The notes under the pieces are model-generated. The model saw only the letters and a list, made by a program, of their open reading frames with translations, was not told the origin of the DNA and did no database searches. Both the position numbers and the translations under genes were made by a program. A stretch of DNA of 63,972 nucleotides, the filler included, from Globobulimina sp. (taxonomy: Eukaryota), in the NCBI GenBank assembly GCA_003354225.1. It is 24 parts of 24 records of this genome, joined end to end, with 100 filler letters (N's around TTAATTAATTAA, not from the genome) between each part and the next. Parts side by side here need not be neighbours in the genome. Positions count along the whole stretch, not along the records: positions 2,673 to 5,243 come from PIVH01005923.1; 23 more parts are not named here. One strand, given 5' to 3'. Below, piece after piece: positions 1 to 63,972 of this stretch. Positions within the stretch are counted from its first letter, which is position 1, and every line of letters starts with the position of its first letter.

Positions 1-19
1 TTGCTTAATACAATATAAC

Positions 20-322
20 TTGACAGCAAATACAATATTATATTCATCGAATGTAACCAATTTGACAGTGACTGGATATGATTGGTGCGCAAAAAATGTA
101 TTTTCTCACAAAGGATCGGAATTTATGCAACAAAGAATACAAAAATACATTAAATTACAACAAAATTTGACATTAAAAATGAAGTTAATTTATTTGAATG
201 TTTTCGATTTATTTGACAATCATTGCAATTCAACGGGTATTGGGGATGGAAGGCATTATGCTCAGATAAAATTAGTTGAACTGTATTCGTTTGTTAACGT
301 CATCAATAATTTTTGTTCTTAA
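20..322 (+). CDS. 3' end of a possible SGNH/PC-esterase-like protein (partial)
   Basis: C-terminal LNVFDLF...DGRHY resembles the DxxH block of SGNH hydrolases. The 5' end is off the contig. Confidence 0.3.
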   Translation: MTANTILYSSNVTNLTVTGYDWCAKNVFSHKGSEFMQQRIQKYIKLQQNLTLKMKLIYLNVFDLFDNHCNSTGIGDGRHYAQIKLVELYSFVNVINNFCS

Positions 323-438
323 TTAATCTTTGCCAGCAACTGAATGCAGGTCAGTTTGACTAAAAAAAACTTTTATAAAAAGGATCCTCTCTTGTGCATC
401 CACCAAAATCCAACCAAACCAACTGAAAATATCACACC

Positions 439-2572
439 ATGTTTTCTAAATTGATTCAACGCCAACATAAATCGATGAAATTCGCAGCCAGTCTGCGCAA
501 TTACACACATCATAGCATTCAACATCTCCAACAGTTACGCTCTCCATCCATCCAATACAACACAATAAAAATCCACTATATAATGATTAGTCATCACCAA
601 TATTCCAGCTCGAGCTCCTCATCATACACCCAATATATTTTAGCAATGTCGGCTGCGTTAACCCTCTCATTATCCACTTATTTGCATTCAAACAGCACCT
701 CCAACACGGCCACCGCCTGCGGCATAATGGGTATGATCTCCACCGACGAAGACGTAGTGGACTATTTATTAGAGGGCCTCACCATTTTGCAAAATCGAGG
801 CTATGATTCCGCCGGCATTGCCACCATCGGCGATCACCTAACTTGCACAAAATATGCATCCAGAGGCAGCACCTCTGATAGTTTGGATTTGTTGCAATCT
901 GAATGTCCGATCACGCATAAAAATGATCATTGTGGCATTGCCCATACACGCTGGGCCACTCACGGAGGAAAAACAGGTACACACTCACTCATAAAAACGC
1001 TGAAACATTAAAAGTGCGAAAGTTTTTTTTTTAAAGTAAAGTCTTAAATGTGCTCATGTCAACATCACGCCATGTCGCCCTTACACAGATAGAAACGCAC
1101 ATCCACACTGTGATTATTCCCAACGTATCGCCTTAGTCCACAACGGCACCATTCAAAACTGCACCGAACTCAAGGATGAATTACGTGGCATTGGCATTGA
1201 GTTCCAATCGCAGACCGATACAGAAGTGATAGCAAACTTAGTGGGATTTTATTTGGATGAAATCCAGTCAAATCCACAGAAATATCATGAACATTTAACC
1301 AACGGCTACGCCGACGACGACGTGGCCATTGCTTTCGAATTAGCCTTAAGTCGATTGGACGGCTCCTGGGGCCTAGCCATGGTCCATCACAATGAACCGG
1401 ATAAGATCTATGTGGCTCGCCACGGCTCCCCGTTAATGATTGGAATTGATGCGGCCAATAATCGCAATTTCATCGCCTCGGAGCACACCGCCTTTGCCAA
1501 GTATACGCGTAATTATATCAGCTTGGATGAAGGCGAAATTGCAGTGGTCACTGCCAAGAATATCAACATCGAAGATGCGCACAGTCGCATCAAGAAAATT
1601 GAAAATTACGATAAAAGCAATTTCGTTACGTCGCCCGCCCCATTTCCCACATGGACGGAGAAGGAAATTAGCGAACAGCCGTCGGCTATCAGCGCAGCGT
1701 TGCAGTTTGGCGCTCGGTTATCGTACGACGACAGAATTATGTTAGGCGGTTTAACCAAAAATATCTCCAATTTGCAGGAAATTCGCAACTTAATCATCAC
1801 CGGCTGTGGTACCTCGTTGAATGCCGGTTTATATGGTCAGAGATTAATGCAACATTTAAAATCATTCGACACGATACAAGTGGTCGATTCTGCAGAAGTT
1901 ATCGCAGACACGTTTCCGATGCAAGGTACGCTCACCTCATTTTTTTTGGAAAATAAAAAAAAAACTTTACTTAAAATTACTTACTTGCTAATGTCGCATG
2001 GCACTGACTTGACTAACTTAAGGTACATCCACTGCCGCCTCTTCTGGCATATTAGCCATCTCGCAATCGGGCGAGACCAAGGACGTGATCGAGGCGCTAA
2101 AGATCGCCAACTCGCAAGGCATCGTTCGATTTAGCGTGGTCAACTCCGTGGGCTCCGCCATCGCGCGGCAAACCGGCTGCGGCGTGTATTGCTATGCAGG
2201 CCGCGAGAATGCGGTGGCCTCCACCAAGGCCTTTACGTCGCAAGTGACGGTCTTGTCGTTAATCGCGGCATGGTTCAGCCAGTTGGACAGTCGCGACCCG
2301 CTGGCGAATAAGCATCGGTGTAAGCAGCTAATCGATGCGTTGCATAAATTGCATACGTATGTCGGTGCGGTGCTGTTTGGCGCCAAGAAGCGCTGTATGG
2401 AGATCGCGGATTTTATCGCAGAGTCTGAGGCGTCGCATATCTTTGTTTTGGGCAAAGGCTTCGCAGAAAGTATAGCGTACGAAGGAGCGCTCAAAATCAA
2501 AGAGATTACGTACATCCACGCCGAAGGGTATTAGGGCGGCGCTTTGAAGCATGGCCCATTTGCCTTGATTGA
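439..2572 (+). CDS. GFPT/glmS: Glutamine-fructose-6-phosphate aminotransferase (GFAT), 3'-truncated; introns 977-1088 and 1926-2022; in-frame TAG at 2532-2534
   Basis: Motifs CGIMG, QNRGYDSAG, HTRWATHG, NAHPH, HNG, QTDTEV, GCGTS, SQSGET, AVASTKAF and [25 protein letters not shown]. The two GT-AG introns restore the frame. Confidence 0.95.
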
Positions 2573-2672
2573 NNNNNNNNNNNNNNNNNNNNNNNNNNNN
2601 NNNNNNNNNNNNNNNNTTAATTAATTAANNNNNNNNNNNNNNNNNNNNNNNNNNNNNNNNNNNNNNNNNNNN
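2573..2672. other. Artificial contig spacer (N44-TTAATTAATTAA-N44); first of 23, recurring about every 2.67 kb
   Basis: The same 100-nt linker with stops in all six frames recurs at 2573, 5244, 7915 ... 61307. Flanking contigs shrink steadily from 2572 to 2566 bp. Confidence 0.99.
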
Positions 2673-2805
2673 GTTACTAGTTACTATCGAATAATAACAC
2701 TTTTTTGATTTGTTAATTTTGAACATGCAGTACTGTAAAGGAAATGTAATTAAATAAATGAGGCACCACCACCGTGCAACAAGACGTCATTTAATACCAA
2801 AAAAG

Positions 2806-4983
2806 TCAATCCTTGGTTGCACGTAAGAATGATCGGTTGGTTAATGTTGTTTGAGTGTTTGCAATGGAACGTCGATATCCTGACTGGCATATATTAAATT
2901 TATGTCTCATTTGTTCAATAAATTGCTTATCGCCAACAACAAATCCACATATTTCGCGGATTAACCACGTACAGTCCATATTGTTTAATTTAAATTGTTT
3001 CAATGCATTTGTTATAATGTGTCGTGAATGATACATCCAATTAAAAACAATCGAGCTGGCATCAAACAATCGAGCTGACCTATTCTTATATAATTCATCT
3101 CTTTCACCAATAAGCATAAATGATATTATTTTGCGATTACCAGAGATATTCTCTGTATTATTCTTAATGTTTACTTTACAAACTTGATGATAACATAATT
3201 CGTTATGGAATACAACACAGCTTCCTTCCTTTATATTTATTTCTATTTCATCCATATTTCGAGGCTGAGCCATTTTATTAAAAGCATAAAGTTTTAACTC
3301 TCCACCATTTATATTGTCAGAAATGTCATAATAATACAATCCAACACCAATGATGTTTTCATATAAACCTTCACAATGTATTGGACCCTCATACATGTCG
3401 TTGTTATTTAAAATATGCAAATCTTGTATTTTAACAATAACTCGCAATGCAACCTCACATAAATTATATTCTGTAATCAATTCAAATTTTGGCACCATTT
3501 TAAGAAATAAATTTGTTAATGATTTATAAATTGTATCCGTATATAAGTATGGATTTAAATTTGGTATTTCCGATAATAATTTACATTCTGTTTTATCTTT
3601 ATTCACATAAAAAAAGGATGGTATCCATTGATGGAAATTATATGAACGGTCACTGTATTTTTCATCAAATAAATGTGAAAAAGATGACAAATGTTTGTCC
3701 GGATCAACTAAACCATAAATACTCCACGATCCAATCGCTGATTCTCTTCGTTTAGTAATGTCTTGATCACATTTTTGATATTCATTCAAATAACATTTCA
3801 ATTGATTATGTTCGTTTGGAGACAACAAATTATTTTCAAAGTGTGCGATTTTGTCTCTTTCAGTGGGGAAACTACTGTATAAATTAGTCATTGTTCCGTA
3901 ATATATTTGTTCAGAAACATTATTATTTTCCTTCGTACCTTGCATATTATTGATATGCTGATCATATTTTTTATTAAATTTCTCAAACTGCACTCCGAAA
4001 CATTTTGCAATCCAGTTTGATGTGCAACAAATGTTTGCTCCACGATCAGCATAATAAATACGGCTTACTCCACGAAGATCTTCAATGTTATTAATAAACT
4101 GCTTACTATCGACCATTTGCAATCCATTCTGCTCCATTACAATGATGTAATCACAGCCAGCATTATAAAGAGCCATTAGTTCTTCACCACAAATAATATC
4201 TCTTCTGGTTATCACAAAAATTGCCGGCCATTCATCCACTAAAACTCGAATGAAATCAATATTGTGACATTTATTATCCATTGCTGTCGGTTTCCAATTA
4301 TTTATATTTTCTCTGCAATCATTAATCATATTTATGAAACACTCTTCTTTGGTATTTAAAGTATGATGCCATGCATCAATAATTAATGATTTATTTGTGT
4401 GCGGTAATTTCGTTTTAAATGCATATTTATTGTGTAATTCGAATTGCTGTACATATGGATTTACATTAAAAGTATTATATTCATTTTGAAACAATTCAGT
4501 ACCAATATATTGTCCAATAATGGTATGTTTGGGAATATTTATTAATGCTTTAACTCCACATTCTCCATTTAATGATTGTATTCTTTTGTGTTTTCGAATT
4601 CGTTGTAATCTTATTATTTCATTCAATTTTTTTGTTTTTTTATTTAAGAATATCAACGAATTTTCAATACCATGTTGTGCACAATGCATTCCATTTAAAT
4701 CTAAATATTGTTTAATTAAAACCAAGTGATTTTGATAATTGTCTGATGCGTAATCATTATTCGGAGTTATTATGAACTTTGTATTTGGTTTATTTTGTTC
4801 ATTGGTAATATTAATATTATTTCTATATTTGTGTAATGAATCACTGCGTTGTATGTTGGTATCAGTTGAGATCAAACGAATGGTTGAGTACATATCATTG
4901 TTCATTTTCATTATTTTATTTGGTCTACTTGAGCTAGACGGCAATTCATATGCTGGATTGTTTCTTCGTTTTCTTTTTGGCAT
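2806..4983 (-). CDS. SET-domain + DUF4246 (2OG-Fe(II) oxygenase-like) fusion protein, 725 aa
   Basis: SET motifs: GVKALINIPKHTIIGQYIG, MINDCR, RDIICGEEL..LY. DUF4246-like motifs: LVDP, HQWIPS, SEIPNLNP, LRVIVKI, HCEG..ENIIGVGLYYYD, VVFHN...HQV, GNRKIISF. Confidence 0.75.
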   Translation of the reverse strand: MPKRKRRNNPAYELPSSSSRPNKIMKMNNDMYSTIRLISTDTNIQRSDSLHKYRNNINITNEQNKPNTKFIITPNNDYASDNYQNHLVLIKQYLDLNGMHCAQHGIENSLIFLNKKTKKLNEIIRLQRIRKHKRIQSLNGECGVKALINIPKHTIIGQYIGTELFQNEYNTFNVNPYVQQFELHNKYAFKTKLPHTNKSLIIDAWHHTLNTKEECFINMINDCRENINNWKPTAMDNKCHNIDFIRVLVDEWPAIFVITRRDIICGEELMALYNAGCDYIIVMEQNGLQMVDSKQFINNIEDLRGVSRIYYADRGANICCTSNWIAKCFGVQFEKFNKKYDQHINNMQGTKENNNVSEQIYYGTMTNLYSSFPTERDKIAHFENNLLSPNEHNQLKCYLNEYQKCDQDITKRRESAIGSWSIYGLVDPDKHLSSFSHLFDEKYSDRSYNFHQWIPSFFYVNKDKTECKLLSEIPNLNPYLYTDTIYKSLTNLFLKMVPKFELITEYNLCEVALRVIVKIQDLHILNNNDMYEGPIHCEGLYENIIGVGLYYYDISDNINGGELKLYAFNKMAQPRNMDEIEINIKEGSCVVFHNELCYHQVCKVNIKNNTENISGNRKIISFMLIGERDELYKNRSARLFDASSIVFNWMYHSRHIITNALKQFKLNNMDCTWLIREICGFVVGDKQFIEQMRHKFNICQSGYRRSIANTQTTLTNRSFLRATKD

Positions 4984-5079
4984 CGTTTAGAATTGATTTA
5001 CGAGCATGGCAAAAAAGAGCAGGACTTTGAAAAGGTTTTGAAAAGGTTTTTAAAAATTCAGTACTTATCGGAGACCCCT

Positions 5080-5234
5080 AATTGACTATGTCCAACTAAG
5101 TGATTTTCGAGACCGTTACATTTCATGTCTACACTTGTCTTTTAGATTGGCGATCCTAAATATGATTTTTACGAGAGAATTTCGTCTAAAAGTATCTACG
5201 ACGAATCAAAAATCATATTTAGGACAATCTAAAA
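5080..5234. repeat. Interspersed repeat copy (shared with 50541-50637) containing an imperfect inverted repeat
   Basis: 5080-5167 is nearly identical to 50541-50637. Arms 5140-5170 and 5208-5234 are imperfect reverse complements. Confidence 0.85.
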
Positions 5235-5343
5235 TCGACTCGTNNNNNNNNNNNNNNNNNNNNNNNNNNNNNNNNNNNNNNNNNNNNTTAATTAATTAAN
5301 NNNNNNNNNNNNNNNNNNNNNNNNNNNNNNNNNNNNNNNNNNN

Positions 5344-5742
5344 CGTTGTTATTATCAGTAATTGTTTGATCGATTAATTTCAATTGATGTAAAATTTGTG
5401 TTTTTGTTTGAATTTTGGTTTGTAATTTGGTTGCTAATTGCTTTTGTTTTTTGAGAGATGATTTTATTTCTTTTGCTGATAAATTAATGTTTTTTTCTTT
5501 TGCGTTGCGTAAAATGCGACCAATCTGTCAGGAAAATGGCGGAATAATGGAATTGTAGTGTTGTGAGTGTAATTTTTAACTTTTTTAATTTGTTTTTTTA
5601 AATCTTGCATGTTTGATTGCAGGTTTTCTAATTCTTTATTCAACGTATTCTTTTTGGATTGTTTTACTTGATTTATTACATTCTGTTGTATTGTGGCAAC
5701 ATCTACGGCTGATACGCCCAGACTTGCTAAATCTAGCGACAT
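5344..5742 (-). CDS. 5' part of a coiled-coil protein resembling the ERCC6/CSB (Rad26) N-terminus; one intron; truncated
   Basis: LASLGVSAVDVATIQQNVINQV resembles the CSB N-terminal motif LxxLGVxxxDxxxLEQxVLxQV and is followed by coiled coil. After a GTT..CAG intron the frame stays open to the contig end. Confidence 0.35.
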
Positions 5743-5764
5743 GGTTAGGGACAGTAATTAGTAA

Positions 5765-6329
5765 CTAAAACAATTCTGGAAAACTCACATCTGAACCAAC
5801 AGTTTGAGAGAATTCACGTTGTAATAAGCAAGAGAGTGAGTGACCATCCCTGGATGCTATCCATTTTTGCAGATCCAAGTTCCAATCATAACGATTTGGT
5901 CCACTGACTGGCGATGACAGCCATAACTGTTGATTTGGTGCTTGTTTATTTAGAAACCATACTCAGATGTTTGCTCCAAAATTAATGTTTAGTACTCCTG
6001 ATGCGGTCTGATAATCAAACTCATCATTTGCGACTTGGATCAAAGCATCACATTGCTCCGTTACGAGGTTCATCGCTCTATCTGCTTCCACATGATACAA
6101 GGTTTCACTTTTAAATCCAATGCCTGTTCCAGATGATGACTCTGTTGTGCTATGTATGTAAATCCCATTGCATTTTATCATAAAAGCTCCATCAATTTAA
6201 CTTATGCCTTTTATTTGCTGTATACCAATGCAATCGAATGAGAGAAAACGGTTTGGCAGATATCATGCGATATGATCGGCAGCCAATAACATTTAGAGAC
6301 AATCTAGCAATGAAAGATCTGCAAGACAT
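5765..6329 (-). CDS. FXN: Frataxin with mitochondrial presequence; intron 6150-6225; in-frame TGA at 5963-5965
   Basis: Manual translation gives MSCRSFIARLS... then YHVEAD...SGVLNINFGANI*VWFLNKQAPNQQLWLSSPVSGPNRYDW...WIASRDGHSLSCLLQREFS, which carries the frataxin/CyaY signature NKQxPNxQIWLSSPxSGP. Confidence 0.9.
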
Positions 6330-6388
6330 TATATACTAGTAAACTAAAAAGTTTTTTTTTTGGGTTTGTTGTTTAATTCAATAATGCT

Positions 6389-7812
6389 TCACTCATCGTA
6401 CGGTGAACCAATGTCCCATGCGAACATATGCTGTGAATCTCTGCGCTTTAAAAGTGTTTCTATAATAGATTCTAACCAATCAATAGGATGGGAAACCAAT
6501 TGATTGGTCGCATGCATTTCCACCAATTGTAAAATCTCCACCAATGGTTTTTGGAGGAATCCAATCTTTATACTTTGGGAGCCTTGCATTGAAAATTGAT
6601 AATTTACATTGATATCACCTTCAAGATATATTCTGTTAATGTTTAATTCCGATTTACTATATTTCCGGTCATCATTTGTCCGCAAATGCAATGCAATATC
6701 GACTGCACCAAACACCTTCACCTTTGCCATAAATGATGGATTTGACAGTGATCTTTGTAACTCATAGTCAAATAGTCGCATATTTAAGTCTGCCAAGTTT
6801 AATGTATCAATATGTAGCTTACAGTCCATGTCTGGCACTGAGATGTCGAGGCCAGTCAGTTCCAACTCAATTCTTTGCCAAATCTATATAATAAAATATG
6901 TATTTGTTATTGTGAAAGTTGTGTGTTTTTAAAGTTGTTAACTTGCGGCATTGTGAGAGTAAAGAAATCTTTTGTTTCTGGCAAAGCGTTTGTTTGCTTT
7001 GTGACAGGGTTAACAGCGACGCATTGATGGTTAAAAAACATTTGTGATACATCCAATATAATGAATGTGTCATGCATATTATTCTGATAATTAAAATATT
7101 GGATGTGATGAAAAAATCCGTTGCTTATCATGTATGAATCAATATATTGAGACAATTTCTTTGCTTTCATCTCATGTTCAGAGATTTGAATGGCAAAACA
7201 GGGCTGTTCTGCTTGTTGAGAATCATAGATGGCACGGTCACTTTGGATATTTCCAATAAAAACGACAACTCCGCAAAACATGCGGGAGTCAGATAACCGT
7301 AAACATATTTTTTGTTTCAACGCAACTCCGATATATTGCTCTATCGAATGGACAGTTGTTTATGTATTACAATAAAAATAAATAAATAAACATAAATTTA
7401 ATTAACTGTATGTCTCAGTGTATTTAATGATTTCTTGTAACTGTGCTACCCATTCATTTAATTGGTGAGTTGAATTAAAAGTGCCCGGGAAATCTGGTAA
7501 CGGGCTGTTATTCACAACGTCTATAATTTGTAATGTTTTGCTGCCAGTTCTTTTTATTTGTAGGTTGTGCGATAAATATATTTGCATTTTATGTTCTCTT
7601 TTTCCGATACAGCCACTAACGCCGTTTAAGAGCGAACACCAAAAACCTGGTTCAACAGAATATTGTAATATGCCATCTGAAAACAAGTTTACATTTTGCG
7701 AACCCAATATGTGGGACTGTGCATATTCACTGTATTGAGATCTTGTGGCTATGATGCGTGGTATGAGAGAAGCAAGTATTGAAAGGAAAGCATACATTCC
7801 ATGAAACATCAC
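6389..7812 (-). CDS. Membrane-anchored protein with PH-like and probable SMP (TULIP) lipid-transfer domain; two introns (about 7342-7405 and 6884-6942)
   Basis: Hydrophobic N-terminus, PH-like C-terminal helix (FNSTHQLNEWVAQLQEII) and SMP-like IWQRIELEL...LEGDI...IGFLQKPLVEI...WLESIIE. Three ORF pieces can be joined through GT-AG introns. Confidence 0.4.
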
Positions 7813-8416
7813 AGTTACTCACTGCAAAACCTTCGAGTATTTATCTTAACTATAATGCAAGCAAGTGTTGTGACAATAAATTAACAATAACAGATTTCCT
7901 TGGATCACCAGCATNNNNNNNNNNNNNNNNNNNNNNNNNNNNNNNNNNNNNNNNNNNNTTAATTAATTAANNNNNNNNNNNNNNNNNNNNNNNNNNNNNN
8001 NNNNNNNNNNNNNNTAAAAAAAAAACACCAAAAAAAGGGAAAAATCCAAACCAAAATATGCAAAAAACGCCATCAATAAAGACACCATCAATAAAAACAC
8101 CGACATACACACCATCTGAGACACGACCAAAAGGAAAAAGGAAATATAAGGCAGTGGAAGAAGATGAAGATGTAATGGATTGAGAAAAGAATCAACTATC
8201 AAATTCATATTTTTATATTGTTCTTATGATCATATCACATTGTTTTTTTGTATGAAATATACACAATTATCTCAACTCGAAACTCCATACCATAGAAACA
8301 CAAAATCAATGTTGCGAAAAACACTGAAAAATAAATCCGGAAACGAAAAAACGGAAAAACGATAAAAGCATTTAAATTATTCTTCAGCTGCGCACTTTCA
8401 GACTTGAGTTTTTTGA

Positions 8417-9547
8417 ATGTCAACTAAAAGAAGCAAACGCAAACGCAAACCAGAAAACGCGGATGCTTTGCAAAACAGCAACAAACGCCGCAGACTAAAC
8501 AACAATATACAGGATGCGAATACAAATAATAATGGAGTAGTAGCGGAAATATATTGTATTTGTCGGGAAGCAGATAATGGTGAACCAATGTTACAATGTG
8601 CTGATTGTTGTGAATGGTTTCATTTTAGTTGCCTGAAAATGGAAGAAAAATGCATTATTTATGAGACAGATTTTCATTGTCCTTTTTGCAACGATACGGA
8701 TAACAATAAAACCGAAAATATCTCAAATATTAATAATGAAGATATCACCGACGATGACGAAAAAGTGAAAACAAAACAAAAGAGTGTCGATTTGACGATT
8801 AATAAATTAAAAGACATTCAGAGTACAATAAATTCATTGCAAAATAACTTCGAGTCAGAACAAGATATTTTAGTACGTTCATTGAGAGAGAGATTAAAAA
8901 ATAAAACAAAAGCAATTATTGAATTAAAGGCGAAAATAAATGAATTAACAACAGATAAAAATAATTTATTGCGCGAGAACGAAATAAGAATTAAAGCTAA
9001 AAATGCAACAATCATCGAATTAGAAAAGAAAATAAATGAATTAACAACAGATAAAAATAATTTACTGCGCGAGCATGGAATAAAAATGAAAGCTATAAAT
9101 GACATATTACAGCAAAATGAAATACAAATTAACGAGTTGCAGAGTAAATTGATGCGCAAAGATGAGTTATTACGCGAGAATGAGATAAAATATGCTGTAA
9201 AAATCGAACAATGTCAAACATCGAAAAATAAATTGTTGCAATCGGACCAATCGGCAAATCAAATTAATGAATTACAAAAACAGTTTGATGGCAGTCATGA
9301 TAGTATTGACAGCCAAGAGACACAAAATACAGAAGCTTCAAATGCTACGCATGATATACAGGACAGTGAGGAGCAAAGGAATCATCTTAATGATAATGTG
9401 AATAATACAAAAAATAATAATAATACAAATGTTAATGATGAATCATCAGCCACAGAATGGTGGCAATGTGAAATGTGTTTGATTGAGAATGAACCAGAAG
9501 CAACATTTTGTGCTATTTGCACTGCGCCAAATACCCAAGTCCTATAA
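8417..9547 (+). CDS. PHD finger + coiled coil + RanBP2-type zinc finger nuclear protein
   Basis: PHD: YCICR...MLQCADCCEWFHFSC...FHCPFC. RanBP2 finger: WQCEMCLIEN....FCAICTAP. N-terminal basic NLS. A 96-bp (32-aa) internal duplication lies at about 8911-9100. Confidence 0.85.
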   Translation: MSTKRSKRKRKPENADALQNSNKRRRLNNNIQDANTNNNGVVAEIYCICREADNGEPMLQCADCCEWFHFSCLKMEEKCIIYETDFHCPFCNDTDNNKTENISNINNEDITDDDEKVKTKQKSVDLTINKLKDIQSTINSLQNNFESEQDILVRSLRERLKNKTKAIIELKAKINELTTDKNNLLRENEIRIKAKNATIIELEKKINELTTDKNNLLREHGIKMKAINDILQQNEIQINELQSKLMRKDELLRENEIKYAVKIEQCQTSKNKLLQSDQSANQINELQKQFDGSHDSIDSQETQNTEASNATHDIQDSEEQRNHLNDNVNNTKNNNNTNVNDESSATEWWQCEMCLIENEPEATFCAICTAPNTQVL

Positions 9548-9799
9548 ATTAATCACTCTTTTTTTTATTATTATTTTTGTCATTGTAGCGTTGTTTTTTT
9601 AGGTTGACTGTCTTTGCTTCGCTATTTTTTGTTGTGCATGACAATGACAATGGTTGTGGTTGTAATAAATTAAACCAAACGATGAAAATCATGTGACGTT
9701 TGACAATGAGATCACAGTAAAATTGTTATTTTTCATGCCCTTTCAAGTGAAGGCTGAAATATATACAATTTTCATATTGATTATTAGAGTGAAAGTCAA

Positions 9800-10447
9800 T
9801 TATCGTTGGTTGTGTTCAGAAAGCATATCATTCAATATTTTATCTTGTTGGCTATGTTGAAGTTGCATGGCTTCATTTAAGTTATTTCCAAAACTCTCGT
9901 CTTCCTCCGCCTGCTCATCATACATTGAGTCTTTTTCAATGAGTTTTAATGTTTTTTTCATTGCATCTTGTTCTGAAATCTTCACTAAGTACAATTCATT
10001 TGCAACTTCATCATTTCCCCCTGCTGTAATGGCTAATTCTGCTTCGTTTCCATAGCTTCCACCTGACAATTTCTGATGTTTCCCGGATTCTTTATTTTTC
10101 TTTACATATTGTTGTATTTCTGTACCTTGCTGAGTTTTAGTTACCTGATAACGAACAAATATAATCAATATTAAACAACAGCAGAGCAACGTTATTAATG
10201 CACCAACAGCCACATATTTTAATACATTTACATCTTCGTAGAATGGGCCGTTTTCGTTCTTTTCTGTTTTGGACGTTAATGTTGCATTTATTCTCGGGTC
10301 TGCAGTTGGTGCTTGACTCGATGCGGTAGTGACCAAAGATATGACCATATACATTACAGCAATTTGTTGTACATGTTGATCAGAAACAACCATTTCTAAT
10401 TTTAGTGGTGACATGCTTGCTATGTTCTGCATTGTACCTAAAAACAC
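9800..10447 (-). CDS. Single-pass membrane protein, 3' part; start uncertain
   Basis: APTADP stalk, TM helix YVAVGALITLLCCCLILIIFV and an acidic cytoplasmic tail. Confidence 0.55.
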   Translation of the reverse strand: MFLGTMQNIASMSPLKLEMVVSDQHVQQIAVMYMVISLVTTASSQAPTADPRINATLTSKTEKNENGPFYEDVNVLKYVAVGALITLLCCCLILIIFVRYQVTKTQQGTEIQQYVKKNKESGKHQKLSGGSYGNEAELAITAGGNDEVANELYLVKISEQDAMKKTLKLIEKDSMYDEQAEEDESFGNNLNEAMQLQHSQQDKILNDMLSEHNQR

Positions 10448-10685
10448 TGAAGTTGTACATCAAAATGGTTGTAATATCGTTGTAATGCTTCCAAGAACGC
10501 TTTAATTGTTGTATCACAAAACGGGAAACATAATGATATTCGAATATAATAGCTCCACAACATTTGGATCTGTTCCAGATGCATCNNNNNNNNNNNNNNN
10601 NNNNNNNNNNNNNNNNNNNNNNNNNNNNNTTAATTAATTAANNNNNNNNNNNNNNNNNNNNNNNNNNNNNNNNNNNNNNNNNNNN

Positions 10686-12032
10686 ATGTTGGCTTCACAT
10701 GAGCATGATACGCATTGGATATTTGATTTTCATTCCAACTCAACAACGGCGCAATACGGCATATCGTATCTAATACTAACCTCATTGAGTATCATTTATT
10801 TTTCAATAATGTGTGTCTTAACAATATCAACATTGTGGTGCACAAAAAATAAAGTCAATAATCCAATACGTATAATATCAACAATACACACAATATCGTA
10901 TATATTGTCATATTTACTGATTGGCACAATGTTTTTTTTACCGTCTTATTCAATAATAAATTGGTATACGTTTTTTTATATAATTCATTCAATATTTTTT
11001 AGTTTGGGCCATTTATCATTTTACATTTTTTTATTATTACAAGTGTATTACGCATTTGTCGACAACAATTTCCATGGATCTATCTATACAGTTTCCGTTG
11101 CTATGATGTATGGACATTGTGTATTATTTGTGATTGATATTATTTTATTTATCTGCATTTGGTATTTTTGGTATACAACATGGTATACAAATAAATATAT
11201 TTTGGTTTTTGTGGTTTTGTCAGTTGTCGCAGGAATATTATTATTATTTTCCATATTCCATTTTATATACACGTTCAATAGCAAATTATTGCTATTTACT
11301 ATCAATTTAGGATCGTCCGCAACAAATTTGAATCATCGACAAATAGAATTAATTAATGTAATGACAAAACAATCCGTATTGTGGTGCTACTCATTATTTG
11401 TAATAATATCATTGATTATAATCGCAATATTTTTATTTGTGTTTAAGAAATTACTTATTTTTGATTTAAATACAGAAACAATGTCATGTATACTTCGATG
11501 GTTTGTATTAATTGAACGAATCACTGAACAAAGTGCCATATATTTATCATTTATTATGAATGATAAAATATATATTAAATTATGTCAGAAATGCCATTTT
11601 TTACTACAAGATCACTGTCATAAATTAGCTGAAAAAAAGATAACACAACAAAGTAAAAAAAAAGATGCAAATTTGCCACCAATAAAAAATCCAAATTTAA
11701 AAACAAATATAAAATCTAATTCAAGCGTAGAAATACTGGGCATTGAGGACAAAGAAGCCAAAGAAAAAGAAAACGACGAATCATTTTTATCGATCACTGA
11801 TGATGATGATGAACAAAACGATGATATCATTGGACCAATACCGGTACCGGTACGAGATATAAATATTACTGCTACCAATACTGGTCAGTGTGGAATAAAT
11901 GTTGGCCAAATGCATGGCGGGCAAATAAGCGGAAGTACCACATATTTATCTGCCACTGCCACTGTTACGGTTACTGTGACTGATACGAATACAAATTCAC
12001 ACACATTATTTCCATCTGCGCAATGCATTTAA
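10686..12032 (+). CDS. 7TM GPCR-like membrane protein
   Basis: About 7 hydrophobic helices, a CxxCH motif after the last helix and a long polar tail; no introns. Confidence 0.7.
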   Translation: MLASHEHDTHWIFDFHSNSTTAQYGISYLILTSLSIIYFSIMCVLTISTLWCTKNKVNNPIRIISTIHTISYILSYLLIGTMFFLPSYSIINWYTFFYIIHSIFFSLGHLSFYIFLLLQVYYAFVDNNFHGSIYTVSVAMMYGHCVLFVIDIILFICIWYFWYTTWYTNKYILVFVVLSVVAGILLLFSIFHFIYTFNSKLLLFTINLGSSATNLNHRQIELINVMTKQSVLWCYSLFVIISLIIIAIFLFVFKKLLIFDLNTETMSCILRWFVLIERITEQSAIYLSFIMNDKIYIKLCQKCHFLLQDHCHKLAEKKITQQSKKKDANLPPIKNPNLKTNIKSNSSVEILGIEDKEAKEKENDESFLSITDDDDEQNDDIIGPIPVPVRDINITATNTGQCGINVGQMHGGQISGSTTYLSATATVTVTVTDTNTNSHTLFPSAQCI

Positions 12033-12213
12033 ATATATAATATTTTTTATTTTATGTTGAATTTTTAAAATACTCCATTTGTTTTGTTGATTTTGTCAAA
12101 AATGTAAATTAATTCAGTGTGTTTATTTGGACTAAATATCTGTCCATTGGACTAGTTTTTGTGGACTAGTCTAACATTTGACATTTTTTGTGGAGTAGTC
12201 TAGAAAATCAGTA

Positions 12214-13194
12214 ATGAGCTCTAGCTTGTTCGAACATCCTTGGTATTGGTTTGCAAATACTATTATTGCATCTTTAAGCACACTGATATTAGTAATATTA
12301 TGTATTATCCATTCGCACAATGTGACAAAAACGTTGACAACCAAAAAAGTAATAACATCAAATATGACTGCGAACAAACGCAAAACGTATAAATTAGCGT
12401 CAATATGTACTGTCATAGCAATTACATTATTTTCAGCAGTAATGCTATTAACATCAATTGTATCATGGTCGTTTGCTTACAGATATTGCCTTGTTTTAAC
12501 TACATTTTCGACTGTATTCTATGCGTCTGCTAAATTAATAATGTATTTAATATTTTTACTTCGATTGGATATGATTTATAGTGATACGATATGTGAATAT
12601 CCACGGAAATATTTAATAATTGCAGCGGTGGTTACTGTTTTGTATGCAATAACATTATCCGTTGTGCATATATTTACATACTCCGTTCATCCATATGTTT
12701 ATCATCATATTATATTACCAGCAATTAAATGTAACAGTATATATAATAAACATTTAATTATTGCATTTGGGTTATTTGACCTGATTGCCAGTCTGTGTTT
12801 TATCATTGCATTTGTGCGCCCACTGCACAGATTGGTTTCCGCCACAGCTCACAAAACAGATGATAACAAAAGTGCGAATCCGGAAGAACAATCTGGAAAA
12901 GGTAAAATAAATGAAGATATCATTAGGTTAAGTTATAAAACAACAATATTGACGGCATCTGCATGTGTTTCAACCATCATTTTATTAATATTTATTGGAT
13001 TATCACCAATCGGTCATATCTGCGTTGGAATTGATGCAATAATAAACGTAATAAGTTTGATGTTAATGACATCTTATTACAAAAAAAATAAGTATTTTAA
13101 TATTTTATGTTGTTGGGTGATAATATTTTGTAAATCCTCAATAGCAAACAATCGGAATGAGATTTCAAAACATTTACATGTAGAGACTTGCTAA
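12214..13194 (+). CDS. 7TM GPCR-like membrane protein
   Basis: About 7 TM helices. TM3 C...FYASAKLIMYLIFLLRL, TM5 DLIASLCFIIAFVRPL, TM7 IDAIIN. Confidence 0.75.
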   Translation: MSSSLFEHPWYWFANTIIASLSTLILVILCIIHSHNVTKTLTTKKVITSNMTANKRKTYKLASICTVIAITLFSAVMLLTSIVSWSFAYRYCLVLTTFSTVFYASAKLIMYLIFLLRLDMIYSDTICEYPRKYLIIAAVVTVLYAITLSVVHIFTYSVHPYVYHHIILPAIKCNSIYNKHLIIAFGLFDLIASLCFIIAFVRPLHRLVSATAHKTDDNKSANPEEQSGKGKINEDIIRLSYKTTILTASACVSTIILLIFIGLSPIGHICVGIDAIINVISLMLMTSYYKKNKYFNILCCWVIIFCKSSIANNRNEISKHLHVETC

Positions 13195-13463
13195 TATATT
13201 TATTGTGCGAGGAAGTAATATAAGTTTAGAAAGCAGTATAAAAGTGAAGTAAGCAANNNNNNNNNNNNNNNNNNNNNNNNNNNNNNNNNNNNNNNNNNNN
13301 TTAATTAATTAANNNNNNNNNNNNNNNNNNNNNNNNNNNNNNNNNNNNNNNNNNNNAATTGTAGTGTACTTGTCAAGAATACTGTTATTTAGTATTCTTG
13401 TACTTGTGGTTAACACTGGGCTTATATATCAGTGTGGAACTAGTACCGTCAACAACAGGAAGA

Positions 13464-15927
13464 ATGAAACAAACTTTCGTATGCGCCACTTTGTGGTTAT
13501 TGTATTGGATTCCATTGATGCATGCCATCCCAGAAACAATATCATTCAAAACATCTGTCACCAAATTACCAGTCCCACTCTATGATCATATCGTATCCTC
13601 GTACAATGATCAACTATTTATGATTGGAGGCTATACAGCAAATAACACTGAAAATAATGATATTTATTCCACACAAACTGCACTATTACACAAAACATCT
13701 AATTTTACACAAACGCAAACGTCACCGGATCTACTCTATCCATACCACATTGAGTGTAGTTTCCGTTGTTCTGCGACCATCAATGACTCAGTCTACATTT
13801 TTCAAACTGATCCAATAAGAAGTGATTTATATAAAATGTTAATATATAACATGAGCAGCCATAGTTTTATCCCATCCAACACATATTATGGTGAAATATC
13901 CAGTGAATTATTAGGTGATTCTACTTTCAACACACTAAATCCGTGGGATTTCTGGTTACCTGACAACGGTGAACTTTATAATGGATGTATTGGATTTGAT
14001 GATAATTATATTTGGATCCTAAGTGCAACAAAAGATGGATATCTCATGATTGGGTCAATGAGTGGGACATCATTTAATTCAGTCACGTATTCCATAGCTG
14101 ACAATATGTGGTTTTGGTCCAGTTTTGGGTCGGACCTCAAATTGGAAGCAATGGGCTGTGCTGTGGTCGATGGGATATTATATTCCTTTGGCGGCAGAAT
14201 TTTGAGCAATCAGCAGGAAGTCGGTTACATACAAATTTGTACTACTCCAAATATACCACAATATATTGGTTTCTGTTCGACACAATTGGAGCAATTACAA
14301 TATGATCGAAGTGATTTATATGTACAAGGCATGCAAAATATTCTCTTTTTTTTTCAAATTGATTCGTTTTCGCGCTTTCAAACTCTGGATCCGGATTAAT
14401 GTTTTTGTTACACAGTGACTCAAAGCAAGCAATTTTTGATTATTTATGGAGGGACAACATTTGCGGCCCAACGCAATATCGAAATATTTGATATTTTTCA
14501 CGGCAAAATGTATCCAGCCATTGTTACAGAAGATTTGATGATTCATAATTTTGGGTCTATAATTTTGAATGATATACTAATGATAATTGGTGGTATTAAT
14601 GGACCGATAATTGGCGGTCTTAATGAAACTGAGTATGTTTTGGATGACATTAAATATGTTACAATGACAAAGTTATTCGAAACAGAATACATTGTACCTA
14701 ACTTTTCCTGTGTCACGAGTTACAATGCAGACAGTAAATTAGTTCCTGTTGACAAGTATTTATTTGGCAATGACGACAAAACATTAATATTTGATGTGAT
14801 TGGATATTTTAAAGTGGCGACGTATCCTGCAAATTGGGTCTATCTCAGTTTCACATTTTCGCGACAAACGCAGTCCATTGCAAATATTAGACTCGATGGC
14901 CAGGATGTACGATCAGGTGATAATGTGAAGTATGTAACCAATCGAAGACTAAATATGCAAAATATATCCATCGATACAGAAATTGATATGATGTCCAACC
15001 ACAGCTCATTTTGGTTGACATGGAAAGCAGATGTTGATGAAAACGGAGATCCCATAACTTTGACCTTTTGGAAATTAGGAGTTGGGCATGTTGTGAATGA
15101 ATACAATGTACTCAGTTATCCAGCACAATCTAATGATGATTTGTATGATGAGGGCTTCTTTCAAACGCCATTCATCTCCGGCTTTGATAATATTACTTTG
15201 CTGTATGGAAAGTATATGTTTTATACAGATAGCTGTTCATTACAATTGTCGATGAGTTTTACAGTAAGCAGGCTGTGGAATTTTACAGAGTCTGGATATG
15301 GTAATTTAACTAATTTTGATAATTTTAATGTCGGAGATAGATTGAACATAAATTGGACATTGTCAGAAGCCACATCGTTATTAGTACCAATAATATTTGA
15401 ATCGGACACTATTGGCTCTATTCATCATAAAATGTTTGTCAATGAGGATGGTTGTAATCTATGTTCAAATGGCAGTGAACAATGTTATTTATGTGCTGAT
15501 GGTATTTTAATTGATGATCTCCGCACATATAATATAGACCAGAATGAGTACGAAATATACGTTTCTTCGCCACTCGATGGGCTTACTGTATTACCAAATA
15601 ATCCATTGCCATTAACTAGAGCTGTAATGGAAGTAAAAATATTATTCGATTCTGATGGGATATATCCCGGAGCTGAACTGTACATAATACCAATAATTAA
15701 TTACCAAAATGGCATATCACAGTCAAATGGTACTATACAATTAACATTTGATGCTGATTTTGGATTCGATGACGATGAGGCTCAAATATTGATTGATTTC
15801 GATACTGATTCGTGCATTGTTACCTATGATAATCATAGCATTGACTGCTTGGATGCTATTTTAATTCCACACGAAATGGCAATACAACCTATTTCCCAAA
15901 ACGAATATTTTATCCAAATTCAATCTT
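13464..15927 (+). CDS. Secreted/surface Kelch-repeat beta-propeller protein, 3'-truncated; one intron (about 14329-14415)
   Basis: Signal peptide MKQTFVCATLWLLYWIPLMHA. Kelch motifs LFMIGG, ILYSFGG, LIIYGG, LMIIGG. Confidence 0.7.
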
Positions 15928-16027
15928 NNNNNNNNNNNNNNNNNNNNNNNNNNNNNNNNNNNNNNNNNNNNTTAATTAATTAANNNNNNNNNNNNNNNNN
16001 NNNNNNNNNNNNNNNNNNNNNNNNNNN

Positions 16028-16227
16028 GCAATACCAGATCCCCCACAAATTACACATCTTCCTTGATATGAACCATAATTGCATTCATCGCAGATTCTTA
16101 CCAATGTACATGGCCGGACATATGAATCACACACAACACATCGACCGTCACATTTATCACATAATCTACCGATTGCAATCCCAGGTTGTTTACGACACAT
16201 TATCAAATCCGGATGATGTTTTGCCAT
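16028..16227 (-). CDS. PHF5A: PHF5A/Rds3 (SF3b splicing factor subunit), 3'-truncated
   Basis: [63 protein letters not shown] is nearly identical to the conserved PHF5A sequence. Confidence 0.98.
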
Positions 16228-16264
16228 TATTAGTTAGAAAAGATTTCTTGACAAAAAACCAAAT

Positions 16265-18430
16265 ATGAGCTTCGTCTCAGCATTTGAAAGCAGGCTGAAT
16301 CTAAATGCGGTCCAAGGATTAGTTAAGTTGGGCCATTACGAGAAGGAAGGTTTATCATTAGCGTTAGGAACTACATCATGGAATATTGTGATTATTTCTC
16401 CTCATTCAGCAATTCAAGAATCCGCATCTGGATCATCACTAAAAAAAAGATTAGCAATTAACCGTGATATTACCGCAATTGAAACAGCTAATTTTGATGA
16501 AAATATTGATATTTTATTAATTGGCACTACAACTAATTTGTTGGCATATAATGTTGAAACAAATTCGGATATATTTTACAAAGACATACCAGATGGAGTG
16601 AATTCAATTTTATTTTGTTCGGAATTGTCGCATTTTTCAAATGGTATAAAACAACCAATAGTTATTATTGGCGGTAATTGTTCAATTCAGGCATTTGATG
16701 GAATGGGAGAAGAAGTGTTTTGGACAGTTACTTCTGACAACGTTGTTTGTATGGTTTTGTGTGATATTGATAATGATGGAATAAATGAATTATTAATTGG
16801 TTCGCAAGATTGTACAATTAAGGCATTCAAAGGAGAACAAGTTATTTATTCAATAACAGAATCCGATGTAGTTACACATTTACAAAGTTTAGGCAATGAC
16901 TGTTATTCATATGCTTTAAAAAATGGAACCGTTGGAGTTTATGTTGGAAATACTAAATTATGGAAAATACAAAATAAAGAAAAAATAACTACGATGAATG
17001 CATATAATATTATTAGTGATAATGCACAAGAAACGATAAATTGTTTAATGGTTGGTTGGAGTAACGGTTTGATTGAAGCTCGAAAAATTGAAAACGGAAA
17101 AGTAATTTGGCGCAATTTAGTGATTGACGATAGATATTCAGACGAGAGCGTTGCTGGAATTGTTTGTGGTAATTTGCGCGGAAATGATAGAAGCAGAAAT
17201 TCCCAAATTATTACTGTATCAACGAAAGGTGTTTTAACTGCATGGATTCCAAAATTAAAATCAATTGATAATGAGAACGATTTTGAGAATAAAGAAGATA
17301 TAGAAACATTTATTATGGAAAGAGATGAGTTGCGCGACGAATTGAAATATTTACGATCAAATTTTAAAACCTTGTCTTCAGGAAATATGAATGATCCATC
17401 TCTTATTCCATCCAATACGGAAATATCATGTACTTTAACCCCATCCATTGAGAAAAAAAGATTATTATTAATTATGAATACAAATAATTGCACAGTAATT
17501 AAATCCGCAGTAATTTATGGCGATAAAGTATTTACGAATGGTTGTTTTATGTTAGTTCCATCAGAACCCAAATCATCAATAATTTTGCCATTAAAATTTG
17601 AAAAAGATTTGCAATGTAATTTATCAATCAAAGCCATTGTTGGTCATTTATCATCATCGCAAAACCATGTATTTGAACTTTCGCATCGAATTCCTCGCTT
17701 TGCATCTTATTTATATGTGGCAACGGCGTCAATTCCGAAAGGAAATCAAGCAATATCGTATACAACATTTGTTTGTTCGGAAAGAATAAACCGATTAATA
17801 TTGTGGCTGAATCAAGCATTTTTATTAGAATATGAACAAAATACCAAAAAAACAATTGATATCTCATTTGTGTCATTGCGAAATGGTGAATATATAACTT
17901 TGCAATGTGATCATAATCAAAATATTAAATTAATTACAGACAATATAAATTTGTGTGGCAATATAATACAAGATATTGCCCAATATTTAAGCATTACAGA
18001 ATTACAATCGGTATGTTATTTTAATGAACATTTTAAAGAGTTAAAAAATACCATGGTCAAAGTTGGGGAATATAATGATATTCGAAACAAATTAAGTGTT
18101 GATATTGCATCAAATACAGCAATTATTAAAAATTTAATTGTTAAATCACAAGATTCGAGAATTCAAAAAAATTATTCTTTATTTAAAAAACAATTTTCCC
18201 ATTTATTTGATATTAATAATGAAATGTGTTCAGAATTTATTAAGAGACAAAATAATCATAAAAATTTGATAAATTCATTAAAATTAATTAACAAAACAAT
18301 TGAACAAATCTCAAGATTGAGAGTTGGAAAATATCAAAAAATGACGGTTAGTTTAGCAAGACAAGCGGTCAAAACTAAGAATATTGATTCTTTAATAAAT
18401 GTGTTGCATTCTGTGTCATCTCAAGATTAA
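16265..18430 (+). CDS. BBS2: Bardet-Biedl syndrome 2 BBSome subunit
   Basis: LLAYNVETNSDIFYKDIPDGVN, IIGGNCSIQAFD..GEEVFWTVT.DNV, DIDNDGINELLIGSQD, HVFEL..RIPRF, ERINR...WLNQAF, RLRVGK; 721 aa. Confidence 0.95.
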   Translation: MSFVSAFESRLNLNAVQGLVKLGHYEKEGLSLALGTTSWNIVIISPHSAIQESASGSSLKKRLAINRDITAIETANFDENIDILLIGTTTNLLAYNVETNSDIFYKDIPDGVNSILFCSELSHFSNGIKQPIVIIGGNCSIQAFDGMGEEVFWTVTSDNVVCMVLCDIDNDGINELLIGSQDCTIKAFKGEQVIYSITESDVVTHLQSLGNDCYSYALKNGTVGVYVGNTKLWKIQNKEKITTMNAYNIISDNAQETINCLMVGWSNGLIEARKIENGKVIWRNLVIDDRYSDESVAGIVCGNLRGNDRSRNSQIITVSTKGVLTAWIPKLKSIDNENDFENKEDIETFIMERDELRDELKYLRSNFKTLSSGNMNDPSLIPSNTEISCTLTPSIEKKRLLLIMNTNNCTVIKSAVIYGDKVFTNGCFMLVPSEPKSSIILPLKFEKDLQCNLSIKAIVGHLSSSQNHVFELSHRIPRFASYLYVATASIPKGNQAISYTTFVCSERINRLILWLNQAFLLEYEQNTKKTIDISFVSLRNGEYITLQCDHNQNIKLITDNINLCGNIIQDIAQYLSITELQSVCYFNEHFKELKNTMVKVGEYNDIRNKLSVDIASNTAIIKNLIVKSQDSRIQKNYSLFKKQFSHLFDINNEMCSEFIKRQNNHKNLINSLKLINKTIEQISRLRVGKYQKMTVSLARQAVKTKNIDSLINVLHSVSSQD

Positions 18431-18699
18431 TATAAAAAAAACAGAGTTGCGCAATAGACAAATATCATTTTGATGACTGCCTGAATAGTTTCGACAGATT
18501 GCTTTATTTTTAAAAGCCAAAAAAACACCAACTACGTATACTCAAAATTCAACTGACAAACAGTATTATCATGTCAGCAATACAATTATTAGACAGTANN
18601 NNNNNNNNNNNNNNNNNNNNNNNNNNNNNNNNNNNNNNNNNNTTAATTAATTAANNNNNNNNNNNNNNNNNNNNNNNNNNNNNNNNNNNNNNNNNNNNA

Positions 18700-21269
18700 T
18701 CAAAATACAAAGATTGCAACCATTATTACGATCAACCGATAGATATTTGTTTTTCATCCCACTCATCCAAAGGCTTATTATCGTATAAATATACATGTTC
18801 CATAAATTCAACCTCACATTCAAATGCTATCATATTCCACACATTCAACAACACCGACTCCTGCAAATCCTCCTCATTAATAAATTCAACCTTAGTTTAC
18901 AATCTGTCCACGTCCGATTATAACAGTTCTAGCAATACAAAAAGCAGTCCATTCATCTCATGTCGCGGTGATAAATCCTGTCCATTTTTTAGAGGCAGAT
19001 ATTTTATCACCAAAATCTTAACCGATTCGCCCACCTCAGATCCGACGCGATATCCGTCCACAATTCCTACACCATCGCCTAGTCACAATCCAACAGTAAT
19101 AAATGGCACATTATATCCATCACCGTCACCTACAAGAATCCCGTCCATATCCCCTACCAATATACCATCATTCTCTCCAACTACAAACAACACATTTTCT
19201 GCCAGCATCCCACCCACTGCATCCCCGATAGATTATGGCCCATATTTAGCAAATGAAACCTGTGCGAAAACACCTCTTAATGATTATTATCAAGATGTTG
19301 TATATGTTATTGATGTTTGTATGCCGGTATACACTGAAAATAACACTGTATACAATGGGTATAACAAAAATAATACATTTATATCGCGGAAATGTAGCAA
19401 AGATTCTTATGGCAATCTACTGTTTATCAAAAGTATTTTATTTGGCAATTCAACCTGTAATAATTCAATAATTGAGGACTCGCAAGACATTGTCTATGAT
19501 GCTGGCGAATGTTATAATGTTAGCTATGAATCTGACAAATATGATGATATCAAGTACATTGCGGCAGACTCCGAGCGAGATTATTACAAATTATTTATCT
19601 TAGAATGTAATTATATCAGTGACTCTATGTTGCCCTCTGACGAGTATTTCTTTTACGAAATCGATTTAATCGCATCATGGATAATCTTCATGCTCTCCTC
19701 GTTGATGTTATTGGTGTACACTTTATATATCATCAAATCCTGTCGAAGAGTGCAAAAACGGCAAACGCAATACAATGAGAGTGGCATTCTTGTATTGGAC
19801 GACAATTTCAGTGAATCGAGGCTTGCGGTGCTCACATTTCAATGGTTTGCGTTGTTTACATTGTTCTTAAATGCTGTGTTTAATTATTTAAGTTACGCTC
19901 TATATCCTGGCACACAAAATGTTGTCAACGTTTCCAGACTGTTCCTCATTTTGAATGTTGTGCTATTTTGCAACAAAAATGTCAGATTCGTGGAGTATCA
20001 TCGATTTGGAGGACGAGGACCAGTGCAATTTGATGATGTCGGCGCTCGATCTGACCTGGCATTGGGGAAAGGGCTTTTTTTATATCTCATTGATGTCGCG
20101 GATTGTGCTGATTATGGAAGGGCTGTCTGACCGATATGCGATCCCGCCGAAGATATTGAAACTGTTTGCTTTCGAGATTGTGGCCTATTTCCTGTTGACG
20201 CCCATTTTAGATTTGGTGACCACGCGCGCCGACCACCACTTGTATCAATTTACAGACGAACGGGGAGAGCCTGACGAGATTTTTTATGTTTGCGGCGAGA
20301 TTATCGAATATTGGATCTCTTTCTTGTTATTATTTGGCGACTTGGTGCTGTCCTGCAGCACCATTGCGATTTATCTGTATGCGTTGGGCGAGCTCATTAT
20401 AGAACCGATCCGAAATCAGAAGTTGATTGACATTGTGATACGGTACGGCATTTTTACCATATTCGCGGCGATATTTATCATGATTGGCAACGGGATTTGG
20501 GCCACAAATAATGTGTCCGTTTGCAGATATATTGACTGCATATTTATTACATTCAGGTATGTTTGCTGCATTAATTTTGTTGCCTCTGTTTGCTGTTTAC
20601 GTACAGTAATACTTTCTAAATAGCATAATGTTCATGTTATCGCTGTGCACTTCCTGTTATTTGCAATGTTGCAGTAACTGCCACAAAAAATATCGCACGT
20701 CGTACATTATGCACTTCTTAGACATCAAAGAAAAACTCATCGCCAAAGAATTGAAAGAGATTAAGAATAATCCAAAATATATTCTAAAATCGTACGATAC
20801 CTCCTTCGACGAGAAATTGACCCAAATCTTATCAGTCAAAAACTTGGCCTCTGCCTCCATCGATCGGTACCACCAAAACGTGGCCATACACCACGCAAAC
20901 TCCTCCGTCAAATCCAAGCGCAAATTGCGCAAAATCAAGAAAAAGCTGCGCCGGCAATGGAGCGCGATGAGCGCTGACCGTGGCGGGGCCAGCACGGTCA
21001 AATTGGACAACCGCGACTTGCAAACCATGGAAAAGTTGCTGACGTTTGCCAGTAACAGCAAGTTCAAAAAAAATGACGATTCCAAGCAATTTGCAGAGCA
21101 AAAGAACCAATATTTGGCCTCCGACGATGAGGAGAATACGCAGTCGGTGTCTGTCAAGAGAGTGCGTAACAAAAACGCATTGAAGCAGAACCATGGCTTA
21201 TTGTCGCATTTGGATCCGAGTGAGTCGAACTTGCCAACTTCGCTGACCATCGCCATCCATTCCAGCGTG
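18700..21269 (+). CDS. Membrane receptor-like protein: Cys-rich/PT-repeat ectodomain + about 7 TM + basic tail; truncated at both ends; two introns (about 19930-19985 and 20557-20623)
   Basis: Frame open from the contig start. P-T/S repeats at 19020-19230, multiple TM helices and a CCSNCH motif after the last TM. Confidence 0.6.
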
Positions 21270-21572
21270 NNNNNNNNNNNNNNNNNNNNNNNNNNNNNNN
21301 NNNNNNNNNNNNNTTAATTAATTAANNNNNNNNNNNNNNNNNNNNNNNNNNNNNNNNNNNNNNNNNNNNCAATTGACTAAGTGCTTGTTTATTATTTAAG
21401 TAGTAGAAGATAAGAAAAAGTTAGTTGACTTTGGTCAATTCTAAATAATGCTTCATATTGTAGAACCATGACATTATAAAAATAAAAATATAAACAATAT
21501 ATCATGCGACAGTCACAGACAACAAAAAAATCATACAACAAAAAAAAGGAGTTTCATTTATTTTTTAAAGTT

Positions 21573-23923
21573 TTATCTTTTTGATCGATACAACAATTCC
21601 AAAGCAAGCCATGCAACAAAAAAATAAGTAACACACCAAACAATTAACATCATCCAATCGTAACCAACGTCATCTATATTCATACCAAAAAATCCCAAAA
21701 AAAATTCACCAGAAATCCTCACATCAGTTTTTTCCGAATCAAATGAGATGTCAGTCCCTCCGATGCTAACTGTTGCAGAGTCGATTCTGAATGAAAGTCC
21801 TTGAAACTCATTGACCATTAATATCTCAAATGCAAAATTATAAAAAGACAGTTCTTTCGGCCATTGAATCCAGGCAGGAATCTTAGATTCGTCTTGAATA
21901 AAAACGCCGCCATATAACATAAATAACATATTTAGAAAAATGGCCACGAAGCCAGCAATATACGCATCCGGCATCAATGAAGAAATGGTAAATACACACA
22001 ATGAGCTCACAACAGACAATATGATAACCACTGACATAAAATCTCCAAATGTCTGCTGTTGTAATCCTAACATATCAAATAAAATATAACCAAACAACAC
22101 CGACGGTACAATCCGCAATAAACACAAATCCGGGATGCTCCGAGCAAATAAAAAAGGCGTAGCACCGTACAATTTGCCATTCCTATCATCAATAAAAACG
22201 TCACGTATTTCATGAAAGGTTCCACTGGCTGCAATCGCTTGGATTCCAATGAAAATACAAATAAACCCAAATGCACCAAATCTATTTTGAATGTCATCCT
22301 GTTTCTCGCTCATTTTCCCGTAAATGCTGCCTAATACAAAAGCCGCGGCCACACTGATTATTACATTAAATACAAATATCCACCATTTACGATAATAATA
22401 TCGCAATGTCCGCATTGATAAACCAATAAATGCCCAAAATGCGTGTATATAAGTCTCACATTGCACAAATGACTGACAATAATCTCCCACATCACAGCCA
22501 AATATGTTATTTATATCAAATGTACAGATTTTCTTCTCCAAATTCAAATTGTCTGCTAAAGAATCGATTATTTTATTGTCGAATGAGGTATATTTATTGT
22601 CTCTATATTTTAACCAATGCTCATATAATTTAGGTGTTGTTGATAAAAATTCAGTTTCTAATAAATAATCCGCTGCATTTCCTGTATTATGTCCGTCAGA
22701 TATAATGTCTGTGATTAATAACCGTAATAAATTATTATTTATGTGGTACCGGTTCTCATCATCGATAATATTCACATTGTAGATATTATTCAAATTTTGA
22801 ATTACTACCATATCAAAATATTCATCAATTACTGGTGTATACGTGTCATCATTCTTAGTTTCGTGATCCTCGCCATTTGATTCTGTTCTTATTCTAACAA
22901 CGTCCTTTCCTTTCAAATATTTATTATTCGCGATCGCGTTCTGTGCGTCGATGGGTTGCGTTAACGTTAATTTTGATACTATTTCGTTTAAAAATATATC
23001 ACGGCATTTAAATGCGTCCGGTAACGATCCCTTGTTTGCAAATATAATAAACAGTATATTATTTGTGCGAGGATAATATTATTACTACATACCATGTAAA
23101 GCAACAATCCATCCTTCAGTGATAATATCCACTCCATGCAGTCACAAATGCGTTTATGTGGCTGATGTATAGACATAATAACCGTGCAATTGTGTGTTTT
23201 GACAATACGTCGCAACGTTTGTACAATACTCAAAGCATTTGGTGTATCCAGGCCAGAGGTTGGCTCATCGAGCACTAAAATGTCCGGCTGGGTCATTAAT
23301 TGCATGGCTATGGAGACACGTTTCAATTCACCGCCAGATAAATATCGAATCTGTCGGTCACGAACACCGCTTAAATTTAATGTTGATAATACTTTGCTGA
23401 TTCTGTCAGAAATGACATTGAAACGTGATTTATTTGATGTGGTGCCATCGGGATTCAGTGAATTGTAGGTCACAGAAGAGGAGAATCGTAATATTTCGTA
23501 TACTTTTTCTGTTTCTGAGATATGTGGGATCTGAGAAACAAATGCAATTTTTTTACTCGAAACAGCAACACTTCCAGTTTTTGTGCCGGACTTTGGAATC
23601 CCAGCTAATAAGCCTAAGAGTGTCGTCTTTCCGGCACCACTTTGCCCAATGATTCCACATAAACAATTTACCGGTATATATCCGGAAGCATCTCGAATTA
23701 TCTCTACTTTTTTACATGGTGCATCTCGAAGGAATGGTGAAAATTTGGTAAATTTTGTGATTGAATAAGTAAGATTTTGAAAAACGACGGCATGCTCATC
23801 TTTCTCCTTATATTGCACAACGCCTATTGTCGACATGTGCCTATTTACAGTTATGGATTCATTCTGCAAATTTTGATCTGTTTCAGTTGGTTCTTCGCGT
23901 GTTTCCAGTTCAATTTCAGTCAT
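21573..23923 (-). CDS. ABCG: ABCG-family half transporter; intron about 23031-23092
   Basis: Walker A GQSGAGKT, signature LSGGELKRVSIA, LDEPTSGLD, SIHQP and a C-terminal ABC2 membrane domain (AFEILMVNEF). Confidence 0.93.
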
Positions 23924-24040
23924 GGTTTGTTGCTATTGATNNNNNNNNNNNNNNNNNNNNNNNNNNNNNNNNNNNNNNNNNNNNTTAATTAATTAANNNN
24001 NNNNNNNNNNNNNNNNNNNNNNNNNNNNNNNNNNNNNNNN

Positions 24041-24346
24041 GATTTTTATCCAAAGAAAGCAATACGATCCGGACATGCACATAATACTGTTAATAATATG
24101 AATAATATGAATGTAAAAAGAACAGTGCCAAATGTGAATGATGATGAGAGCATTGAAATGATTGGCAAACAGCCAACCTTATCGTATTCAGCAATGAATT
24201 GTGTCATTTGTTTGGATGTTTTATTGGATAATGAATCGTTAAAATTGCGCTGTGGTCATAAATTTCATACACATTGCATTGAAGAGTATAATGAAACAAA
24301 TAAACTATGTCCTTTGTGTCGAAATGAAATTGTATTTGAGTATTAA
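24041..24346 (+). CDS. RING-H2 finger protein, 3' part
   Basis: CVICLD...LRCGHKFHTHCI...CPLCR. Confidence 0.8.
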   Translation, partial: DFYPKKAIRSGHAHNTVNNMNNMNVKRTVPNVNDDESIEMIGKQPTLSYSAMNCVICLDVLLDNESLKLRCGHKFHTHCIEEYNETNKLCPLCRNEIVFEY

Positions 24347-24811
24347 TATTAATGTCAATGCACACTAATTCGCTCTTTGTATGTATTCAAAAGTATAATA
24401 TACAATATATAAATTGATGTTAATTCTTGCAAATCCTTCAAATGTTAAGCCGTTCAGTAGTAAACAAAAAGTTTCAACGTTAGTTGGATCTGGTCTCGAC
24501 CAGGAAATGGCACTCTATGCACAGCATTTAACATTACCTGCAGGAGACAGTAGTCTCCCAAAACCATTGTGTGGATCATATATCGCAGTGAAGTGAATCC
24601 AAAACTAATTGGTCAAATTTTGCTGTTTTTCACAACTGTGATGTGTGGCTTACTTGTATTTGTTTGCTGTTTTTCAGAAATTAACAGATTGCAAACTAAC
24701 CCAAACTTATTTTAGTTTGCAATCTGAATTGGGTACACAAATATGAATTGGGTCATTGTAAGGAAATATAACATGTAACAATCAAATTTAAATTGTGATC
24801 AAACTCAAAAA

Positions 24812-26608
24812 TCAATTTCTCTCTGTATGCTCATGATGCTTTTGTATGGCATTTAAATCAATACCAAAATCGTTTTGTAATCTATCTTGTAATCCTTTCG
24901 TGTCTCCCAAATGTGTATCTGCCAAATTCAGCATCGACTCAATTGCTTCATTAATATCGCTCAATTTATCTGATTTCAGCAAGATCGAAAACTGTTTAAT
25001 TATTTGCTTTCTTTGTTGCACCGATGACTCCGAATGGCATTTTCTTTGAGTAACCATAGTTTCTTTAAATTGATCAATGGCCCGCATTCTCTCCTGCTCA
25101 TATTCTTGTTTTTTATTTAATGAAACTCGTTTATATTTTTGTATGCGTTTATTTCTCTCAATATTTTGTAACTTTTCCTGTTGTCTCAATCTCTTCAATT
25201 CGGACTTTATTCTGCTTTCTTTGGCTCGCGTTTCTTCCATTTTCTTTCTATGTATTTCCATTTGCCGCTCTTTATCCATTGTCTTTTTTGCCAATGCTTT
25301 AACTTTATTTTCTGAGATTTCTTTGGCGCGTTTTCGTTTTTCGTCAGATTTGGCCGCTTTTTGTTTTCGGGTTTCATTTTCTTTGCGTTTCCGCTCTAAA
25401 AATCGTTCCACAGCTTTCTGCTCCTCTTCCTTTTTACGTTTCAAATCTAATAACTTCTGATTTCGTATCCGCTCATTACTTAAGTAAGCTTCTCTAACTC
25501 TTTGCTGTTTTTTTTTTAATTTTTCAGCTTTGGTCATGGCGTCGATGCGTTTGCGTTCTGCCAACTTGCGATTCCTTTGTTCGTCCTGCATTATCATGGC
25601 ACGCAACTTCTCTCTTCTTTTCTGCCGAATGGCTTGTTGTTTCTCAAAGGTTTGCTCTGCAAACTCCTGCTGTTTTTGCTGTTGATGTTTGATATTTTCT
25701 TGTTCCATTTTCTTCTTTAATTTATTCTGAGATTCCATCTGTTTTTTATGGTTTACGCGTTGTTGGAATTCTTTAATTGCTGCCATTTTCTCATTTCTTT
25801 CTTTTTCTTCCTGTAAAAACCTTTTCCTTTCTTCTTGTTTATATTTTTTTATTCGGATTTGTTCCATTCGATCATCAAATGCGTTTCGCAGTGATTCTTG
25901 GTATTCGTTTTGATGCAACATTTTACTTTCCTGCGCTTTTCGTTGTAACATCATCTTAATTTCATAGGCGATCATCTTCTCCAAATCACATTTTTGCCGA
26001 CTGACAACATGATGAAAATATTCTTCTTCTTTAGCTACTTCAGTGGCAAAACGTTCATCTTTGAGTAAGGCCTCAAATTCTGGATTATTGGAAAGTGAAC
26101 GTGTGGAAGCAGTGCGACTCATTTTTTTGTCGGTTTTGTTTTTCGACGGAGTTGCTGAGGTTTTCTTGAGAAAAGTTTTTGATTTTCTTGGAGTGGCTAG
26201 TTTCGAAGTTGAAGCAGAACGTGACATTAATTTATTATCTATTTGAGTCAGTACAGGGATTGAAGACCAATTGCTTGCTATTATGGACTGTCGCGATTTC
26301 TTCAAATCTCGGAGTAACGCTTTCCGTTTGGTTTGATAATGATTAAAACGAATTTGTCCGATGTCCTCCGGAGTAGATTCAGGTAAATGAGATGTAAACC
26401 ATTCTGATGTTTTGAATAAAATTTCTCTGGGAATTACACCGTGTCTTCGCATTGCTTCGTGAGAGCGCGGAGAAAATTGTTTTATATATGATAAGGTGAA
26501 TAAATTAGAATCATCAGTTATTTTGTAAGTTGTTTTTTCATTGGAAATGCTGTCTTCATTATTTGCTGTGGACTCATTTTCTTTTGCTTTTATTGGTGAA
26601 TTTCCATT
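24812..26608 (-). CDS. Long charged coiled-coil protein, possibly cytoskeletal or flagellar; 5'-truncated
   Basis: Frame open from the contig end. SPRSHEAMRRHGVIPREIL motif followed by about 400 aa of K/E/R/Q-rich helix. Confidence 0.7.
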   Translation of the reverse strand, partial: NGNSPIKAKENESTANNEDSISNEKTTYKITDDSNLFTLSYIKQFSPRSHEAMRRHGVIPREILFKTSEWFTSHLPESTPEDIGQIRFNHYQTKRKALLRDLKKSRQSIIASNWSSIPVLTQIDNKLMSRSASTSKLATPRKSKTFLKKTSATPSKNKTDKKMSRTASTRSLSNNPEFEALLKDERFATEVAKEEEYFHHVVSRQKCDLEKMIAYEIKMMLQRKAQESKMLHQNEYQESLRNAFDDRMEQIRIKKYKQEERKRFLQEEKERNEKMAAIKEFQQRVNHKKQMESQNKLKKKMEQENIKHQQQKQQEFAEQTFEKQQAIRQKRREKLRAMIMQDEQRNRKLAERKRIDAMTKAEKLKKKQQRVREAYLSNERIRNQKLLDLKRKKEEEQKAVERFLERKRKENETRKQKAAKSDEKRKRAKEISENKVKALAKKTMDKERQMEIHRKKMEETRAKESRIKSELKRLRQQEKLQNIERNKRIQKYKRVSLNKKQEYEQERMRAIDQFKETMVTQRKCHSESSVQQRKQIIKQFSILLKSDKLSDINEAIESMLNLADTHLGDTKGLQDRLQNDFGIDLNAIQKHHEHTERN

Positions 26609-26818
26609 TGNNNNNNNNNNNNNNNNNNNNNNNNNNNNNNNNNNNNNNNNNNNNTTAATTAATTAANNNNNNNNNNNNNNNNNNNNNNNNNNNNNNNNNN
26701 NNNNNNNNNNAAAAAAAAAAAAAAAAAAAAACAAAAAAAATTATAGAATAAAAATTTTAATGAATAGTAATTTTAATTTAGTAAGATTTATATTACAAAA
26801 CATATCAAATTTTGGTTA

Positions 26819-29280
26819 TTATTTTTTTAAATGCGGCTGGATCACCGCGGTGCCCTCTTGCTGATAAACCGGCGCCGTATATGTTTTTAGCATATTTGGT
26901 TGTTTACTAACAATATGTTCCGATAAAATCCGTATTTTTGGCTTGATGCTCAACGCAATTTCCTTTTTTAATTTGCTATAATGATGGTAATGCGTAGCGA
27001 ACGCGCCATCGTAAGCTAACCGAGAACGGACATATACACATTTACTCGCTTGCCGCTGTGACGCAAACACACACAAAGCAGTCTTGCACTGCACCACCGG
27101 CCGCGGCGGCAAACCCAACAACAACTCTCGTAATCTCTGGTCATCCTTCAACAGCTTACTCCGCGCATCGTACTTCGAACACTGTTCCTCCGCCTTCGCC
27201 GCCGCACATTGCAGACAGACGCGATACGTCGGCGCCGTACCGGGGATTCGTTTGGGATGATAGTAGCCGTCCGAGCACGGCTTTTGTTTATGACACCAAT
27301 AACAATTGTACTGCTCTTGCTTATTATGCATGAAATTAAACTCCATGGTCATGGCCGCCGAGTCCTTACTCAACAACTTATACACCCGATGCTTCTCCAA
27401 CATTTTCTTCATAATCTGCCGGTCCAAAGTGTCCGGCCCGTGGTCGAAATGCACCTTCGTCACTCCGCCAAACGCATTCAACATGGAATAGATATACTTC
27501 TCGTCGCTGTACCACGGCAAGCCATAAATATACACACTCCTTCGGAACGGAAACTGTTTCTCGACGGGCGGCGTAAACTGGTTACGGCCGACAAACAAAG
27601 GATGAAATTGCGGCTCTTCCTTCTCTTTCTTCTCACCGTCGCCCTCACTCTTTTTCTCCACCACCAACACATGCACCGGCACCAGAGCCAGGGCCTGTTG
27701 CTGTATACAAACACCACAAAAGTCCGAAAACGTTCTCAAAAACGCTTTTCAAATCGTATAGAAACACACCTGTTGCTGCAGTAGTTTTTCTTCGTCGGGC
27801 AAAATCATATCGATATACGGCGACAATTTCAATGACTCATACAAGTGCCCCGACGAATTGCATAATTGCCGGACACGCGACAGACTCAACACGTCCTCCA
27901 CGGCAAGATAGCCCCTTCGCGGCTCCTTACATATCTTTTCCAATAAACGCTTATCCCGTTTCAAGTTATAATCACTGAAATAAAACTCGACCTGCGCGCG
28001 GATCAAATTCTGTTGGATCACGATCTCCGGCGGATACTCTTCCTGTCGCACCGCGCCATTCCCGTCGCCGGCGTCGCCGACCCCAATCTCGTCCTTATTG
28101 CTCTTGCTCGCCGCCAGGAAATTGTCGTGTCGCTGACTGTCCACATTCTCCTTCAGATTGTTGACAATCTCCGTCAACTCAATCACCTCCAACTCGAACT
28201 GCATGTTTTTGTTCTTGTTCATCTCTCGCTGCTTCTTGGCCAGATTCAGAGTCTTCCGAACATGCTCCAACTGCGCACGCAAATGCTTATGCATTACATC
28301 CGCAGACGCCGACGCGGCCATATTCTTCGTACGCAGTCGATCCACCTTAGCACGCACCGCAGGTTACACCCATACATACAAAAAATAGATAGATAAGTCA
28401 GACACCTGTCGGTTCAAAGAGGCTCTCTGTGCGCCCCAAAACTCCCTCATCTTGGCCTCATCCATCTCGCCCTCGTGCTCCAGGTCCTGCTGCAACGAGG
28501 TCTGTATGGCCAATTTCTCCATGACCGACGTGTTCAAAATCTTGTCGCGTTCTTGCTTGGTTTGCTGCAGCGCCCACTGCGTCCTCTTCGTCTTGGACTC
28601 GGTGGCCGTGATTTGCTTCTCCAGCTCGCTCAGCTCTTTTTTAATTAATTTCAACTGTTGGTTCAGATCAAACACAGCGAAGTCGAAGCCGCTCGATAAT
28701 GCCATTAATTGCGTCTCGTACTCGAGCTGTTGCTGTTGCTGCGTCACCATGTCCATATTCATATTGATGTTGAGCTCCATCGACGGAGAGCTGCAGTTAT
28801 TGGCAGCGCCGCGCTTATTCTTCTTCTTTTTCTTCTGTTTCTTGCGTATGTGCTCTCTCTGAGACTGCGCCGGTGCCTGTAACCGGTACGGATTATATGG
28901 GTGAGGGTGCGCGCGTTTTTGTGCTATGGGTGGCTGTGTGGGCGGGATCACGTAATGCGGGTAATAGGCCTGGTTGACGTGGCTGTATACGGAGGCGTGG
29001 TTTTCGTCGTAGGTCAACGGCGTGGTTTTGGCGTAGATTAAGTTGGTGGGTAAGCCTAAGATATCCGCGGCCGTGTCGTCGGCGAGCGTGGCGTTAAAGG
29101 GCGGCGTCAGTGGCAAGGCGTTGATGTTTAAGTCGCGTTCGATATCGCGCATGGCCTTGGCATCCGGCTCAGAGTATTGCCGTTGTAGAGAGAATTTGGG
29201 CGATTCTGGGAATTCTTTCACCTCTGCTTTGTTGCTATCGATTTGCGCTAATTCTGCAGAGTTGGGAGTGTCCAATTTGG
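26819..29280 (-). CDS. La-related RNA-binding protein (coiled coil + La motif + RRM with inserted Cys4 module); introns 28346-28405 and 27701-27769
   Basis: La motif IRAQVEFYFSDYNLKRDKRL...GYLAVEDVLSLSRVRQL. RNP2 SVYIYGLP and RNP1-like TALCVFAS. Both introns are phase 0 GT-AG. Confidence 0.85.
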
Positions 29281-29380
29281 NNNNNNNNNNNNNNNNNNNN
29301 NNNNNNNNNNNNNNNNNNNNNNNNTTAATTAATTAANNNNNNNNNNNNNNNNNNNNNNNNNNNNNNNNNNNNNNNNNNNN

Positions 29381-31136
29381 CCAATCCGCCAATTATGCAA
29401 TTTCCATTAGGCGTAACTCATGCAATCACACTGCAAACCTCTGATGCCGATGGCGATGTAGTAAAATGTAGAAAATCAACAGACGCTCTCTCTCGTATAA
29501 CTGGACTGGATTCTACCAATCATTTTAGTTACGTTTTTTTTTATACAATGCTGTATGTATCATTTTGACTTTTTTTCTTTTCGTGTGGTGTTAATTAGGT
29601 ATTTCAGAGCAATGCGTATTAACCGGTAATTTACCATCAATTGGCACTACCTGGAATTTTAAGACCGTGGTTCAAGGCAGCAAATGGGCCACACAGTATT
29701 TTGTATTTACGGAAGATGCGTCCGGTAATGAAATGGATCGAACTGCCGTTGATTTTATAATGGAGGGTATTGACGGTTTGCCGCCAGTTTGCGCCTTGTT
29801 AACAGCGGGACCCTTCGAAGTGGAGGTTGGCGGCGCAGTGTCCATTGCTTTTGGAGTAAGTTCGCCCGATGTGATGGCATCGTCGTTGAATATTAATGTG
29901 ATCAGCATTCCAAGCACCAGCAGCGAGGTAATGCCATCTTTAATACCTGGGCATGGAACATCTGTTGACATCTCGTCTGGATCGGGAATAATTTCCTATG
30001 CCGTAGCGATCAGTGGCAGTGCATCGGCGTTAATTGGCTCGGACGTTGGCGTTTCTTTTGAAATAATCGATCCAAACACCGGCTTTACAACAGCCTGTGC
30101 TGCCGCAGTAACCGTAGTTTTTTCAGATGCAGACGGTGATGGCATAGCGGATGGCAGTGATAACTGCCCAGGCACAGCAAATGCGGACCAATTAGATACG
30201 GATATGGACGGTGCAGGCGATGCGTGCGATGTTTGTCCTTTGGATAACCCAAATGACTCGGATGGTGATTTTGTGTGCGATTCCGACGATAACTGTCCAG
30301 GCACAGCAAATCCAGACCAATTGGACACAGATATGGACGGTGTGGGCGATGCGTGTGATATTTGCCCATTGGATAACCCAAATGACTCGGATGGTGACGG
30401 TGTGTGCGATTCAGACGATAACTGTCCATTGGATGCAAATGCGGACCAATTGGACACAGATATGGATGGTTTCGGCGATGCGTGTGATATTTGTCCGTAC
30501 GACGCGCTCAACGATATTGATAATGACGGCGTCTGTGGCGATGTGGATAACTGTCCATTGCATGCAAATGCCGGTCAGTGTGATTTTGACGAGGATGGCT
30601 ATGGCGATGCTTGTGATTCGTGTGTTTTTGCCGGAGCCAACGACCCGGATCGGGATAATGACGGAGTTCCAGACGCATGCGATATGTGTCCCGGATTTGA
30701 CGATAGTTTGGATGCGGACGGAGATGGTATACCCGATGCTTGTGATATTTGCCCAGGCTTTGATGGTCCAGAGAGTGGCGATAATTATGCAGATGCGGAT
30801 AATGACGGAGTGCCTGACTGTATCGATAATTGTGTGAATGTGGCGAATGCAGATCAAGCAGATATTGATGGAGATGGCAAAGGCGATGCATGTGACCATG
30901 ACCAAGCGTGTTGTGTCGATGACTGTGGTGTTGTGGCGGATGGCTATTACCAATCATGCAACGGCTGTCATGTTTATGTAACGTGTTCGAATGGCATTTT
31001 ATATGATAATCGGCCGTGCCCTGTTTCTTGGGATGGCATTCCACAGTTATTTTGGGATGATACTATCAAAGGATGTGTTTATGAATCGGCCACATGTGAT
31101 TGTACCGGAGTTGTTCAATCAATGCCTTGTCACTAA
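29381..31136 (+). CDS. Thrombospondin type-3 (Ca-binding) repeat protein with C-terminal chitin-binding type-2 (CBM14-like) domain; 5'-truncated; probable intron about 29495-29598
   Basis: Many DxDxDGxGDACD and DNCP..AN.DQ repeats. C-terminal C..VADGYYQSCNGCHVYVTCSNG...RPCP...LFWDDTIKGCVYESATC. Confidence 0.85.
30159..30545 (+). repeat. 129-bp (43-aa) coding tandem repeat, about 3 copies
   Basis: gataactg(c/t)cca recurs at 30159, 30288 and 30417. Confidence 0.85.
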
Positions 31137-31893
31137 GTTGTGGCGCATTAATTGTTTAATTTTTTAATTTTTTAATAATAATAATATATCATCATCTTTC
31201 TTTTTTTCTTTTTTATAGTTTTACTTATTACTTACCTATATTTATATAATTTTTTGTTGTTTAATTTTTAGTTTTGCTGACTTACTTATATTGAAAATCT
31301 CGTGATTGTCAAACAGAAACTGGTATCTCGTGAAGTCAATCAACTTCAGTTCAGGTCGCAAATAAATACTGTTGTAACGTCCTCTGCAAATAGCGGTGTT
31401 TTCTGTTTAGTGTTTACCATCGCAATAATGTAGAAACAACACACGAACATATCCTGGTATTCTTTGTATATTATCATTCTTAACATCCTCATTACTCAAC
31501 AAATAATCAACGATGATCTTAGCCAATTAACGTATTCTGTATCACTGTGCTCTCTGCAATATTCCAGCTCTCATCATTGGCATTGCCAGTCGTGATCTTA
31601 TTAAAATACAAACACGCTCCAATATACTTTGTAAACGACACCCATCGTTTATTTATAATGCTTAATATATCGGTAATTTAATATCAGCGTTTCATTCAAA
31701 AACAAGCGCTCGCATTCATTCTATTAAAATCCATCAAGTTTTTGAATTAATCAAGTTTTTGAATTAAGAATTATGCAAAAAGGAAAAGAAAAAACAATTT
31801 GAAATTATGGTAAACCCAAAATGCCACGAAACTGAACGATCGAGGGATATTTATGGTCTCTTTTCAGTACATGAACAGTACAGTCGGTATAAA

Positions 31894-31950
31894 GGTCGCT
31901 TAGCTCAAGCAGAGCACTGCATTAATCAAGAAGATTAAGGTTCCAATCCT
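31894..31950 (+). pseudogene. Degenerate tRNA-like sequence (tRNA-Ile AAT-like or tRNA-derived SINE head), cut by the contig end
   Basis: GGTCGCT-TA-GCTC..GAGC D-arm, TTAATCA loop and B-box-like GGTTCCAATCC. The anticodon stem pairs only partly. Confidence 0.4.
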
Positions 31951-32398
31951 NNNNNNNNNNNNNNNNNNNNNNNNNNNNNNNNNNNNNNNNNNNNTTAATT
32001 AATTAANNNNNNNNNNNNNNNNNNNNNNNNNNNNNNNNNNNNNNNNNNNNGTTTTTATATCGGTAGCTATGTCATAGCTATAAGCAAATTAGTGTTAGGA
32101 ATAGTTTTTGCGATTGAAAGATGTCTGCAAGCAAACTACATTTTTGTGTTAGCTACATTTTTGGTATGGGCCGCATGGATAATTACTGATATTTTTTTAT
32201 TTGCAATGAACAAAGTTACAGATGAACACGGGTTGCGATTACAGCCGTGGTAATCAAATGAGATTGATTTTAAAACACTTGTCATTTCAATATAGTATCT
32301 TTTTCCAATTCATTGTCCGTAAATAATTATCTCAGCAAACAGTTTGTGTTTAATGTGTATATGAAAGCAAAGAGCGTACTGATATTTATAAATAATAT

Positions 32399-34620
32399 TT
32401 ACTTTAAGTTATTTAACAAGTCATGGATTCTCTGTTTAATTTTGTCATCGTCACAATTCGCTTTAATCGTTTGTAGCGCATCAAAATCCTTATCATCCAC
32501 GGCAACATCGACTGCATCGTTCCAGAATTTTAATTGGCACAGCCACTCTAACTTCTCATCAATATCCGATAATTTCAAAATATATTTCTTCGCATAGGCA
32601 GTCTTATCAATCTCTAGAAAAGCTTCAATAATCGGCAAATATCCAACCGGTGGCGGTCTCCGTACAGTGGTATTCTTATCAATATATCTCGACAACTTCT
32701 CCCATTGTTTACATTCCATATAAGATTTAATCAAAACAAACCACCATCGTCTATCCGAAATAAACAATTCTTTTTTGATTTTTTCCGCAAATCCCTCCTC
32801 CCCCAACTCCAACATGACAGATATCGTATCATTGACAGACAATCCTAATGTGGCTATGGCGCTATCCCCGCCACCGCCGCTTATCAGCATTTTCTTATCA
32901 AATTCCTTTTGAAATATAATCATTCTTTTCAAATCAGAGCACATTTGCACATTAAACTTATTCCGCACTTTCTCATAATTCTTAGTCGCACTCTCCAAAT
33001 AAGTAAAACATTTATTTGTGTCATCATTGTGATCCTCGCCAGAGCCCATATCGCCTAATCCAATGTTTCCATTCTTCAGCAACAATATACATTTTTTGAG
33101 ATTAATCCGCGACAATAAATGCATATTCTCCTGCTGATAGGGTATAAATTCATCCTTTGTGTTCGTCAAAAACTTATGTAACAATTGTTTGTAATGTTGA
33201 TTGCTTTCGTCTTCATTCTGCAACAAATCAATATAAGTTTGCAGCAATATATTATTCAACACCGCATTAAACGGCGAGTCTCCACTCTGGTTATTAATTT
33301 TATTATTTTCATATATGATTTCAAATAACTTATACCACGTTTTATTATCATTATATTTACTGATCAACTCAATCAATGTCTGATTAATCAAATTAATGTT
33401 CAACGAAACAATCGATTTCTTCAAAGCAACGATGTATTGTTCAAACTCAATCAGCGAATTAATTTGGATCTTGCTCCGTGGCTCATAGTCCAATAACAAC
33501 TTCGCCAAATCCACCGATCGTTTCTGTGCACAACGCGCTATTTTCGCGTAACTGAAATCATTGCTGAACTGCAATATTTTCTTGCGAATAATATCCACCA
33601 ACACGTGGTCAGTTATGTGTCTTTGGCTGCTTTCAATCTTACAAATGCACCAATGTTCCAACGCAGCATTCACACAAAATGATAAATTCAAATATTTACT
33701 GATCTTAATTGCTAATAAATGCTTCTTCCGATTGATCAATCGTTGCACCACAATCTGTGGCGTCAGAATTTCGAACTGCGTGTAGGTCAAAGGCATACCG
33801 ATATTAATATTGCGGATCGAATTCAACACTCTCAAAAACCGGCAAGTTTCCACAAACCGATCGCAATCAAATAACTCCTGATTGGGTATGAATAACTTTC
33901 CATACTTACAGGCACGTAATAACTTTATTTGATACTCTATAATCTCCAGCTCATACTTTGCTGCATCCAAACAATCCACCACTGCATCTTCCATGTTGTC
34001 CACCGATATCTGTCTCCTATGGCTGTCCGCTCGCGCATCGCCAATATCAAAGTCCTCAAAACTGTCATATAACAACGACGCCGGTTCACGCGAACCATAA
34101 CTAAATATATCCTGTGTACAAAAGGGCACAATGCTCAATACCTCGCAGGTTGTATTCGTTATAATGCGTATACTGTCGATCTCTGGTATTAATATGATGC
34201 GATTCGAGGCTGTCGCAGTAGAACTGGGGTATGGATACGGTATAAATTCATTACTCGAAGCCACAATGATCTGATCATTGTTGAATAATAACACCACTGC
34301 ATCGCTACCACACCACTCCATGGCCAACGGCTGTTTTTTAGCTTTCACGCTGAAATTACTGGCTTGTTTCTGGAAGTTACGCGTCGCCACAATTAAATTC
34401 ATATTCTCATCGAAGATGGCAATCATACGGCCATTGGCCGACACACACATTCGCATAATAGCTCCGCCCCGATGCTGTAATAAGTTGGTGATGTTACTGC
34501 GAGAGATACAATATATGCCACCATCGCCCGTCGATATTAATACTTGAATGTCGTTGTCGTCATCATTCGATTTGCTGTCATCATTTTTGTTGATATTTTT
34601 GTTGATTTCTGGGTTGATTA
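32399..34620 (-). CDS. VPS16: Vacuolar protein sorting 16 (HOPS/CORVET), 5'-truncated
   Basis: MEWCGSDAV, PEIDSIRI, IFSYGSREPASLL, LRVLNSIR..IGMPLTYTQF, RLINRKKHLLA, HWCICKI, LLDYEP, LSVNDT, SDRRWW, PPVGYLP. Confidence 0.93.
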
Positions 34621-34937
34621 NNNNNNNNNNNNNNNNNNNNNNNNNNNNNNNNNNNNNNNNNNNNTTAATTAATTAANNNNNNNNNNNNNNNNNNNNNNNN
34701 NNNNNNNNNNNNNNNNNNNNTTTACTTTTGGGGTTTTGGTCAGCTAACATTTTCATTCACAATCAAGTGGTAATGCAATCTAGCCGAGCATCGAATTGAA
34801 TCATATTAGAATTGTCTACAGATATATAAGGCAATTTTTGTTTTTTTTATTTTAGTCCAGATTCCAAACAAAAAGCCAAAACACACACGCACAAATCATA
34901 CAAAATCAAATCAAATCCAAACTAACAAAAACATAAA

Positions 34938-37290
34938 ATGAGCAAATGGTTAAGCAGGTTATCCAAAGGAGGAGGTAATCCCTCAAAATCATCCAAATCC
35001 TCAAAACATACAAAAAAGCGACGCAAAGACTACGACGGTGATAATATCAACGACATGAAACGCGGCGGATCTGTAATGGACGAAGACAGCGATAATGAGG
35101 AGGAATACTACCACGACAATCATAACAACGCAGCATACAATGGCTATAATAACAACAACAACCACACCAACAACAACAACGCCACACATCAATATACAAA
35201 CAATGGAGACAATAAATACATGCCGCAACACATGACCGCCTCTCGCGCATTAACCAAATCCGGCAATAAATTGTACGTCGGCGACAAGATCTTATTAGCC
35301 AATAAACGCAGCGGTAAGGTCACGAGTTTAGGCCCCAAGCCCGACAAAGAAGGCATATGGGTACGCGTGGTCATGGACGCTCCGCAGGAATATTACTCCA
35401 AAGACAATCGCTCCTCGAAAAACAAGACCATTTGGGTGCCCATCCAACGCGTCGACAAGATACTGACCCAAGGCAACAAATTCGACCTCACCATCGATGA
35501 CCGCGTGACTGGGCGCAAAAAGGGCATCTCTGGCACTATAAAGTACGTCGGACCCACCCATTTCGAGAAGGGAGTGTGGTTTGGCGTGGCTCTCGACACT
35601 GCCAAGGGCAAAAATAACGGCACCGTCAAGAAGAAGTTCTACTTTCTATCTGAGCCAAACCATGGCGTAATGTTACCGTATAAACGATTAGGTATATTTC
35701 TGCTATTTATTTATTTTTACGCAATTTCGCAGATAGGTACTTATATATATTGCATTCTGTGAAAAGAGCACGAGAATCGCTCCAAGAAAGCCATCAAGAA
35801 AAGAAACGTCCGCTCGCGGTCCAACAATTTCGATAAGAATCGAGAGCGCGAAAAGAATGGCATGGCTCGCAACCATAGCTCGCACCAAAAAACACAAAGT
35901 GACGGCATTGGCATTGTCAACAAAGGCTATTTGACTCAGCAGTTGCAATTAGAGCAACATATTCTTGATCGAGAGCAACAGCAACAGCAACAACAGCAGA
36001 TTCTGGAAGAGATGAACCATCATCACACCAAACAATCGAACTCGAACTCGAATTCCAATTCAAATTCGCATTCAAATGACTATGCAGAGTATATCGAAGA
36101 CGACATCGACCACAACGACGAGAACAACCTGAATGGCACCAATAATAACAACAAGACGCCTTCGTCCGACAGCGAGGAGAGAATGTTTATGACTCCGTCC
36201 ACCTCTCCAAAGAAGAAAAAAGAAACTGTTGCGGTGAAGTTGACGCCGAAGGAGAAGACGCCGTTCGTGGGATGGATGAAATTGGTGTCCGGCGAGTTGG
36301 TGACGTCGGAGGACATGAAGCAGGAATCCATGGAAGTGACGCCTTCGCCGCAACCGCAGGCCTACAACTTGGAGGAGGACGAGCAGACCGTACTGATCTT
36401 GACGCAGTTCCTGGCCGAATTGCGCAAGTTTAGCGGCATCGAGAAGGAGTTGTTTGAGTCGAATTTGCCGTCGATTACCGAGGTGAACAAGGAGCAGCGA
36501 GAGAGCATCTTCATCGATAAGCTGTATCTATGCCAATGCAAATGCGACTTCTTCGATACCTCTGACGGTCAGATCGAGTTAATCGAGAAAAAGGAGAGAA
36601 TGCTATTAGAACTGTCCGAGTTCATAGCGCGCCACGTCTGGTTCAAAGAGTCTTTGTATGAGAAGTGTTTGGTGACAGTGTCTTGCAACTTATTTCGCGC
36701 CCTGCCATATCAGGATCGGCCGCCTGCTTTGTCCTTCTTCAACGACGAAGTGTTCGACAAAGACACCAACTTCGAGGACCCGGCCTGGAGGCACCTTAAA
36801 TTGGTGTACGATTTGACGTGGCGAGTGATCAATACACCGCAAGTGACGGCGGCCATGATGGAGAAGCATATGACGGGCAAGTTTTTGGGCAATTTGGTCG
36901 AGCTGTTTGCCTCTGAGGACCATCGCGAACGCGCCTATTTGATGATGATATTGCATAAAATCTACGGCCGCTGTCTCAAGTTACGGCCCTATATTATTGA
37001 GATTATGTCGTCGTACTTCTATCGTATGATATATTACGATGAATTCAAACACGTTAATGGTATTATTGAGTTATTGCAGATTATATGTGCTATTATACCC
37101 GGATTGACTGTGCCGGTCAAGGATTCCTGGCAATGTTTTGTACGCAATATATTGGTGCCGCTGCATAAGGTATGTCTTATTTGTGCGAATTTGCGTATAA
37201 TGATAGTGGATTTTGGACTTTTCAGTGTCGCGGACTTAAGAAGTTCTGGGAGCAGTTGACGCAATGTTGCGTCAATTATGTGGCCAAAGA
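34938..37290 (+). CDS. CAP-Gly domain(s) + PP2A B56 (B') regulatory subunit fusion; introns 35692-35766 and 37170-37225; 3'-truncated
   Basis: CAP-Gly: GTIKYVGPTHFEKGVWFGVALDTAKGKNNGTV. B56: FIDKL..C...CDF, NLFRALP, EDPAWRHLKLVY, LFASEDHRERAYL...LHKIYG, HVNGIIELL, ILVPLHK. The phase-1 intron joins the two ORFs in frame. Confidence 0.85.
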
Positions 37291-37454
37291 NNNNNNNNNN
37301 NNNNNNNNNNNNNNNNNNNNNNNNNNNNNNNNNNTTAATTAATTAANNNNNNNNNNNNNNNNNNNNNNNNNNNNNNNNNNNNNNNNNNNNTTCATCGACT
37401 ACTTTTATTGCCAGCTGGCTGGCAGTTATTGACACCCGGCTGTCAATTTTGTGA

Positions 37455-37622
37455 GGCGCCAAAACTGAACTCATATGAGTTGATTATTTCGAGATGTGTG
37501 GCGCCAAAACTGAACTCATGTGAGTTGATTATTTCGCGATGAGGCGCCAAAACTGAACTCATGTGAGTTGATTATTTCACGATGAGGTGCCATGTGTAAC
37601 TTTTCTAAACTCATGTGAGTTG
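37455..37622. repeat. Tandem repeat, 43-45 bp unit, 3 copies plus a partial, with palindromic core AACTCA(TA/TG)TGAGTT
   Basis: ggcgccaaaactgaactcat(a/g)tgagttgattatttc at 37455, 37500 and 37543. Confidence 0.9.
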
Positions 37623-38147
37623 TCATTTTTCGGACTTAGCGGAAACAATAACAAAAATTCAAAATCAACATTTTATGATAGTAAACAACACAGTGATAAA
37701 AAGCAATACAGTAAATTGTGCAAAATATAGTAATAAAGAACAAAAGCAGACAAACGAGACAAATACAATACAAACTCCAAACAAACAACAACAAACCAAA
37801 TATAGTAATGGTTTTAAAGGTTTCTTCATAAAATATTTAAGGTTGGAGATCAATTGGTTTCTGTCTTGGTATTTGTGTGGGGTGAAGTTGTTTATGCCAT
37901 CGCGTTTCTGAACTGAAGTAGGTTAATCCGATTGTGTACCCTTTGAAGAAGGCCGCCAGGTGTGAACTCCTATTGTTCTGTTTTGAATTAATTAGGATTA
38001 TCGTCTGGCTTGCTGTGGTAAGCAGCACCGTTCCCAGACACTTGACCTATATATTGTAGAGACAGCCGCGAAGTGATGGTGTATGTGTGGAATGTGTTCA
38101 GTTATATACAAATTTTATTTATCAAAGCACAAAAATGCAATTATTCT

Positions 38148-38310
38148 GTACAATACACTATTTAGTTTTCTTTATATATCCTATACAAAACAATACACTT
38201 TTTAGTTTTCTTTATATATCCTATACAAAACAATACACTTTTTAGTTTTCTTTTATATCCTATACAAAACAATACACTTTTTAGTTTTCTTTGTATATCC
38301 TGTACAACAA
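38148..38310. repeat. Tandem repeat, about 40 bp unit, about 4 copies
   Basis: atacaaaacaatacactttttagttttctttatatatcct repeated. Confidence 0.9.
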
Positions 38311-38348
38311 AACCATTATACAATGTAAAACGGAATACGACATACTTT

Positions 38349-39743
38349 TTACCAAGCATAGAACCTAGATTTGTTTTGCTTATTTGTTAGTTTTCGGTAC
38401 AATTCTTGATTGTAACTTTCATCACTATCGTCACTTTCATAATCTCCATCCTCAGTGTCTTCGTCTGAAACTTTGTTTTCTGCATCAGATTCAAGTTCCC
38501 ATTCATCACTGTCATTGTCAGTAATATCATCATTGCTGTCATGCTCGGCACTATCAACCTCGTTGTTGTTGCCAGGGCTGTCACCATCACTGTCATTGTT
38601 AGCACTGCCATCATTGGTATCATTGTCAGAGCTATCATAATCATTCAGATGTTCATCACTCTCAAAGTTTGCTTTCTTGTTTGTAATTTCTTCTGCAGTT
38701 GTACTTCTTTTTGACTTGGTTTTTAATTTGGGTTGTGTACTGTTTGCTGAATGAAATTCTGGATTTTCACTGCTCAACTGTATTTCCTCAAAAATATCAG
38801 TGCGAAGTCGCAGGAATTCTGGAGTAGCAGTGCACAAGTCAACAAGCACATATCCATAACGTTTCTTTGATTCCTGATCATAAACAGAACGCAGTGCCTT
38901 CTGTTTGCCGAGCTGAGAACCGAGAATTGAAATTTGTTGCACCATTCGAGGGGATTTCAACAAGAAGAAGTATGCTGTGTTTGCAGATATTATTCTGCTG
39001 CTGGGCCAGGGCCCAAATATGAAATGCAGCAACAGTACAATACTACAGTTCTTGTGACGGGCTATGGTGAAAACATGGGCCATTTCTTTGCTACTGGCAG
39101 CGGAAATTGAGTTATCATCAATTATAATTAATGTTTGGCCTCCATTAGGGTCAGCCATAACATCGAGGTCTGATTCAGTAACTATGGATTGTTTTATAAA
39201 ATCGCATCTTATTCCTTGAATGGCAAGTCTTTCCTTTAGCTTCCCATATTCAGCCTGGAAACCTAAAAGTTTATTTGTATAACAAGAAGAAAAAATGTAA
39301 AGAAAAGTGCTTACAACTGTAAAGGAAAACAATGTGGGTTGGCACAGGATTGTACATTTTATTGGCGTTTTCAAGCGTTTTCATCAGAAGACTAGTTTTG
39401 CCCTGAAGCATCAGTTGAAAGATACTCGGTGAAACTCGTGAAAAATTCAAACTCACACTCTGACTGGCTCCAGCATAGATAAAGTTGTGTGGTAATTGAA
39501 GCCGTTTGTCAAAGGCTTGTGAAGGAGTCAAAGATGAAAGCAAATTATCTTTATTGTTTGAGGAAATATTTGATGGTTGAACGTTTGATTTTGATAAACC
39601 TTGATGGGCATTCTGTACATGTCTCTTGAAATTATACTTCCGATTTCCTATAATAGTTTAAGAATTACCACAATTAGATAGCAATAATCAAATTTCTCAC
39701 CAAATGATTTGTCACATAAATTGCAATGGTATTTGGGAGCCAT
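38349..39743 (-). CDS. C2H2 zinc finger + Polinton/adintovirus-type A32-like (FtsK-HerA) packaging ATPase + acidic tail; introns 39648-39700, 39403-39456 and 39263-39314
   Basis: Spliced product reads MAPKYHCNLCDKSFGNRKYNFKRHVQNAH...FDKRLQLPHNFIYAGASQSGKT...IVFLYSCFQ...LIIIDD...FTIARHKNCSIVLLLH..F...RIISANTAYFFLLKSPR...QISILGSQL...YGYVLVDL....PEFLRLRTDIF. Confidence 0.85.
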
Positions 39744-39839
39744 GACATGAACAACCACTCAGCAGCAATGCAAAAGGCAATAATGACTATTTTCGTAAAG
39801 GTTGCGTATGTTATACAAATTTGATGGGCAACCTCTGTC

Positions 39840-39960
39840 ATGCTCATTTTAGCTATATTCTGCTCATTCTGCTCCCTATTCTGCTCATTCTGCTCCTGTT
39901 TGCTCCATATTAGGCCCATTATGCTCATTTTGCTCCATATTCTGCTCATTCTGCTCATTT
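39840..39960. repeat. Minisatellite, 9-12 bp TGCTC-based unit
   Basis: tgctcattc / tgctccatat repeated up to the contig end. Confidence 0.85.
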
Positions 39961-40794
39961 NNNNNNNNNNNNNNNNNNNNNNNNNNNNNNNNNNNNNNNN
40001 NNNNTTAATTAATTAANNNNNNNNNNNNNNNNNNNNNNNNNNNNNNNNNNNNNNNNNNNNTACAAAATTCGTTTCTGAAATTCATGTACAAAACTCGTTT
40101 CTGAAATTCAAAAAAAAAGAAAAAAAAAATATTTCGAAAAAAAAATGTTAAAAAAAAGTAGTACTACTACAGTACTACTACTAGTACTAAAAAAAATCTC
40201 AAAATTTTCAAAACACTGGTATGAGGGTCTATCGACCCAATTATATTGATGCTATTATTTGGCGATATCGATGCTATAATATTTGCGATATCAATGCCAT
40301 ATTATTTACAATTTAATACTCCATATTATTTACGATTTGATACCCCATATTATTGGTGGTTTGGAGGCGAAGGATAGGCATTTTGCGTCGCCAGAAGCGA
40401 TGTAAATAATTATTGAGATTTTTAGGGAGCACGAAATCGATATTTTGACGCAAATTCTATCGAAATGGGTGGATTTTGGAGAGTTAAAAGAGGAATGGTT
40501 TGAAGCATTACAGCCCAAATTCCCGACGAAATTCCATTATCGCGATGCGAATTTCACAATATGTTGTCAGAATTTGAAATGTAACATTTAAATAGGCAAA
40601 AATGGAACATTTTGGAAATTTTGGAGCATTTTTGAGATACCATTAAGAAAGCTAATAACTTGTGAATCTAGGTTTTTTTGGATGCTCTTTTTAGTTCTTT
40701 CCATTATCTCGAGCTGCCATGCAGTGAATAGTGATTTTCACCATTTTCTTAAAATTCAAATATCTGAAATATCTGAAAATCTGTTTTTTTTTAA

Positions 40795-42078
40795 ATGGCA
40801 GCTATAAAGTCACCAAAACCATTACGATGTTGTTCAAAAGTCATATCGTACCCATATTTGAACTCAATCGATGATGGCCAGCCAATTAATCGCATTTTAG
40901 TGGATATTAGCAATGCGCATAAACCAAAGAACACTGAGTCAGTTTCATTAAAATGTGTGTTTGCAGCGTTCCACCCTAAATATGGATCATATCTATGCAA
41001 ACATCAGAAGAATCCATTGAAGCCTGTGATTACAGCTTACATTGATCGACATGTTGAGACTGTAATTCAATTTGTATGTTGTCTATTTCTATGATTAACA
41101 AATACAAATAATATGCACTGCCAACACTAGAAATTTGCAATTGGTCAGTTTGGATTTATTACGGGGCCCCAAGCACTGGAAACATCGATTGGTTTCATTG
41201 CAAAGCGAACAGAATATGCGACGGAATTTTATTTCTCGCATGAAGACCTCCAGAAATACGAATTTCAACACTGTGACATCACATCAACAACATTTAAAAT
41301 ATTAAACGATGAAGAAATTAAAGGAAAAGCAACCGGATGGATTCAGGAATCTATGTTTACACCAATTTGTGGTACAATTATTGCGAAAAATGATATCGAA
41401 GAGCTCTTAAATTGGAAAACATGTCGCGAATATTATTTGATGTGTAAAATTAATTTAATTGAGTTAGAAATGAATATACAAATTGAAGAGAGAGGAATTT
41501 TATTTAGGGATACTGTGGATCAATGGTTATTTCCTGTTGTTAAAGCATTGCGAGGCAAAATAACGCTCAACAATGTGGGTCGTAAGGTAGAAATTGCATT
41601 TAGTACGCCTCCGAACTGTTGGAATTATTATTTACAACCAACAATCTCCGATTTATTTAATATGGCAAATGACGAAGAATTAGATACGGACGGAAATTGG
41701 GTCGTTGTTTACTTCGACATTATTAAATTGGCACAACTATTTGATGCATTATATTGTTTTAAATTCTTTGATCAATATGCGAATACTTTCAAATTAAACC
41801 AACAAATTAAATATGATATTGCACATAATGATGATGTCGAAAATGTGCAAAAACGGTTAGTGAATAATTTAAATCGATATTCATTGAACAGATATAAGCA
41901 ATTAAAAGAAAGTTCAAACAATTTAATTATATTAAAAAAAGTTAAATATTTTGTAACTATCAATGGATTGCAATGGAAATACAATAAAAATACAAATAAA
42001 TCCAAATGGATTGTAAATGTTTACAAAACATTATTACTACAAACTGGAAACACATTGATAACAGGCAAAATTGATTAA
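40795..42078 (+). CDS. Hypothetical protein, about 400 aa; one intron ending at 41130
   Basis: The ORF at 40795 joins in frame through GT..TAG to the frame containing 41353-42078. No family recognised with confidence. Confidence 0.5.
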
Positions 42079-42128
42079 GACTTCAGATATTTAATATTGA
42101 ATGCGATTATTATATTATTTAATATTGT

Positions 42129-42536
42129 TTATGTTGGTTTTCTCTGTCGGAAATTTCTCGACTGCTGAAACCTTTTTCTTTTTACATTTCTCGACTGCTG
42201 AAACCTTTTAAGCCCGCCTCCGTAGTTTGCCATAATTTCCAGCCTTGCTTGGCTTGCTGTTTGTCCTTGACAGCAACTCGCAGTCCGTTTCCAGCTGCTA
42301 ACGGTACTTGCTTTTCCAGCTTTAAATTCAGCAAATGGTGGATCTGGATAATTTTGACGGGGCTTTACTGTTATAGCTCCAGTAAATTTTTTTTTAAAAT
42401 CATCATAATTTAAGTTTTGAATATGTTTCATATGGCGTGCTATGCTGCATGCTTCTTTGCGAACATCTTTTGTGACCTTTGCTTTGTCCCATCGTTTTTT
42501 GATGGCAGCTGTTGAAGTTTTTTTGGTGAAAGGCAT
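42129..42536 (-). CDS. Small, very basic hypothetical protein
   Basis: 135-aa ATG-initiated ORF, K/R-rich, with duplicated KRFQQSRN at the C-terminus. Confidence 0.45.
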   Translation of the reverse strand: MPFTKKTSTAAIKKRWDKAKVTKDVRKEACSIARHMKHIQNLNYDDFKKKFTGAITVKPRQNYPDPPFAEFKAGKASTVSSWKRTASCCQGQTASQARLEIMANYGGGLKRFQQSRNVKRKRFQQSRNFRQRKPT

Positions 42537-43035
42537 TCTGAAATTGAGATTTGAAAAAAAATAGATTTGAAAAAAAATCGTCAGATTTGATAAAATTACG
42601 TCACATTCTCAAAACGCATGCATTGCGACGNNNNNNNNNNNNNNNNNNNNNNNNNNNNNNNNNNNNNNNNNNNNTTAATTAATTAANNNNNNNNNNNNNN
42701 NNNNNNNNNNNNNNNNNNNNNNNNNNNNNNAATTTGACATAAAAAACATCCAATCACATATTGCTTCACAGCATAGATGGATGACAATAAAAAGGAGCTG
42801 TTGACATAATTATCCATTTGAATTTGTGCTGTTTTTGAGAGAAAAGCTCAATCAGTGTGCAAGGATAAGAATGAATATAGGTCTAAAAAAAGAAGGAAAA
42901 AAATGAAAAAGACATAAAAAATTTTAACAATCCAATCAAGAAATTAATATTCTACTGGCAAATAAAAGTAATACCGTGTTTTTTGAATTGGGTTATTTAT
43001 GGCAGATATACAGTTTATTTTATTTTAGTTATAAA

Positions 43036-43941
43036 TTATAATAATTGACAATTTCCTTTTTTCTTTTTTTGCTTTTTTTTAATGGCAGCTAATGCGGCTT
43101 TTATAGCATCTTCAAAAACAGCCTTTAAATTTTCCTGAGTCAATGCCGAACATTCAATATACGATTCGGCACCAATTTGTTTGGCTAATTGCACCCCTTC
43201 GTCATGACTAAGTAACTCACTTTTAAATTGATTATCTTGTCGTAAATCAGATTTCGTCCCAATTAATAATTTGGGCACTCCCGGTGCGTGATGCGTTATT
43301 TCTGGGATCCATTTCTCTTGAATATTGGCATAGGAATCACGCGAAATGACACTGAAACATACTAAAAATACATTGGTCTGCGGATAGGATAACGGTCGTA
43401 ATCTGTCATAGTCTTCTTGTCTGTTGTACGTATATCAGATTTATATATTCATCCTTGCACATTCAATGTAAAAATCTTATATAAATATGAATAATGCCAC
43501 ACACCCAGCAGTATCCCATAAACCTAAATTAATTTGCTGTCCATCCACCATTACCGTGGCATTATAATTGTCAAAAACCGTCGGTACATAATCTGGTTAA
43601 TTTGCATATAAATTTATAAAATGGTTGGTTGATATTAGGATTTTTTTGGCAGGAAACACGTAAATACCTTTTGGGAAATCGTTTGTTGTATAACTGATCG
43701 AAGGGAGTTTGTGTCAATATGGTTGTTGATGAGCAGGACATTAAATACCTGATCAATAAGCATGTCTGATGTATAATAGTATTTTATTAATAATTGCAAA
43801 GACTAAGAAAAGTATACCTTGCCGACAGCACCATCTCCGACCACTACGCACTGCATTTGTTTTATTTGTGTTTTTATTGGTTGTATTTAGTATCGACTCT
43901 TTCGTGGCGAATTCAGTTGAACGAACCTTGATGTCTTGCAT
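43036..43941 (-). CDS. RAC: Rac-like Rho-family small GTPase, 6 exons
   Basis: Spliced product reads [40 protein letters not shown]...[21 protein letters not shown]...GTKSDLR...ECSALTQ, ending in a polybasic tract and CAAX (CQLL). Confidence 0.96.
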
Positions 43942-44212
43942 GATTTAAATTTGGATCGAATCTGTTTTAGCGCGGTTTGGGGAGTTTGCTTTGAAAATGC
44001 TGGTAGAATGTATGTAATGTTTGGTGTGAAGTGGGTTTTTTTGGGACTACAAAAACTATTACGCAACTGTTGAAAGTTGATAATGCACCCAACAGCAGTG
44101 CCTAACATAAATTCTGGTATATTGATTTACTTAATTACTTTTTTGTGTTTATGTGATTTTTTTTCGTGGCATCTTTGAAATACTTGATCTACACTCTATT
44201 TTGGATTAAAAT

Positions 44213-44875
44213 CTATTGGGAATTTACTTTAGATACACATCCAAATGCAATGCCAACAATGGCTCCCAAAAATGAACACATGCATACAACGGATACAATA
44301 TTTATCAAAAACATTAATGGCGATGTTTGTTCATAATTTTCAGTGTTTAAATGATTCATTGATACACTTTCTGCATTGGCCACATTCGAATCCTCCATAT
44401 CATCGCCATATGCTTCCTCCTTTGCAAACCATTTGAATTCAAATAGATTGGTAACCATTGCGGTGATTCTACAAAGTGTTGGATAATCATTATATGCCAT
44501 GTTTGTGATCAATTGCACTCCATCTGATTTCTGAACAAATGTATAGAATTTTATTGCATTTTGCATTGTTAAATGTGGACATCCTGCACTTTGCTGCAAG
44601 TTTCCGGCGTGGATATACGCAGTCGATCCAATGGGTCCAACCGCATATCGCATCTCAACATTATATTGTTTGCTATGCTTAGATTTATATGTATTGTCTT
44701 TTGTGAGTGTAATGACTTTTGGGTAATCAAAATCGTTGCTTGCTGTGATTGGAATGGTGTTACCATCAAATACTAACGATCCAGTTCCATCACATTTTAA
44801 ATTCATAAATGCTTTCTGTGGTTTTGCTAACGACACAATCGATAGGCATTGCAGAAACAATAAAACAGCTTTCAT
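44213..44875 (-). CDS. Type I membrane hypothetical protein
   Basis: Signal peptide MKAVLLFLQCLSIVSLA and a C-terminal TM helix. Confidence 0.65.
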   Translation of the reverse strand: MKAVLLFLQCLSIVSLAKPQKAFMNLKCDGTGSLVFDGNTIPITASNDFDYPKVITLTKDNTYKSKHSKQYNVEMRYAVGPIGSTAYIHAGNLQQSAGCPHLTMQNAIKFYTFVQKSDGVQLITNMAYNDYPTLCRITAMVTNLFEFKWFAKEEAYGDDMEDSNVANAESVSMNHLNTENYEQTSPLMFLINIVSVVCMCSFLGAIVGIAFGCVSKVNSQ

Positions 44876-44945
44876 GGTGTTTCACTTGCACTAAATGTTT
44901 TTATTAAAGTTTTTTTTAAATTTTTCAAACTTACAACTGTGAATT

Positions 44946-45300
44946 ATGACTTTGCGACATTTGTTATGCAAAATGAATACGGCATCATTATATCAACGTT
45001 CATGTTTGGTATCACATGGAATTCACAATTTTTGCAGCCAAATAAAGGACACAAAGACAACGGATGCAGAGCTAAATATGGATGATAAAGGAAATGATAA
45101 TTTTAAATTGATCTATACATCAAATTATCATCGCACTGTATATGGAGTAAAAATGCTATCATTTTCTGGCTGCGTTGCATCATTAATTATTGCGCCAATC
45201 ATAATATTTAATCCATTCCATTTCCCATTATTAGAGTCCATCCCAATGATTGGAAAATGTTTTCTAGGAATTCCAGTGGGTCTGTTTGGTGTTGGCACAT
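44946..45300 (+). CDS. TMEM70: TMEM70-family mitochondrial ATP synthase assembly factor, 3'-truncated
   Basis: Presequence-like N-terminus. LIYTSNYHRTVYGVKMLSFS matches the TMEM70 pattern LIYTGxxxRxVxGVKxFSYS and is followed by two TM segments. Confidence 0.7.
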
Positions 45301-45473
45301 NNNNNNNNNNNNNNNNNNNNNNNNNNNNNNNNNNNNNNNNNNNNTTAATTAATTAANNNNNNNNNNNNNNNNNNNNNNNNNNNNNNNNNNNNNNNNNNNN
45401 ACAAAAACAAAAACAAAACCATGCATGCACGGACACAAAACGCATTCACAGATATCAATATTTAAACACTTAA

Positions 45474-46899
45474 TTATGTCACATCAATTCGAGCGCCATC
45501 ATCTATTCTTAAAAAATGCGCACCTCGTTTTTTTTTATCCCATTCTTTAATTTCATCGTTTGCCCGGATTACCCAATTTGTATTCAGCTCATACACATAT
45601 CGGCAGTAATTGCAGCGTATTGACGCAGAACGTTCGTTTTTATCAAGCAAACAACATCGCAATTTCATCCATAATAACAAGTACATAATATTCACCCCGA
45701 CCCATAATATCACACAAATCACAAACAACATGCCATGATAAATTACTTTGCTTTGCGTATAATGCAAAGCCGACCAAATTATAATTAGTCCCTGAACTAT
45801 ATAACCAATCAATATATAATAATCACAAAATAACATTTCTGACATTTTGGGGAGATGCTGACCCATTAAATATTGCGTAGCCGCATAAGTTAGCAACACA
45901 GTCATTGTATAACTTAACCTTTCATCATTGTCACCGATTAGAAACGCACAAAAAGAACAAGAAACGACTAAGAATAACGGAAACAGCAAAGTAAACACAT
46001 GATATCCTTCTTTATTGATAATCCGCAAACGAATGGATTGGTGCTGTCCATTGAAGTAAATCCAAGGCGCTTTCATCTCAATTTCATTCTGCAACAACTC
46101 ATTCATCCTGACGTTCAAAGCAATTTTCCAAATTTCAGCCATTACATTTCCTCTCGGCAGCTCATGAAACATATCCATTATGTCTTCGTTTGGGACTTGT
46201 CCGGCAACGTTTGGTTTATATAATGGATATTTTCTATATTTCCATTCGAATTTAATATTCAAAAACTAAATATATTACCAATTATAAATGTTGATATATG
46301 AAAACAATATGAATATATACCTGGAAATCGAATGGGAAGGCAAACAGTTCCAAGTTTTCCGTCAATTTGGCCGCTTTGATGTTTATGCATAAATGTGTGG
46401 CTCCGGTCATTGAGTTGAAATACAAAGCGGGAGGTTCTTTAAATTGCATTTTTAACTCAGTTTGTTGGTTAAATAGTTTTCTGCAGTCGATGGGCAATCT
46501 GTTATTGAATTGTACTGTTGGATGCGTTAAATCTTTCACTTTGAGGATTATATCATTGTAATGGCTGTGATGGTTATTATTGCTGTTTCGCAAAACAAAG
46601 CTCTCTAAATTCTCATTTGGAGTCTGGTCGAAGAAATATTTACTCATTAAACCAGATACTTTGTGCTTTATTTCATGCGGTTTAAGTGGCCATCGCCAAA
46701 ATACATTGATATATCCAGAAAAAATAAACAATTCTTGTTGGATGTCAAACTGTTCGAGTTGCAATGCACACGACAACCACGAATATGTTGACTTGTTTCG
46801 AATTCTGCTGTTTTGTGCAATGTGTATACTCAAATTCTTCTCGTGATCGTTCTTGTTTGTTTTGATTTCTTCCAATCGGGTTTCAGATATACCAGACAT
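45474..46899 (-). CDS. Cys-less pentameric ligand-gated ion channel (Pro-loop receptor); intron 46266-46320
   Basis: ENLELFAFPFDFQ|FLNIKF Pro-loop, M1 LLFPLFLV, M2 ERLSYTMTVLLT, M2-M3 LPKMSEMLFCDYY, and an M4 helix. Confidence 0.8.
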
Positions 46900-47156
46900 A
46901 CGATATAAATTATATGCTATTTAACGATTAACGATTTAAAACATGAAACAGTCAGAAAGGATAGTCGTTGGATGAAAAACATTGTTAAAACTTGTGTTGT
47001 TTGTCGTATATTATATACAAGCTATTTGGTCTGAAATTGTGCTTTGTGTGATTTGTCAATATTTGAATTAAGTTTGAACATGTTTTTAAATTGTTGTGTT
47101 TTTTTAAAAAAATATAAAATATTCATGCTTTCCTCCTCTTCTATCGACTTATAAAT

Positions 47157-47969
47157 ATGGCAGAAAATATCTACAGGCAATATATTGAAGAATTTGGTTG
47201 CAAGCCAAAGAAACCCGAACATTTGATATCATTCTCCAAAAAAAAGGGATGTAAACTATCATGGAAAGATGCAAAGTATCTTTTGACAAATGGTGCCATC
47301 GCTGACAATAATAACATTAAACCGCATATTGACGTTTCAACGACAAAAATGAATATCCAAATTCAGCAAACAAGAAATAAAAATATACAGAACATTGCTT
47401 CAAATAACTCACATTCTTATTGCTATTGTGGTAAAATTATGAAACGACATCCCGATGACACAGCAAAGCAGCCCCGTTGCTGTCAAAATTGCTATGATTT
47501 ATACCCAAATTGTGATTTATATTGGTGTTTAGACGTTGAATGTGATCACATTAGAACCAATAGTTTCGGGTTTGCTGTTTGCTATCAATGCCTACAGAGA
47601 TTAAAGGGTCCACCAAAGCACTCTTCAGAATTATTAAAACTGTCCCTGGATATTACTAGTTAATTAATTTATTTTTGTGTGATTTTATTTTTCCAGCCAA
47701 CTATAAAAAACTAAAAAAAAAGAAATGAAAATGGCAGAAAAGAAACAAAAGCATCAACATATTAATGAGTATTTGATACGTGCTGAAATTTCACAACAAA
47801 AAGTTACAAACTGTTGAGTTTTTGATATGTCCACTCTCTGTTTTTGTATATAACTGTTTTTATAGATTTCAAGAAATCAGAATTTTCCAAGTCCGTACAT
47901 AATGAATTGGTTCAATGCTACCAGAATATAAAAAATGGTGCTTTACAGTACATCCAAGCTTCAATAGAT
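47157..47969 (+). CDS. Hypothetical Cys-cluster protein, probably multi-exon, 3'-truncated
   Basis: ORF 47157-47663 has CYCG, CQNC, C..ECDH and CYQC motifs. GTT..CAG and GTT..TAG introns can extend the frame to the contig end. Confidence 0.5.
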
Positions 47970-48637
47970 NNNNNNNNNNNNNNNNNNNNNNNNNNNNNNN
48001 NNNNNNNNNNNNNTTAATTAATTAANNNNNNNNNNNNNNNNNNNNNNNNNNNNNNNNNNNNNNNNNNNNAAAATTCTAGGTCGTAAAATGTGGGTCACCC
48101 ATCGCCAAGGGGATTCGGCAAACGCTTGTATGGGATATGCTCTTACTTCTTATAGTGTCTATTTCTTGGGAATACAGCTTTTAGATCCCCTCCTGGATGT
48201 TTGTTGCGATGGAACCATATTCAATTTGTTTTATACGCAGTGAGAATATTGATGAATATTAAATGAAATGTTATACTTTTTTTCCAAGAGACCATTAAAA
48301 ACTATGGAATCTATGAACTTAAATTTAATAAATAGTTTTCAATCAAACGTTAACCACACATACAAAGTCGAACTTATTACAGGCAAAGAACAAAAAACAA
48401 AAACGTGTTTGGTATTATTAAAATTAAACGTTAAAATTAAACTTATTTGCAATATTATTAATGTTTAATACTAATATTAAACTATTAATTTTATTAAAAA
48501 AAACAATTATGGGGATTTCGAAATTGAATTCGTGAAATCCGTAATTGTTATAACACACTACACACACAAACAAAAAAGGAACATACAAAAATAAATTATA
48601 TAAATATATATTGCTTTTATACATTAATATTCGTTAT

Positions 48638-49705
48638 CTATTGATCGGCCATTGGTGTTCCGTCAGAAGTGGATATTTGAAGAGTGGATGTTTGCGAAGT
48701 TGACTGTGTTTGGACAGCTACTACCTTGGGTTCTAACTGCATAGTTTTATCAATATTTTTCTCATCATTTGTCGAAAGTCCTCGCACAATAACTCCCTCA
48801 AAACATTTACAACAGAAAGCACTGCATTTATCACACCGCAATGAACGAAAATGCTCCGGATCCGTTGATAAAAATATTATAAATAATGTGATGCCTTGGT
48901 TTGACACAACCAACGCCTGGCCCACCAATGGCAAAACCATCGATAATAAAAAGCTTAAAATCGTGCAAGACACCATTGTCGTAATCAGCATTGTTTGGTT
49001 TTTCATTAAATTAATTAATTCCAACTGGAATGTTTGTATTTCGCTATCTTTTTTCACCAAATACGTAAAAAATTTTAATAAGCTATATAATTTTTTTACA
49101 AATAGATAGCAAACAGTTAAATTGCTCGAAAAAAAGGCAAGCATCGCTAGTGCCATTATGAATTTTGTTTCTTTGTGTTCCATGGCGGTCAAAACACAGC
49201 TGACGCCATTTCCGTTGGTGTCGGCAGATCCGGTGAATACATTTATTGGTGGCACGTGATTCTGAGCCACCATCCACGTCCCAATGGTCATAGGAATACA
49301 CCACATAACACCAAAGAAAATAATATAAAAATAATAGAAACAACGCGATAATCGAAATTGCGAATTCGTAGCAAAGACTTTACTTAATCGGGTGATGAAA
49401 AATATTATTATCGCTAAATTATTAGTGGTATAAAGGAAAATTCCTAATGCATTTAATGCGTCGCATACAGGCTGCTGTGATGGTACACTATCTCCAAATA
49501 TTGGTAATGCCACTAAACGCAATAAATTGTTACAATGCACCAAGACCATTGACACAAAAATTATACCTAATTGAACACGAACAGAATTTGAATGCTTGGT
49601 TTTTCTGAATCGTCGAAATAAAATTGCTGTTAATATGATGTCGCATAATAATACAATGGCTGTTATCGTAGTATCACTGATCCATTGAAGATAGGTGCTT
49701 GACAT
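48638..49705 (-). CDS. 7TM GPCR-like membrane protein
   Basis: About 7 TM helices, TM3 C...IIIFFITRL, TM5 YLFVKKL and a Cys cluster after TM7. Confidence 0.75.
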   Translation of the reverse strand: MSSTYLQWISDTTITAIVLLCDIILTAILFRRFRKTKHSNSVRVQLGIIFVSMVLVHCNNLLRLVALPIFGDSVPSQQPVCDALNALGIFLYTTNNLAIIIFFITRLSKVFATNSQFRLSRCFYYFYIIFFGVMWCIPMTIGTWMVAQNHVPPINVFTGSADTNGNGVSCVLTAMEHKETKFIMALAMLAFFSSNLTVCYLFVKKLYSLLKFFTYLVKKDSEIQTFQLELINLMKNQTMLITTMVSCTILSFLLSMVLPLVGQALVVSNQGITLFIIFLSTDPEHFRSLRCDKCSAFCCKCFEGVIVRGLSTNDEKNIDKTMQLEPKVVAVQTQSTSQTSTLQISTSDGTPMADQ

Positions 49706-49973
49706 TATGCGTAGTAAAGTAGAAAGAGACTGGTTAGTTTATTTTGAGAAAACTTCAATATCTTAAGGAGTTTCATTGAAATATAATTTGCAATTATAGT
49801 ATACATTTGATTTTGGGCAACAGTAATGATGGCTATAGCAAGTAGCTTCTTGTGTGCCATGGTTTTAAATATATATTAAAACCAGTCGAAAAATACAACT
49901 TCACCATTTTCCACAGTTTGCATGGTGTTTGCCAACTTTCCACTGCAATCTCATTAGAAAAACGATCGAATCC

Positions 49974-50546
49974 ATGACAGATTTAGACGAAAAACAATTT
50001 CAAGCCTGCTGTTCATACGATTTGTACAGAATACCTGTGAAATCAGTCAAGGACATGAACATCAACCGCAATGGCGATAAAGTCTCGCATGGCTGCATTG
50101 TTGGCTGTCCTAAAGACAAAAACTATAAGGAAAACCCAATCGAGATCTTTTCAAAGTTGTCCGCTTACAACATTACCTATGGGACATTCATTTTTATCCG
50201 GAATTGGAACGACATGAAGCAATTCCAGAGCGACGTCAACAAAGATACATTATTTTACTATCTCAAATTAGCGCATCGCAAAGACTTCATAGTATTTAGT
50301 ATGCGCACCAAGGACCTCTTCAATATCTGCATCAATGTGACCAAGATCTCCATGGAGCACATCTATGAATGGCGCAAATACGAATTCAGCTCAGATGCCA
50401 GCACTTCCATTGCAACGCAGCATATGCAAATGCAGCAGAAACAGGGCAACAAACTCCACAATGCGTCAACGTATCCGATTGCGCAAACGCAGCAGCACAC
50501 AAACACCAAAAATGGCTATCCATTGCCGAAACATTACGCCAATTGA
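49974..50546 (+). CDS. Hypothetical protein whose stop falls inside the edge of an interspersed repeat
   Basis: About 190-aa ORF. The terminating TGA lies in the AATTGAC start of the repeat at 50541. Confidence 0.5.
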   Translation: MTDLDEKQFQACCSYDLYRIPVKSVKDMNINRNGDKVSHGCIVGCPKDKNYKENPIEIFSKLSAYNITYGTFIFIRNWNDMKQFQSDVNKDTLFYYLKLAHRKDFIVFSMRTKDLFNICINVTKISMEHIYEWRKYEFSSDASTSIATQHMQMQQKQGNKLHNASTYPIAQTQQHTNTKNGYPLPKHYAN

Positions 50547-50637
50547 CTTTGGCCAACTAAGTGATTTTCGAGACCGTTACATTTCATGTCTCCAATGTCT
50601 ACACTTGTCTTTTAGATTGGCGATCCTAAATATGATT
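50541..50637. repeat. Interspersed repeat copy (shared with 5080-5167)
   Basis: ccaactaagtgattttcgagaccgttacatttcatgtct...acacttgtcttttagattggcgatcctaaatatgatt, identical apart from a 9-nt indel and a few substitutions. Confidence 0.9.
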
Positions 50638-50737
50638 NNNNNNNNNNNNNNNNNNNNNNNNNNNNNNNNNNNNNNNNNNNNTTAATTAATTAANNNNNNN
50701 NNNNNNNNNNNNNNNNNNNNNNNNNNNNNNNNNNNNN

Positions 50738-51450
50738 GTTTGTGTTGCTTGTTCCAAGAAATCGAAATTTCTCAGTATCTGTTCCATGGCATGCTGTTGT
50801 ATTACAATTTGCTCCAATGAGTATGTTAAATCTTCATTATCTCTGCAAATTTGCTCAAATGTGCCGCCATAATTTTTCTCAATTATGCTTCTGATTTCCT
50901 CCACTAATTCTTTGACGGAACGCTTGATATGAAACACTTTGGAATTGACACGTAACGTTCCATGCTCATGCACGGTAATCTCAGTATTGTTGAGTCCATA
51001 GTCATCTTTACGTAAAAGGTTGATTAGCTTTTGCAGATCTTTTCCGTTCACTGTTAATTGTTTGCCTTTTCGTTGCGGAGAATAAGTAAAGCATTCTTGA
51101 ATGTGTTTTATTGCCTTCATTGTTGCTTTCTGGGTTAATAAAATTCCTTTAATTGCTCTGCTTTCATCTGTGATGGCACGCAGTCGTTGTTGATAATTAT
51201 GAACGGACATTTGGTGATTTTCGTTTTCATTTTCTGATAATTGCAGTTTTCTTTGCTGTTTAGCATTGTTGTTTTTGCTGATTTGGCTAATGATATCGTT
51301 CATATTTACAACTTGTGACTGTATGTAATTCACCACAGAATCTTGTCTCTCCCCAGCTGATTGGTTGAAGTCAATTGGTATTACTCTACGTACTGAGGTC
51401 TGGCCTGATGAGATTACCGCAAGTAAGGACACAATAATTTGAAGTGGCAT
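50738..51450 (-). CDS. Secreted helical hypothetical protein, 3'-truncated
   Basis: Signal peptide MPLQIIVSLLAVISSG; frame open to the contig end. Confidence 0.6.
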
Positions 51451-51581
51451 ACTGTTAATGATAATTTACCATAACAATGCTTTGTATTTAATTTTTTCGA
51501 TGACAGTGTGCGAAAAAGCGTAGGAGTGGAATATCCGCAAGCAGCTGCAATAAAAATAAATCTGAAAAACTTTCCAAATTG

Positions 51582-52607
51582 ATGACTACACTTAATTCCT
51601 GGAGGAAGTCCATGGAAGTAAGACAAAAACAAAGTTGCTTTATCGTGCTGTGTTGTTTATCGTTATTGAATGTACCGATATATTTTAACGTCCATGCATT
51701 TGATATCAATATATTTAATTTCTATGATTCTGTTCATATTATTAATACACCAAAAATAATCCAGCTCAAAGGTGGAATTGAAAAAAATATCTGGCAAACT
51801 TGGTTTAATCATGAAATGCTACCACATCATGAAAAAATGAGAGACCTCAACCCATCGTATAATTATCATTTATTAAATGATTCTGAAGTTTATCATTTTA
51901 TGAAATATGAATTAAATCAAAACCTTTGGTCAAATGTAAGCAGAGCTTTTTTTATGATTAATGCGGTAATGGGAGCAGTTCGAACTGATGTTTTTCGGTT
52001 TGCGATATTATGGCAATATGGTGGCGTATATGTTGATTATGATAGCTGTTGTAATCGAGCATTTGATGCATGGATAGGTCCCAATGATACCGCATATATC
52101 AGTGCCACTGCCAATAAAGTCCAGATTCGATTCAATACATCGCGATCGAATACAAACTCAACAAACGCAACAAACGAATTAGAAATAATCGACACTTACA
52201 GGCAATCTCAATGGGTTTTAGTTTTTCAATCAAAGCATCCTTTTATTACGAAGCAACTCGAGATAATAACACAGCGAATATTCCATTTTGAGGGCAAAAC
52301 ATTGTTACAGATAAAAAACGAACTGAAAAAAAGACAACTCGTCCCTCAAAGTTATAGAATCTCTGTCAACGATATTGTTGCTTATATCACGGGGGCCACG
52401 GCATACTCAGAGGCGATACATTTGGTTATCAATTCAAATAAATATAATCCAACCAATCTGTATAAAAGAATGCCGAACGAACAGTGGGGAGGCAAATGCA
52501 CCCCAAAATGTATACAAAATTCACAAAATGTATACAAAACAAAGCATTGGCCTTTATATTCACAAAACGACTTTATATTAATTTCCAATTCCAATTCGAC
52601 CATATAA
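51582..52607 (+). CDS. GT32/OCH1-like DXD glycosyltransferase (type II membrane)
   Basis: N-terminal anchor, IEKNIWQTW, NPSYNYHLLND, AVRTDVFRFAILWQYGGVYVDYD, HPFI, YITG. Confidence 0.9.
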   Translation: MTTLNSWRKSMEVRQKQSCFIVLCCLSLLNVPIYFNVHAFDINIFNFYDSVHIINTPKIIQLKGGIEKNIWQTWFNHEMLPHHEKMRDLNPSYNYHLLNDSEVYHFMKYELNQNLWSNVSRAFFMINAVMGAVRTDVFRFAILWQYGGVYVDYDSCCNRAFDAWIGPNDTAYISATANKVQIRFNTSRSNTNSTNATNELEIIDTYRQSQWVLVFQSKHPFITKQLEIITQRIFHFEGKTLLQIKNELKKRQLVPQSYRISVNDIVAYITGATAYSEAIHLVINSNKYNPTNLYKRMPNEQWGGKCTPKCIQNSQNVYKTKHWPLYSQNDFILISNSNSTI

Positions 52608-52950
52608 TAATTATATTCATTACATGTACTTTCTATTATTCCTTACTTTAATTTAATTATTCCTTACTTTCTATTTTTGAGTGGTTCTTTCTTAGTGTGA
52701 ACTTTATGTTTTCTTTAATTAATTTACAAAACTCAAATTTTAGTGTTCTCAAAGGTCATTGTTTAGACCGAGACGTAACAGCAATTTATTCAAACAGACT
52801 TTATTGATATCTTTTTCTCTATTGCATGAAAAGCAGTTTTACCAAAAAATCACCCAGTTTACGTGGCCTAGAGACAGTAAAATAGAAACGTTTTAAGAAT
52901 TTGTACATGTAGTAAAATCTAAAACGTTTCTTTTATAATAAATAAAAAAA

Positions 52951-53022
52951 TGTGATGATTGGGATTTGAACCCATATCTTCTTTAATAAGATCATCACAA
53001 TTAGTCATTTTTGCATCATCAC
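52951..53022 (-). pseudogene. 72-nt tRNA-like element with intact acceptor stem and T-arm, followed by a T7 run
   Basis: 7-bp stem GTGATGA/TCATCAC, T-arm TGGG-TTCAAAT-CCCA, discriminator A and TTTTTTT downstream. The anticodon arm does not pair. Confidence 0.5.
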
Positions 53023-53034
53023 CTAATTCACATT

Positions 53035-53305
53035 CAGATAAAAATCATAAAATCGATATGGGCGACTGCGTCGCCGCCAGAAATACCAAAAATAAATAAA
53101 ATATCCACTGATGAGGCGGCTGCGCCGCCATAGACACTAAAAATAAATAAAATATGACGAGGCGGCTTCGCCGCCATAAACACCAAAAATAAACAGAATA
53201 TCCACTGATGAGGCGGCTTCGCCGCCATAGATACCAAAATAAATAGAATATGATACCATAGAGGCGGCTTCGCCGCCATAAATACCAAAATAAATAAAAT
53301 ATGAT
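53035..53305. repeat. Tandem array (46-54 bp period, 5 copies) of GC-rich 6-bp hairpins with GNA triloops
   Basis: GGCGRC-T(T/G)C-GYCGCC at 53061, 53115, 53161, 53212 and 53263, separated by related A-rich linkers. Confidence 0.9.
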
Positions 53306-53405
53306 NNNNNNNNNNNNNNNNNNNNNNNNNNNNNNNNNNNNNNNNNNNNTTAATTAATTAANNNNNNNNNNNNNNNNNNNNNNNNNNNNNNNNNNNNNNN
53401 NNNNN

Positions 53406-53757
53406 CATACACTTTATTTGGTGCATTGTTGTTTGAATTCAAAATGGACGACATTTTATTGCATAATTTAAAATAATTAATCTTTTGAGGTATTTTATAT
53501 TTTATTACATTTGTAATAACGTTTTTGTTTTTGAGAAAATTAATTATTTCTTTATTTTGATTATTTGATAATAAATATATTAATCCACATTGTTTCAGTT
53601 TTTGTTGAATTATTGATGCATCGATTAACACGAAATCACTTGAATTAAATACTTCGACTGCTTGGGTTTGACTTTCAAGTATTGAGAGTGTTAAACAATG
53701 CAACGGGTGACTGGGATCTGATGGATCTATTGTTTGGCCTATCTCTGATTGTGTCAT
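53406..53757 (-). CDS. Hypothetical protein, 5' part
   Basis: ATG-initiated ORF open to the contig end. Confidence 0.4.
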
Positions 53758-54110
53758 GTTTTAATAATCATAAAGGGGTTGGAAAAGTGTTCTATTTTTT
53801 CTATCCTCGCACATAAAAGGGGCTCTTCCAACAAATTGTACACTGAGTGCGAGGATACAAAAAATAGAACACTTCTGGAGAAATGACCGCATGCTCTTTC
53901 CAGAAATTTCAAACATGTATAAAAATAATATGAATAAATATCAAATATTAATATATCAATACGGATATGCATTGATAATAACTTGAGAGAGTAAAAAAAA
54001 AGTAACAAAAACAAGAGAATTTAAGAGAGTATAAAAAAATTACAACAAAAAAATATAATAAAAAAAGAGCTACGTTATACATTATATGTTTACAAATTTA
54101 AAATTTATTT

Positions 54111-55401
54111 TTATTTAATATCAAAAGTGTCGTTGGTTTTAATATCATCTTTTTGCATATCTGTGCAATGCTTAATATTATTTTCAATCTTTATTTTTGT
54201 TGGTTTTCGTTTTTTTGTCAAAGTAATAACATCATTGAACCACATTGAATTATAAATTTGTTTTGAATTCCATCTTGCAGTGGGATTAAATCTTAACATT
54301 CCGGCACAAAGCAATGTAAATAATTCCATCGAAATAATCTGTTTTGAATAAAGCGTTTCTAAAAATCTGGTTAAATATAATTGTCCGCCGCAGATTATCT
54401 TATTCAAATACCATTCTTTTCTGATTTTATTCCTTAATTTCTGACCTTTATTGCTTTTATCTGACGATAAAGAGGATAATAATTTTTCTGTTCGTTCATG
54501 TAACTCAAATGGTTGATATCCTATCAATAATTTTAAAATAACTAAACCAAATGACCAGATATCTGCGGCAAACGTCACTTTGTTTGCTTTTTTTCTCACA
54601 TCAATTTCAGGAGCACTCCTACATAGAAACAGTGTGTATGCACAATATACGGTACATAGTAACAGGGCATATATCGGAGACATACCAGCCGATCATTTTA
54701 TTGTCGACAGCAGCATTTAATTTGGTATCATTGGTGGCAATGTGGTTAAACCCAATTAATTTCCATCCGTTTTTAATGACATGATGCAATTTATTTGCTT
54801 CATTTTCCCATTTGTTGCAATCGCGTAACATTATATGCGACGGCATGATCTGTGTATGGACATAGTTATTATTGTGCAAAATCCATATTTTATCTAAAAT
54901 TTGGAGAGCAATGTGTTTGACATAAATTTCGCGTTTTTGATGATAATCTTTGTCAATATTCTTGGCCAAAATTGAATTGTTTGGGTTATTTATTAAAAGA
55001 GAGGCTAATGATTTATGTAAACGCTCCATTACAATTAAAACAAATGATTGCTTTTTGGAATAAAAGATGCCTTCATACACTAATAAACAATTATTTGTGA
55101 TGCAAATGTATTGTTCCATCAAATGCCGTAATTGTTTCTTATTATGTGTATGTTTAAATATTTTGGCCATTGAGAGTTTGTTTTTATTTATTTGCGATTT
55201 GATTCCCCATATTTCAATATCTGATGTTTCGTAGAGTTTTTTCCATAATTTCCATTTAGAATTAAAATATTTTTCGTAATCTTGCATTGTTTTGCTGGAA
55301 TCGATAGAACATGCACGTGTTATTTCAGTATGACGTAAAATAGCACTTTTTTCTGATGCTTGTTTGGAAGCATTGATTGGAAATCCTATAAACGAGGACA
55401 T
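54111..55401 (-). CDS. Protein kinase-fold pseudokinase; intron 54619-54685
   Basis: MAKIF, LIVMERL, IALQIL...LHNNNYVHTQIMPSHIML, KLIGF, IGW|SAPE, ADIWSFG, GYQPF, MLRFNPTARW. Confidence 0.8.
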
Positions 55402-55448
55402 TATGTTTAATTAATATACGAAAGAAAACTTAGTTCCGTAGACCACAA

Positions 55449-55972
55449 ATGTCTTCGTCCTTGCACGAAAATCTATTTGATGCGAAGAGTCAGCACTGTT
55501 TAGCATATTGGTTAGATTCAAGCAATGTAGACCATTATCACATGCATATGATAGAAACGTGTGCCTGTGTAGCTTTAGTATTATTAATATTAATTTTTCT
55601 ACAATGCAAGAAATGGAACATGAAAAAGTTTTATTCATCAATGCCGGCGTCACTGCCATTGGGAGAAGACTGCTCTGTTCTATCTACAAACGAGCATATA
55701 CTTATGCATCACGAGCCATTATTGACAAACCCAAACACTCCCCATCACCAATATTACCATCAAAACATAGACCTATCACAAAATACCATTGAAATCCACA
55801 AAACCAGTGAAGAGACACAAAATGGTGATGAATGGTCATTGGGTAACAATGAAAACCATCCTGAACCCCACCCAGAGGAGCAAGATGATCTAAAATCATT
55901 TAACTCGCCTCCTTTCAGCCATTGCCCCACAAACCATGACCAACAACTCAATGGCAAACCATATGGCGATGC
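55449..55972 (+). CDS. Hypothetical single-TM protein, 3'-truncated
   Basis: TM ACVALVLLILIFLQC followed by a polar, disordered tail; frame open to the contig end. Confidence 0.5.
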
Positions 55973-56306
55973 NNNNNNNNNNNNNNNNNNNNNNNNNNNN
56001 NNNNNNNNNNNNNNNNTTAATTAATTAANNNNNNNNNNNNNNNNNNNNNNNNNNNNNNNNNNNNNNNNNNNNTATATTATATTAACATTTCATTTTGATC
56101 TAATTATTTTAAGTTTGGTGTTGTGTGCATTTGTCTATTCAAAATGCGTGTGTCTTTTTGAAGTCTTTACTAAAACTTTACTTCAACTTTTTGCTTCTTT
56201 TTCACTGACGTGATAACTCTGCAAAAACCTAAAACAACAAAAGAAACAAAAACCAAACACATAAACACAAAGCAACTTACAAACAGTCCTTATTTGTATT
56301 CAAATA

Positions 56307-58466
56307 ATGGATAATACTGAAAAACCTAAGAAAAGCAATAAAATTCAAAAAGGTTATCAATCAAATAATAATCACAATAAAAATAAAAAAGATAACAGCA
56401 ATCATAACAATACACATAGCATAGAAACAAATAATAAAAATAAAAACTTATCAACTAATCCCCCAAATCCCTTACAAGTAATATTAGCTGATACCCCTTA
56501 TTATAATATACATCTTAAAAATTTCCTAGATTTATTAAATAAAGAAGATATTCTAAATATTTCCAAGAAAAATTGGAAAATAAGTTTCGGTAAAGCGATT
56601 TTAAAATCATCAGTCCAAACCAAACCAGATTTATATTTTAATAAATGCGAATTATTAATAATGATTTATTTCGCCCAAATCAATAACAATTTTATTTGGT
56701 TTACAAATACATCTTCACGTTCGATTTTAGATTCGCTCAAATTATTTTTAAGAAATTGTTTTATGAGAGCCGATGTAGACTCACCTGCAAAAGTCCGTAA
56801 TCTCTCGGATTTAATATATTTATCATGCTCAGAATTTAAATCTGATAAATTCAATGAATTCAAAGATTCCCCTCAATTCTCCGGATATTCCGTTTTACGT
56901 CAATTTAATTGTATACTTTATTTAGATTCTTTGTCGTCAAAATCCATCAAAGGAAATACGTCTAGTTTACAAGATGAAGCTGCCACGGTAAATAATGAAT
57001 GTTTAGCGTTATACAAAGGTTTACAAACCTCACTACCTTCGCAGCTCTCATCCACTTTAAGTCCGACGCCAATCAATCAAAACCATAACAAAGCTGAAAT
57101 TGAGGATAACTCACAACATAATAATAGTAAACATGTACATTTTAATGATAATAATTTCTCAATGAATTTACCTCCTCAAATTGGCCAAAATGTACAAAAA
57201 TTAAATCATCCAAATCAAAACCTTCAAGCGTCAATTGACAAAGTATTAAATGATACAAATCCGAATAAAAATAACATTTTACAAAATACACAGACGCATA
57301 TTCCAAGTTTTCCGGCCATTGTTACAAATTTAGACAACTTATTTTCTTTGGATGAAGCTGCAAATTCAATCACTGATTTATTAAATAATATTGATCCTTA
57401 TCAACAACTTGTAAATGATAATGATGATAATTTCAATAATTTCATGGCTTCACTAAAAGCCGAGTCAAATAAAATGGATACTGTTCAAAATTATAATTCG
57501 CAGTTTAATATTGGCTCAGTTTTATCGTCAATTATTGCCAATGTTATTTTATTCAAATTTAATATCAATAATCCGCCCAAAAAACATGGCACAATAAAAG
57601 CGTTCATAAAATATATTGGCAATTTAGATGAATCAAATTTTAATCGCTTATATCCCAAAATGCAAAATTCTGTCAATAAAAATTTATTTCAAACCGGTAT
57701 AATAGATAAAAATGGCAATATTGTGAATTTAAGTAAATATATTACAACATTAACAGACCGATTAATCCCTAATACATTAATTAAAAACAATTCTCCCCTC
57801 AAAAACGCCAACAATTTTTCCAACGCCCCTAATATTTCTGAACCTCCTCCAAAACGAAGAAGATTATCCATTTCCCCACAAACTAGAATTAATACACAAC
57901 AAAATAGCACCACTCCAATAAATACACCCCAAAATACTTCAAATTCTCGTTTAGTTCGTCGACCACAAAATACTTTGATAGCGCCACAAAATAGCTCTGT
58001 TCGTCGACATCCAGCCCTTAATTTTAATAATAATCCACAAAATAATTCGCGTCCAATTAATTTATATCATAATTCCAATAATCGTACAAATATAACACCT
58101 CAACCAATCACAGTCGAGGACTTAACCACATTAAGAAATGATATGACGCGAGAATTTCAGAAACGATTCGAAGAAAACAAACGTCTCCAAAACTCCCGTA
58201 ATTATGCAAATAAACCAAAATTTGATTATAATAATGATGATCCGAATACTGTCGAATGCCTAGAAACTGTCAATCAAAATAAAATTACTGGATTTATTGT
58301 TGACAAACAAAAAAAACATGACCCCATTGTCGTAATGGTAGACCAAGTCGTTGCAAAACAGAAAAATAAAACAATCACCGAATTAAATACCTTATTAAAT
58401 ACTAAATATACCTCATCCGGTGTACGCATCACAAATAACGATGTTTTAACTGAATTAGAAAGTTAA
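56307..58466 (+). CDS. Asn-rich hypothetical protein, 719 aa, with NLS
   Basis: Long intronless ORF, PPPKRRRL NLS, G-poor coding strand. Confidence 0.65.
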   Translation: MDNTEKPKKSNKIQKGYQSNNNHNKNKKDNSNHNNTHSIETNNKNKNLSTNPPNPLQVILADTPYYNIHLKNFLDLLNKEDILNISKKNWKISFGKAILKSSVQTKPDLYFNKCELLIMIYFAQINNNFIWFTNTSSRSILDSLKLFLRNCFMRADVDSPAKVRNLSDLIYLSCSEFKSDKFNEFKDSPQFSGYSVLRQFNCILYLDSLSSKSIKGNTSSLQDEAATVNNECLALYKGLQTSLPSQLSSTLSPTPINQNHNKAEIEDNSQHNNSKHVHFNDNNFSMNLPPQIGQNVQKLNHPNQNLQASIDKVLNDTNPNKNNILQNTQTHIPSFPAIVTNLDNLFSLDEAANSITDLLNNIDPYQQLVNDNDDNFNNFMASLKAESNKMDTVQNYNSQFNIGSVLSSIIANVILFKFNINNPPKKHGTIKAFIKYIGNLDESNFNRLYPKMQNSVNKNLFQTGIIDKNGNIVNLSKYITTLTDRLIPNTLIKNNSPLKNANNFSNAPNISEPPPKRRRLSISPQTRINTQQNSTTPINTPQNTSNSRLVRRPQNTLIAPQNSSVRRHPALNFNNNPQNNSRPINLYHNSNNRTNITPQPITVEDLTTLRNDMTREFQKRFEENKRLQNSRNYANKPKFDYNNDDPNTVECLETVNQNKITGFIVDKQKKHDPIVVMVDQVVAKQKNKTITELNTLLNTKYTSSGVRITNNDVLTELES

Positions 58467-58739
58467 TTTCATTAAAGAACGATGCCTACTTTTTATGCGA
58501 ATGGTCCGTAGCGGGAAAGCTAAGAAATTATTTGAGGAAAAAAGTTTGGACCGAGCACATATTTAAATATTTTGTGCACTTATTATACACATAAAAATGA
58601 CGTCATCACTTGGATTCGAATAATTTGGATGCGAATAGTNNNNNNNNNNNNNNNNNNNNNNNNNNNNNNNNNNNNNNNNNNNNTTAATTAATTAANNNNN
58701 NNNNNNNNNNNNNNNNNNNNNNNNNNNNNNNNNNNNNNN

Positions 58740-61274
58740 CGACTTTTTTTCGTGTTTTTTGATTTTATTAATTTTCAGAGCAACCTGTTTTGTGCTCGTA
58801 TTTGACAATTTGCGTCGGTTTATAATGCGGCATTTGCTCGTATTCCAATAATAGTTCCAGCCCATTGAGAATATTTTCACTCCGACGTCCAAGCCATTCA
58901 ATAACACCGTAATTCCAAGGATCAAATCCAACATTTCCGTGCTGTGTAAGCCGGGATAGATTCCAAACAGTGCGAATAAGATAATCTCTATGAAAATAAT
59001 CACTAATATCAATTGCGAAAAAGCTTCCGTTTCGACAATGTGTAATTGTATCCATGCTAACAATGTGTCGTCGTCCTGGATGATGTCAATCAATGTGGGT
59101 TTCTGATAGATTTCTTCCAGTTTGGTCACAAACTCTCGTATATCGATACGGTCATCGCCATCGGCATCAAAATTCTCAAACTCTAAATGCTGTTTCATTT
59201 CTTCATCAAACTTCAAAATATCTGTCGAATGTTTCAAATATTCGACAAACGACTCAAATTCGGTCTGACTGACTTCATTGTCATTATCCAAATTGATCAA
59301 AGAAAAGGCCGCCACATAGCCAGTCCGCTTGAAATATAATCTCCGCTCTCTTTCTTTATTATAAATCTGTTTAAACGACGTTTGGAATCGCGAGACAACC
59401 AAAGAAACCACAATCCAGGTTCCCAATACTGTGCATATTACGAAATAAGAGATTAAAAATGGCGATTTCTCGAAGGAGACATATACGATTTCACCATAAT
59501 TCTCCCCGCTTATTATAAATACGTAGCTGGTGAAGATCGAACGAATCGCATTTTGAAATGAATACACATTATACACATCCATTAAGTCGGTAAAGCGGAA
59601 TAAAATCACCCCGGACACGGCGGCAATGCCCAGCAACATTATAAATAATAACAGCGCGTCGGCAGCATTGATGGAGGTAATAGCCAATGCATAGCAGGCA
59701 CCAATTAATTTGTCATTGGACAAAATCAACAGAAACGGCCGTAATGGCACTAAGCGCGTAAAGGACTTGTTCGCCATTACAATGAGTATGACATCCACGA
59801 CGATCAATAACCAAATCAATCCGCGTAATGCGTATATATTCTTCTGCTGCGAGGGCGACATTAACGGATTCATTTTCGTGTTTTGCCATTTAAATTGAAT
59901 AAAACCGGTTAGAATTAAATCAAAACACTCGAAAACCAAACATAATATCTCTACATACAACGCATATTTCGGGTATCCTTTTTGTAGCGTTTCTTGCGTC
60001 AAAGGCCGCCAGAATACCAATAAAATGTGAATTGTAATTAAGATTTGCAACAGATATCGCCAGCTGCGCGACGACTGCAAACTATATAATTTTAGTCTGT
60101 ATTCCTTCGATTGTCCGTATTTCTCCATCTGTACCACGGTGATTATATTCATGCCGCGCTTCGCTTGATATATATGCCGCAATGCACGCTTATGATAATG
60201 ATCTGTAATGTCCTTACGTTTCGTAGGCAGTTCAGACTCAATATGCGTGGACGCTTGCTGTCGGATCCATGATTTCTCGCAACTTTCTCGCACGGTACCT
60301 CGGATGTTCTCAGATATAAAATCTAAAGATCGCAACAGCTCATCCTCGTCGTCAGGCTCCTCCTCATCATTGCAATTAACATTCTTACTGTGCTCTATAT
60401 GCGTTTCTGCACTCTCCTCATCCTCAGAAGCCATCGACTCTTCCTCCTCCTCCTCGTGATCACGGCTCGCCGTCACATTTCGAATGGTGTGCATAATTTG
60501 CTGCAAGTATAAATACTCCCAATTCCCGATATTCTCTTGAAACCTGCGATAAATCACAAAATGGATAAATAAGTAGATGATGACCCATCCAATGACGGAG
60601 ATTGAGCCCAATGTACTGTACACAACGTGGTCTCCCACGAAAATCGCACTGCCGATGGTGATAACCACCCTCCAGTTCAATTGCGCGTCCTTTGCATTCT
60701 CATACCAACAGTATACAATACACGGATAGCTCCACGAGGACCACGCTATCACTGCTTCGGTATTCTCGTTGTTGACGATCTGCGAGGTTTGATTGAGGTA
60801 AATGTAGCTCGATTGGACGTCGCTGTTTGTGCTCTCATTGCAGCGCATCACAGAGGTCAAGTCCTTGCCGTACGTGGTCTGCAATGTGCTGATCATATCA
60901 TTGCCGGTGACTGCTAATAAATAATCGTCGCTGTCACCTATCACCTTCGAATGGGTAAACATGTAAAAGGAGAAAGACACACTATTCGATGTATAACTTG
61001 TCACGATTTTCTCCTCTTGTTCTTCTACCACTTGTTTCATGCCACTTTCTTCCCAAATTAGTGAGTATGCCAAGTCTGCCAAGTTGTGCATAGATAATAA
61101 AGTACCAACATACATTTGCGAATTATTGCGCGATTTGGTTAACCCAACGTAACACACTTTGGCACCGCCAAAACAGGTAAATGGCACGGACCAAGCAATG
61201 ATTTTAACATCATTTACAAGTAATTGATACGTGTCATGTATTGCTTTGTATAACGTGCAATCCGTCACAGCCAT
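58740..61274 (-). CDS. Two-pore-channel-like cation channel with EF-hand linker and N-terminal Cache-like ectodomain + TM; truncated
   Basis: S4 RLVPLRPFLLI, pore FQNAIRSIFTSYVFIISGENY, S6 LVVSRFQTSF, EF-hands NLDNDNEVSQTEF and DADGDDRIDIREF, and the start of a second 6TM unit. The N-terminus has WSVPF...YVGTLLSMHNL...LNWRVVITI. Confidence 0.8.
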
Positions 61275-61851
61275 GGTTTGCTGCTCTTGGTAGCTTTAAT
61301 TGCACCNNNNNNNNNNNNNNNNNNNNNNNNNNNNNNNNNNNNNNNNNNNNTTAATTAATTAANNNNNNNNNNNNNNNNNNNNNNNNNNNNNNNNNNNNNN
61401 NNNNNNTGTTGATGTTTCCATTTGTACATGCAAAATATTGTCAGATCAGCGTGTACAAATGGAAAGATGAATAAGTAATGATCTGCCTTCTCAGATCTCG
61501 CGAAAATATGACAGAATTGTTGTAATATTTATATACAATAACTACATAATATAATATTGAAATTCTAGTGATATGAACGCATTGCTAGTATGTTCAAATA
61601 TGAATCCCAAAATAAGCTGTTTTTCACAAGTGTGTTGGGTAATCCGATGGGATTATACGTTTATGTCTTAAATAGTATGTTGACATCAAATCTGACTCTG
61701 AATAGGGACAAACTGGATCGATGCATTGGTTTTAATCCACTGTATGATTCGGTTCGAGAGTCTGTAGAAAAGGTAAGAGCTTGATCTGAGTTGGGATGAA
61801 TACTGAACACAGTTTTTTCAGCGTAAATTCGTTTTACTTGAATATATATAC

Positions 61852-63356
61852 ATGTCCAATAATTTCCCGTATGGGAGCAACGACTCAGGATTTGTACGTA
61901 GCGCTAGCACAGAAATTGACTATGGCGACATACCCGATAATATGAATGAACAGGAAATGAGAGCATATTTAACATTAGAATCTAAGCTTGTAATGCCAAA
62001 TCACAAAAAACGCGATTCATTCGAACAACAATGGAATGATGGTCGCTCAAAATATGATAATAAACAAGAAAAACAAAAAAAAACCCAACCTAAGCCGCAG
62101 TCACCGCAGTCGCCACAACAACCACAAAATTCAAACGTTGGATTTGTACCTCCACCGCCACAAAATATGAACTTTGCATTCCAAAAAAAACAAACAAAAC
62201 CAGCCGTATATAGCCAACAACCTACAAACCAGGCATACAAACCACAATATAATAATAGTAACAATACCAATAATATGAACAGTATATCACCGCAAAGATA
62301 CAGGAATGATACAAATACAACCAATACAACCAATGCTTCCTCTGTGTATCCGGACTCTGACTATCAAGACAGTTTAGACCCAATTTAATCGCGCAAAATC
62401 GCGCAATATACTTAAATATAAATATAAATATATGTACATATCAGCTGTGGTGGATAGGATGTCGACAGTAACCATCATATCACAGAAAGGGAAACATAAA
62501 CGGCAACATTCATTCAAAAAGCATGAAATCCCACAAAATATTCATAATCAACATCATGAACCAAACGGACAAAACAATGCCAATTTGCCCCCATTAAACC
62601 AAAGCAATCCAAATAATGCAACAGCACACTTTCCATACAATGGAAACACGAATGCAGTCAAAGATGCACCGCATAACACACATACGAATAATATGAATAT
62701 GAATGGATACACACAGCCCAAATCTGCGTTAACTGCGCAAATTGCACCGCAAAAACATCACCTTGCAAATCAAAATAGTGGCAAAAAAAGCGGAGTGATA
62801 CAATCTAGGAATGGCAAAGGACTGTTAGTCGTGAAACAAGTGCCATATTCTAAAAAAACACATGTATGTAATTGCTAATTATAATTGCTTTTTTTTATAT
62901 AATTGTTTTTTTTATAATTTGCAGGTGTGTTTGAACATTTATGTGGAGATCAAACCAGACCATGTGGAACATATAATCGTTTATTTTCAAAAACATTTCT
63001 CAGTGAAACAGTTTTTAGCGTTATTGAAGAATGAGACCAACAATGCGGCGTTTTGCAATGCAGAGTTGCAGATATTTTGTGCGGATGAGGGCGGTGATTT
63101 GGACGATGACTTCCCAGCGCCAGAAACCAATGCAATTATCGCAAATTTTGGAATCAAACACTTTTATATTAAATTAACCAATGAATTGAGCGATGAGCAA
63201 CGAAATGAAATACGAAGAACGACGATTCAACATAAATCACAATTGTCCAGCGAGGAACAAATGGATAAGATACATAATATAAATGATTATGAGTATGACG
63301 AAGATGAAGATGAATATGAAGAAGAAGACGAAGGCTGTAAATGTATTATATTATAA
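61852..63356 (+). CDS. Low-complexity protein with SIN1-type CRIM-like domain and C-terminal CAAX; introns 62372-62444 and 62864-62924
   Basis: IFCADEGGDLDDDFPAPETNAIIANFGIKHF resembles SIN1/Avo1 CRIM (IAEDDGEVDxDFPxL...IxKFG). Ends CKCIIL. Intron phases match. Confidence 0.7.
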
Positions 63357-63589
63357 TTTGACTTATATATTTCTTTTATACTATTGTAGAATTATAATTT
63401 TGTGTGTATAATTGTTTTTTTTTTACTGTTTACTTCTTACGCATGTTGCCTGAGATTTTGTGTAATATCTGACATGATACATTCCAATCCGTGGACTTTT
63501 CTGGAAAGTAGATTTTGAGGAAGAGTTTTTTGAATTATAAGTTTTTAGAAAATACTTAAAAAACCGCTATTCTTTCAAGCCAATTTGCC

Positions 63590-63972
63590 ATGCTGCTGTT
63601 ATCCATTTACACACTTTTAACTACATGTACCATTGCATCCACATATTACGTGTCAAGCAGTCCCGAAGCTGATTACAAATGCCTTGATGATGCCGATGGT
63701 ACCTGCACTATCCATTGTGATCAAGCTGCTACATACGACACACAGTTAGAAACCTCATTTGATTGTGTTAATAGCAGAGACTGTTATTTCTATTGTGACG
63801 AAAGAAAATGCGCAGAAAATGTTCACATCATAGCAACAAATAGCAGTAACTTGCATGTTATCGTCGGTATAAATGGAGAGGAATGTATGAGCGGAGCAGT
63901 TATAGATACACCAAAATCTGGCAATGCAACATTCGATATGGGAAATTCCATTAAAGGCCTTGCTGGAATGAC
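63590..63972 (+). CDS. Secreted Cys-rich surface protein, 5' part (absent from the ORF track)
   Basis: MLLLSIYTLLTTCTIASTYY...CTIHCD...FDC....CYFYCDERKC; frame open to the window end. Confidence 0.65.
   Translation, partial: MLLLSIYTLLTTCTIASTYYVSSSPEADYKCLDDADGTCTIHCDQAATYDTQLETSFDCVNSRDCYFYCDERKCAENVHIIATNSSNLHVIVGINGEECMSGAVIDTPKSGNATFDMGNSIKGLAGM

Follow-up and report, generated by a model that had tools for sequence, protein, structure and literature searches.

Fusions that place a SET lysine methyltransferase and an Fe(II)/2-oxoglutarate (2OG) dioxygenase in one chain have been described in the JMJD2/KDM4 family, where SET fused to a JmjC dioxygenase is tabulated (Iyer, Abhiman, de Souza and Aravind 2010, PMC2938197). 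These fusions are like the protein reported here in combining a SET lysine methyltransferase with a dioxygenase of the double-stranded beta-helix (DSBH) fold. Their oxygenase is a member of the JmjC/JOR superfamily with a known lysine-demethylase chemistry, whereas the present protein carries DUF4246 with an Arg-type 2OG site. The term DUF4246 and its InterPro and PANTHER identifiers occur in no paper of the literature searched. An earlier note on this DNA knew of no description of the pairing. This holds for the DUF4246 partner, which was found in no paper, but not for the wider combination of SET with a JmjC-type 2OG dioxygenase, which is already tabulated in PMC2938197.

The SET half of the present protein (the query) resembles SETD8/KMT5A, ATXR5/6, NSD2 and Legionella LegAS4 in its SET fold (Z 11.4-12.5), its Gly motif and its EELxxxY Tyr. 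It differs in that its family has N-D-C-R for NHSC and a long helix instead of a Cys-rich post-SET. An N-terminal Gly-rich SAM motif and an E-L-x-x-x-Y catalytic Tyr are hallmarks of SET domains, and the canonical cofactor motif is N-H-S-C (N-H-S/x-C). The oxygenase half is alike in fold to PHD2/EGLN1, other prolyl 4-hydroxylases (P4Hs), HrmJ, IDO and a BsmA homolog (Z 12.7-15.3, 176-206 residues aligned), with which it shares only 8-17% identity. PHD2 has a His-x-acid...His triad followed by an Arg about 10 residues past the distal His, and the acidic iron ligand of PHD2/P4H, HrmJ, IDO and BsmA is Asp. Unlike these enzymes, the query has Glu as its acidic ligand and long family-specific helical additions at the N- and C-terminal sides.

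Here we describe the SET-DUF4246 gene, found in an assembly of Globobulimina sp. (GCA_003354225.1), and compare each of its halves with known enzymes. Our preferred reading, to which we give an even chance, is that of two enzymes in one chain acting on one protein substrate. The N half would be a SET-domain protein lysine methyltransferase from a large lineage-specific family. The C half is predicted to be a classical PHD/P4H-like, not JmjC, Fe(II)/2OG dioxygenase.

The window is the whole stretch of 63,972 nucleotides that was analysed and consists of 24 separate contigs of 2566-2572 bp each, joined by N44-TTAATTAATTAA-N44 spacers. Because the contigs are unrelated, no gene neighbourhood can be read around the ORF; the gene is alone on its contig, and its apparent neighbours in the window are not neighbours. 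The claim of an intronless ORF of 725 residues was borne out, as the minus strand holds a single open frame (Table 1) with an in-frame TAA two codons 5' of its ATG. At the contig's GC content of 0.299 about 0.08 stops are expected per random codon, and by our own arithmetic the chance of an open frame of 725 codons is about 1e-26. The gene is real, intact and contained in one exon, and it belongs to an AT-rich protist, probably a foraminifer.

Table 1. Features of the SET-DUF4246 gene, with positions counted along the window and residues along the protein.
Feature	Position	Strand	Basis or remark
Gene-bearing contig, 2571 bp	2673..5243	.	Artificial N44-TTAATTAATTAA-N44 spacer on each side; N-run/piece table and sequence
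Uninterrupted ORF P0001, 725 aa	2806..4983	-	Stop codon at 2806-2808
Basic cluster PKRKRR, residues 2-7, NLS-like	4963..4980	-	Absent from other copies of the gene
Family-specific N-flank of SET, residues about 31-135	4579..4893	-	Conserved in SET-side relatives; confidently modelled
SET domain, residues 143-273	4165..4557	-	PF00856 and fold matches
N221-D222-C223-R224, family version of the SET NHSC cofactor motif	4312..4323	-	A3 alignment
Y273, Tyr of G-E-E-L-x-x-x-Y, putative SET catalytic Tyr	4165..4167	-	Y in 69/72 and F in 3 rows of A3
Long helix after SET, residues 276-303	4075..4158	-	Model secondary structure; pLDDT 76-82 for residues 271-300
Low-confidence linker, residues about 304-373	3865..4074	-	Overlaps variable patch 4005-4095, which extends into the preceding helix
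DUF4246 domain, DSBH 2OG/Fe(II) oxygenase fold (predicted), residues about 374-648	3040..3864	-	PF14033 and model
H536-C-E538, first two iron ligands (HxE, predicted)	3370..3378	-	A2: H 75/78; E 71/78 and 4 D
H599, distal iron ligand (predicted)	3187..3189	-	A2: H 72/73
R617, presumed 2OG C5-carboxylate ligand	3133..3135	-	A2: R 67/73 and 3 K
C-terminal helical extension, residues 649-715	2839..3039	-	Common to closest relatives; helices at model residues 309-375

The nuclear location suggested earlier from an N-terminal NLS is not supported. The basic cluster is present, but the nuclear reading comes from this cluster alone and other copies of the gene are without it. These copies have a different 5' end, with loose ends at 4924/4932. 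The region 5' of the ATG is repetitive, with a depth spike of 405.9 in run X5 at 4995-5080 and many loose ends. The N-terminus of one relative, P0026, opens with a similar basic run.

No other protein with this architecture was found. SET and DUF4246 occur together in 0 of 152 relatives, and a SET match at E<=0.01 was found in 0 of 81 oxygenase-side relatives. The DUF4246 family alignment (A2, 82 rows), used as a profile, matched nothing among proteins of 1526-4355 aa and, among those of near-query length, two proteins that are both DUF4246 only; these protein searches for longer or near-length fusions were word-indexed and could not survey architectures. Related loci were found neither in the metagenome contigs scanned nor in the viral contigs scanned. 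On the SET side, the relatives have SET at the C-terminus after a variable N-terminal part, and none has an oxygenase after it. In a few the N-terminal part contains a module that can be recognised, either CAP-Gly, chromo or a weak, sub-threshold coiled-coil.

The oxygenase side has N-terminal partners of another kind. An N-terminal [FYW]D[LIV]CxxC finger is present in 6 of the 16 close relatives inspected, although all Pfam ZZ matches are sub-threshold (best 18.7 bits vs 21.4), and one oxygenase relative is fused to ubiquitin. ZZ fingers read the tails of histones and the N-termini of proteins. A quick tree, from which 17 of the 82 A2 rows were left out for coverage <70%, places the query in a 12-row clade (SH-aLRT 95). 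This clade includes a protein of the foraminifer Ammonia, and 4 of its other 11 rows have a ZZ-like finger. The ZZ-finger-DUF4246 proteins P0002-P0006 of foraminifera are 35-42% identical to the query over the C-terminal 350 residues and fall in the same clade; P0005 is labelled Ammonia (taxid 29189). They share with the query the HxE...H...R residues and the C-terminal helical tail ending in Asp. They differ from it in having no SET; at the N-terminus they have a ZZ-like Cys/His finger (FDLCxxC), or else no domain could be recognised there.

The SET domain had been placed at about 4580-4140, in agreement with the Pfam match (PF00856), which scored 25.5 bits in the whole-protein scan and 27.5 bits when the N half was scanned alone, a small margin over the gathering cutoff of 22.4. 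The AlphaFold model of the N half has a pLDDT of 81.4. Its nearest folds are SETD8 (Z 12.5, rmsd 3.5, 152 aligned), NSD2 (12.4), ATXR5 (12.3) and LegAS4 (11.4), with a best Foldseek E of 4.5e-6, and nearly all of its neighbours are methyltransferases for lysines of histones or other proteins. The family extends beyond the Pfam domain: SET-side relatives align from query residue about 31, residues 31-140 form a block of pLDDT 81-97, and the structural alignments with NSD2, Set2 and DIM-5 begin at model residue about 42. A profile of the SET-side family alignment (A3, 72 rows) matched sequences of solved structures with E from 6e-11 (LegAS4) to 7e-5, ATXR5/6, EHMT2 and KMT5A also being among the matches.

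The motifs of the putative SAM pocket are partly canonical. The query has the Gly-rich motif (G140 and G143 in 59/72 rows each, G161 in 72/72) and G266-E-E-L-M-A-L-Y273, and the Gly residues of the former and the Tyr of the latter, together with N221 and N241, are kept at 59-72 of 72. In the cofactor motif Asn is kept and His is lost (N221, D222 and R224 in 72/72 rows, C223 in 55/72). With N-D-C-R in place of N-H-S-C, the activity of the SET half is not assured. It may be that only one half is an enzyme and that the SET-like half, with N-D for N-H, is a non-catalytic peptide or lysine binder that aims an active DUF4246 domain at its protein substrate, much as the ZZ finger would do in the sister proteins. 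Besides the invariant departure from NHSC, this reading draws on the 9 of 72 A3 rows that also match the PR-domain model PF21549, many PR-domain proteins being weak or inactive, and on the position of the SET module, which sits where relatives of the oxygenase hold the ZZ-like finger. We consider it unlikely, since the conserved Gly-rich motif, N221, N241 and Tyr are as expected of an active pocket and the family profile matches the active methyltransferases LegAS4, ATXR5 and KMT5A.

The C half (residues 341-725), scanned alone, matches Pfam DUF4246 (PF14033) at 53.3 bits over a cutoff of 26.7 (E 3.3e-14); in the whole-protein scan there was no PF14033 match at E<=1. The four closest relatives score 41.7-47.9 bits, and 72 of the 82 A2 rows match the model. 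The motifs earlier read as those of DUF4246 (VIVK, ENI...LYYYD and QWIPS) are real and conserved in A2, and the query has WIP, VIVK, HxEG, ENI and YYY. The counts are W453 60/71, I454 49/71 and P455 65/71 (Q452 was uncounted); V515 64/78 and K518 67/78; E542 70/79 and I544 75/79; and Y550 75/80, Y551 74/79 and, for the third Tyr, Y552 35/79. Motif residues are thus kept in 60-75 of 71-80 filled rows, except I454 and Y552. The metal/2OG layout proposed from HCEG, a distal His and an Arg proved sound: H536, E538, H599 and R617 are intact and conserved in the family, and the DSBH fold is matched. R617 lies 18 residues past H599, compared with 11 in the closest relatives (alignment A1), the difference being a loop insertion of 7 residues.

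The model of the C half (pLDDT 81.9, pTM 0.84) matches 118 chains at Z of at least 8. Its nearest folds are HrmJ (Z 15.3, rmsd 3.1, 194 aligned), the BsmA homolog (14.6), IDO (14.4) and PHD2 (14.2), followed by the prolyl hydroxylases Trichoplax PHD (13.2), P4H/EF-Tu (12.8) and Dictyostelium PHD (12.7), so that the PHD/P4H scores are within 1-2 Z of HrmJ, BsmA and IDO. Foldseek gave E 1.6e-8 to 1e-6 for HrmJ, Dictyostelium PHD, IDO and PHD2. All but one of the 50 structural matches listed are titled as 2OG oxygenases or homologs; the odd entry, 8fnc, is a trypanosomal RNA-editing complex. Few matches cover the C-terminal extension, their rows spanning model residues 21-308. Sequence comparison found no solved relative, as the best row of the A2 profile against PDB sequences was a chance match (E 1.1) and phmmer with the whole protein gave 0 matches at E<=1. 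Two general Pfam oxygenase models stayed below their cutoff of 27 (2OG-FeII_Oxy_3 at 24.0 bits, 2OG-FeII_Oxy_4 at 13.8). The HMM and AlphaFold checks suggested in the earlier note thus came out in its favour, with PF00856 and PF14033 above cutoff and both half-models matching the expected folds.

The fold leaves room for more than one substrate. The protein could be a metabolic enzyme, with an oxygenase that acts on a free amino acid or small molecule, a SET half that methylates a non-chromatin target, and a fusion that has nothing to do with chromatin. HrmJ and IDO, which are among the top structural neighbours, have free amino acids as substrates, DUF4246 is without a known substrate, and the basic N-terminus is not conserved among the copies. 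With HrmJ and IDO within about 1 Z of protein prolyl hydroxylases, a protein substrate is not established. Yet the same tie brings PHD2, Trichoplax PHD and P4H/EF-Tu level with the amino-acid enzymes, the SET neighbours are almost all protein-directed, and the ZZ-like fingers and the ubiquitin of sister DUF4246 proteins are protein-directed modules. We regard a metabolic role as quite unlikely.

A writer-eraser reading would have DUF4246 strip N-methyl groups from lysine by AlkB/JmjC-type chemistry while SET marks another residue, a swap of marks as in the JMJD2-SET fusions. Those fusions are its precedent (PMC2938197), both active sites of the query look intact, and AlkB-family N-demethylases are in the fold neighbourhood (FTO Z 12.4, ALKBH7 12.3, NMAD-1 11.5, AlkB 11.2, ALKBH5 10.5). 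The nearest folds are nevertheless hydroxylases and amino-acid oxidases. There was no Pfam match to a JmjC or AlkB-type family at E<=1 for the whole protein or E<=0.01 for the C half, no JmjC entry among the 50 structural matches or the Foldseek matches listed, and no DUF4246 member with a known activity in the literature searched. Such a swap of marks is very unlikely. A related proposal is that DUF4246 proteins are protein- or chromatin-directed oxygenases and that, in tandem with SET on the same lysine, the domain either demethylates, as a non-JmjC, PHD-like enzyme, or hydroxylates the methylated side chain to give a composite mark. This too is very improbable; if it were true, one polypeptide would write and re-write a histone mark. 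The nuclear enzyme coupling methylation with oxidation or demethylation that had been suggested earlier keeps its two domains, through their HMMs, folds and residues, but its eraser part is not supported, with the hydroxylases nearest (Z 12.7-15.3) and the AlkB family behind (10.5-12.4).

The junction of the two halves falls in the least confident part of the models (pLDDT <50 at residues 306-324 and 330-340 of the N-model and 1-28 of the C-model). Support across the linker (about 4100-3750), which the earlier note had asked for, is given by independent contigs, including a diverged copy. One contig each from runs X1 (record 3, 1034 nt, 3302-4335) and X5 (record 11, 837 nt, 3494-4330) bridges it with 1 mismatch. 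X8 record 24 (1862 nt) and X6 record 19 match both sides at about 96% identity; the RNA label of these two runs is a guess. As X8 record 24 spans 3104 to 4924, most of both domains are on one contig. The junction is thus covered by contigs of four runs from four studies, two near-identical and two about 4% diverged, and is physically continuous, not a chimera.

The diverged copy retains both domains with frame-preserving indels only. Each of the four indel events or patches changes the length by a multiple of three (+15, -6, 89 replaced by 50 or -39, and +9), the replacement of 89 letters by 50 lying at the variable patch 4005-4095. Substitutions were counted for 40 of 118 differences, of which 38 are within the ORF, with rows of several runs pooled, the near-identical copy included. 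Of the 22 that lie outside the indel-rich patch 3068-3103, 11 are synonymous, each read singly, a weak sign of constraint from a partial list. Of the 16 inside it, 2 are synonymous and one is a stop when taken by itself (3072); single-codon reading is meaningless there because of 9 inserted letters. One might suspect that two genes were joined in the assembly, or that the ORF is a degenerating pseudogene copy in a genome rich in repeats, from the short contig of a very fragmented assembly, the repetitive DNA 5' of the ATG and the several copies with different 5' ends, but with bridging contigs, indels in multiples of three, a frame of 725 codons open in 30% GC DNA and all catalytic residues kept, such an artefact is largely ruled out and has a negligible chance.

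In the preferred reading of two enzymes in one chain, the two halves would share one protein substrate, most probably a histone tail or other nuclear protein, a function suggested by the company of the domains. The SET half would methylate a lysine, and a neighbouring side chain would be the target for oxidation by the oxygenase half, with hydroxylation likelier than methyl removal. The fusion may have arisen within a DUF4246 clade by exchange of the N-terminal module, which in the rest of the clade is a ZZ-type zinc finger. The N-terminal module would aim the oxygenase at a protein.

The finding concerns one lineage-specific gene, on a 2.6-kb contig, in an experimentally difficult protist. 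For JmjC, fusions between methyltransferase and dioxygenase are already known, and what is new is the partner, DUF4246. Together with the ZZ-finger and ubiquitin-fused relatives, the gene provides a testable lead: DUF4246 would be a PHD/P4H-like oxygenase family whose N-terminal module directs it to proteins. The SET-DUF4246 fusion hints that DUF4246 oxygenases act on proteins. An independent second fusion, involving another oxygenase family, would mean that methylation and oxidation have been coupled within one chain on more than one occasion.

The uninterrupted 725-codon reading frame reported in the earlier note was recovered on the second contig of the window (2673-5243, 2571 bp, GC 0.299). 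Its first ATG after an in-frame TAA is at 4983, the TAA being two codons upstream. By our own arithmetic the chance of an open frame this long is ~1e-26, as ~8% of random codons are stops at 30% GC. The 5' flank is repetitive, with a depth peak of 405.9 at 4995-5080 in the public sequencing run X5 and many loose ends at 5036-5167. Two more loose ends, at 4924 and 4932, reveal copies of the gene with a different 5' end, their sequences departing from this one upstream of residue ~17-20. Thus the PKRKRR stretch previously read as a nuclear localization signal is present, but the start that carries it is not a conserved feature.

The N-terminal half (residues ~1-330) contains the SET domain described earlier. 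Pfam SET matched residues 143-273 in the whole-protein scan (25.5 bits, cutoff 22.4) and reached 27.5 bits when the half was scanned alone. A confident AlphaFold2 model built with the family alignment (pLDDT 81.4, pTM 0.79) structurally matches lysine methyltransferases of histones and proteins (SETD8 Z 12.5, NSD2 12.4, ATXR5 12.3, LegAS4 11.4, Set2 11.3; Foldseek E 4.5e-6). The sequence profile of the 72-row SET-side alignment matched the solved structures of LegAS4 (E 6e-11) and ATXR5/6 (about 8e-7). In this alignment 65 rows match SET and none of the 72 matches an oxygenase family. The canonical SET cofactor motif is N-H-S-C. Here it is N-D-C-R (N, D and R each 72/72), which places the SET half in a divergent, expanded family. 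The 71 representatives of that family (among P0014-P0152) share an invariant I-N-D-C-R motif and form a separate SET subfamily, expanded and uncharacterised. The SET domain is C-terminal in those scanned, and a few have extra modules (CAP-Gly, chromo, RanBP zinc ribbon, C2H2). The altered motif would also fit a non-catalytic SET half, which we consider unlikely; the SAM pocket looks intact except for N-D in place of N-H, with conservation of the Gly-rich motif (G140 and G143 59/72 each, G161 72/72), N221 and N241 (72/72 each), and Y273 of G-E-E-L-x-x-x-Y (Tyr in 69/72, Phe in 3). Methyltransferase activity is plausible, not assured.

The C-terminal half (residues 341-725) gave no match to PF14033 (DUF4246) at E<=1 when the whole protein was scanned, and 2OG-FeII_Oxy_4 was sub-threshold (13.8 bits). 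Scanned alone it scored 53.3 bits (cutoff 26.7; E 3.3e-14), so the initial miss was a matter of the whole-sequence scan and not of membership. In low-complexity proteins encoded by AT-rich DNA, a clear domain can escape a whole-protein scan. A confident AlphaFold2 model with the family alignment (pLDDT 81.9, pTM 0.84) shows a classical 2OG/Fe(II) double-stranded beta-helix. In the 82-row DUF4246-side alignment 72 rows match PF14033 and none of the 82 matches SET. The WIP, VIVK, ENI and YY motifs are conserved there, as is the proposed layout of H-x-E, distal His and Arg: H536 (75/78 filled rows), E538 (71/78, with Asp in 4 more), H599 (72/73) and R617, the presumed 2OG ligand (67/73, Lys in 3). 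The iron/2OG site is intact. A helical tail (residues 649-715) is matched by few structural rows, and the linker (residues ~304-373) is without confident structure in either model.

The best VIA-align rows for the C-half model were HrmJ (Z 15.3, rmsd 3.1, 194 aligned), a BsmA homolog (14.6), IDO (14.4) and PHD2 (14.2), followed by other prolyl hydroxylases (12.7-13.2), Tpa1/OGFOD1 (12.1-12.5) and, lower down, NgTET1 (11.8). Foldseek was concordant (E 1.6e-8 to 1e-6), and the DUF4246-family sequence profile found no solved relative. A quick maximum-likelihood tree of 65 of the 82 rows (17 were dropped for coverage <70%) put the query in a starred 12-row clade (SH-aLRT 95) with P0002-P0010, P0012 and P0018, of which P0005 is labelled as coming from the foraminifer genus Ammonia (taxid 29189). 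In 4 of the 11 other clade rows and in 6 of 16 close relatives inspected, the N-terminus bears a Cys/His finger with FDLCxxC, the signature of ZZ fingers; the Pfam ZZ matches of these fingers are all sub-threshold. The SET module of the query occupies the place of this finger. One DUF4246 relative is fused to ubiquitin. Another, P0026 (508 aa), begins MPKRKKNKKGKKK, a basic N-terminus resembling the query's MPKRKRR.

ZZ fingers recognise histone tails and the N-termini of proteins. Because ZZ-like fingers occur in the sisters and the structural neighbours of the SET half methylate lysines in histones and other proteins, we read the query as a bifunctional protein-modifying enzyme, probably located in the nucleus, in which the N-terminal module would steer the oxygenase to a protein substrate. 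We give the two-enzyme reading an even chance. The nearest C-half structures hydroxylate prolines in proteins and free amino acids, which favours hydroxylation over the demethylation considered earlier. The free amino acid hydroxylases among them would also suit a small-molecule enzyme, a reading we regard as improbable. A true writer-eraser is quite improbable: AlkB-type demethylases lie only 2-3 Z below the top matches (FTO, ALKBH7 and AlkB 11.2-12.4), but the nearest structures are hydroxylases and JmjC entries are absent among the structural matches listed.

Contigs assembled from public runs were aligned to the contig of the gene. The linker is bridged, with one mismatch each, by an X1 contig (1034 nt, 3302-4335) and by an X5 contig from another study (837 nt, 3494-4330); one near-identical run may be the assembly's own source. 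Two further studies supplied a diverged copy: an X8 contig (1862 nt) spans 3104-4924 at ~96% identity, covering most of both domains, and an X6 contig (967 nt) of similar identity bridges the linker at 3325-4330. All indels are multiples of three (+15 at 4730, -6 at 4806, 89 letters to 50 at 4005-4095 in the linker, +9 within the loop patch 3068-3103). Since the diverged copy is independent, a chimera or other artefact is very unlikely.

A word-indexed search returned four proteins, matching the C-terminal half only (35-38% identity), and all four pass PF14033 (41.7-47.9 bits). An exhaustive phmmer search of 1.84 billion representatives gave 460 matches at E<=1e-3, the best 150 of which were examined. 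With the halves scored separately on 152 relatives, 71 match residues 1-330 only, 81 match residues 341-725 only and no relative matches the two halves together, even with the limit relaxed to E<=10. A two-domain protein would collect the score of each half and stand high in the ranking, so the fusion is judged absent from the searched representatives, which do not include the query gene itself (no self-match).

The 63,972-base window consists of 24 separate, unrelated, length-sorted contigs of 2566-2572 bp with N44-TTAATTAATTAA-N44 spacers between them (e.g. 2573-2672, 5244-5343). The GFAT-like ORF to the left is on a different contig, so the fusion gene has no readable gene neighbourhood, and 'neighbouring genes' read across pieces are invalid. 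Ordinary eukaryotic proteins, each in a long open frame, are found on the remaining pieces; among them are an ABC-2 transporter and those tabulated. The BBS2 frame indicates ciliary or flagellar machinery in the source organism. GC of the pieces spans 0.29 to 0.48, and a different source is possible for the high-GC ones (e.g. 26711-29280, GC 0.483).

Open reading frames of the window and the basis of their assignment
Feature	Position	Strand	Basis
SET-DUF4246 fusion, 725 codons without interruption	2806-4983	-	open frame
Chromatin-type protein with PHD finger and RanBP-type zinc ribbon, separate contig	8417-9544	+	26.1 bits for the finger; 23.3 bits for the ribbon (under cutoff)
BBS2 (BBSome subunit), full-length 730 aa, single open frame	16238-18427	+	five BBS2 Pfam domains, E 1e-30 to 8e-19
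Thrombospondin type-3 repeats, long open frame, own contig	29595-31133	+	E 1e-32
Vps16, long open frame, own contig	32402-34618	-	N and C regions
PP2A B56 subunit, own contig	35763-37256	+	long open frame

The earlier note knew of no description of the pairing. None of the papers whose main texts were searched mentions DUF4246, IPR025340 or PTHR33119, and SET with DUF4246 is undescribed as far as the searches reach. SET fused to a 2OG dioxygenase is published, in a table of PMC2938197, for the JMJD2/KDM4 family, where the dioxygenase is JmjC and not DUF4246. The fusion of SET to a 2OG dioxygenase is thus already known, and DUF4246 as the partner is what is new, within the reach of these searches.

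Follow-up and report, generated by a model that had tools for sequence, protein, structure and literature searches.

Polinton/Maverick-type viruses, virophages, adenoviruses, and giant viruses fill their capsids with DNA by means of A32-like packaging ATPases, which also serve as hallmark genes for tracing Polinton/Maverick-type viruses in eukaryote genomes. In A32-like ATPases a conserved arginine precedes the sensor strand, and the sensor itself is a polar residue, typically glutamine. Adenovirus IVa2 links ATPase function with the sequence-specific recognition of packaging motifs that occur as repeats. In the literature searched we found no description of a zinc-finger-fused A32-like ATPase; the finger-ATPase fusion does, however, show up in automatic annotation, where one ESM Atlas cluster bears the name “Poxvirus A32 protein/Zinc finger, C2H2 type.” Integrated dinoflagellate eupolintoviral elements are described as carrying introners, a precedent for intron-like sequences in Maverick/Polinton-like genes (PMC12166617).

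The window (the whole 63,972-nucleotide stretch analyzed here) consists of 24 short contigs of the Globobulimina sp. assembly GCA_003354225.1 joined by N spacers, and the gene lies on the minus strand of the 2,570-bp contig at positions 37391–39960. Its ATG is at 39743 and its stop codon at 38351–38349, and removal of three GT..AG intervals (53, 54, and 52 nt) leaves 1,236 nt, or 411 codons plus stop. Upon re-reading of the sequence, the coordinates of the original prediction and the lengths and ends of its three intervals proved exact, and its motifs IIIDD, ARH, LLLHFIF, RIISANTAY, YGYVLVDL, and RLRTDIF were all found in the gene and had been read correctly. Exon 1 (39701–39743) supplies the ATG and the cysteine pair of a C2H2 finger (MAPKYHCNLCDKSF), and its start, MAP.., is the same as in loci L003, L009, and L010. 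It is followed by “intron 1” (39648–39700; 53 nt, GTGAGA..TATAG), a remnant of ancestral finger-coding sequence. Exon 2 (39457–39647) encodes the finger histidine pair (NRKYNFKRHVQNAH), a linker, the FDKRLQLPHNFIYAGASQS block kept in all loci, and, at 39471–39457, the GASQS half of Walker A. Intron 2 (39403–39456; 54 nt, GTGAGT..TTCAG) sits inside Walker A, and its removal rebuilds GASQS|GKT by joining GKT (39402–39394) from exon 3 (39315–39402), which also encodes the helix following the P-loop. Intron 3 (39263–39314; 52 nt, GTAAGC..TTTTAG) is in phase 1. Exon 4 with the stop codon (38349–39262) holds Walker B IIIDD (39128–39114), ARH (39062–39054), the sensor His in LLLHFIF (39035–39015), RIISANTAY (38996–38970), YGYVLVDL (38858–38835), and RLRTDIF (38810–38790), then an acidic tail of ~130 aa (39 D/E vs. 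13 K/R) and, at the gene end, a C-terminal helix plus the residues FYAW (38420–38352). The structure model of exon 4 shows the tail as disordered and gives the terminal helix modest confidence; the relatives P0007, P0010, and P0016 have similar acidic tails and a basic terminal helix.

Introns 2 and 3 occur at the same codon positions in 13/13 related metagenome loci covering them (locus L002 ends short of both and is outside this count), measuring 46–61 nt and 48–56 nt across loci, respectively, with intron 3 in the same phase in all 13. All 28 introns, the window's two included, are GT-AG and 46–61 nt long, with a mean GC of 0.275, and the donor is GTAAGT in 19 of them. Most introns at these two positions in the related loci shift the frame or carry stops, and the spliced core is open in 14/14 copies. 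The spliced window protein aligns to the relative P0031 unbroken across the intron 3 junction (46% identity over 210 aa, E 4e-67), and likewise unbroken to 16 other relatives; no interruption is seen against relatives encoded in one piece. The features expected of U2-type introns (GT..AG ends, removal needed for the frame, conserved position) are all present at both sites. We regard introns 2 and 3 as real and old, far beyond what chance would produce; the window gene is presumably spliced in vivo, and the two introns were probably gained after the split from intron-less relatives. Our preferred reading, to which we assign a probability of roughly 70%, is that of a genuine spliced eukaryotic gene from a virus-derived, multi-copy ATPase family in a host with introns of ~50 nt.

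The three predicted introns did not fare alike: introns 2 and 3 stand (13/13 loci), but intron 1 does not hold as an ordinary intron, its position being absent from 9/9 homologues although its ends and length fit an intron. The nine related loci that cover the whole N-terminus all encode two adjacent C2H2 fingers in one unbroken exon. Aligned to six homologues, the window copy has a 28-column gap in the finger region, and the remainder of the 53 nt aligns to the relatives' coding sequence and holds an in-frame TAA. Rather than splitting a C2H2 finger, as had been proposed, “intron 1” takes the place of the central part of an ancestral module of two fingers from which 28 nt have been lost. The other part of that proposal, an N-terminal C2H2 element on an intron-bearing A32-like ATPase, is supported. 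The N-termini of homologues matched zf-C2H2-type families in 8/8 cases scanned (PF00096 at cut-off in six); exon 2 alone, containing one finger half, gave no zinc finger match in a Pfam scan. In five of 44 more distant relatives a finger lies N-terminally or ahead of the ATPase, and in P0054, a sixth finger-bearing relative among the 44, the finger match comes after the ATPase. Once spliced, the window's finger reads C-x2-C-x13-H-x4-H, vs. C-x2-4-C-x12-H-x3-5-H for the classical C2H2 pattern (Pfam PF00096), and is one residue longer than the three relatives' fingers counted, since x12 spacing holds for both fingers of L003 and for the only finger of P0070, a more distant relative.

It is a serious possibility, if somewhat short of even odds, that we are looking at a pseudogene disabled not long ago: the 28-nt loss in the finger region would have thrown the window copy out of frame, and “intron 1” would be a fortuitous GT..AG pair with which the original prediction restored the frame. 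Besides the unbroken exon of the nine homologues and the match of the 53 nt, TAA included, to coding sequence, the donor points in this direction: GTGAGA falls in a former Gly-Glu-Lys coding stretch and scores 4.0, under the minimum of 4.8 for all 28 true donors (leave-one-out, using a PWM of intron positions only because exon positions are confounded by coding conservation), and 5.6% of background GT sites score as high. The acceptor, in contrast, is good, equalled by 0.7% of background AG sites, and among the 10 GT..AG pairs that would restore the frame this is the sole one with a good acceptor; its length of 53 nt and GC of 0.25 also match the family introns. Without removal of the 53 nt the frame from the ATG ends after ~31 codons, with no in-frame ATG between that stop and Walker A, yet the remaining 397 codons are fully open, freely evolving tail included. 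The resulting finger has x13 spacing where the three relatives' fingers have x12, but the choice of this interval keeps the finger's His half, and a single finger suffices in the more distant relatives P0056 and P0070. “Intron 1” may be either a newly made intron or a sign of 5′ decay, and this copy may be dead at its 5′ end.

The genuine spliced gene family that we prefer comprises 11 distinct loci in one metagenome assembly and three in another. These copies are diverged (48–83% protein identity), with dN/dS of 0.05–0.15 in every unsaturated pair and a median pS of 0.79 and median pN of 0.18 over 91 pairs; they are under strong purifying selection. Dispersed repeats are common to some of the loci. 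In one sequencing run, probably of the source sample, a conserved 86-nt bin reached a depth of 26.7, vs. ~4.5 beside it; sequencing-run contigs placed on the locus were of low depth and showed no joints, and two runs of the same sample gave no cover of the locus. GC and trinucleotide composition of the gene's contig are unremarkable compared with its window neighbors, which carry long uninterrupted ORFs; it is plausible that this contig comes from a different organism than its neighbors.

In database searches, two scans of prokaryote genome contigs recovered no family member, and the family was not found in IMG/VR by an alignment scan or by single-protein scans with P0033 and P0031. The only match of the IMG/VR alignment scan, L001, is a phage contig with the LLLHFIF word in an off-frame ORF, and was dismissed as chance. 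Two relatives come from longer contigs, P0033 from one of 22.6 kb and P0064 from one of 9.2 kb. The clusters to which 10 of the relatives belong carry uninformative names. The 26 database relatives returned by one search were all ORF fragments beginning within or after the introns: searches built on uninterrupted ORFs truncate intron-bearing genes of this kind, and matches to such fragments should not count as virus evidence.

Whether the copies belong to larger elements was addressed through their surroundings. Neither the 2,570-bp contig itself nor the flanks of seven related loci nor the window's 23 other contigs showed a polymerase, integrase, capsid gene, or TIR; none of 49 window ORFs was a Polinton gene, and the same ORF and flank searches revealed neither jelly-roll capsid genes (major or minor) nor an adenoviral-type protease. 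On these contigs of ≤3 kb, where the flanks searched span 0.2–1.1 kb (up to 1,074 nt downstream and 757 nt upstream), none of 67 flank ORFs of ≥45 aa from the window contig and the seven loci had a Pfam domain scoring at the cut-off of its Pfam family. The flanks of L009 and L010 contain no ORF >115 aa, and no inverted repeats bracket the gene within the contigs; any element ends would lie farther out. On balance, we consider it unlikely that the contig samples a complete integrated Maverick/Polinton (adintovirus-like) element, with this gene as its packaging ATPase and the remaining genes past the contig ends. Such an element would agree with the nearest named folds, which include mavirus and adintovirus ATPases, with the many diverged yet intact copies that an active virus-like element would give, and with the intron-like insertions described for dinoflagellate eupolintoviral elements (PMC12166617); the repeat arrays and hairpins near the gene could then be element termini. 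The 67 flank ORFs free of Pfam domains, the absence of a bracketing inverted repeat and of any Polinton gene among the 49 window ORFs, and the failure to find the family in IMG/VR speak against it, as does the reported intron-less state of intact vertebrate Mavericks (PMC8097293). The Polinton/adintovirus genomic element envisaged at the outset is thus somewhat disfavored. Because the flanks (0.2–1.1 kb) are gene-free and the introns conserved, we favor stand-alone genes over membership in a Maverick-type element and hold this to be the somewhat probable case.

Several repeats accompany the gene. A 40-nt tandem repeat in four copies (38150–38307) lies immediately 3′ of the stop codon and is probably a dispersed satellite, since contig depth is raised there. 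A 43–45-nt tandem repeat (37450–37619), located ~730–900 nt past the 3′ end of the gene with 59 nt left to the contig end, has four copies of CTCAT[A/G]TGAG, one of them a perfect palindrome; the motif has five matches vs. 0.10 expected, and the array resembles palindrome arrays that precede the gene in L003, L004, and L008–L011. Upstream of the ATG by ~110–215 nt, a 9/21-nt tandem repeat of ATTCTGCTC units (39856–39959) reaches the other contig end. Six related loci have arrays of 16-bp perfect palindromes (CTCATATATGAG-type cores, ~31-nt period) 80–100 nt upstream of the ATG, and L009 and L010 have a GC-rich hairpin with a two-armed tip at the contig end. These GC-rich hairpins occur in both “flip” and “flop” orientation.

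The 54-nt intron 2 of the window copy is in frame and free of stops, a state held by 1/14 copies; it is frame-shifting in 10 of the other loci and carries stops in three. The full-length form with a broken P-loop that had been proposed to result from its retention is therefore without comparative support, and regulated retention giving an 18-residue P-loop insert, as a dominant-negative or non-catalytic isoform, is very improbable: the in-frame intron is best explained by chance, given that the 13 other copies shift frame or carry stops.

Support for the product being an A32-like (FtsK-HerA) ATPase is indirect and draws on relatives, a language-model search, and the structure model of a relative. 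Window exon 4 alone scores 16.2 bits (E 0.0075) against Pox_A32 (PF04665), below the gathering cut-off of 22.8 bits, and the family assignment is transitive. A family profile search recovered 3,136 proteins at E ≤ 1e-3; Pox_A32 reached its gathering score in 22/44 of those scanned and E ≤ 1e-3 in 31/44, and relatives also match Pfam Adeno_IVa2 and FtsK, with weak side matches to AAA, NACHT, and ABC. The nearest ESM Atlas clusters in the language-model search are annotated Pox_A32 (scores 0.98 and 0.97). The AlphaFold model of P0031 (pLDDT 91.5; 46% identical to the window protein) matches adenovirus IVa2, giant-virus A32-like ATPases, mavirus ATPase, and an adintovirus FtsK-like protein, its top 15 named structural matches all being viral packaging ATPases, and in the PDB its best match is the STIV2/STIV packaging NTPase B204, with RecA, KaiC, and F1 ranking below it. 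The structure model of window exon 4 alone is poor (pLDDT 60.1), PHROGs gave no match, and a profile search of PDB sequences gave chance-level matches only (the best a sortase, E 0.054). An ordinary cellular P-loop ATPase of non-viral ancestry, to which the relatives' weak side matches to generic AAA, NACHT, and ABC models might point, is highly implausible considering that the dominant and best family matches are Pox_A32, Adeno_IVa2, and FtsK, and that the best matches, named folds and solved structure alike, are of viral rather than cellular type.

At the motif level, Walker A GASQSGKT (intron 2 removed) and Walker B IIIDD fit GxxxxGK[ST] and hhhhDD, and the DD pair is present in 169/175 aligned rows. 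R68 and H69, the Arg-His motif, are invariant in the family alignment. At the sensor position, 77 of the 175 aligned rows have H and 91 have Q; the 37 rows that score best all have H. The histidine, originally noted in place of the usual Gln, is a polar replacement that marks a clade, neither peculiar to this gene nor a defect.

From N- to C-terminus, the predicted product would consist of a C2H2-type element for DNA binding, the A32-like P-loop ATPase, and the long acidic tail, which closes with a short conserved helix. Its catalytic set (GASQSGKT, IIIDD, the Arg-His motif, and the clade-typical sensor His) is complete after removal of introns 2 and 3, and sequence comparison suggests both ATPase activity and DNA binding. 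By analogy, it may be a ring translocase placed on specific DNA by its finger(s), much as adenovirus IVa2 is recruited to packaging repeats. The family probably has viral ancestry, with descent from a viral packaging ATPase followed by the gain of two introns. It would represent a viral motor under strong selection that has two fixed spliceosomal introns and has gained a finger module and a long tail. If the copies are stand-alone, a host or a minimal element would have put a capsid-filling motor to new use. We suggest only tentatively, as a rather unlikely extension, that the family is a DNA translocase that stands alone, is guided by its finger(s), and arose from a packaging motor of Maverick type, maybe with its own cis sites. 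It could then be a minimal hairpin-ended mobile or satellite element carrying the packaging motor only, or a host-domesticated family that, e.g., interferes with the genome packaging of invading viruses.

Among known systems, the ATPases of Polintons/Mavericks, adintoviruses (Eupolintoviridae), and virophages have, like the window gene, an A32-like ASCE core of ~210 aa, and share with it Walker A, hhhhDD, the R-H motif, the sensor residue, and the blocks ..N..Y..L and YGY.L.D. Unlike in Polintons, no polymerase, integrase, capsid gene, protease, or TIR lies near the window gene, and unlike Polinton-type ATPases its product has an N-terminal C2H2 module, a long acidic tail, and His rather than Gln as the sensor. 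Poxvirus A32 and giant-virus A32-like ATPases (PF04665) form the Pfam family reached by 22/44 relatives and by the ESM Atlas neighbors, although window exon 4 alone stays below the cut-off and identities in structural alignments of P0031 are very low (9–18%). Adenovirus IVa2 ranks 2 and 11 among the structural matches of P0031, in line with the Adeno_IVa2 matches of relatives, and the finger of the window protein may, by analogy, serve an IVa2-like role in packaging-motif recognition. To our knowledge, IVa2 itself has no C2H2 finger and recognizes DNA via other parts and partner proteins. STIV/STIV2 B204 (PDB 4KFT, 4KFS, 4R2H), matched by the P0031 model at E 1.4e-6 and TM 0.53–0.62, is an archaeal virus protein of 12–16% identity that lacks finger and tail. 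With respect to introns, the window gene has two at conserved positions, whereas intact vertebrate Mavericks are reported without introns (PMC8097293). The dinoflagellate case concerns recent mobile introner insertions in full elements (PMC12166617); in the window family, by contrast, copies saturated at synonymous sites share two introns fixed at identical codons.

The ATPase gene lies on the minus strand of one contig (37391-39960), and these 2.57 kb are its only true genomic context; the window of 63,972 bases is not a single locus, being built of 24 contigs, each about 2,570 bp long, separated by N44-TTAATTAATTAA-N44 spacers. Between the ATG at 39743 and the stop codon at 38351-38349, removal of three GT..AG intervals (intron 1, 39700-39648, 53 nt; intron 2, 39456-39403, 54 nt; intron 3, 39314-39263, 52 nt) leaves an open frame of 1,236 nt, or 411 codons, in which GASQS is joined to GKT to rebuild Walker A. 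Every motif quoted in the original prediction was found where expected, and we conclude that the gene is genuine and that the prediction was right in most details.

With exon 4 (the last and longest exon, which holds Walker B) as query, a protein search returned 26 relatives that share 49-83% identity with it; none of their contigs exceeds 3 kb, and every relative is an ORF fragment starting in or after the introns. For comparison at the DNA level, 14 related loci were drawn from two metagenome assemblies. Introns 2 and 3 occupy identical codon positions in all 13 loci covering the region (L002, which starts too late to show them, was left out). Together with the window's own, these 28 introns are 46-61 nt long, GT-AG in every case, most often with a GTAAGT donor (19 of 28), and their mean GC is 0.275 vs. 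0.35-0.39 in the window's exons; the majority are frame-shifting or stop-containing. After in silico splicing all 14 copies have an open core of 197 codons, and the spliced window protein aligns unbroken over the two junctions to relatives in which a single ORF was called; with one of these, P0031, it shares 46% identity over 210 residues (E 4e-67). Introns 2 and 3, as originally predicted, may be taken as established as far as evidence short of RNA can do so. Both sites are read through as single ORFs in database proteins of 36-46% identity (P0031, P0033, P0036, P0038, P0041, and P0042), and the introns were therefore probably gained in the window gene's lineage, assuming that those proteins are contiguous ORF calls. 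Intron 2 is indeed in frame and stop-free in the window copy, the basis of a proposed retention isoform, but this state occurs in that one copy of 14, and the comparison lends no support to a designed retained isoform, which weakens the idea. One relative, P0007, reads through intron 3 with W where locus L006 (around 880-900) has TGA; either its source called TGA as Trp or a variant contig was used.

Intron 1, predicted to split a C2H2 finger, stands as a 53-nt GT..AG interval whose removal restores the frame, but is weakened as an intron because the region is uninterrupted coding sequence in relatives. Two adjacent C2H2 fingers open the protein in nine of nine loci covering the whole N-terminus (L003, L004, L006, L008-L012, and L015), the second finger is unbroken in three further loci cut off by the contig start, and Pfam zinc-finger families matched all eight homologue N-terminal segments scanned. 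In the DNA alignment the window copy is missing 28 columns in the middle of the two-finger module, and the 53 nt align to the relatives' coding sequence; read in the downstream frame, these 53 nt carry a Cys-to-Ser change and a TAA, and, left unspliced, the frame from the window ATG stops after about 31 codons. Splicing joins the Cys pair of finger 1 to the His pair of finger 2 as C-x2-C-x13-H-x4-H. Its x13 spacing exceeds by one residue the x12 found by count in L003 (both fingers) and in the one-finger related protein P0070. Length and GC content agree with the family introns, and the acceptor is good (equaled by just 0.7% of background AG sites), but the donor ranks lower than every one of the 28 true donors, and 5.6% of background GT sites equal it. 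The 28-column loss, the coding origin of the 53 nt, and the unequal splice sites therefore leave either a new intron, arising by intronization after the deletion, or the earliest damage in a copy that is decaying. That the window copy is a pseudogene, with this stretch as its first lesion, is a serious possibility that we place somewhat below even odds.

Exon 4 alone, rather than the spliced protein, scored 16.2 bits against Pfam Pox_A32, under the 22.8 cut-off. A profile of the family (the window gene and its close multi-copy relatives) matched 3,136 proteins at E ≤ 1e-3 among 1.8 billion representatives; in 44 scanned matches, Pox_A32 passed its gathering score in 22 and reached E ≤ 1e-3 in 31, with Adeno_IVa2 and FtsK as side matches, and ESM Atlas neighbors of the family also carry Pox_A32. 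A high-confidence structure model of P0031 (pLDDT 91.5) matched adenovirus IVa2, giant-virus A32-like ATPases, the mavirus ATPase, an adintovirus FtsK-like protein, and Sputnik V3. Against solved structures, the model's match to the STIV2/STIV packaging NTPase B204 ranked above those to RecA, KaiC, and F1. Through these relatives, Atlas neighbors, and model, which agree with one another, the predicted identity as an A32-like ATPase is indirectly supported. The sensor His noted in place of the usual Gln is present and invariant within the family; over 175 aligned rows H occurs in 77 and Q in 91, with H in all 37 best-scoring rows, and as judged from this alignment it is a clade marker, not a defect. 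Among the 44 more distant relatives, six have a zf-C2H2 match, which in five is N-terminal or precedes the ATPase, and a seventh has a FLYWCH finger, while an ESM Atlas cluster is auto-named "Poxvirus A32 protein/Zinc finger, C2H2 type"; these annotations argue that fusion of fingers to an A32-like ATPase is widespread. Literature searches found no paper on a zinc-finger-fused A32-like ATPase.

Between copies, synonymous change is saturated (median pS 0.79) vs. a median pN of 0.18, and dN/dS is 0.05-0.15 wherever dS is measurable. One assembly yields 11 distinct loci, some sharing dispersed repeats more alike than the genes themselves, and in the sequencing run that is probably the source sample a conserved 86-nt bin has about six times the depth of its surroundings, with contigs diverging on either side. 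Taken together, these comparisons indicate that the family is old, multi-copy, and functional and does not consist of recent transposon copies. Two paralogous loci share a 443-nt stretch downstream of their genes (L008:1637-2051, L010:1910-2349) at 86% identity vs. only 78% for the genes; it probably belongs to a repeat family dispersed in the host genome. Directly after the window gene's stop codon, a 40-nt tandem repeat in four copies (38150-38307) has a contig depth of about 88 in the same run vs. about 5 in the gene, which points to a high-copy satellite.

In six related loci (L003:256-673, L009:447-525, L010:356-466, L011:1-139, L008:2-37, and L004:37-93), perfect 16-bp palindromes (TCCTCATATATGAGGA, CCCTCATATATGAGGG, TCCACATATATGTGGA, GCCACAAATTTGTGGC, varying by paralogue group) recur about every 31 nt in arrays that sit 80-100 nt ahead of the ATPase ATG. 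On the window contig, CTCAT[A/G]TGAG occurs four times in a 43-45-nt tandem repeat (37450-37619; five matches vs. 0.10 expected); this array resembles the upstream palindromes, yet sits 3' of the gene with 59 nt left to the contig end, at the place where the next copy of the gene would start if copies stood in tandem. GC-rich hairpins reach the first contig base in L009:1-184 (72-nt arms, 100% complementary) and L010:1-231 (89 nt, 99%); folded as DNA they have a dG of -143 kcal/mol (z -29.5), and their two-armed tips hold two small palindromes in inverted order between the loci (flip/flop). Fold-back repeats, hairpin ends, or an artifact of assembly could each account for the hairpins, and arrays and hairpins alike may serve as binding sites or promoter elements or mark the ends of an element. 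They are the basis of a bolder reading, a stand-alone finger-guided translocase that may have its own cis sites. The mechanism proposed for the protein, whose catalytic residues are seen in the sequence, is that of a ring-forming dsDNA translocase made from host-spliced mRNA and targeted by its finger module to specific DNA. Ring formation, activity, and DNA specificity are extrapolated from A32-like ATPases and IVa2.

The sequence around the gene gave the predicted Polinton context no support. The gene's flanks (958 nt downstream, 217 nt upstream) contain tandem repeats and no ORF carrying a recognizable domain; none of 67 flank ORFs of ≥45 aa from this contig and seven related loci, whose flanks extend to 1,074 nt, matched Pfam at any family's cut-off; no inverted repeat brackets the gene, and no Polinton gene was found on the 23 other window contigs. 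Those contigs carry ordinary protist-type genes, e.g., BBS2, Vps16, B56, and an ABC transporter, as long uninterrupted ORFs (16238-18427, 32402-34618, 35763-37256, and others; B56, a PP2A subunit, has poly-Q/poly-NS runs), and have the look of a ciliated or flagellated protist with AT-rich DNA and few introns, which sets them apart from the intron-bearing ATPase contig. Polinton/Maverick-type elements usually have short intergenic spacers, and the gene-free flanks in all eight contigs examined are therefore a mild argument for stand-alone genes, the reading we mildly favor over a Polinton context. Intact vertebrate Mavericks are reported as intronless (PMC8097293), in contrast to the window gene with its introns 2 and 3; introner-bearing integrated eupolintoviral elements are known from dinoflagellates (PMC12166617).

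What the first reader, a model, noticed from the sequence alone, without database searches (positions are those of the whole stretch)
58740..61274. Cache-like sensor domain fused to a two-pore-channel-like protein
Seen: one ORF holds about 215 aa of ectodomain, one TM helix, an acidic cytosolic linker, a 6TM channel unit, two EF-hands and the start of a second 6TM unit. Knowledge: 6TM-EF-6TM is the plant-type TPC layout, and TPCs normally start with a short cytosolic N-terminus. WSVPF, YVGTLLSMHNL, FYMF...LLAVT and LNWRVVITI follow the pattern of double-Cache domains, which in eukaryotes occur in the separate alpha2delta subunits of Ca channels. Inference: a ligand-sensing Cache module is built directly into the channel, and the extra TM keeps the topology consistent. 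The filter reads SGENY instead of TT(A/S)NN, and the Glu may favour Ca2+.
Basis: partly seen in the sequence, partly recalled or inferred. Interest (0 to 1): 0.78.

Follow-up and report, generated by a model that had tools for sequence, protein, structure and literature searches.

The report
Cache sensor fused to calcium-type channel
This is a fragment of a foraminiferal gene in which a bacterial-style double-Cache sensor domain is built into the same protein as a two-repeat, EF-hand-bearing cation channel with calcium-channel-like pore glutamates, a combination I could not find described.

Summary
On the minus strand, 61274..58740 is one open frame of 845 codons: about 221 aa of ectodomain, one TM helix, an acidic linker, a 6TM repeat, two EF-hand loops, then S1-S2 of a second repeat.

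The window is 24 unrelated ~2.57-kb contigs joined by N/TTAATTAATTAA linkers. This gene fills one 2567-bp contig and is cut at both ends.

Relatives come only from Foraminifera (Bolivina, Nonionella, Reticulomyxa) or from unnamed environmental records. Two transcript-derived proteins of 1609 and 2886 aa show the whole layout: TM, ectodomain 1, TM, cytosolic loop, TM, ectodomain 2, TM, linker, 6TM, EF-EF, 6TM. The window's N-terminus is the C-terminal two thirds of ectodomain 2.

An AlphaFold model of ectodomain 2 (pLDDT 79.5) matches bacterial dCache ligand-binding domains: Z up to 16.7, and all 50 top entries are such sensors. No Pfam Cache model detects it by sequence. Ectodomain 1 looks dCache-like as well, on a weaker model.

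Repeat I is closest to TPC2. Repeat II of relatives is closest to CaV channels. The filter Glu aligns with the CaV selectivity Glu.

Ligand gating and Ca2+ selectivity remain inferences.

The parts
61275..61306 (-). In-frame stretch upstream of the ATG, up to the first base of the contig. It reads C-N-stop-S-Y-Q-E-Q-Q-T, with TAA at 61296-61298. It probably still belongs to the ectodomain coding region or to an intron end.
   Evidence: Translation. The tblastn alignment to P0005 runs through it to nt 61304. Relatives have C-[NGD]...Y...-T-D-C at this place.
61092..61274 (-). aa 1-61: the last helix and last three beta strands of the membrane-distal module of dCache ectodomain 2. It includes conserved Cys 6, 34 and 41.
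   Evidence: Mapping of the window onto the AF2 model through alignment A2: window aa 1 = model residue 158.
60612..61091 (-). aa 62-221: connecting helices and the whole membrane-proximal module of dCache ectodomain 2. N-glycosylation sequons in the window's ectodomain part lie at N50, N146 and N161 (N50 falls in the preceding part).
60549..60611 (-). aa 222-242: the TM helix that closes ectodomain 2 (fourth extra TM of the full protein). It is strongly conserved, together with the juxtamembrane R-R-F-Q-E-N-I motif.
   Evidence: Hydropathy, alignment A2, predicted as one long helix.
60339..60548 (-). aa 243-312: cytosolic juxtamembrane motif followed by a variable, acidic, low-complexity linker.
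   Evidence: Composition: 27 D+E against 8 K+R over aa 243-330. Not conserved among relatives.
60063..60338 (-). aa 313-404: conserved cytosolic pre-S1 region. It is shared with all relatives, including P0003, whose model has no ectodomain.
   Evidence: Alignment A1.
59385..60062 (-). aa 405-630: channel repeat I, S1-S6. The pore loop F-I-I-S-G-E-N-Y-G-E-I-V is aa 586-597 (nt 59484-59519).
   Evidence: Hydropathy. phmmer against PDB gives TPC2 at E 6.7e-7 over aa 441-661. The Glu aligns with the CaV3.3 repeat I filter Glu. S-G-E-N-Y-G-E is invariant in A1.
59100..59327 (-). aa 650-725: EF-hand pair in the I-II linker. Loops are aa 661-672 (nt 59259-59294) and aa 703-714 (nt 59133-59168).
   Evidence: Weak Pfam EF-hand_6, EF-hand_1 and EF-hand_7 hits. 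The loops were read from the sequence. The TPC1 match in PDB spans this region.
58866..59045 (-). aa 744-803: S1 and S2 of channel repeat II.
   Evidence: Hydropathy. Alignment with full-length relatives.
58740..58865 (-). aa 804-845: start of a long cytosolic IIS2-IIS3 insert. The frame is cut by the end of the contig.
   Evidence: Contigs in public runs continue beyond this end.

Best explanation
The contig is a piece of a foraminiferal gene for a large, single-polypeptide sensor-channel.

Shown: relatives whose models reach far enough upstream have a cytosolic N-terminus, then two extracytosolic domains, each bracketed by two TM helices. Ectodomain 2 has a double-Cache fold, and ectodomain 1 probably does too. 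After them come an acidic cytosolic linker and a conserved pre-S1 region. The channel part has the plant-TPC1 layout of 6TM, two EF-hands, 6TM. The window holds the stretch from the middle of ectodomain 2 to IIS2.

Inferred: two chains form a four-repeat pore, as two-pore channels do. Repeat I carries a Glu where CaV channels carry their selectivity Glu, and so does repeat II in 3 of 4 relatives. The pore would then have a CaV-like acidic ring and pass Ca2+. The EF-hands would make gating sensitive to cytosolic Ca2+, as in plant TPC1. The dCache modules would face the outside or the lumen of a vacuole and bind a small molecule.

The 70-residue variable acidic linker is unlikely to transmit force. 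I therefore think coupling runs through the strongly conserved closing TM helix and its juxtamembrane motif packing against the channel. It could also run through the ectodomains sitting on the outer face of the pore, as the separate alpha2delta subunit does on animal CaV channels. In short, it is an alpha2delta-like or chemoreceptor-like sensor built in cis into a Ca2+-permeable two-repeat channel.
For: Architecture: one ORF of 845 codons. Relatives P0006 (2886 aa, Nonionella stella transcriptome) and P0005 (1609 aa, Bolivina argentea transcriptome) cover 97% of it at 60% and 56% identity. They continue upstream by 1666 and 632-644 aa. Hydropathy shows the TM brackets, and Pfam finds Ion_trans twice.

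Fusion junction: besides the window, it is present in P0002, P0005 and P0006, and in the fragments P0008, P0010 and P0017. A 1475-nt contig of a run from another study covers 59284-60758, which is aa 172-663. No joints were seen in 4 of 4 runs laid.

Fold of ectodomain 2: the AF2 model has pLDDT 79.5 and pTM 0.73. Foldseek gives 49 hits at E<=1e-3, led by TlpA, Tlp1, TlpC, PctD and PctA. VIA gives Z 16.7 (rmsd 3.6 A, 233 aligned) down to 13.4 at rank 50, all dCache-type sensors, spanning model residues 33-377. ESM-Atlas feature search of aa 1-222 gave dCache_1 / MCP-like_PDC_1 leads at 0.92-0.94.

Extracytosolic location: three Cys are conserved in every aligned member, and the window's part carries sequons.

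Ectodomain 1: Foldseek best 1.7e-4; VIA Z 9.0-12.3, all 50 top entries dCache-type.

Pore: the Glu of S-G-E-N-Y aligns with the Glu of the CaV3.3 repeat I filter. T-V-G-E-G-W of repeat II aligns with the CaV3.3 repeat II filter. The full-length relative P0002 scores best against CaV3.3 (1.5e-27) and CaV1.x. Repeat I scores best against TPC2. ESM-Atlas features of the channel part sit next to plant TPC1 clusters at 0.95.

The closing TM and the R-R-F-Q-E-N-I motif are nearly invariant among the close relatives.
Against: No sequence method sees a Cache domain. Pfam gave 0 of 14 members at E<=10, nothing Cache-like on P0001, and a profile search of PDB gave 0 hits at E<=10. The assignment therefore rests on a predicted structure of a relative, built from only 14 sequences.

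The amino-acid-binding motif of dCache_1AA (Y, R-x-W, Y, D; passages of PMC8915833) is not evident in the alignment. The conserved pattern there is C-x-x-W. No ligand can be proposed.

The window's own repeat II filter lies beyond the contig end. One relative (P0005) has Ser in place of the repeat II Glu.

The linker between sensor and channel is long and variable, which argues against simple mechanical gating. An in-frame TAA lies 8 codons upstream of the ATG inside apparently homologous sequence, so this copy could be defective. The ectodomain 1 model is weak (pLDDT 58.2), and it shows no profile similarity to ectodomain 2 (hhalign probability 0.2%). No function was tested.
Confidence: 0.6

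Rival explanations
1. The fusion is real, but the dCache-fold ectodomains are not ligand sensors. They act as a built-in auxiliary or structural module for trafficking, surface stability, or matrix or test-surface attachment. Much of alpha2delta's known effect on CaV channels is of this kind.
For: No known ligand-binding motif is evident in the alignment. The linker to the channel is long, acidic and variable. The domain has diverged beyond detection by all Cache HMMs. Conserved Cys and sequons point to a stable extracellular scaffold.
Against: All 50 best structural matches are ligand-binding sensor domains. The closing TM and juxtamembrane motif are nearly invariant, as expected of a transmitting element. 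Two separate sensor-type modules are kept in three genera.
Confidence: 0.27
2. The window's copy is a pseudogene or an error-bearing fragment. The family is real, but this locus does not make a protein.
For: An in-frame TAA at 61296-61298 lies inside sequence that still aligns with relatives. The contig is only 2567 bp, and the ORF has no signal peptide or preceding TM of its own.
Against: 845 codons are open in 41% GC DNA, at 82% identity to a Bolivina argentea transcript-derived protein. The TAA may lie in an intron, or the match over 10 codons may be chance. Contigs in runs of two studies carry the same sequence with few differences.
Confidence: 0.1
3. The ectodomain-channel junction is an assembly or gene-model chimera of two neighbouring genes.
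For: The contig is small. The assembly graph has a two-way bubble at 60759-60855. One relative's gene model (P0003) shows the channel without any ectodomain or TM before it.
Against: The junction (TM at aa 222-242, linker, S1) lies inside single contigs of runs from two studies, 59284-60758 and 59566-60758. The same order occurs in two transcriptome proteins from different genera, one metagenome protein and three fragments. There is no stop between the parts. P0003 nearly fills its 3522-bp contig, so its start may simply be cut off.
Confidence: 0.03

Closest known systems
Plant-type two-pore channel TPC1, and animal TPC2
   Same: Two 6TM repeats in one chain with an EF-hand pair between them. 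Repeat I is closest in PDB to TPC2 (E 6.7e-7), and the region from IS4 to IIS2 matches TPC1 entries (E 2e-3). ESM-Atlas features are next to plant TPC1 clusters.
   Different: Relatives whose models reach upstream carry 630 to more than 1600 extra N-terminal residues, with four extra TM helices and two ectodomains. The filters carry Glu (S-G-E-N in I; V-G-E-G in II of 3 of 4 relatives). Passages of PMC11085791 give M-G-N (plant TPC1), V-N-N (human TPC2) and V-N-D (diatom TPCL) for filter II, and the alignment shows T-A-N-N in TPC2 filter I. Repeat II scores far better against CaV channels than against TPCs. There is a long insert in the IIS2-IIS3 loop.
Four-repeat voltage-gated Ca2+ channels (CaV1-3) with their alpha2delta subunit
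   Same: A pore Glu sits at the CaV selectivity position in both repeats. Repeat II aligns with CaV3.3 and CaV1.2 repeats at E 1e-27 to 1e-24. A dCache-fold extracellular module is associated with the pore-forming protein.
   Different: There are two repeats, not four. The Cache module is covalently part of the channel and is anchored by TM helices on both sides. According to passages of PMC8915833, all known eukaryotic dCache_1 proteins carry a VWA insertion. No VWA or any other Pfam domain is found in the N-terminal parts of P0005 and P0006.
Bacterial dCache_1 ligand-binding domains of chemoreceptors and sensor kinases (TlpQ, PctD, Tlp1, TlpA, Mlp24, PctA)
   Same: The same fold over the whole domain (Z 13.4-16.7). 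The same topology of TM, long stalk helix, distal module, proximal module, TM.
   Different: 7-12% identity in the structural alignments. No HMM-level similarity. An extra Cys-rich strand insertion in the distal module. The output is an ion channel rather than a kinase, MCP or cyclase. The host is a eukaryote.
Arabidopsis AHK4 CHASE sensor domain
   Same: A eukaryotic dCache-like sensor domain bracketed by TM helices. It is among the top 50 structural matches (Z 13.4 for ectodomain 2, Z 9.6 for ectodomain 1).
   Different: It ranks lower than the bacterial dCache domains. Its output is a histidine kinase. No Pfam CHASE hit was found.

Membership tests
Cache superfamily, dCache type | Two PAS-like alpha/beta modules stacked along a long N-terminal stalk helix | tested here: met
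   AF2 model of the full ectodomain 2 of P0005, 53% identical to the window's part (pLDDT 79.5). VIA Z 16.7 to 13.4 over the top 50 entries, all dCache-type sensors, covering model residues 33-377. The window holds only model residues 158-380.
Cache superfamily, dCache type | Significant match to a Pfam Cache-family HMM (dCache_1 and relatives) | tested here: not met
   0 of 14 family members hit any Cache model at E<=10. There were none on P0001 at E<=1. A profile search of PDB sequences gave 0 hits at E<=10.
Cache superfamily, dCache type | Extracytosolic domain bracketed by two TM helices | tested here: met
   Hydropathy of P0005, P0006, P0012 and P0013 shows a TM on both sides. The window has only the closing TM. 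Cys are conserved and sequons are present.
dCache_1AA (amino-acid sensors) | AA_motif Y..R.W...Y...D in the distal module (PMC8915833 passages) | tested here: inconclusive
   Checked only by eye on alignment A2. There is no conserved R-x-W, and the conserved pattern is C-x-x-W. No residue-level structural superposition was possible.
alpha2delta / CACHD1 type eukaryotic dCache proteins | VWA domain inserted in a dCache_1 domain | tested here: not met
   No VWA hit, and no other Pfam domain, in the N-terminal parts of P0005, P0006, P0013, P0015 or P0016 at E<=0.01.
Two-pore channels (TPC) | Two 6TM Ion_trans repeats in one polypeptide | tested here: met
   Ion_trans in two stretches in P0002, P0003, P0005 and P0006. 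The window has repeat I plus IIS1-IIS2.
Two-pore channels (TPC) | Closest sequence relatives are TPCs | tested here: inconclusive
   For the window protein, the top 13 of 28 PDB hits are TPC2/TPC1. For full-length P0002, the top 60 of 168 are CaV, NaV, bacterial NaV and CatSper, with no TPC among them. No phylogeny could be made.
Two-pore channels (TPC), plant TPC1 type | EF-hand pair between the repeats | tested here: met
   Weak Pfam EF-hand hits below the curated cut-offs. Both loops show a canonical 12-residue pattern on reading. The TPC1 alignment in PDB spans the region.
Two-pore channels (TPC) | Asn-based selectivity filters (T-A/S-N in I; V-N-N or M-G-N in II) | tested here: not met
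   Repeat I reads S-G-E-N. In the alignment, the Glu lies opposite Ala of T-A-N in TPC2. Repeat II of relatives reads V-G-E-G in 3 of 4 and L-G-S-G in 1 of 4. Reference motifs come from passages of PMC11085791.
Four-repeat CaV/NaV channels | Four homologous 6TM repeats in one chain | tested here: not met
   The full-length relatives P0002, P0003 and P0006 end after repeat II.

The most novel reading that the evidence does not exclude
Foraminifera possess a new class of ionotropic chemoreceptor. It would be a dimeric, Ca2+-selective two-repeat channel with a CaV-like Glu ring, opened or tuned directly by small molecules binding to its own bacterial-style dCache ectodomains (two per chain, four per channel). 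Cytosolic Ca2+ would feed back through the EF-hands. It would link the chemistry of seawater or of seawater vacuoles to Ca2+ entry. It would also be a natural cis version of the CaV-alpha2delta pair, showing how a Cache domain can control a voltage-gated-type pore.
Probability: 0.22. Interest if true: 0.9.

Novelty: new variant of a known kind. Interest (0 to 1): 0.72.

Why it matters
Cache domains are the commonest extracellular sensors of bacteria. In eukaryotes they are known mainly from alpha2delta and CACHD1, which are separate partners of Ca2+ channels and whose natural ligands and mode of action on the pore are still debated.

A protein that carries dCache modules and a CaV/TPC-type pore in one chain gives a fixed-stoichiometry system for asking how a Cache domain talks to such a pore. 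It is also a two-repeat channel with TPC layout but CaV-like filters. That bears on the proposed route from one-repeat through two-repeat to four-repeat channels.

For foraminiferal biology, it is a candidate link between external or vacuolar chemistry and Ca2+ fluxes. My searches of the open literature found no paper on such a fusion. Supplements of PMC8915833, which list eukaryotic dCache proteins, were not available to me and might include members.

Tried and rejected
- Whole-genome search of the window's assembly: none is held.
- Two scans of metagenome contigs, with alignment A1 and with P0002. They gave 234 and 32 pattern matches, none confirmed, so no genomic locus of a relative could be fetched.
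- Pfam on the window protein: only weak EF-hand hits, no Ion_trans and no Cache.
- Pfam on all 14 ectodomain sequences at E<=10: no Cache family.
- Profile search of PDB sequences with the ectodomain alignment: 0 hits.
- hhalign of ectodomain 1 against ectodomain 2: probability 0.2%, so an internal duplication is not detectable.
- tblastn of P0006, P0005, P0002, P0013 and P0022 against the whole window: only this contig matches. The missing parts of the gene are not on the other 23 contigs, and P0022 (ectodomain 1) found nothing.
- HMMER of aa 1-250 against 1.84 billion representatives: 16 hits at E<=1e-3. P0019 is a YadA-type bacterial adhesin that I took to be spurious (E 9.6e-5, six short stretches). 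No bacterial Cache protein was named among the hits I looked up, but six short hits were never scanned or sourced. A recent bacterial origin is not supported.
- RNA evidence: no RNA holder is listed. Two runs guessed to be RNA hold 90-99%-alike contigs without joints, but the guess is unverified.
- Whether the TAA at 61296-61298 is present in the other runs could not be read from the read laying tables, because 107 differences were not shown.
- Whether the Reticulomyxa paralogues (P0012, P0013, P0015, P0016, P0020) continue into a channel could not be settled. Their gene models stop at or soon after the closing TM.
- P0003 as a sensor-less form: not accepted, because its model nearly fills its contig.
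- Complex prediction was not used, as the report does not claim a demonstrated contact.
- A phylogeny against TPC and CaV reference sequences was not possible, because no tool supplied those sequences.
Full report
**What the window is.**
The 63,972-base window is not one stretch of genome. It is 24 pieces of 2566-2572 bp, sorted by falling length. They are joined by identical 100-bp linkers of 44 N, TTAATTAATTAA and 44 N. The finding lies wholly within one piece, 58740..61306 (2567 bp, GC 0.413). The flanking pieces (GC 0.294 and 0.352) are unrelated contigs and give no genomic context. Long ORFs on other pieces encode ordinary eukaryotic proteins: BBS2, Vps16, PP2A-B56, CAP-Gly, an ABC half-transporter and thrombospondin-type repeats. 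No whole genome is held for the window.

**The observation.**
On the minus strand, one frame is open from ATG 61274 to the last base of the contig, 845 codons. The other listed ORFs on the contig are short shadow frames inside it.

- Hydropathy shows one TM helix at aa 223-241, five strongly hydrophobic helices at 408-626 and two more at 744-799.
- Residues 243-330 hold 27 Asp+Glu against 8 Lys+Arg.
- Two 12-residue loops with the EF-hand pattern lie at aa 661-672 and 703-714. Pfam sees them only weakly (EF-hand_6 E 8.9e-4, EF-hand_7 pair E 0.04, both under the curated cut-offs) and does not report Ion_trans or any Cache family.
- Against PDB sequences, the top 13 of 28 hits are two-pore channels. 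Human TPC2 scores E 6.7e-7 over aa 441-661. Eleven TPC1 entries score E 2.2e-3 to 7.2e-3 over aa 507-813. The other 15 are EF-hand proteins.

**Relatives and the true extent of the gene.**
The word-indexed search found three relatives of similar length:

| Protein | Length | Identity | Source |
|---|---|---|---|
| P0002 | 1123 aa | 60% | metagenome |
| P0003 | 1100 aa | 61% | metagenome |
| P0004 | 527 aa | 82% | *Bolivina argentea* transcriptome set of EukProt |

An exhaustive HMMER search with aa 1-250 alone, against 1.84 billion representatives, gave 16 hits at E<=1e-3. The two best are long proteins in which the match lies far from the N-terminus. P0005 (1609 aa, *B. argentea*) matches at 645-893. 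P0006 (2886 aa, *Nonionella stella*) matches at 1667-1924. Both cover 97% of the window protein, at 56% and 60% identity.

More distant members (27-30% identity) are *Reticulomyxa filosa* hypothetical proteins. One hit, P0019, is a bacterial YadA-type adhesin and looks spurious. Every named relative is a foraminifer.

Hydropathy of P0006 shows the following order:
1. a long cytosolic N-terminus
2. TM
3. about 325 aa (ectodomain 1)
4. TM
5. about 265 aa (cytosolic loop)
6. TM
7. about 360 aa (ectodomain 2)
8. TM
9. linker
10. twelve channel helices with the EF-hand pair in the middle, and Pfam Ion_trans twice

P0005 shows the same order from the end of the first TM onward.

The window's aa 1-221 align with only the last two thirds of ectodomain 2. 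Homology runs right up to residue 3 of the ORF. By tblastn it runs on through the ten codons upstream to the first codon of the contig, although these contain an in-frame TAA at 61296-61298.

So the ATG is very probably not the start. The TAA may sit in a short intron, be an error at a contig end, or mark a defective copy. I could not decide this. None of the other 23 contigs holds the missing parts.

**Is the fusion real?**
The order ectodomain, TM, acidic linker, conserved pre-S1 region, channel is found in several sequences:

- the window;
- P0002, P0005 and P0006;
- the fragments P0008, P0010 and P0017, which span the junction.

Two of these are transcript-derived and come from different genera.

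Contigs of four public runs were laid on the stretch. They tile it completely in three of the four runs (30 of 30 bins) and in 27 of 30 bins in the fourth. A 1475-nt contig from a study other than that of the best holder covers 59284-60758, which is aa 172-663. That span reaches from the proximal Cache module through the TM and linker to the first EF-hand. No joints or loose ends were reported, and contigs run on beyond both ends of the stretch. The best holder may be the window's own source and is not independent.

The only break shared by the runs is a two-way bubble at 60759-60855, which looks allelic. A chimera is therefore very unlikely.

P0003 has no ectodomain or TM before the channel. 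However, its model nearly fills its 3522-bp contig, so this says little.

**The ectodomain fold.**
I aligned 14 sequences of ectodomain 2. The full P0005 domain with both TM helices was first, and the window's aa 1-250 was a row at 53% identity to it. AlphaFold2 gave pLDDT 79.5 and pTM 0.73. The model has a long N-terminal helix, an alpha/beta module, connecting helices, a second alpha/beta module and a long C-terminal helix.

- Foldseek against PDB gave 49 matches at E<=1e-3, best 2.7e-6. The listed rows are periplasmic sensor domains of bacterial chemoreceptors and kinases, or constructs made from them: TlpA, Tlp1, TlpC, PctD, PctA, TlpQ and Mlp24.
- The VIA second look gave Z 16.7 (TlpQ, rmsd 3.6 A, 233 aligned) down to Z 13.4 at rank 50 (Arabidopsis AHK4 CHASE domain). 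These matches span model residues 33-377 and nearly the whole of each target. All 50 entries are dCache-type sensors.
- An ESM-Atlas feature search of aa 1-222 independently pointed to dCache_1 / MCP-like_PDC_1 clusters at 0.92-0.94, which is only a lead.

Mapping the window on the model puts aa 1-61 in the last helix and last three strands of the distal module. It puts aa 62-221 in the connecting helices and the whole proximal module. Three Cys (aa 6, 34, 41) are conserved in every aligned member, including Reticulomyxa. The window's part has three N-x-S/T sequons, which fits an extracytosolic location.

Against this, sequence methods do not see the domain. Pfam found no Cache family in 0 of 14 members at E<=10, and the profile found nothing in PDB sequences at E<=10. 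The amino-acid-binding motif described for dCache_1AA (passages of PMC8915833) is not evident in the alignment.

The domain is thus dCache by fold, not by any current sequence model.

**Ectodomain 1 (outside the window).**
An 8-sequence alignment gave a weaker model, with pLDDT 58.2. It still matches dCache sensors. Foldseek's best is 1.7e-4, with 3 hits at E<=1e-3. VIA gives Z 9.0-12.3, and all 50 top entries are dCache-type. It has no detectable profile similarity to ectodomain 2. I treat a second dCache as probable, not shown.

**The channel.**
Repeat I resembles TPC2 most. The full-length relative P0002, however, scores best against CaV3.3 (1.5e-27) and CaV1.x (about 1e-24). No TPC appears among the 60 rows shown of 168, because repeat II is CaV-like.

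In those alignments, the Glu of the window's S-G-E-N-Y lies opposite the Glu of the CaV3.3 repeat I filter. The repeat II motif T-V-G-E-G-W lies opposite the CaV3.3 repeat II filter. In the TPC2 alignment, the same Glu lies opposite the Ala of T-A-N.

S-G-E-N-Y-G-E is invariant in the four-sequence alignment, and it is S-G-E-N-Y in P0005 and P0006 too. Repeat II has the Glu in P0002, P0003 and P0006, but Ser in P0005. The window's own repeat II filter is beyond the contig.

Passages of PMC11085791 give M-G-N for plant TPC1, V-N-N for human and diatom TPC, and V-N-D for diatom TPCL. ESM-Atlas features of the channel part sit beside an Endomyxa Ion_trans cluster (0.96) and plant TPC1 clusters (0.95).

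I therefore call it TPC-like in layout, specifically TPC1-like with EF-hands, and CaV-like in pore chemistry. Its family placement is unresolved for lack of a phylogeny.

**How it probably works.**

Shown:
- the architecture;
- the fold;
- the fusion;
- the filter alignment.

Inferred:
- a dimer forms a four-repeat pore with an acidic ring that favours Ca2+;
- the EF-hands confer cytosolic Ca2+ sensitivity, as in plant TPC1;
- the dCache modules face the medium or a vacuole lumen and bind a small molecule.

The 70-residue acidic linker is variable. In contrast, the closing TM and the following R-R-F-Q-E-N-I motif are nearly invariant. I therefore favour coupling through packing of that helix on the channel, or through the ectodomains resting on the outer pore face as alpha2delta does on CaV. 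I do not favour pulling through the linker.

The main rival is that the modules are structural or trafficking aids without a ligand.

**Comparison and novelty.**
According to passages of PMC8915833, all known eukaryotic dCache_1 proteins carry a VWA insertion, and the Cache partner of Ca2+ channels is a separate subunit. Here there is no VWA. The domain is bracketed by TM helices like a bacterial sensor, and it is part of the channel chain.

Five full-text searches found no paper describing such a fusion: two-pore channel + Cache domain; foraminifera + two-pore; dCache + eukaryotes + ion channel; Reticulomyxa + Cache; and Cache domain + fused + cation channel + protists. They returned 1, 2, 7, 0 and 0 papers, and none that I read passages of, or saw listed, was on this subject. 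A paper on foraminiferal calcification mentions voltage-dependent Ca2+ channels only in general terms (passages). Supplements were closed, and the supplementary lists of eukaryotic dCache proteins in PMC8915833 might include such proteins.

I rate it a new variant of known kinds. It is a new domain architecture with a plausible new mode of channel control, so far confined to Foraminifera.

Noticed in passing
window 1-63972; linkers e.g. 58640-58739 and 61307-61406: The window is an artificial concatenation of 24 contigs of 2566-2572 bp in falling order of length. They are joined by N44-TTAATTAATTAA-N44 linkers, so adjacency in the window carries no biological meaning.
   Followed up: yes
window 61275-61306 (minus strand): An in-frame TAA (61296-61298) lies eight codons upstream of the ATG. 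The ten codons there still resemble relatives (C-N-stop-S-Y-Q...). With Gln in place of the stop, the stretch would read like the N-Q-T sequon of P0005. It may be an intron end, an error or a nonsense mutation; this is undecided.
   Followed up: partly
window 60759-60855: In two runs from different studies, the assembly graph splits here into two alternative short contigs with up to 6 differences between them. This looks like two alleles or two near-identical copies.
   Followed up: no
window 58757-58772: Contigs at 90-99% identity in two other runs lack 15 bases here, an in-frame loss of five codons in the IIS2-IIS3 loop. A close relative or a second copy therefore exists.
   Followed up: no
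P0005 repeat II pore loop (relative, not in window): The Bolivina paralogue P0005 has Ser where P0002, P0003 and P0006 have the repeat II filter Glu. Paralogues may therefore differ in ion selectivity.
   Followed up: no
P0012, P0013, P0015, P0016, P0020 (Reticulomyxa filosa records): A more distant subfamily (27-30% identity) has the same two TM-bracketed ectodomains and an acidic tail. Its gene models end at or soon after the closing TM, so whether a channel follows is unknown. One record is named a HECT-domain protein by its source.
   Followed up: partly
window 58740-58865 and relatives: The family has an insert of about 100-120 aa of low complexity between IIS2 and IIS3, an unusual place for a long loop inside a voltage-sensor-type domain.
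   Followed up: no
window 16265-18427, 32402-34456, 35862-37256, 21576-23923, 29667-31133: Other contigs encode BBS2 (all five BBS2 domains), Vps16, the PP2A B56 subunit, an ABC half-transporter (ABC_tran + ABC2_membrane in adjacent ORFs) and a protein with thrombospondin type 3 repeats. This is an intron-poor eukaryote with ciliary genes.
   Followed up: partly
window 56307-58466 (+): The neighbouring contig holds a 719-aa Asn/Gln-rich ORF with no Pfam family.
   Followed up: no
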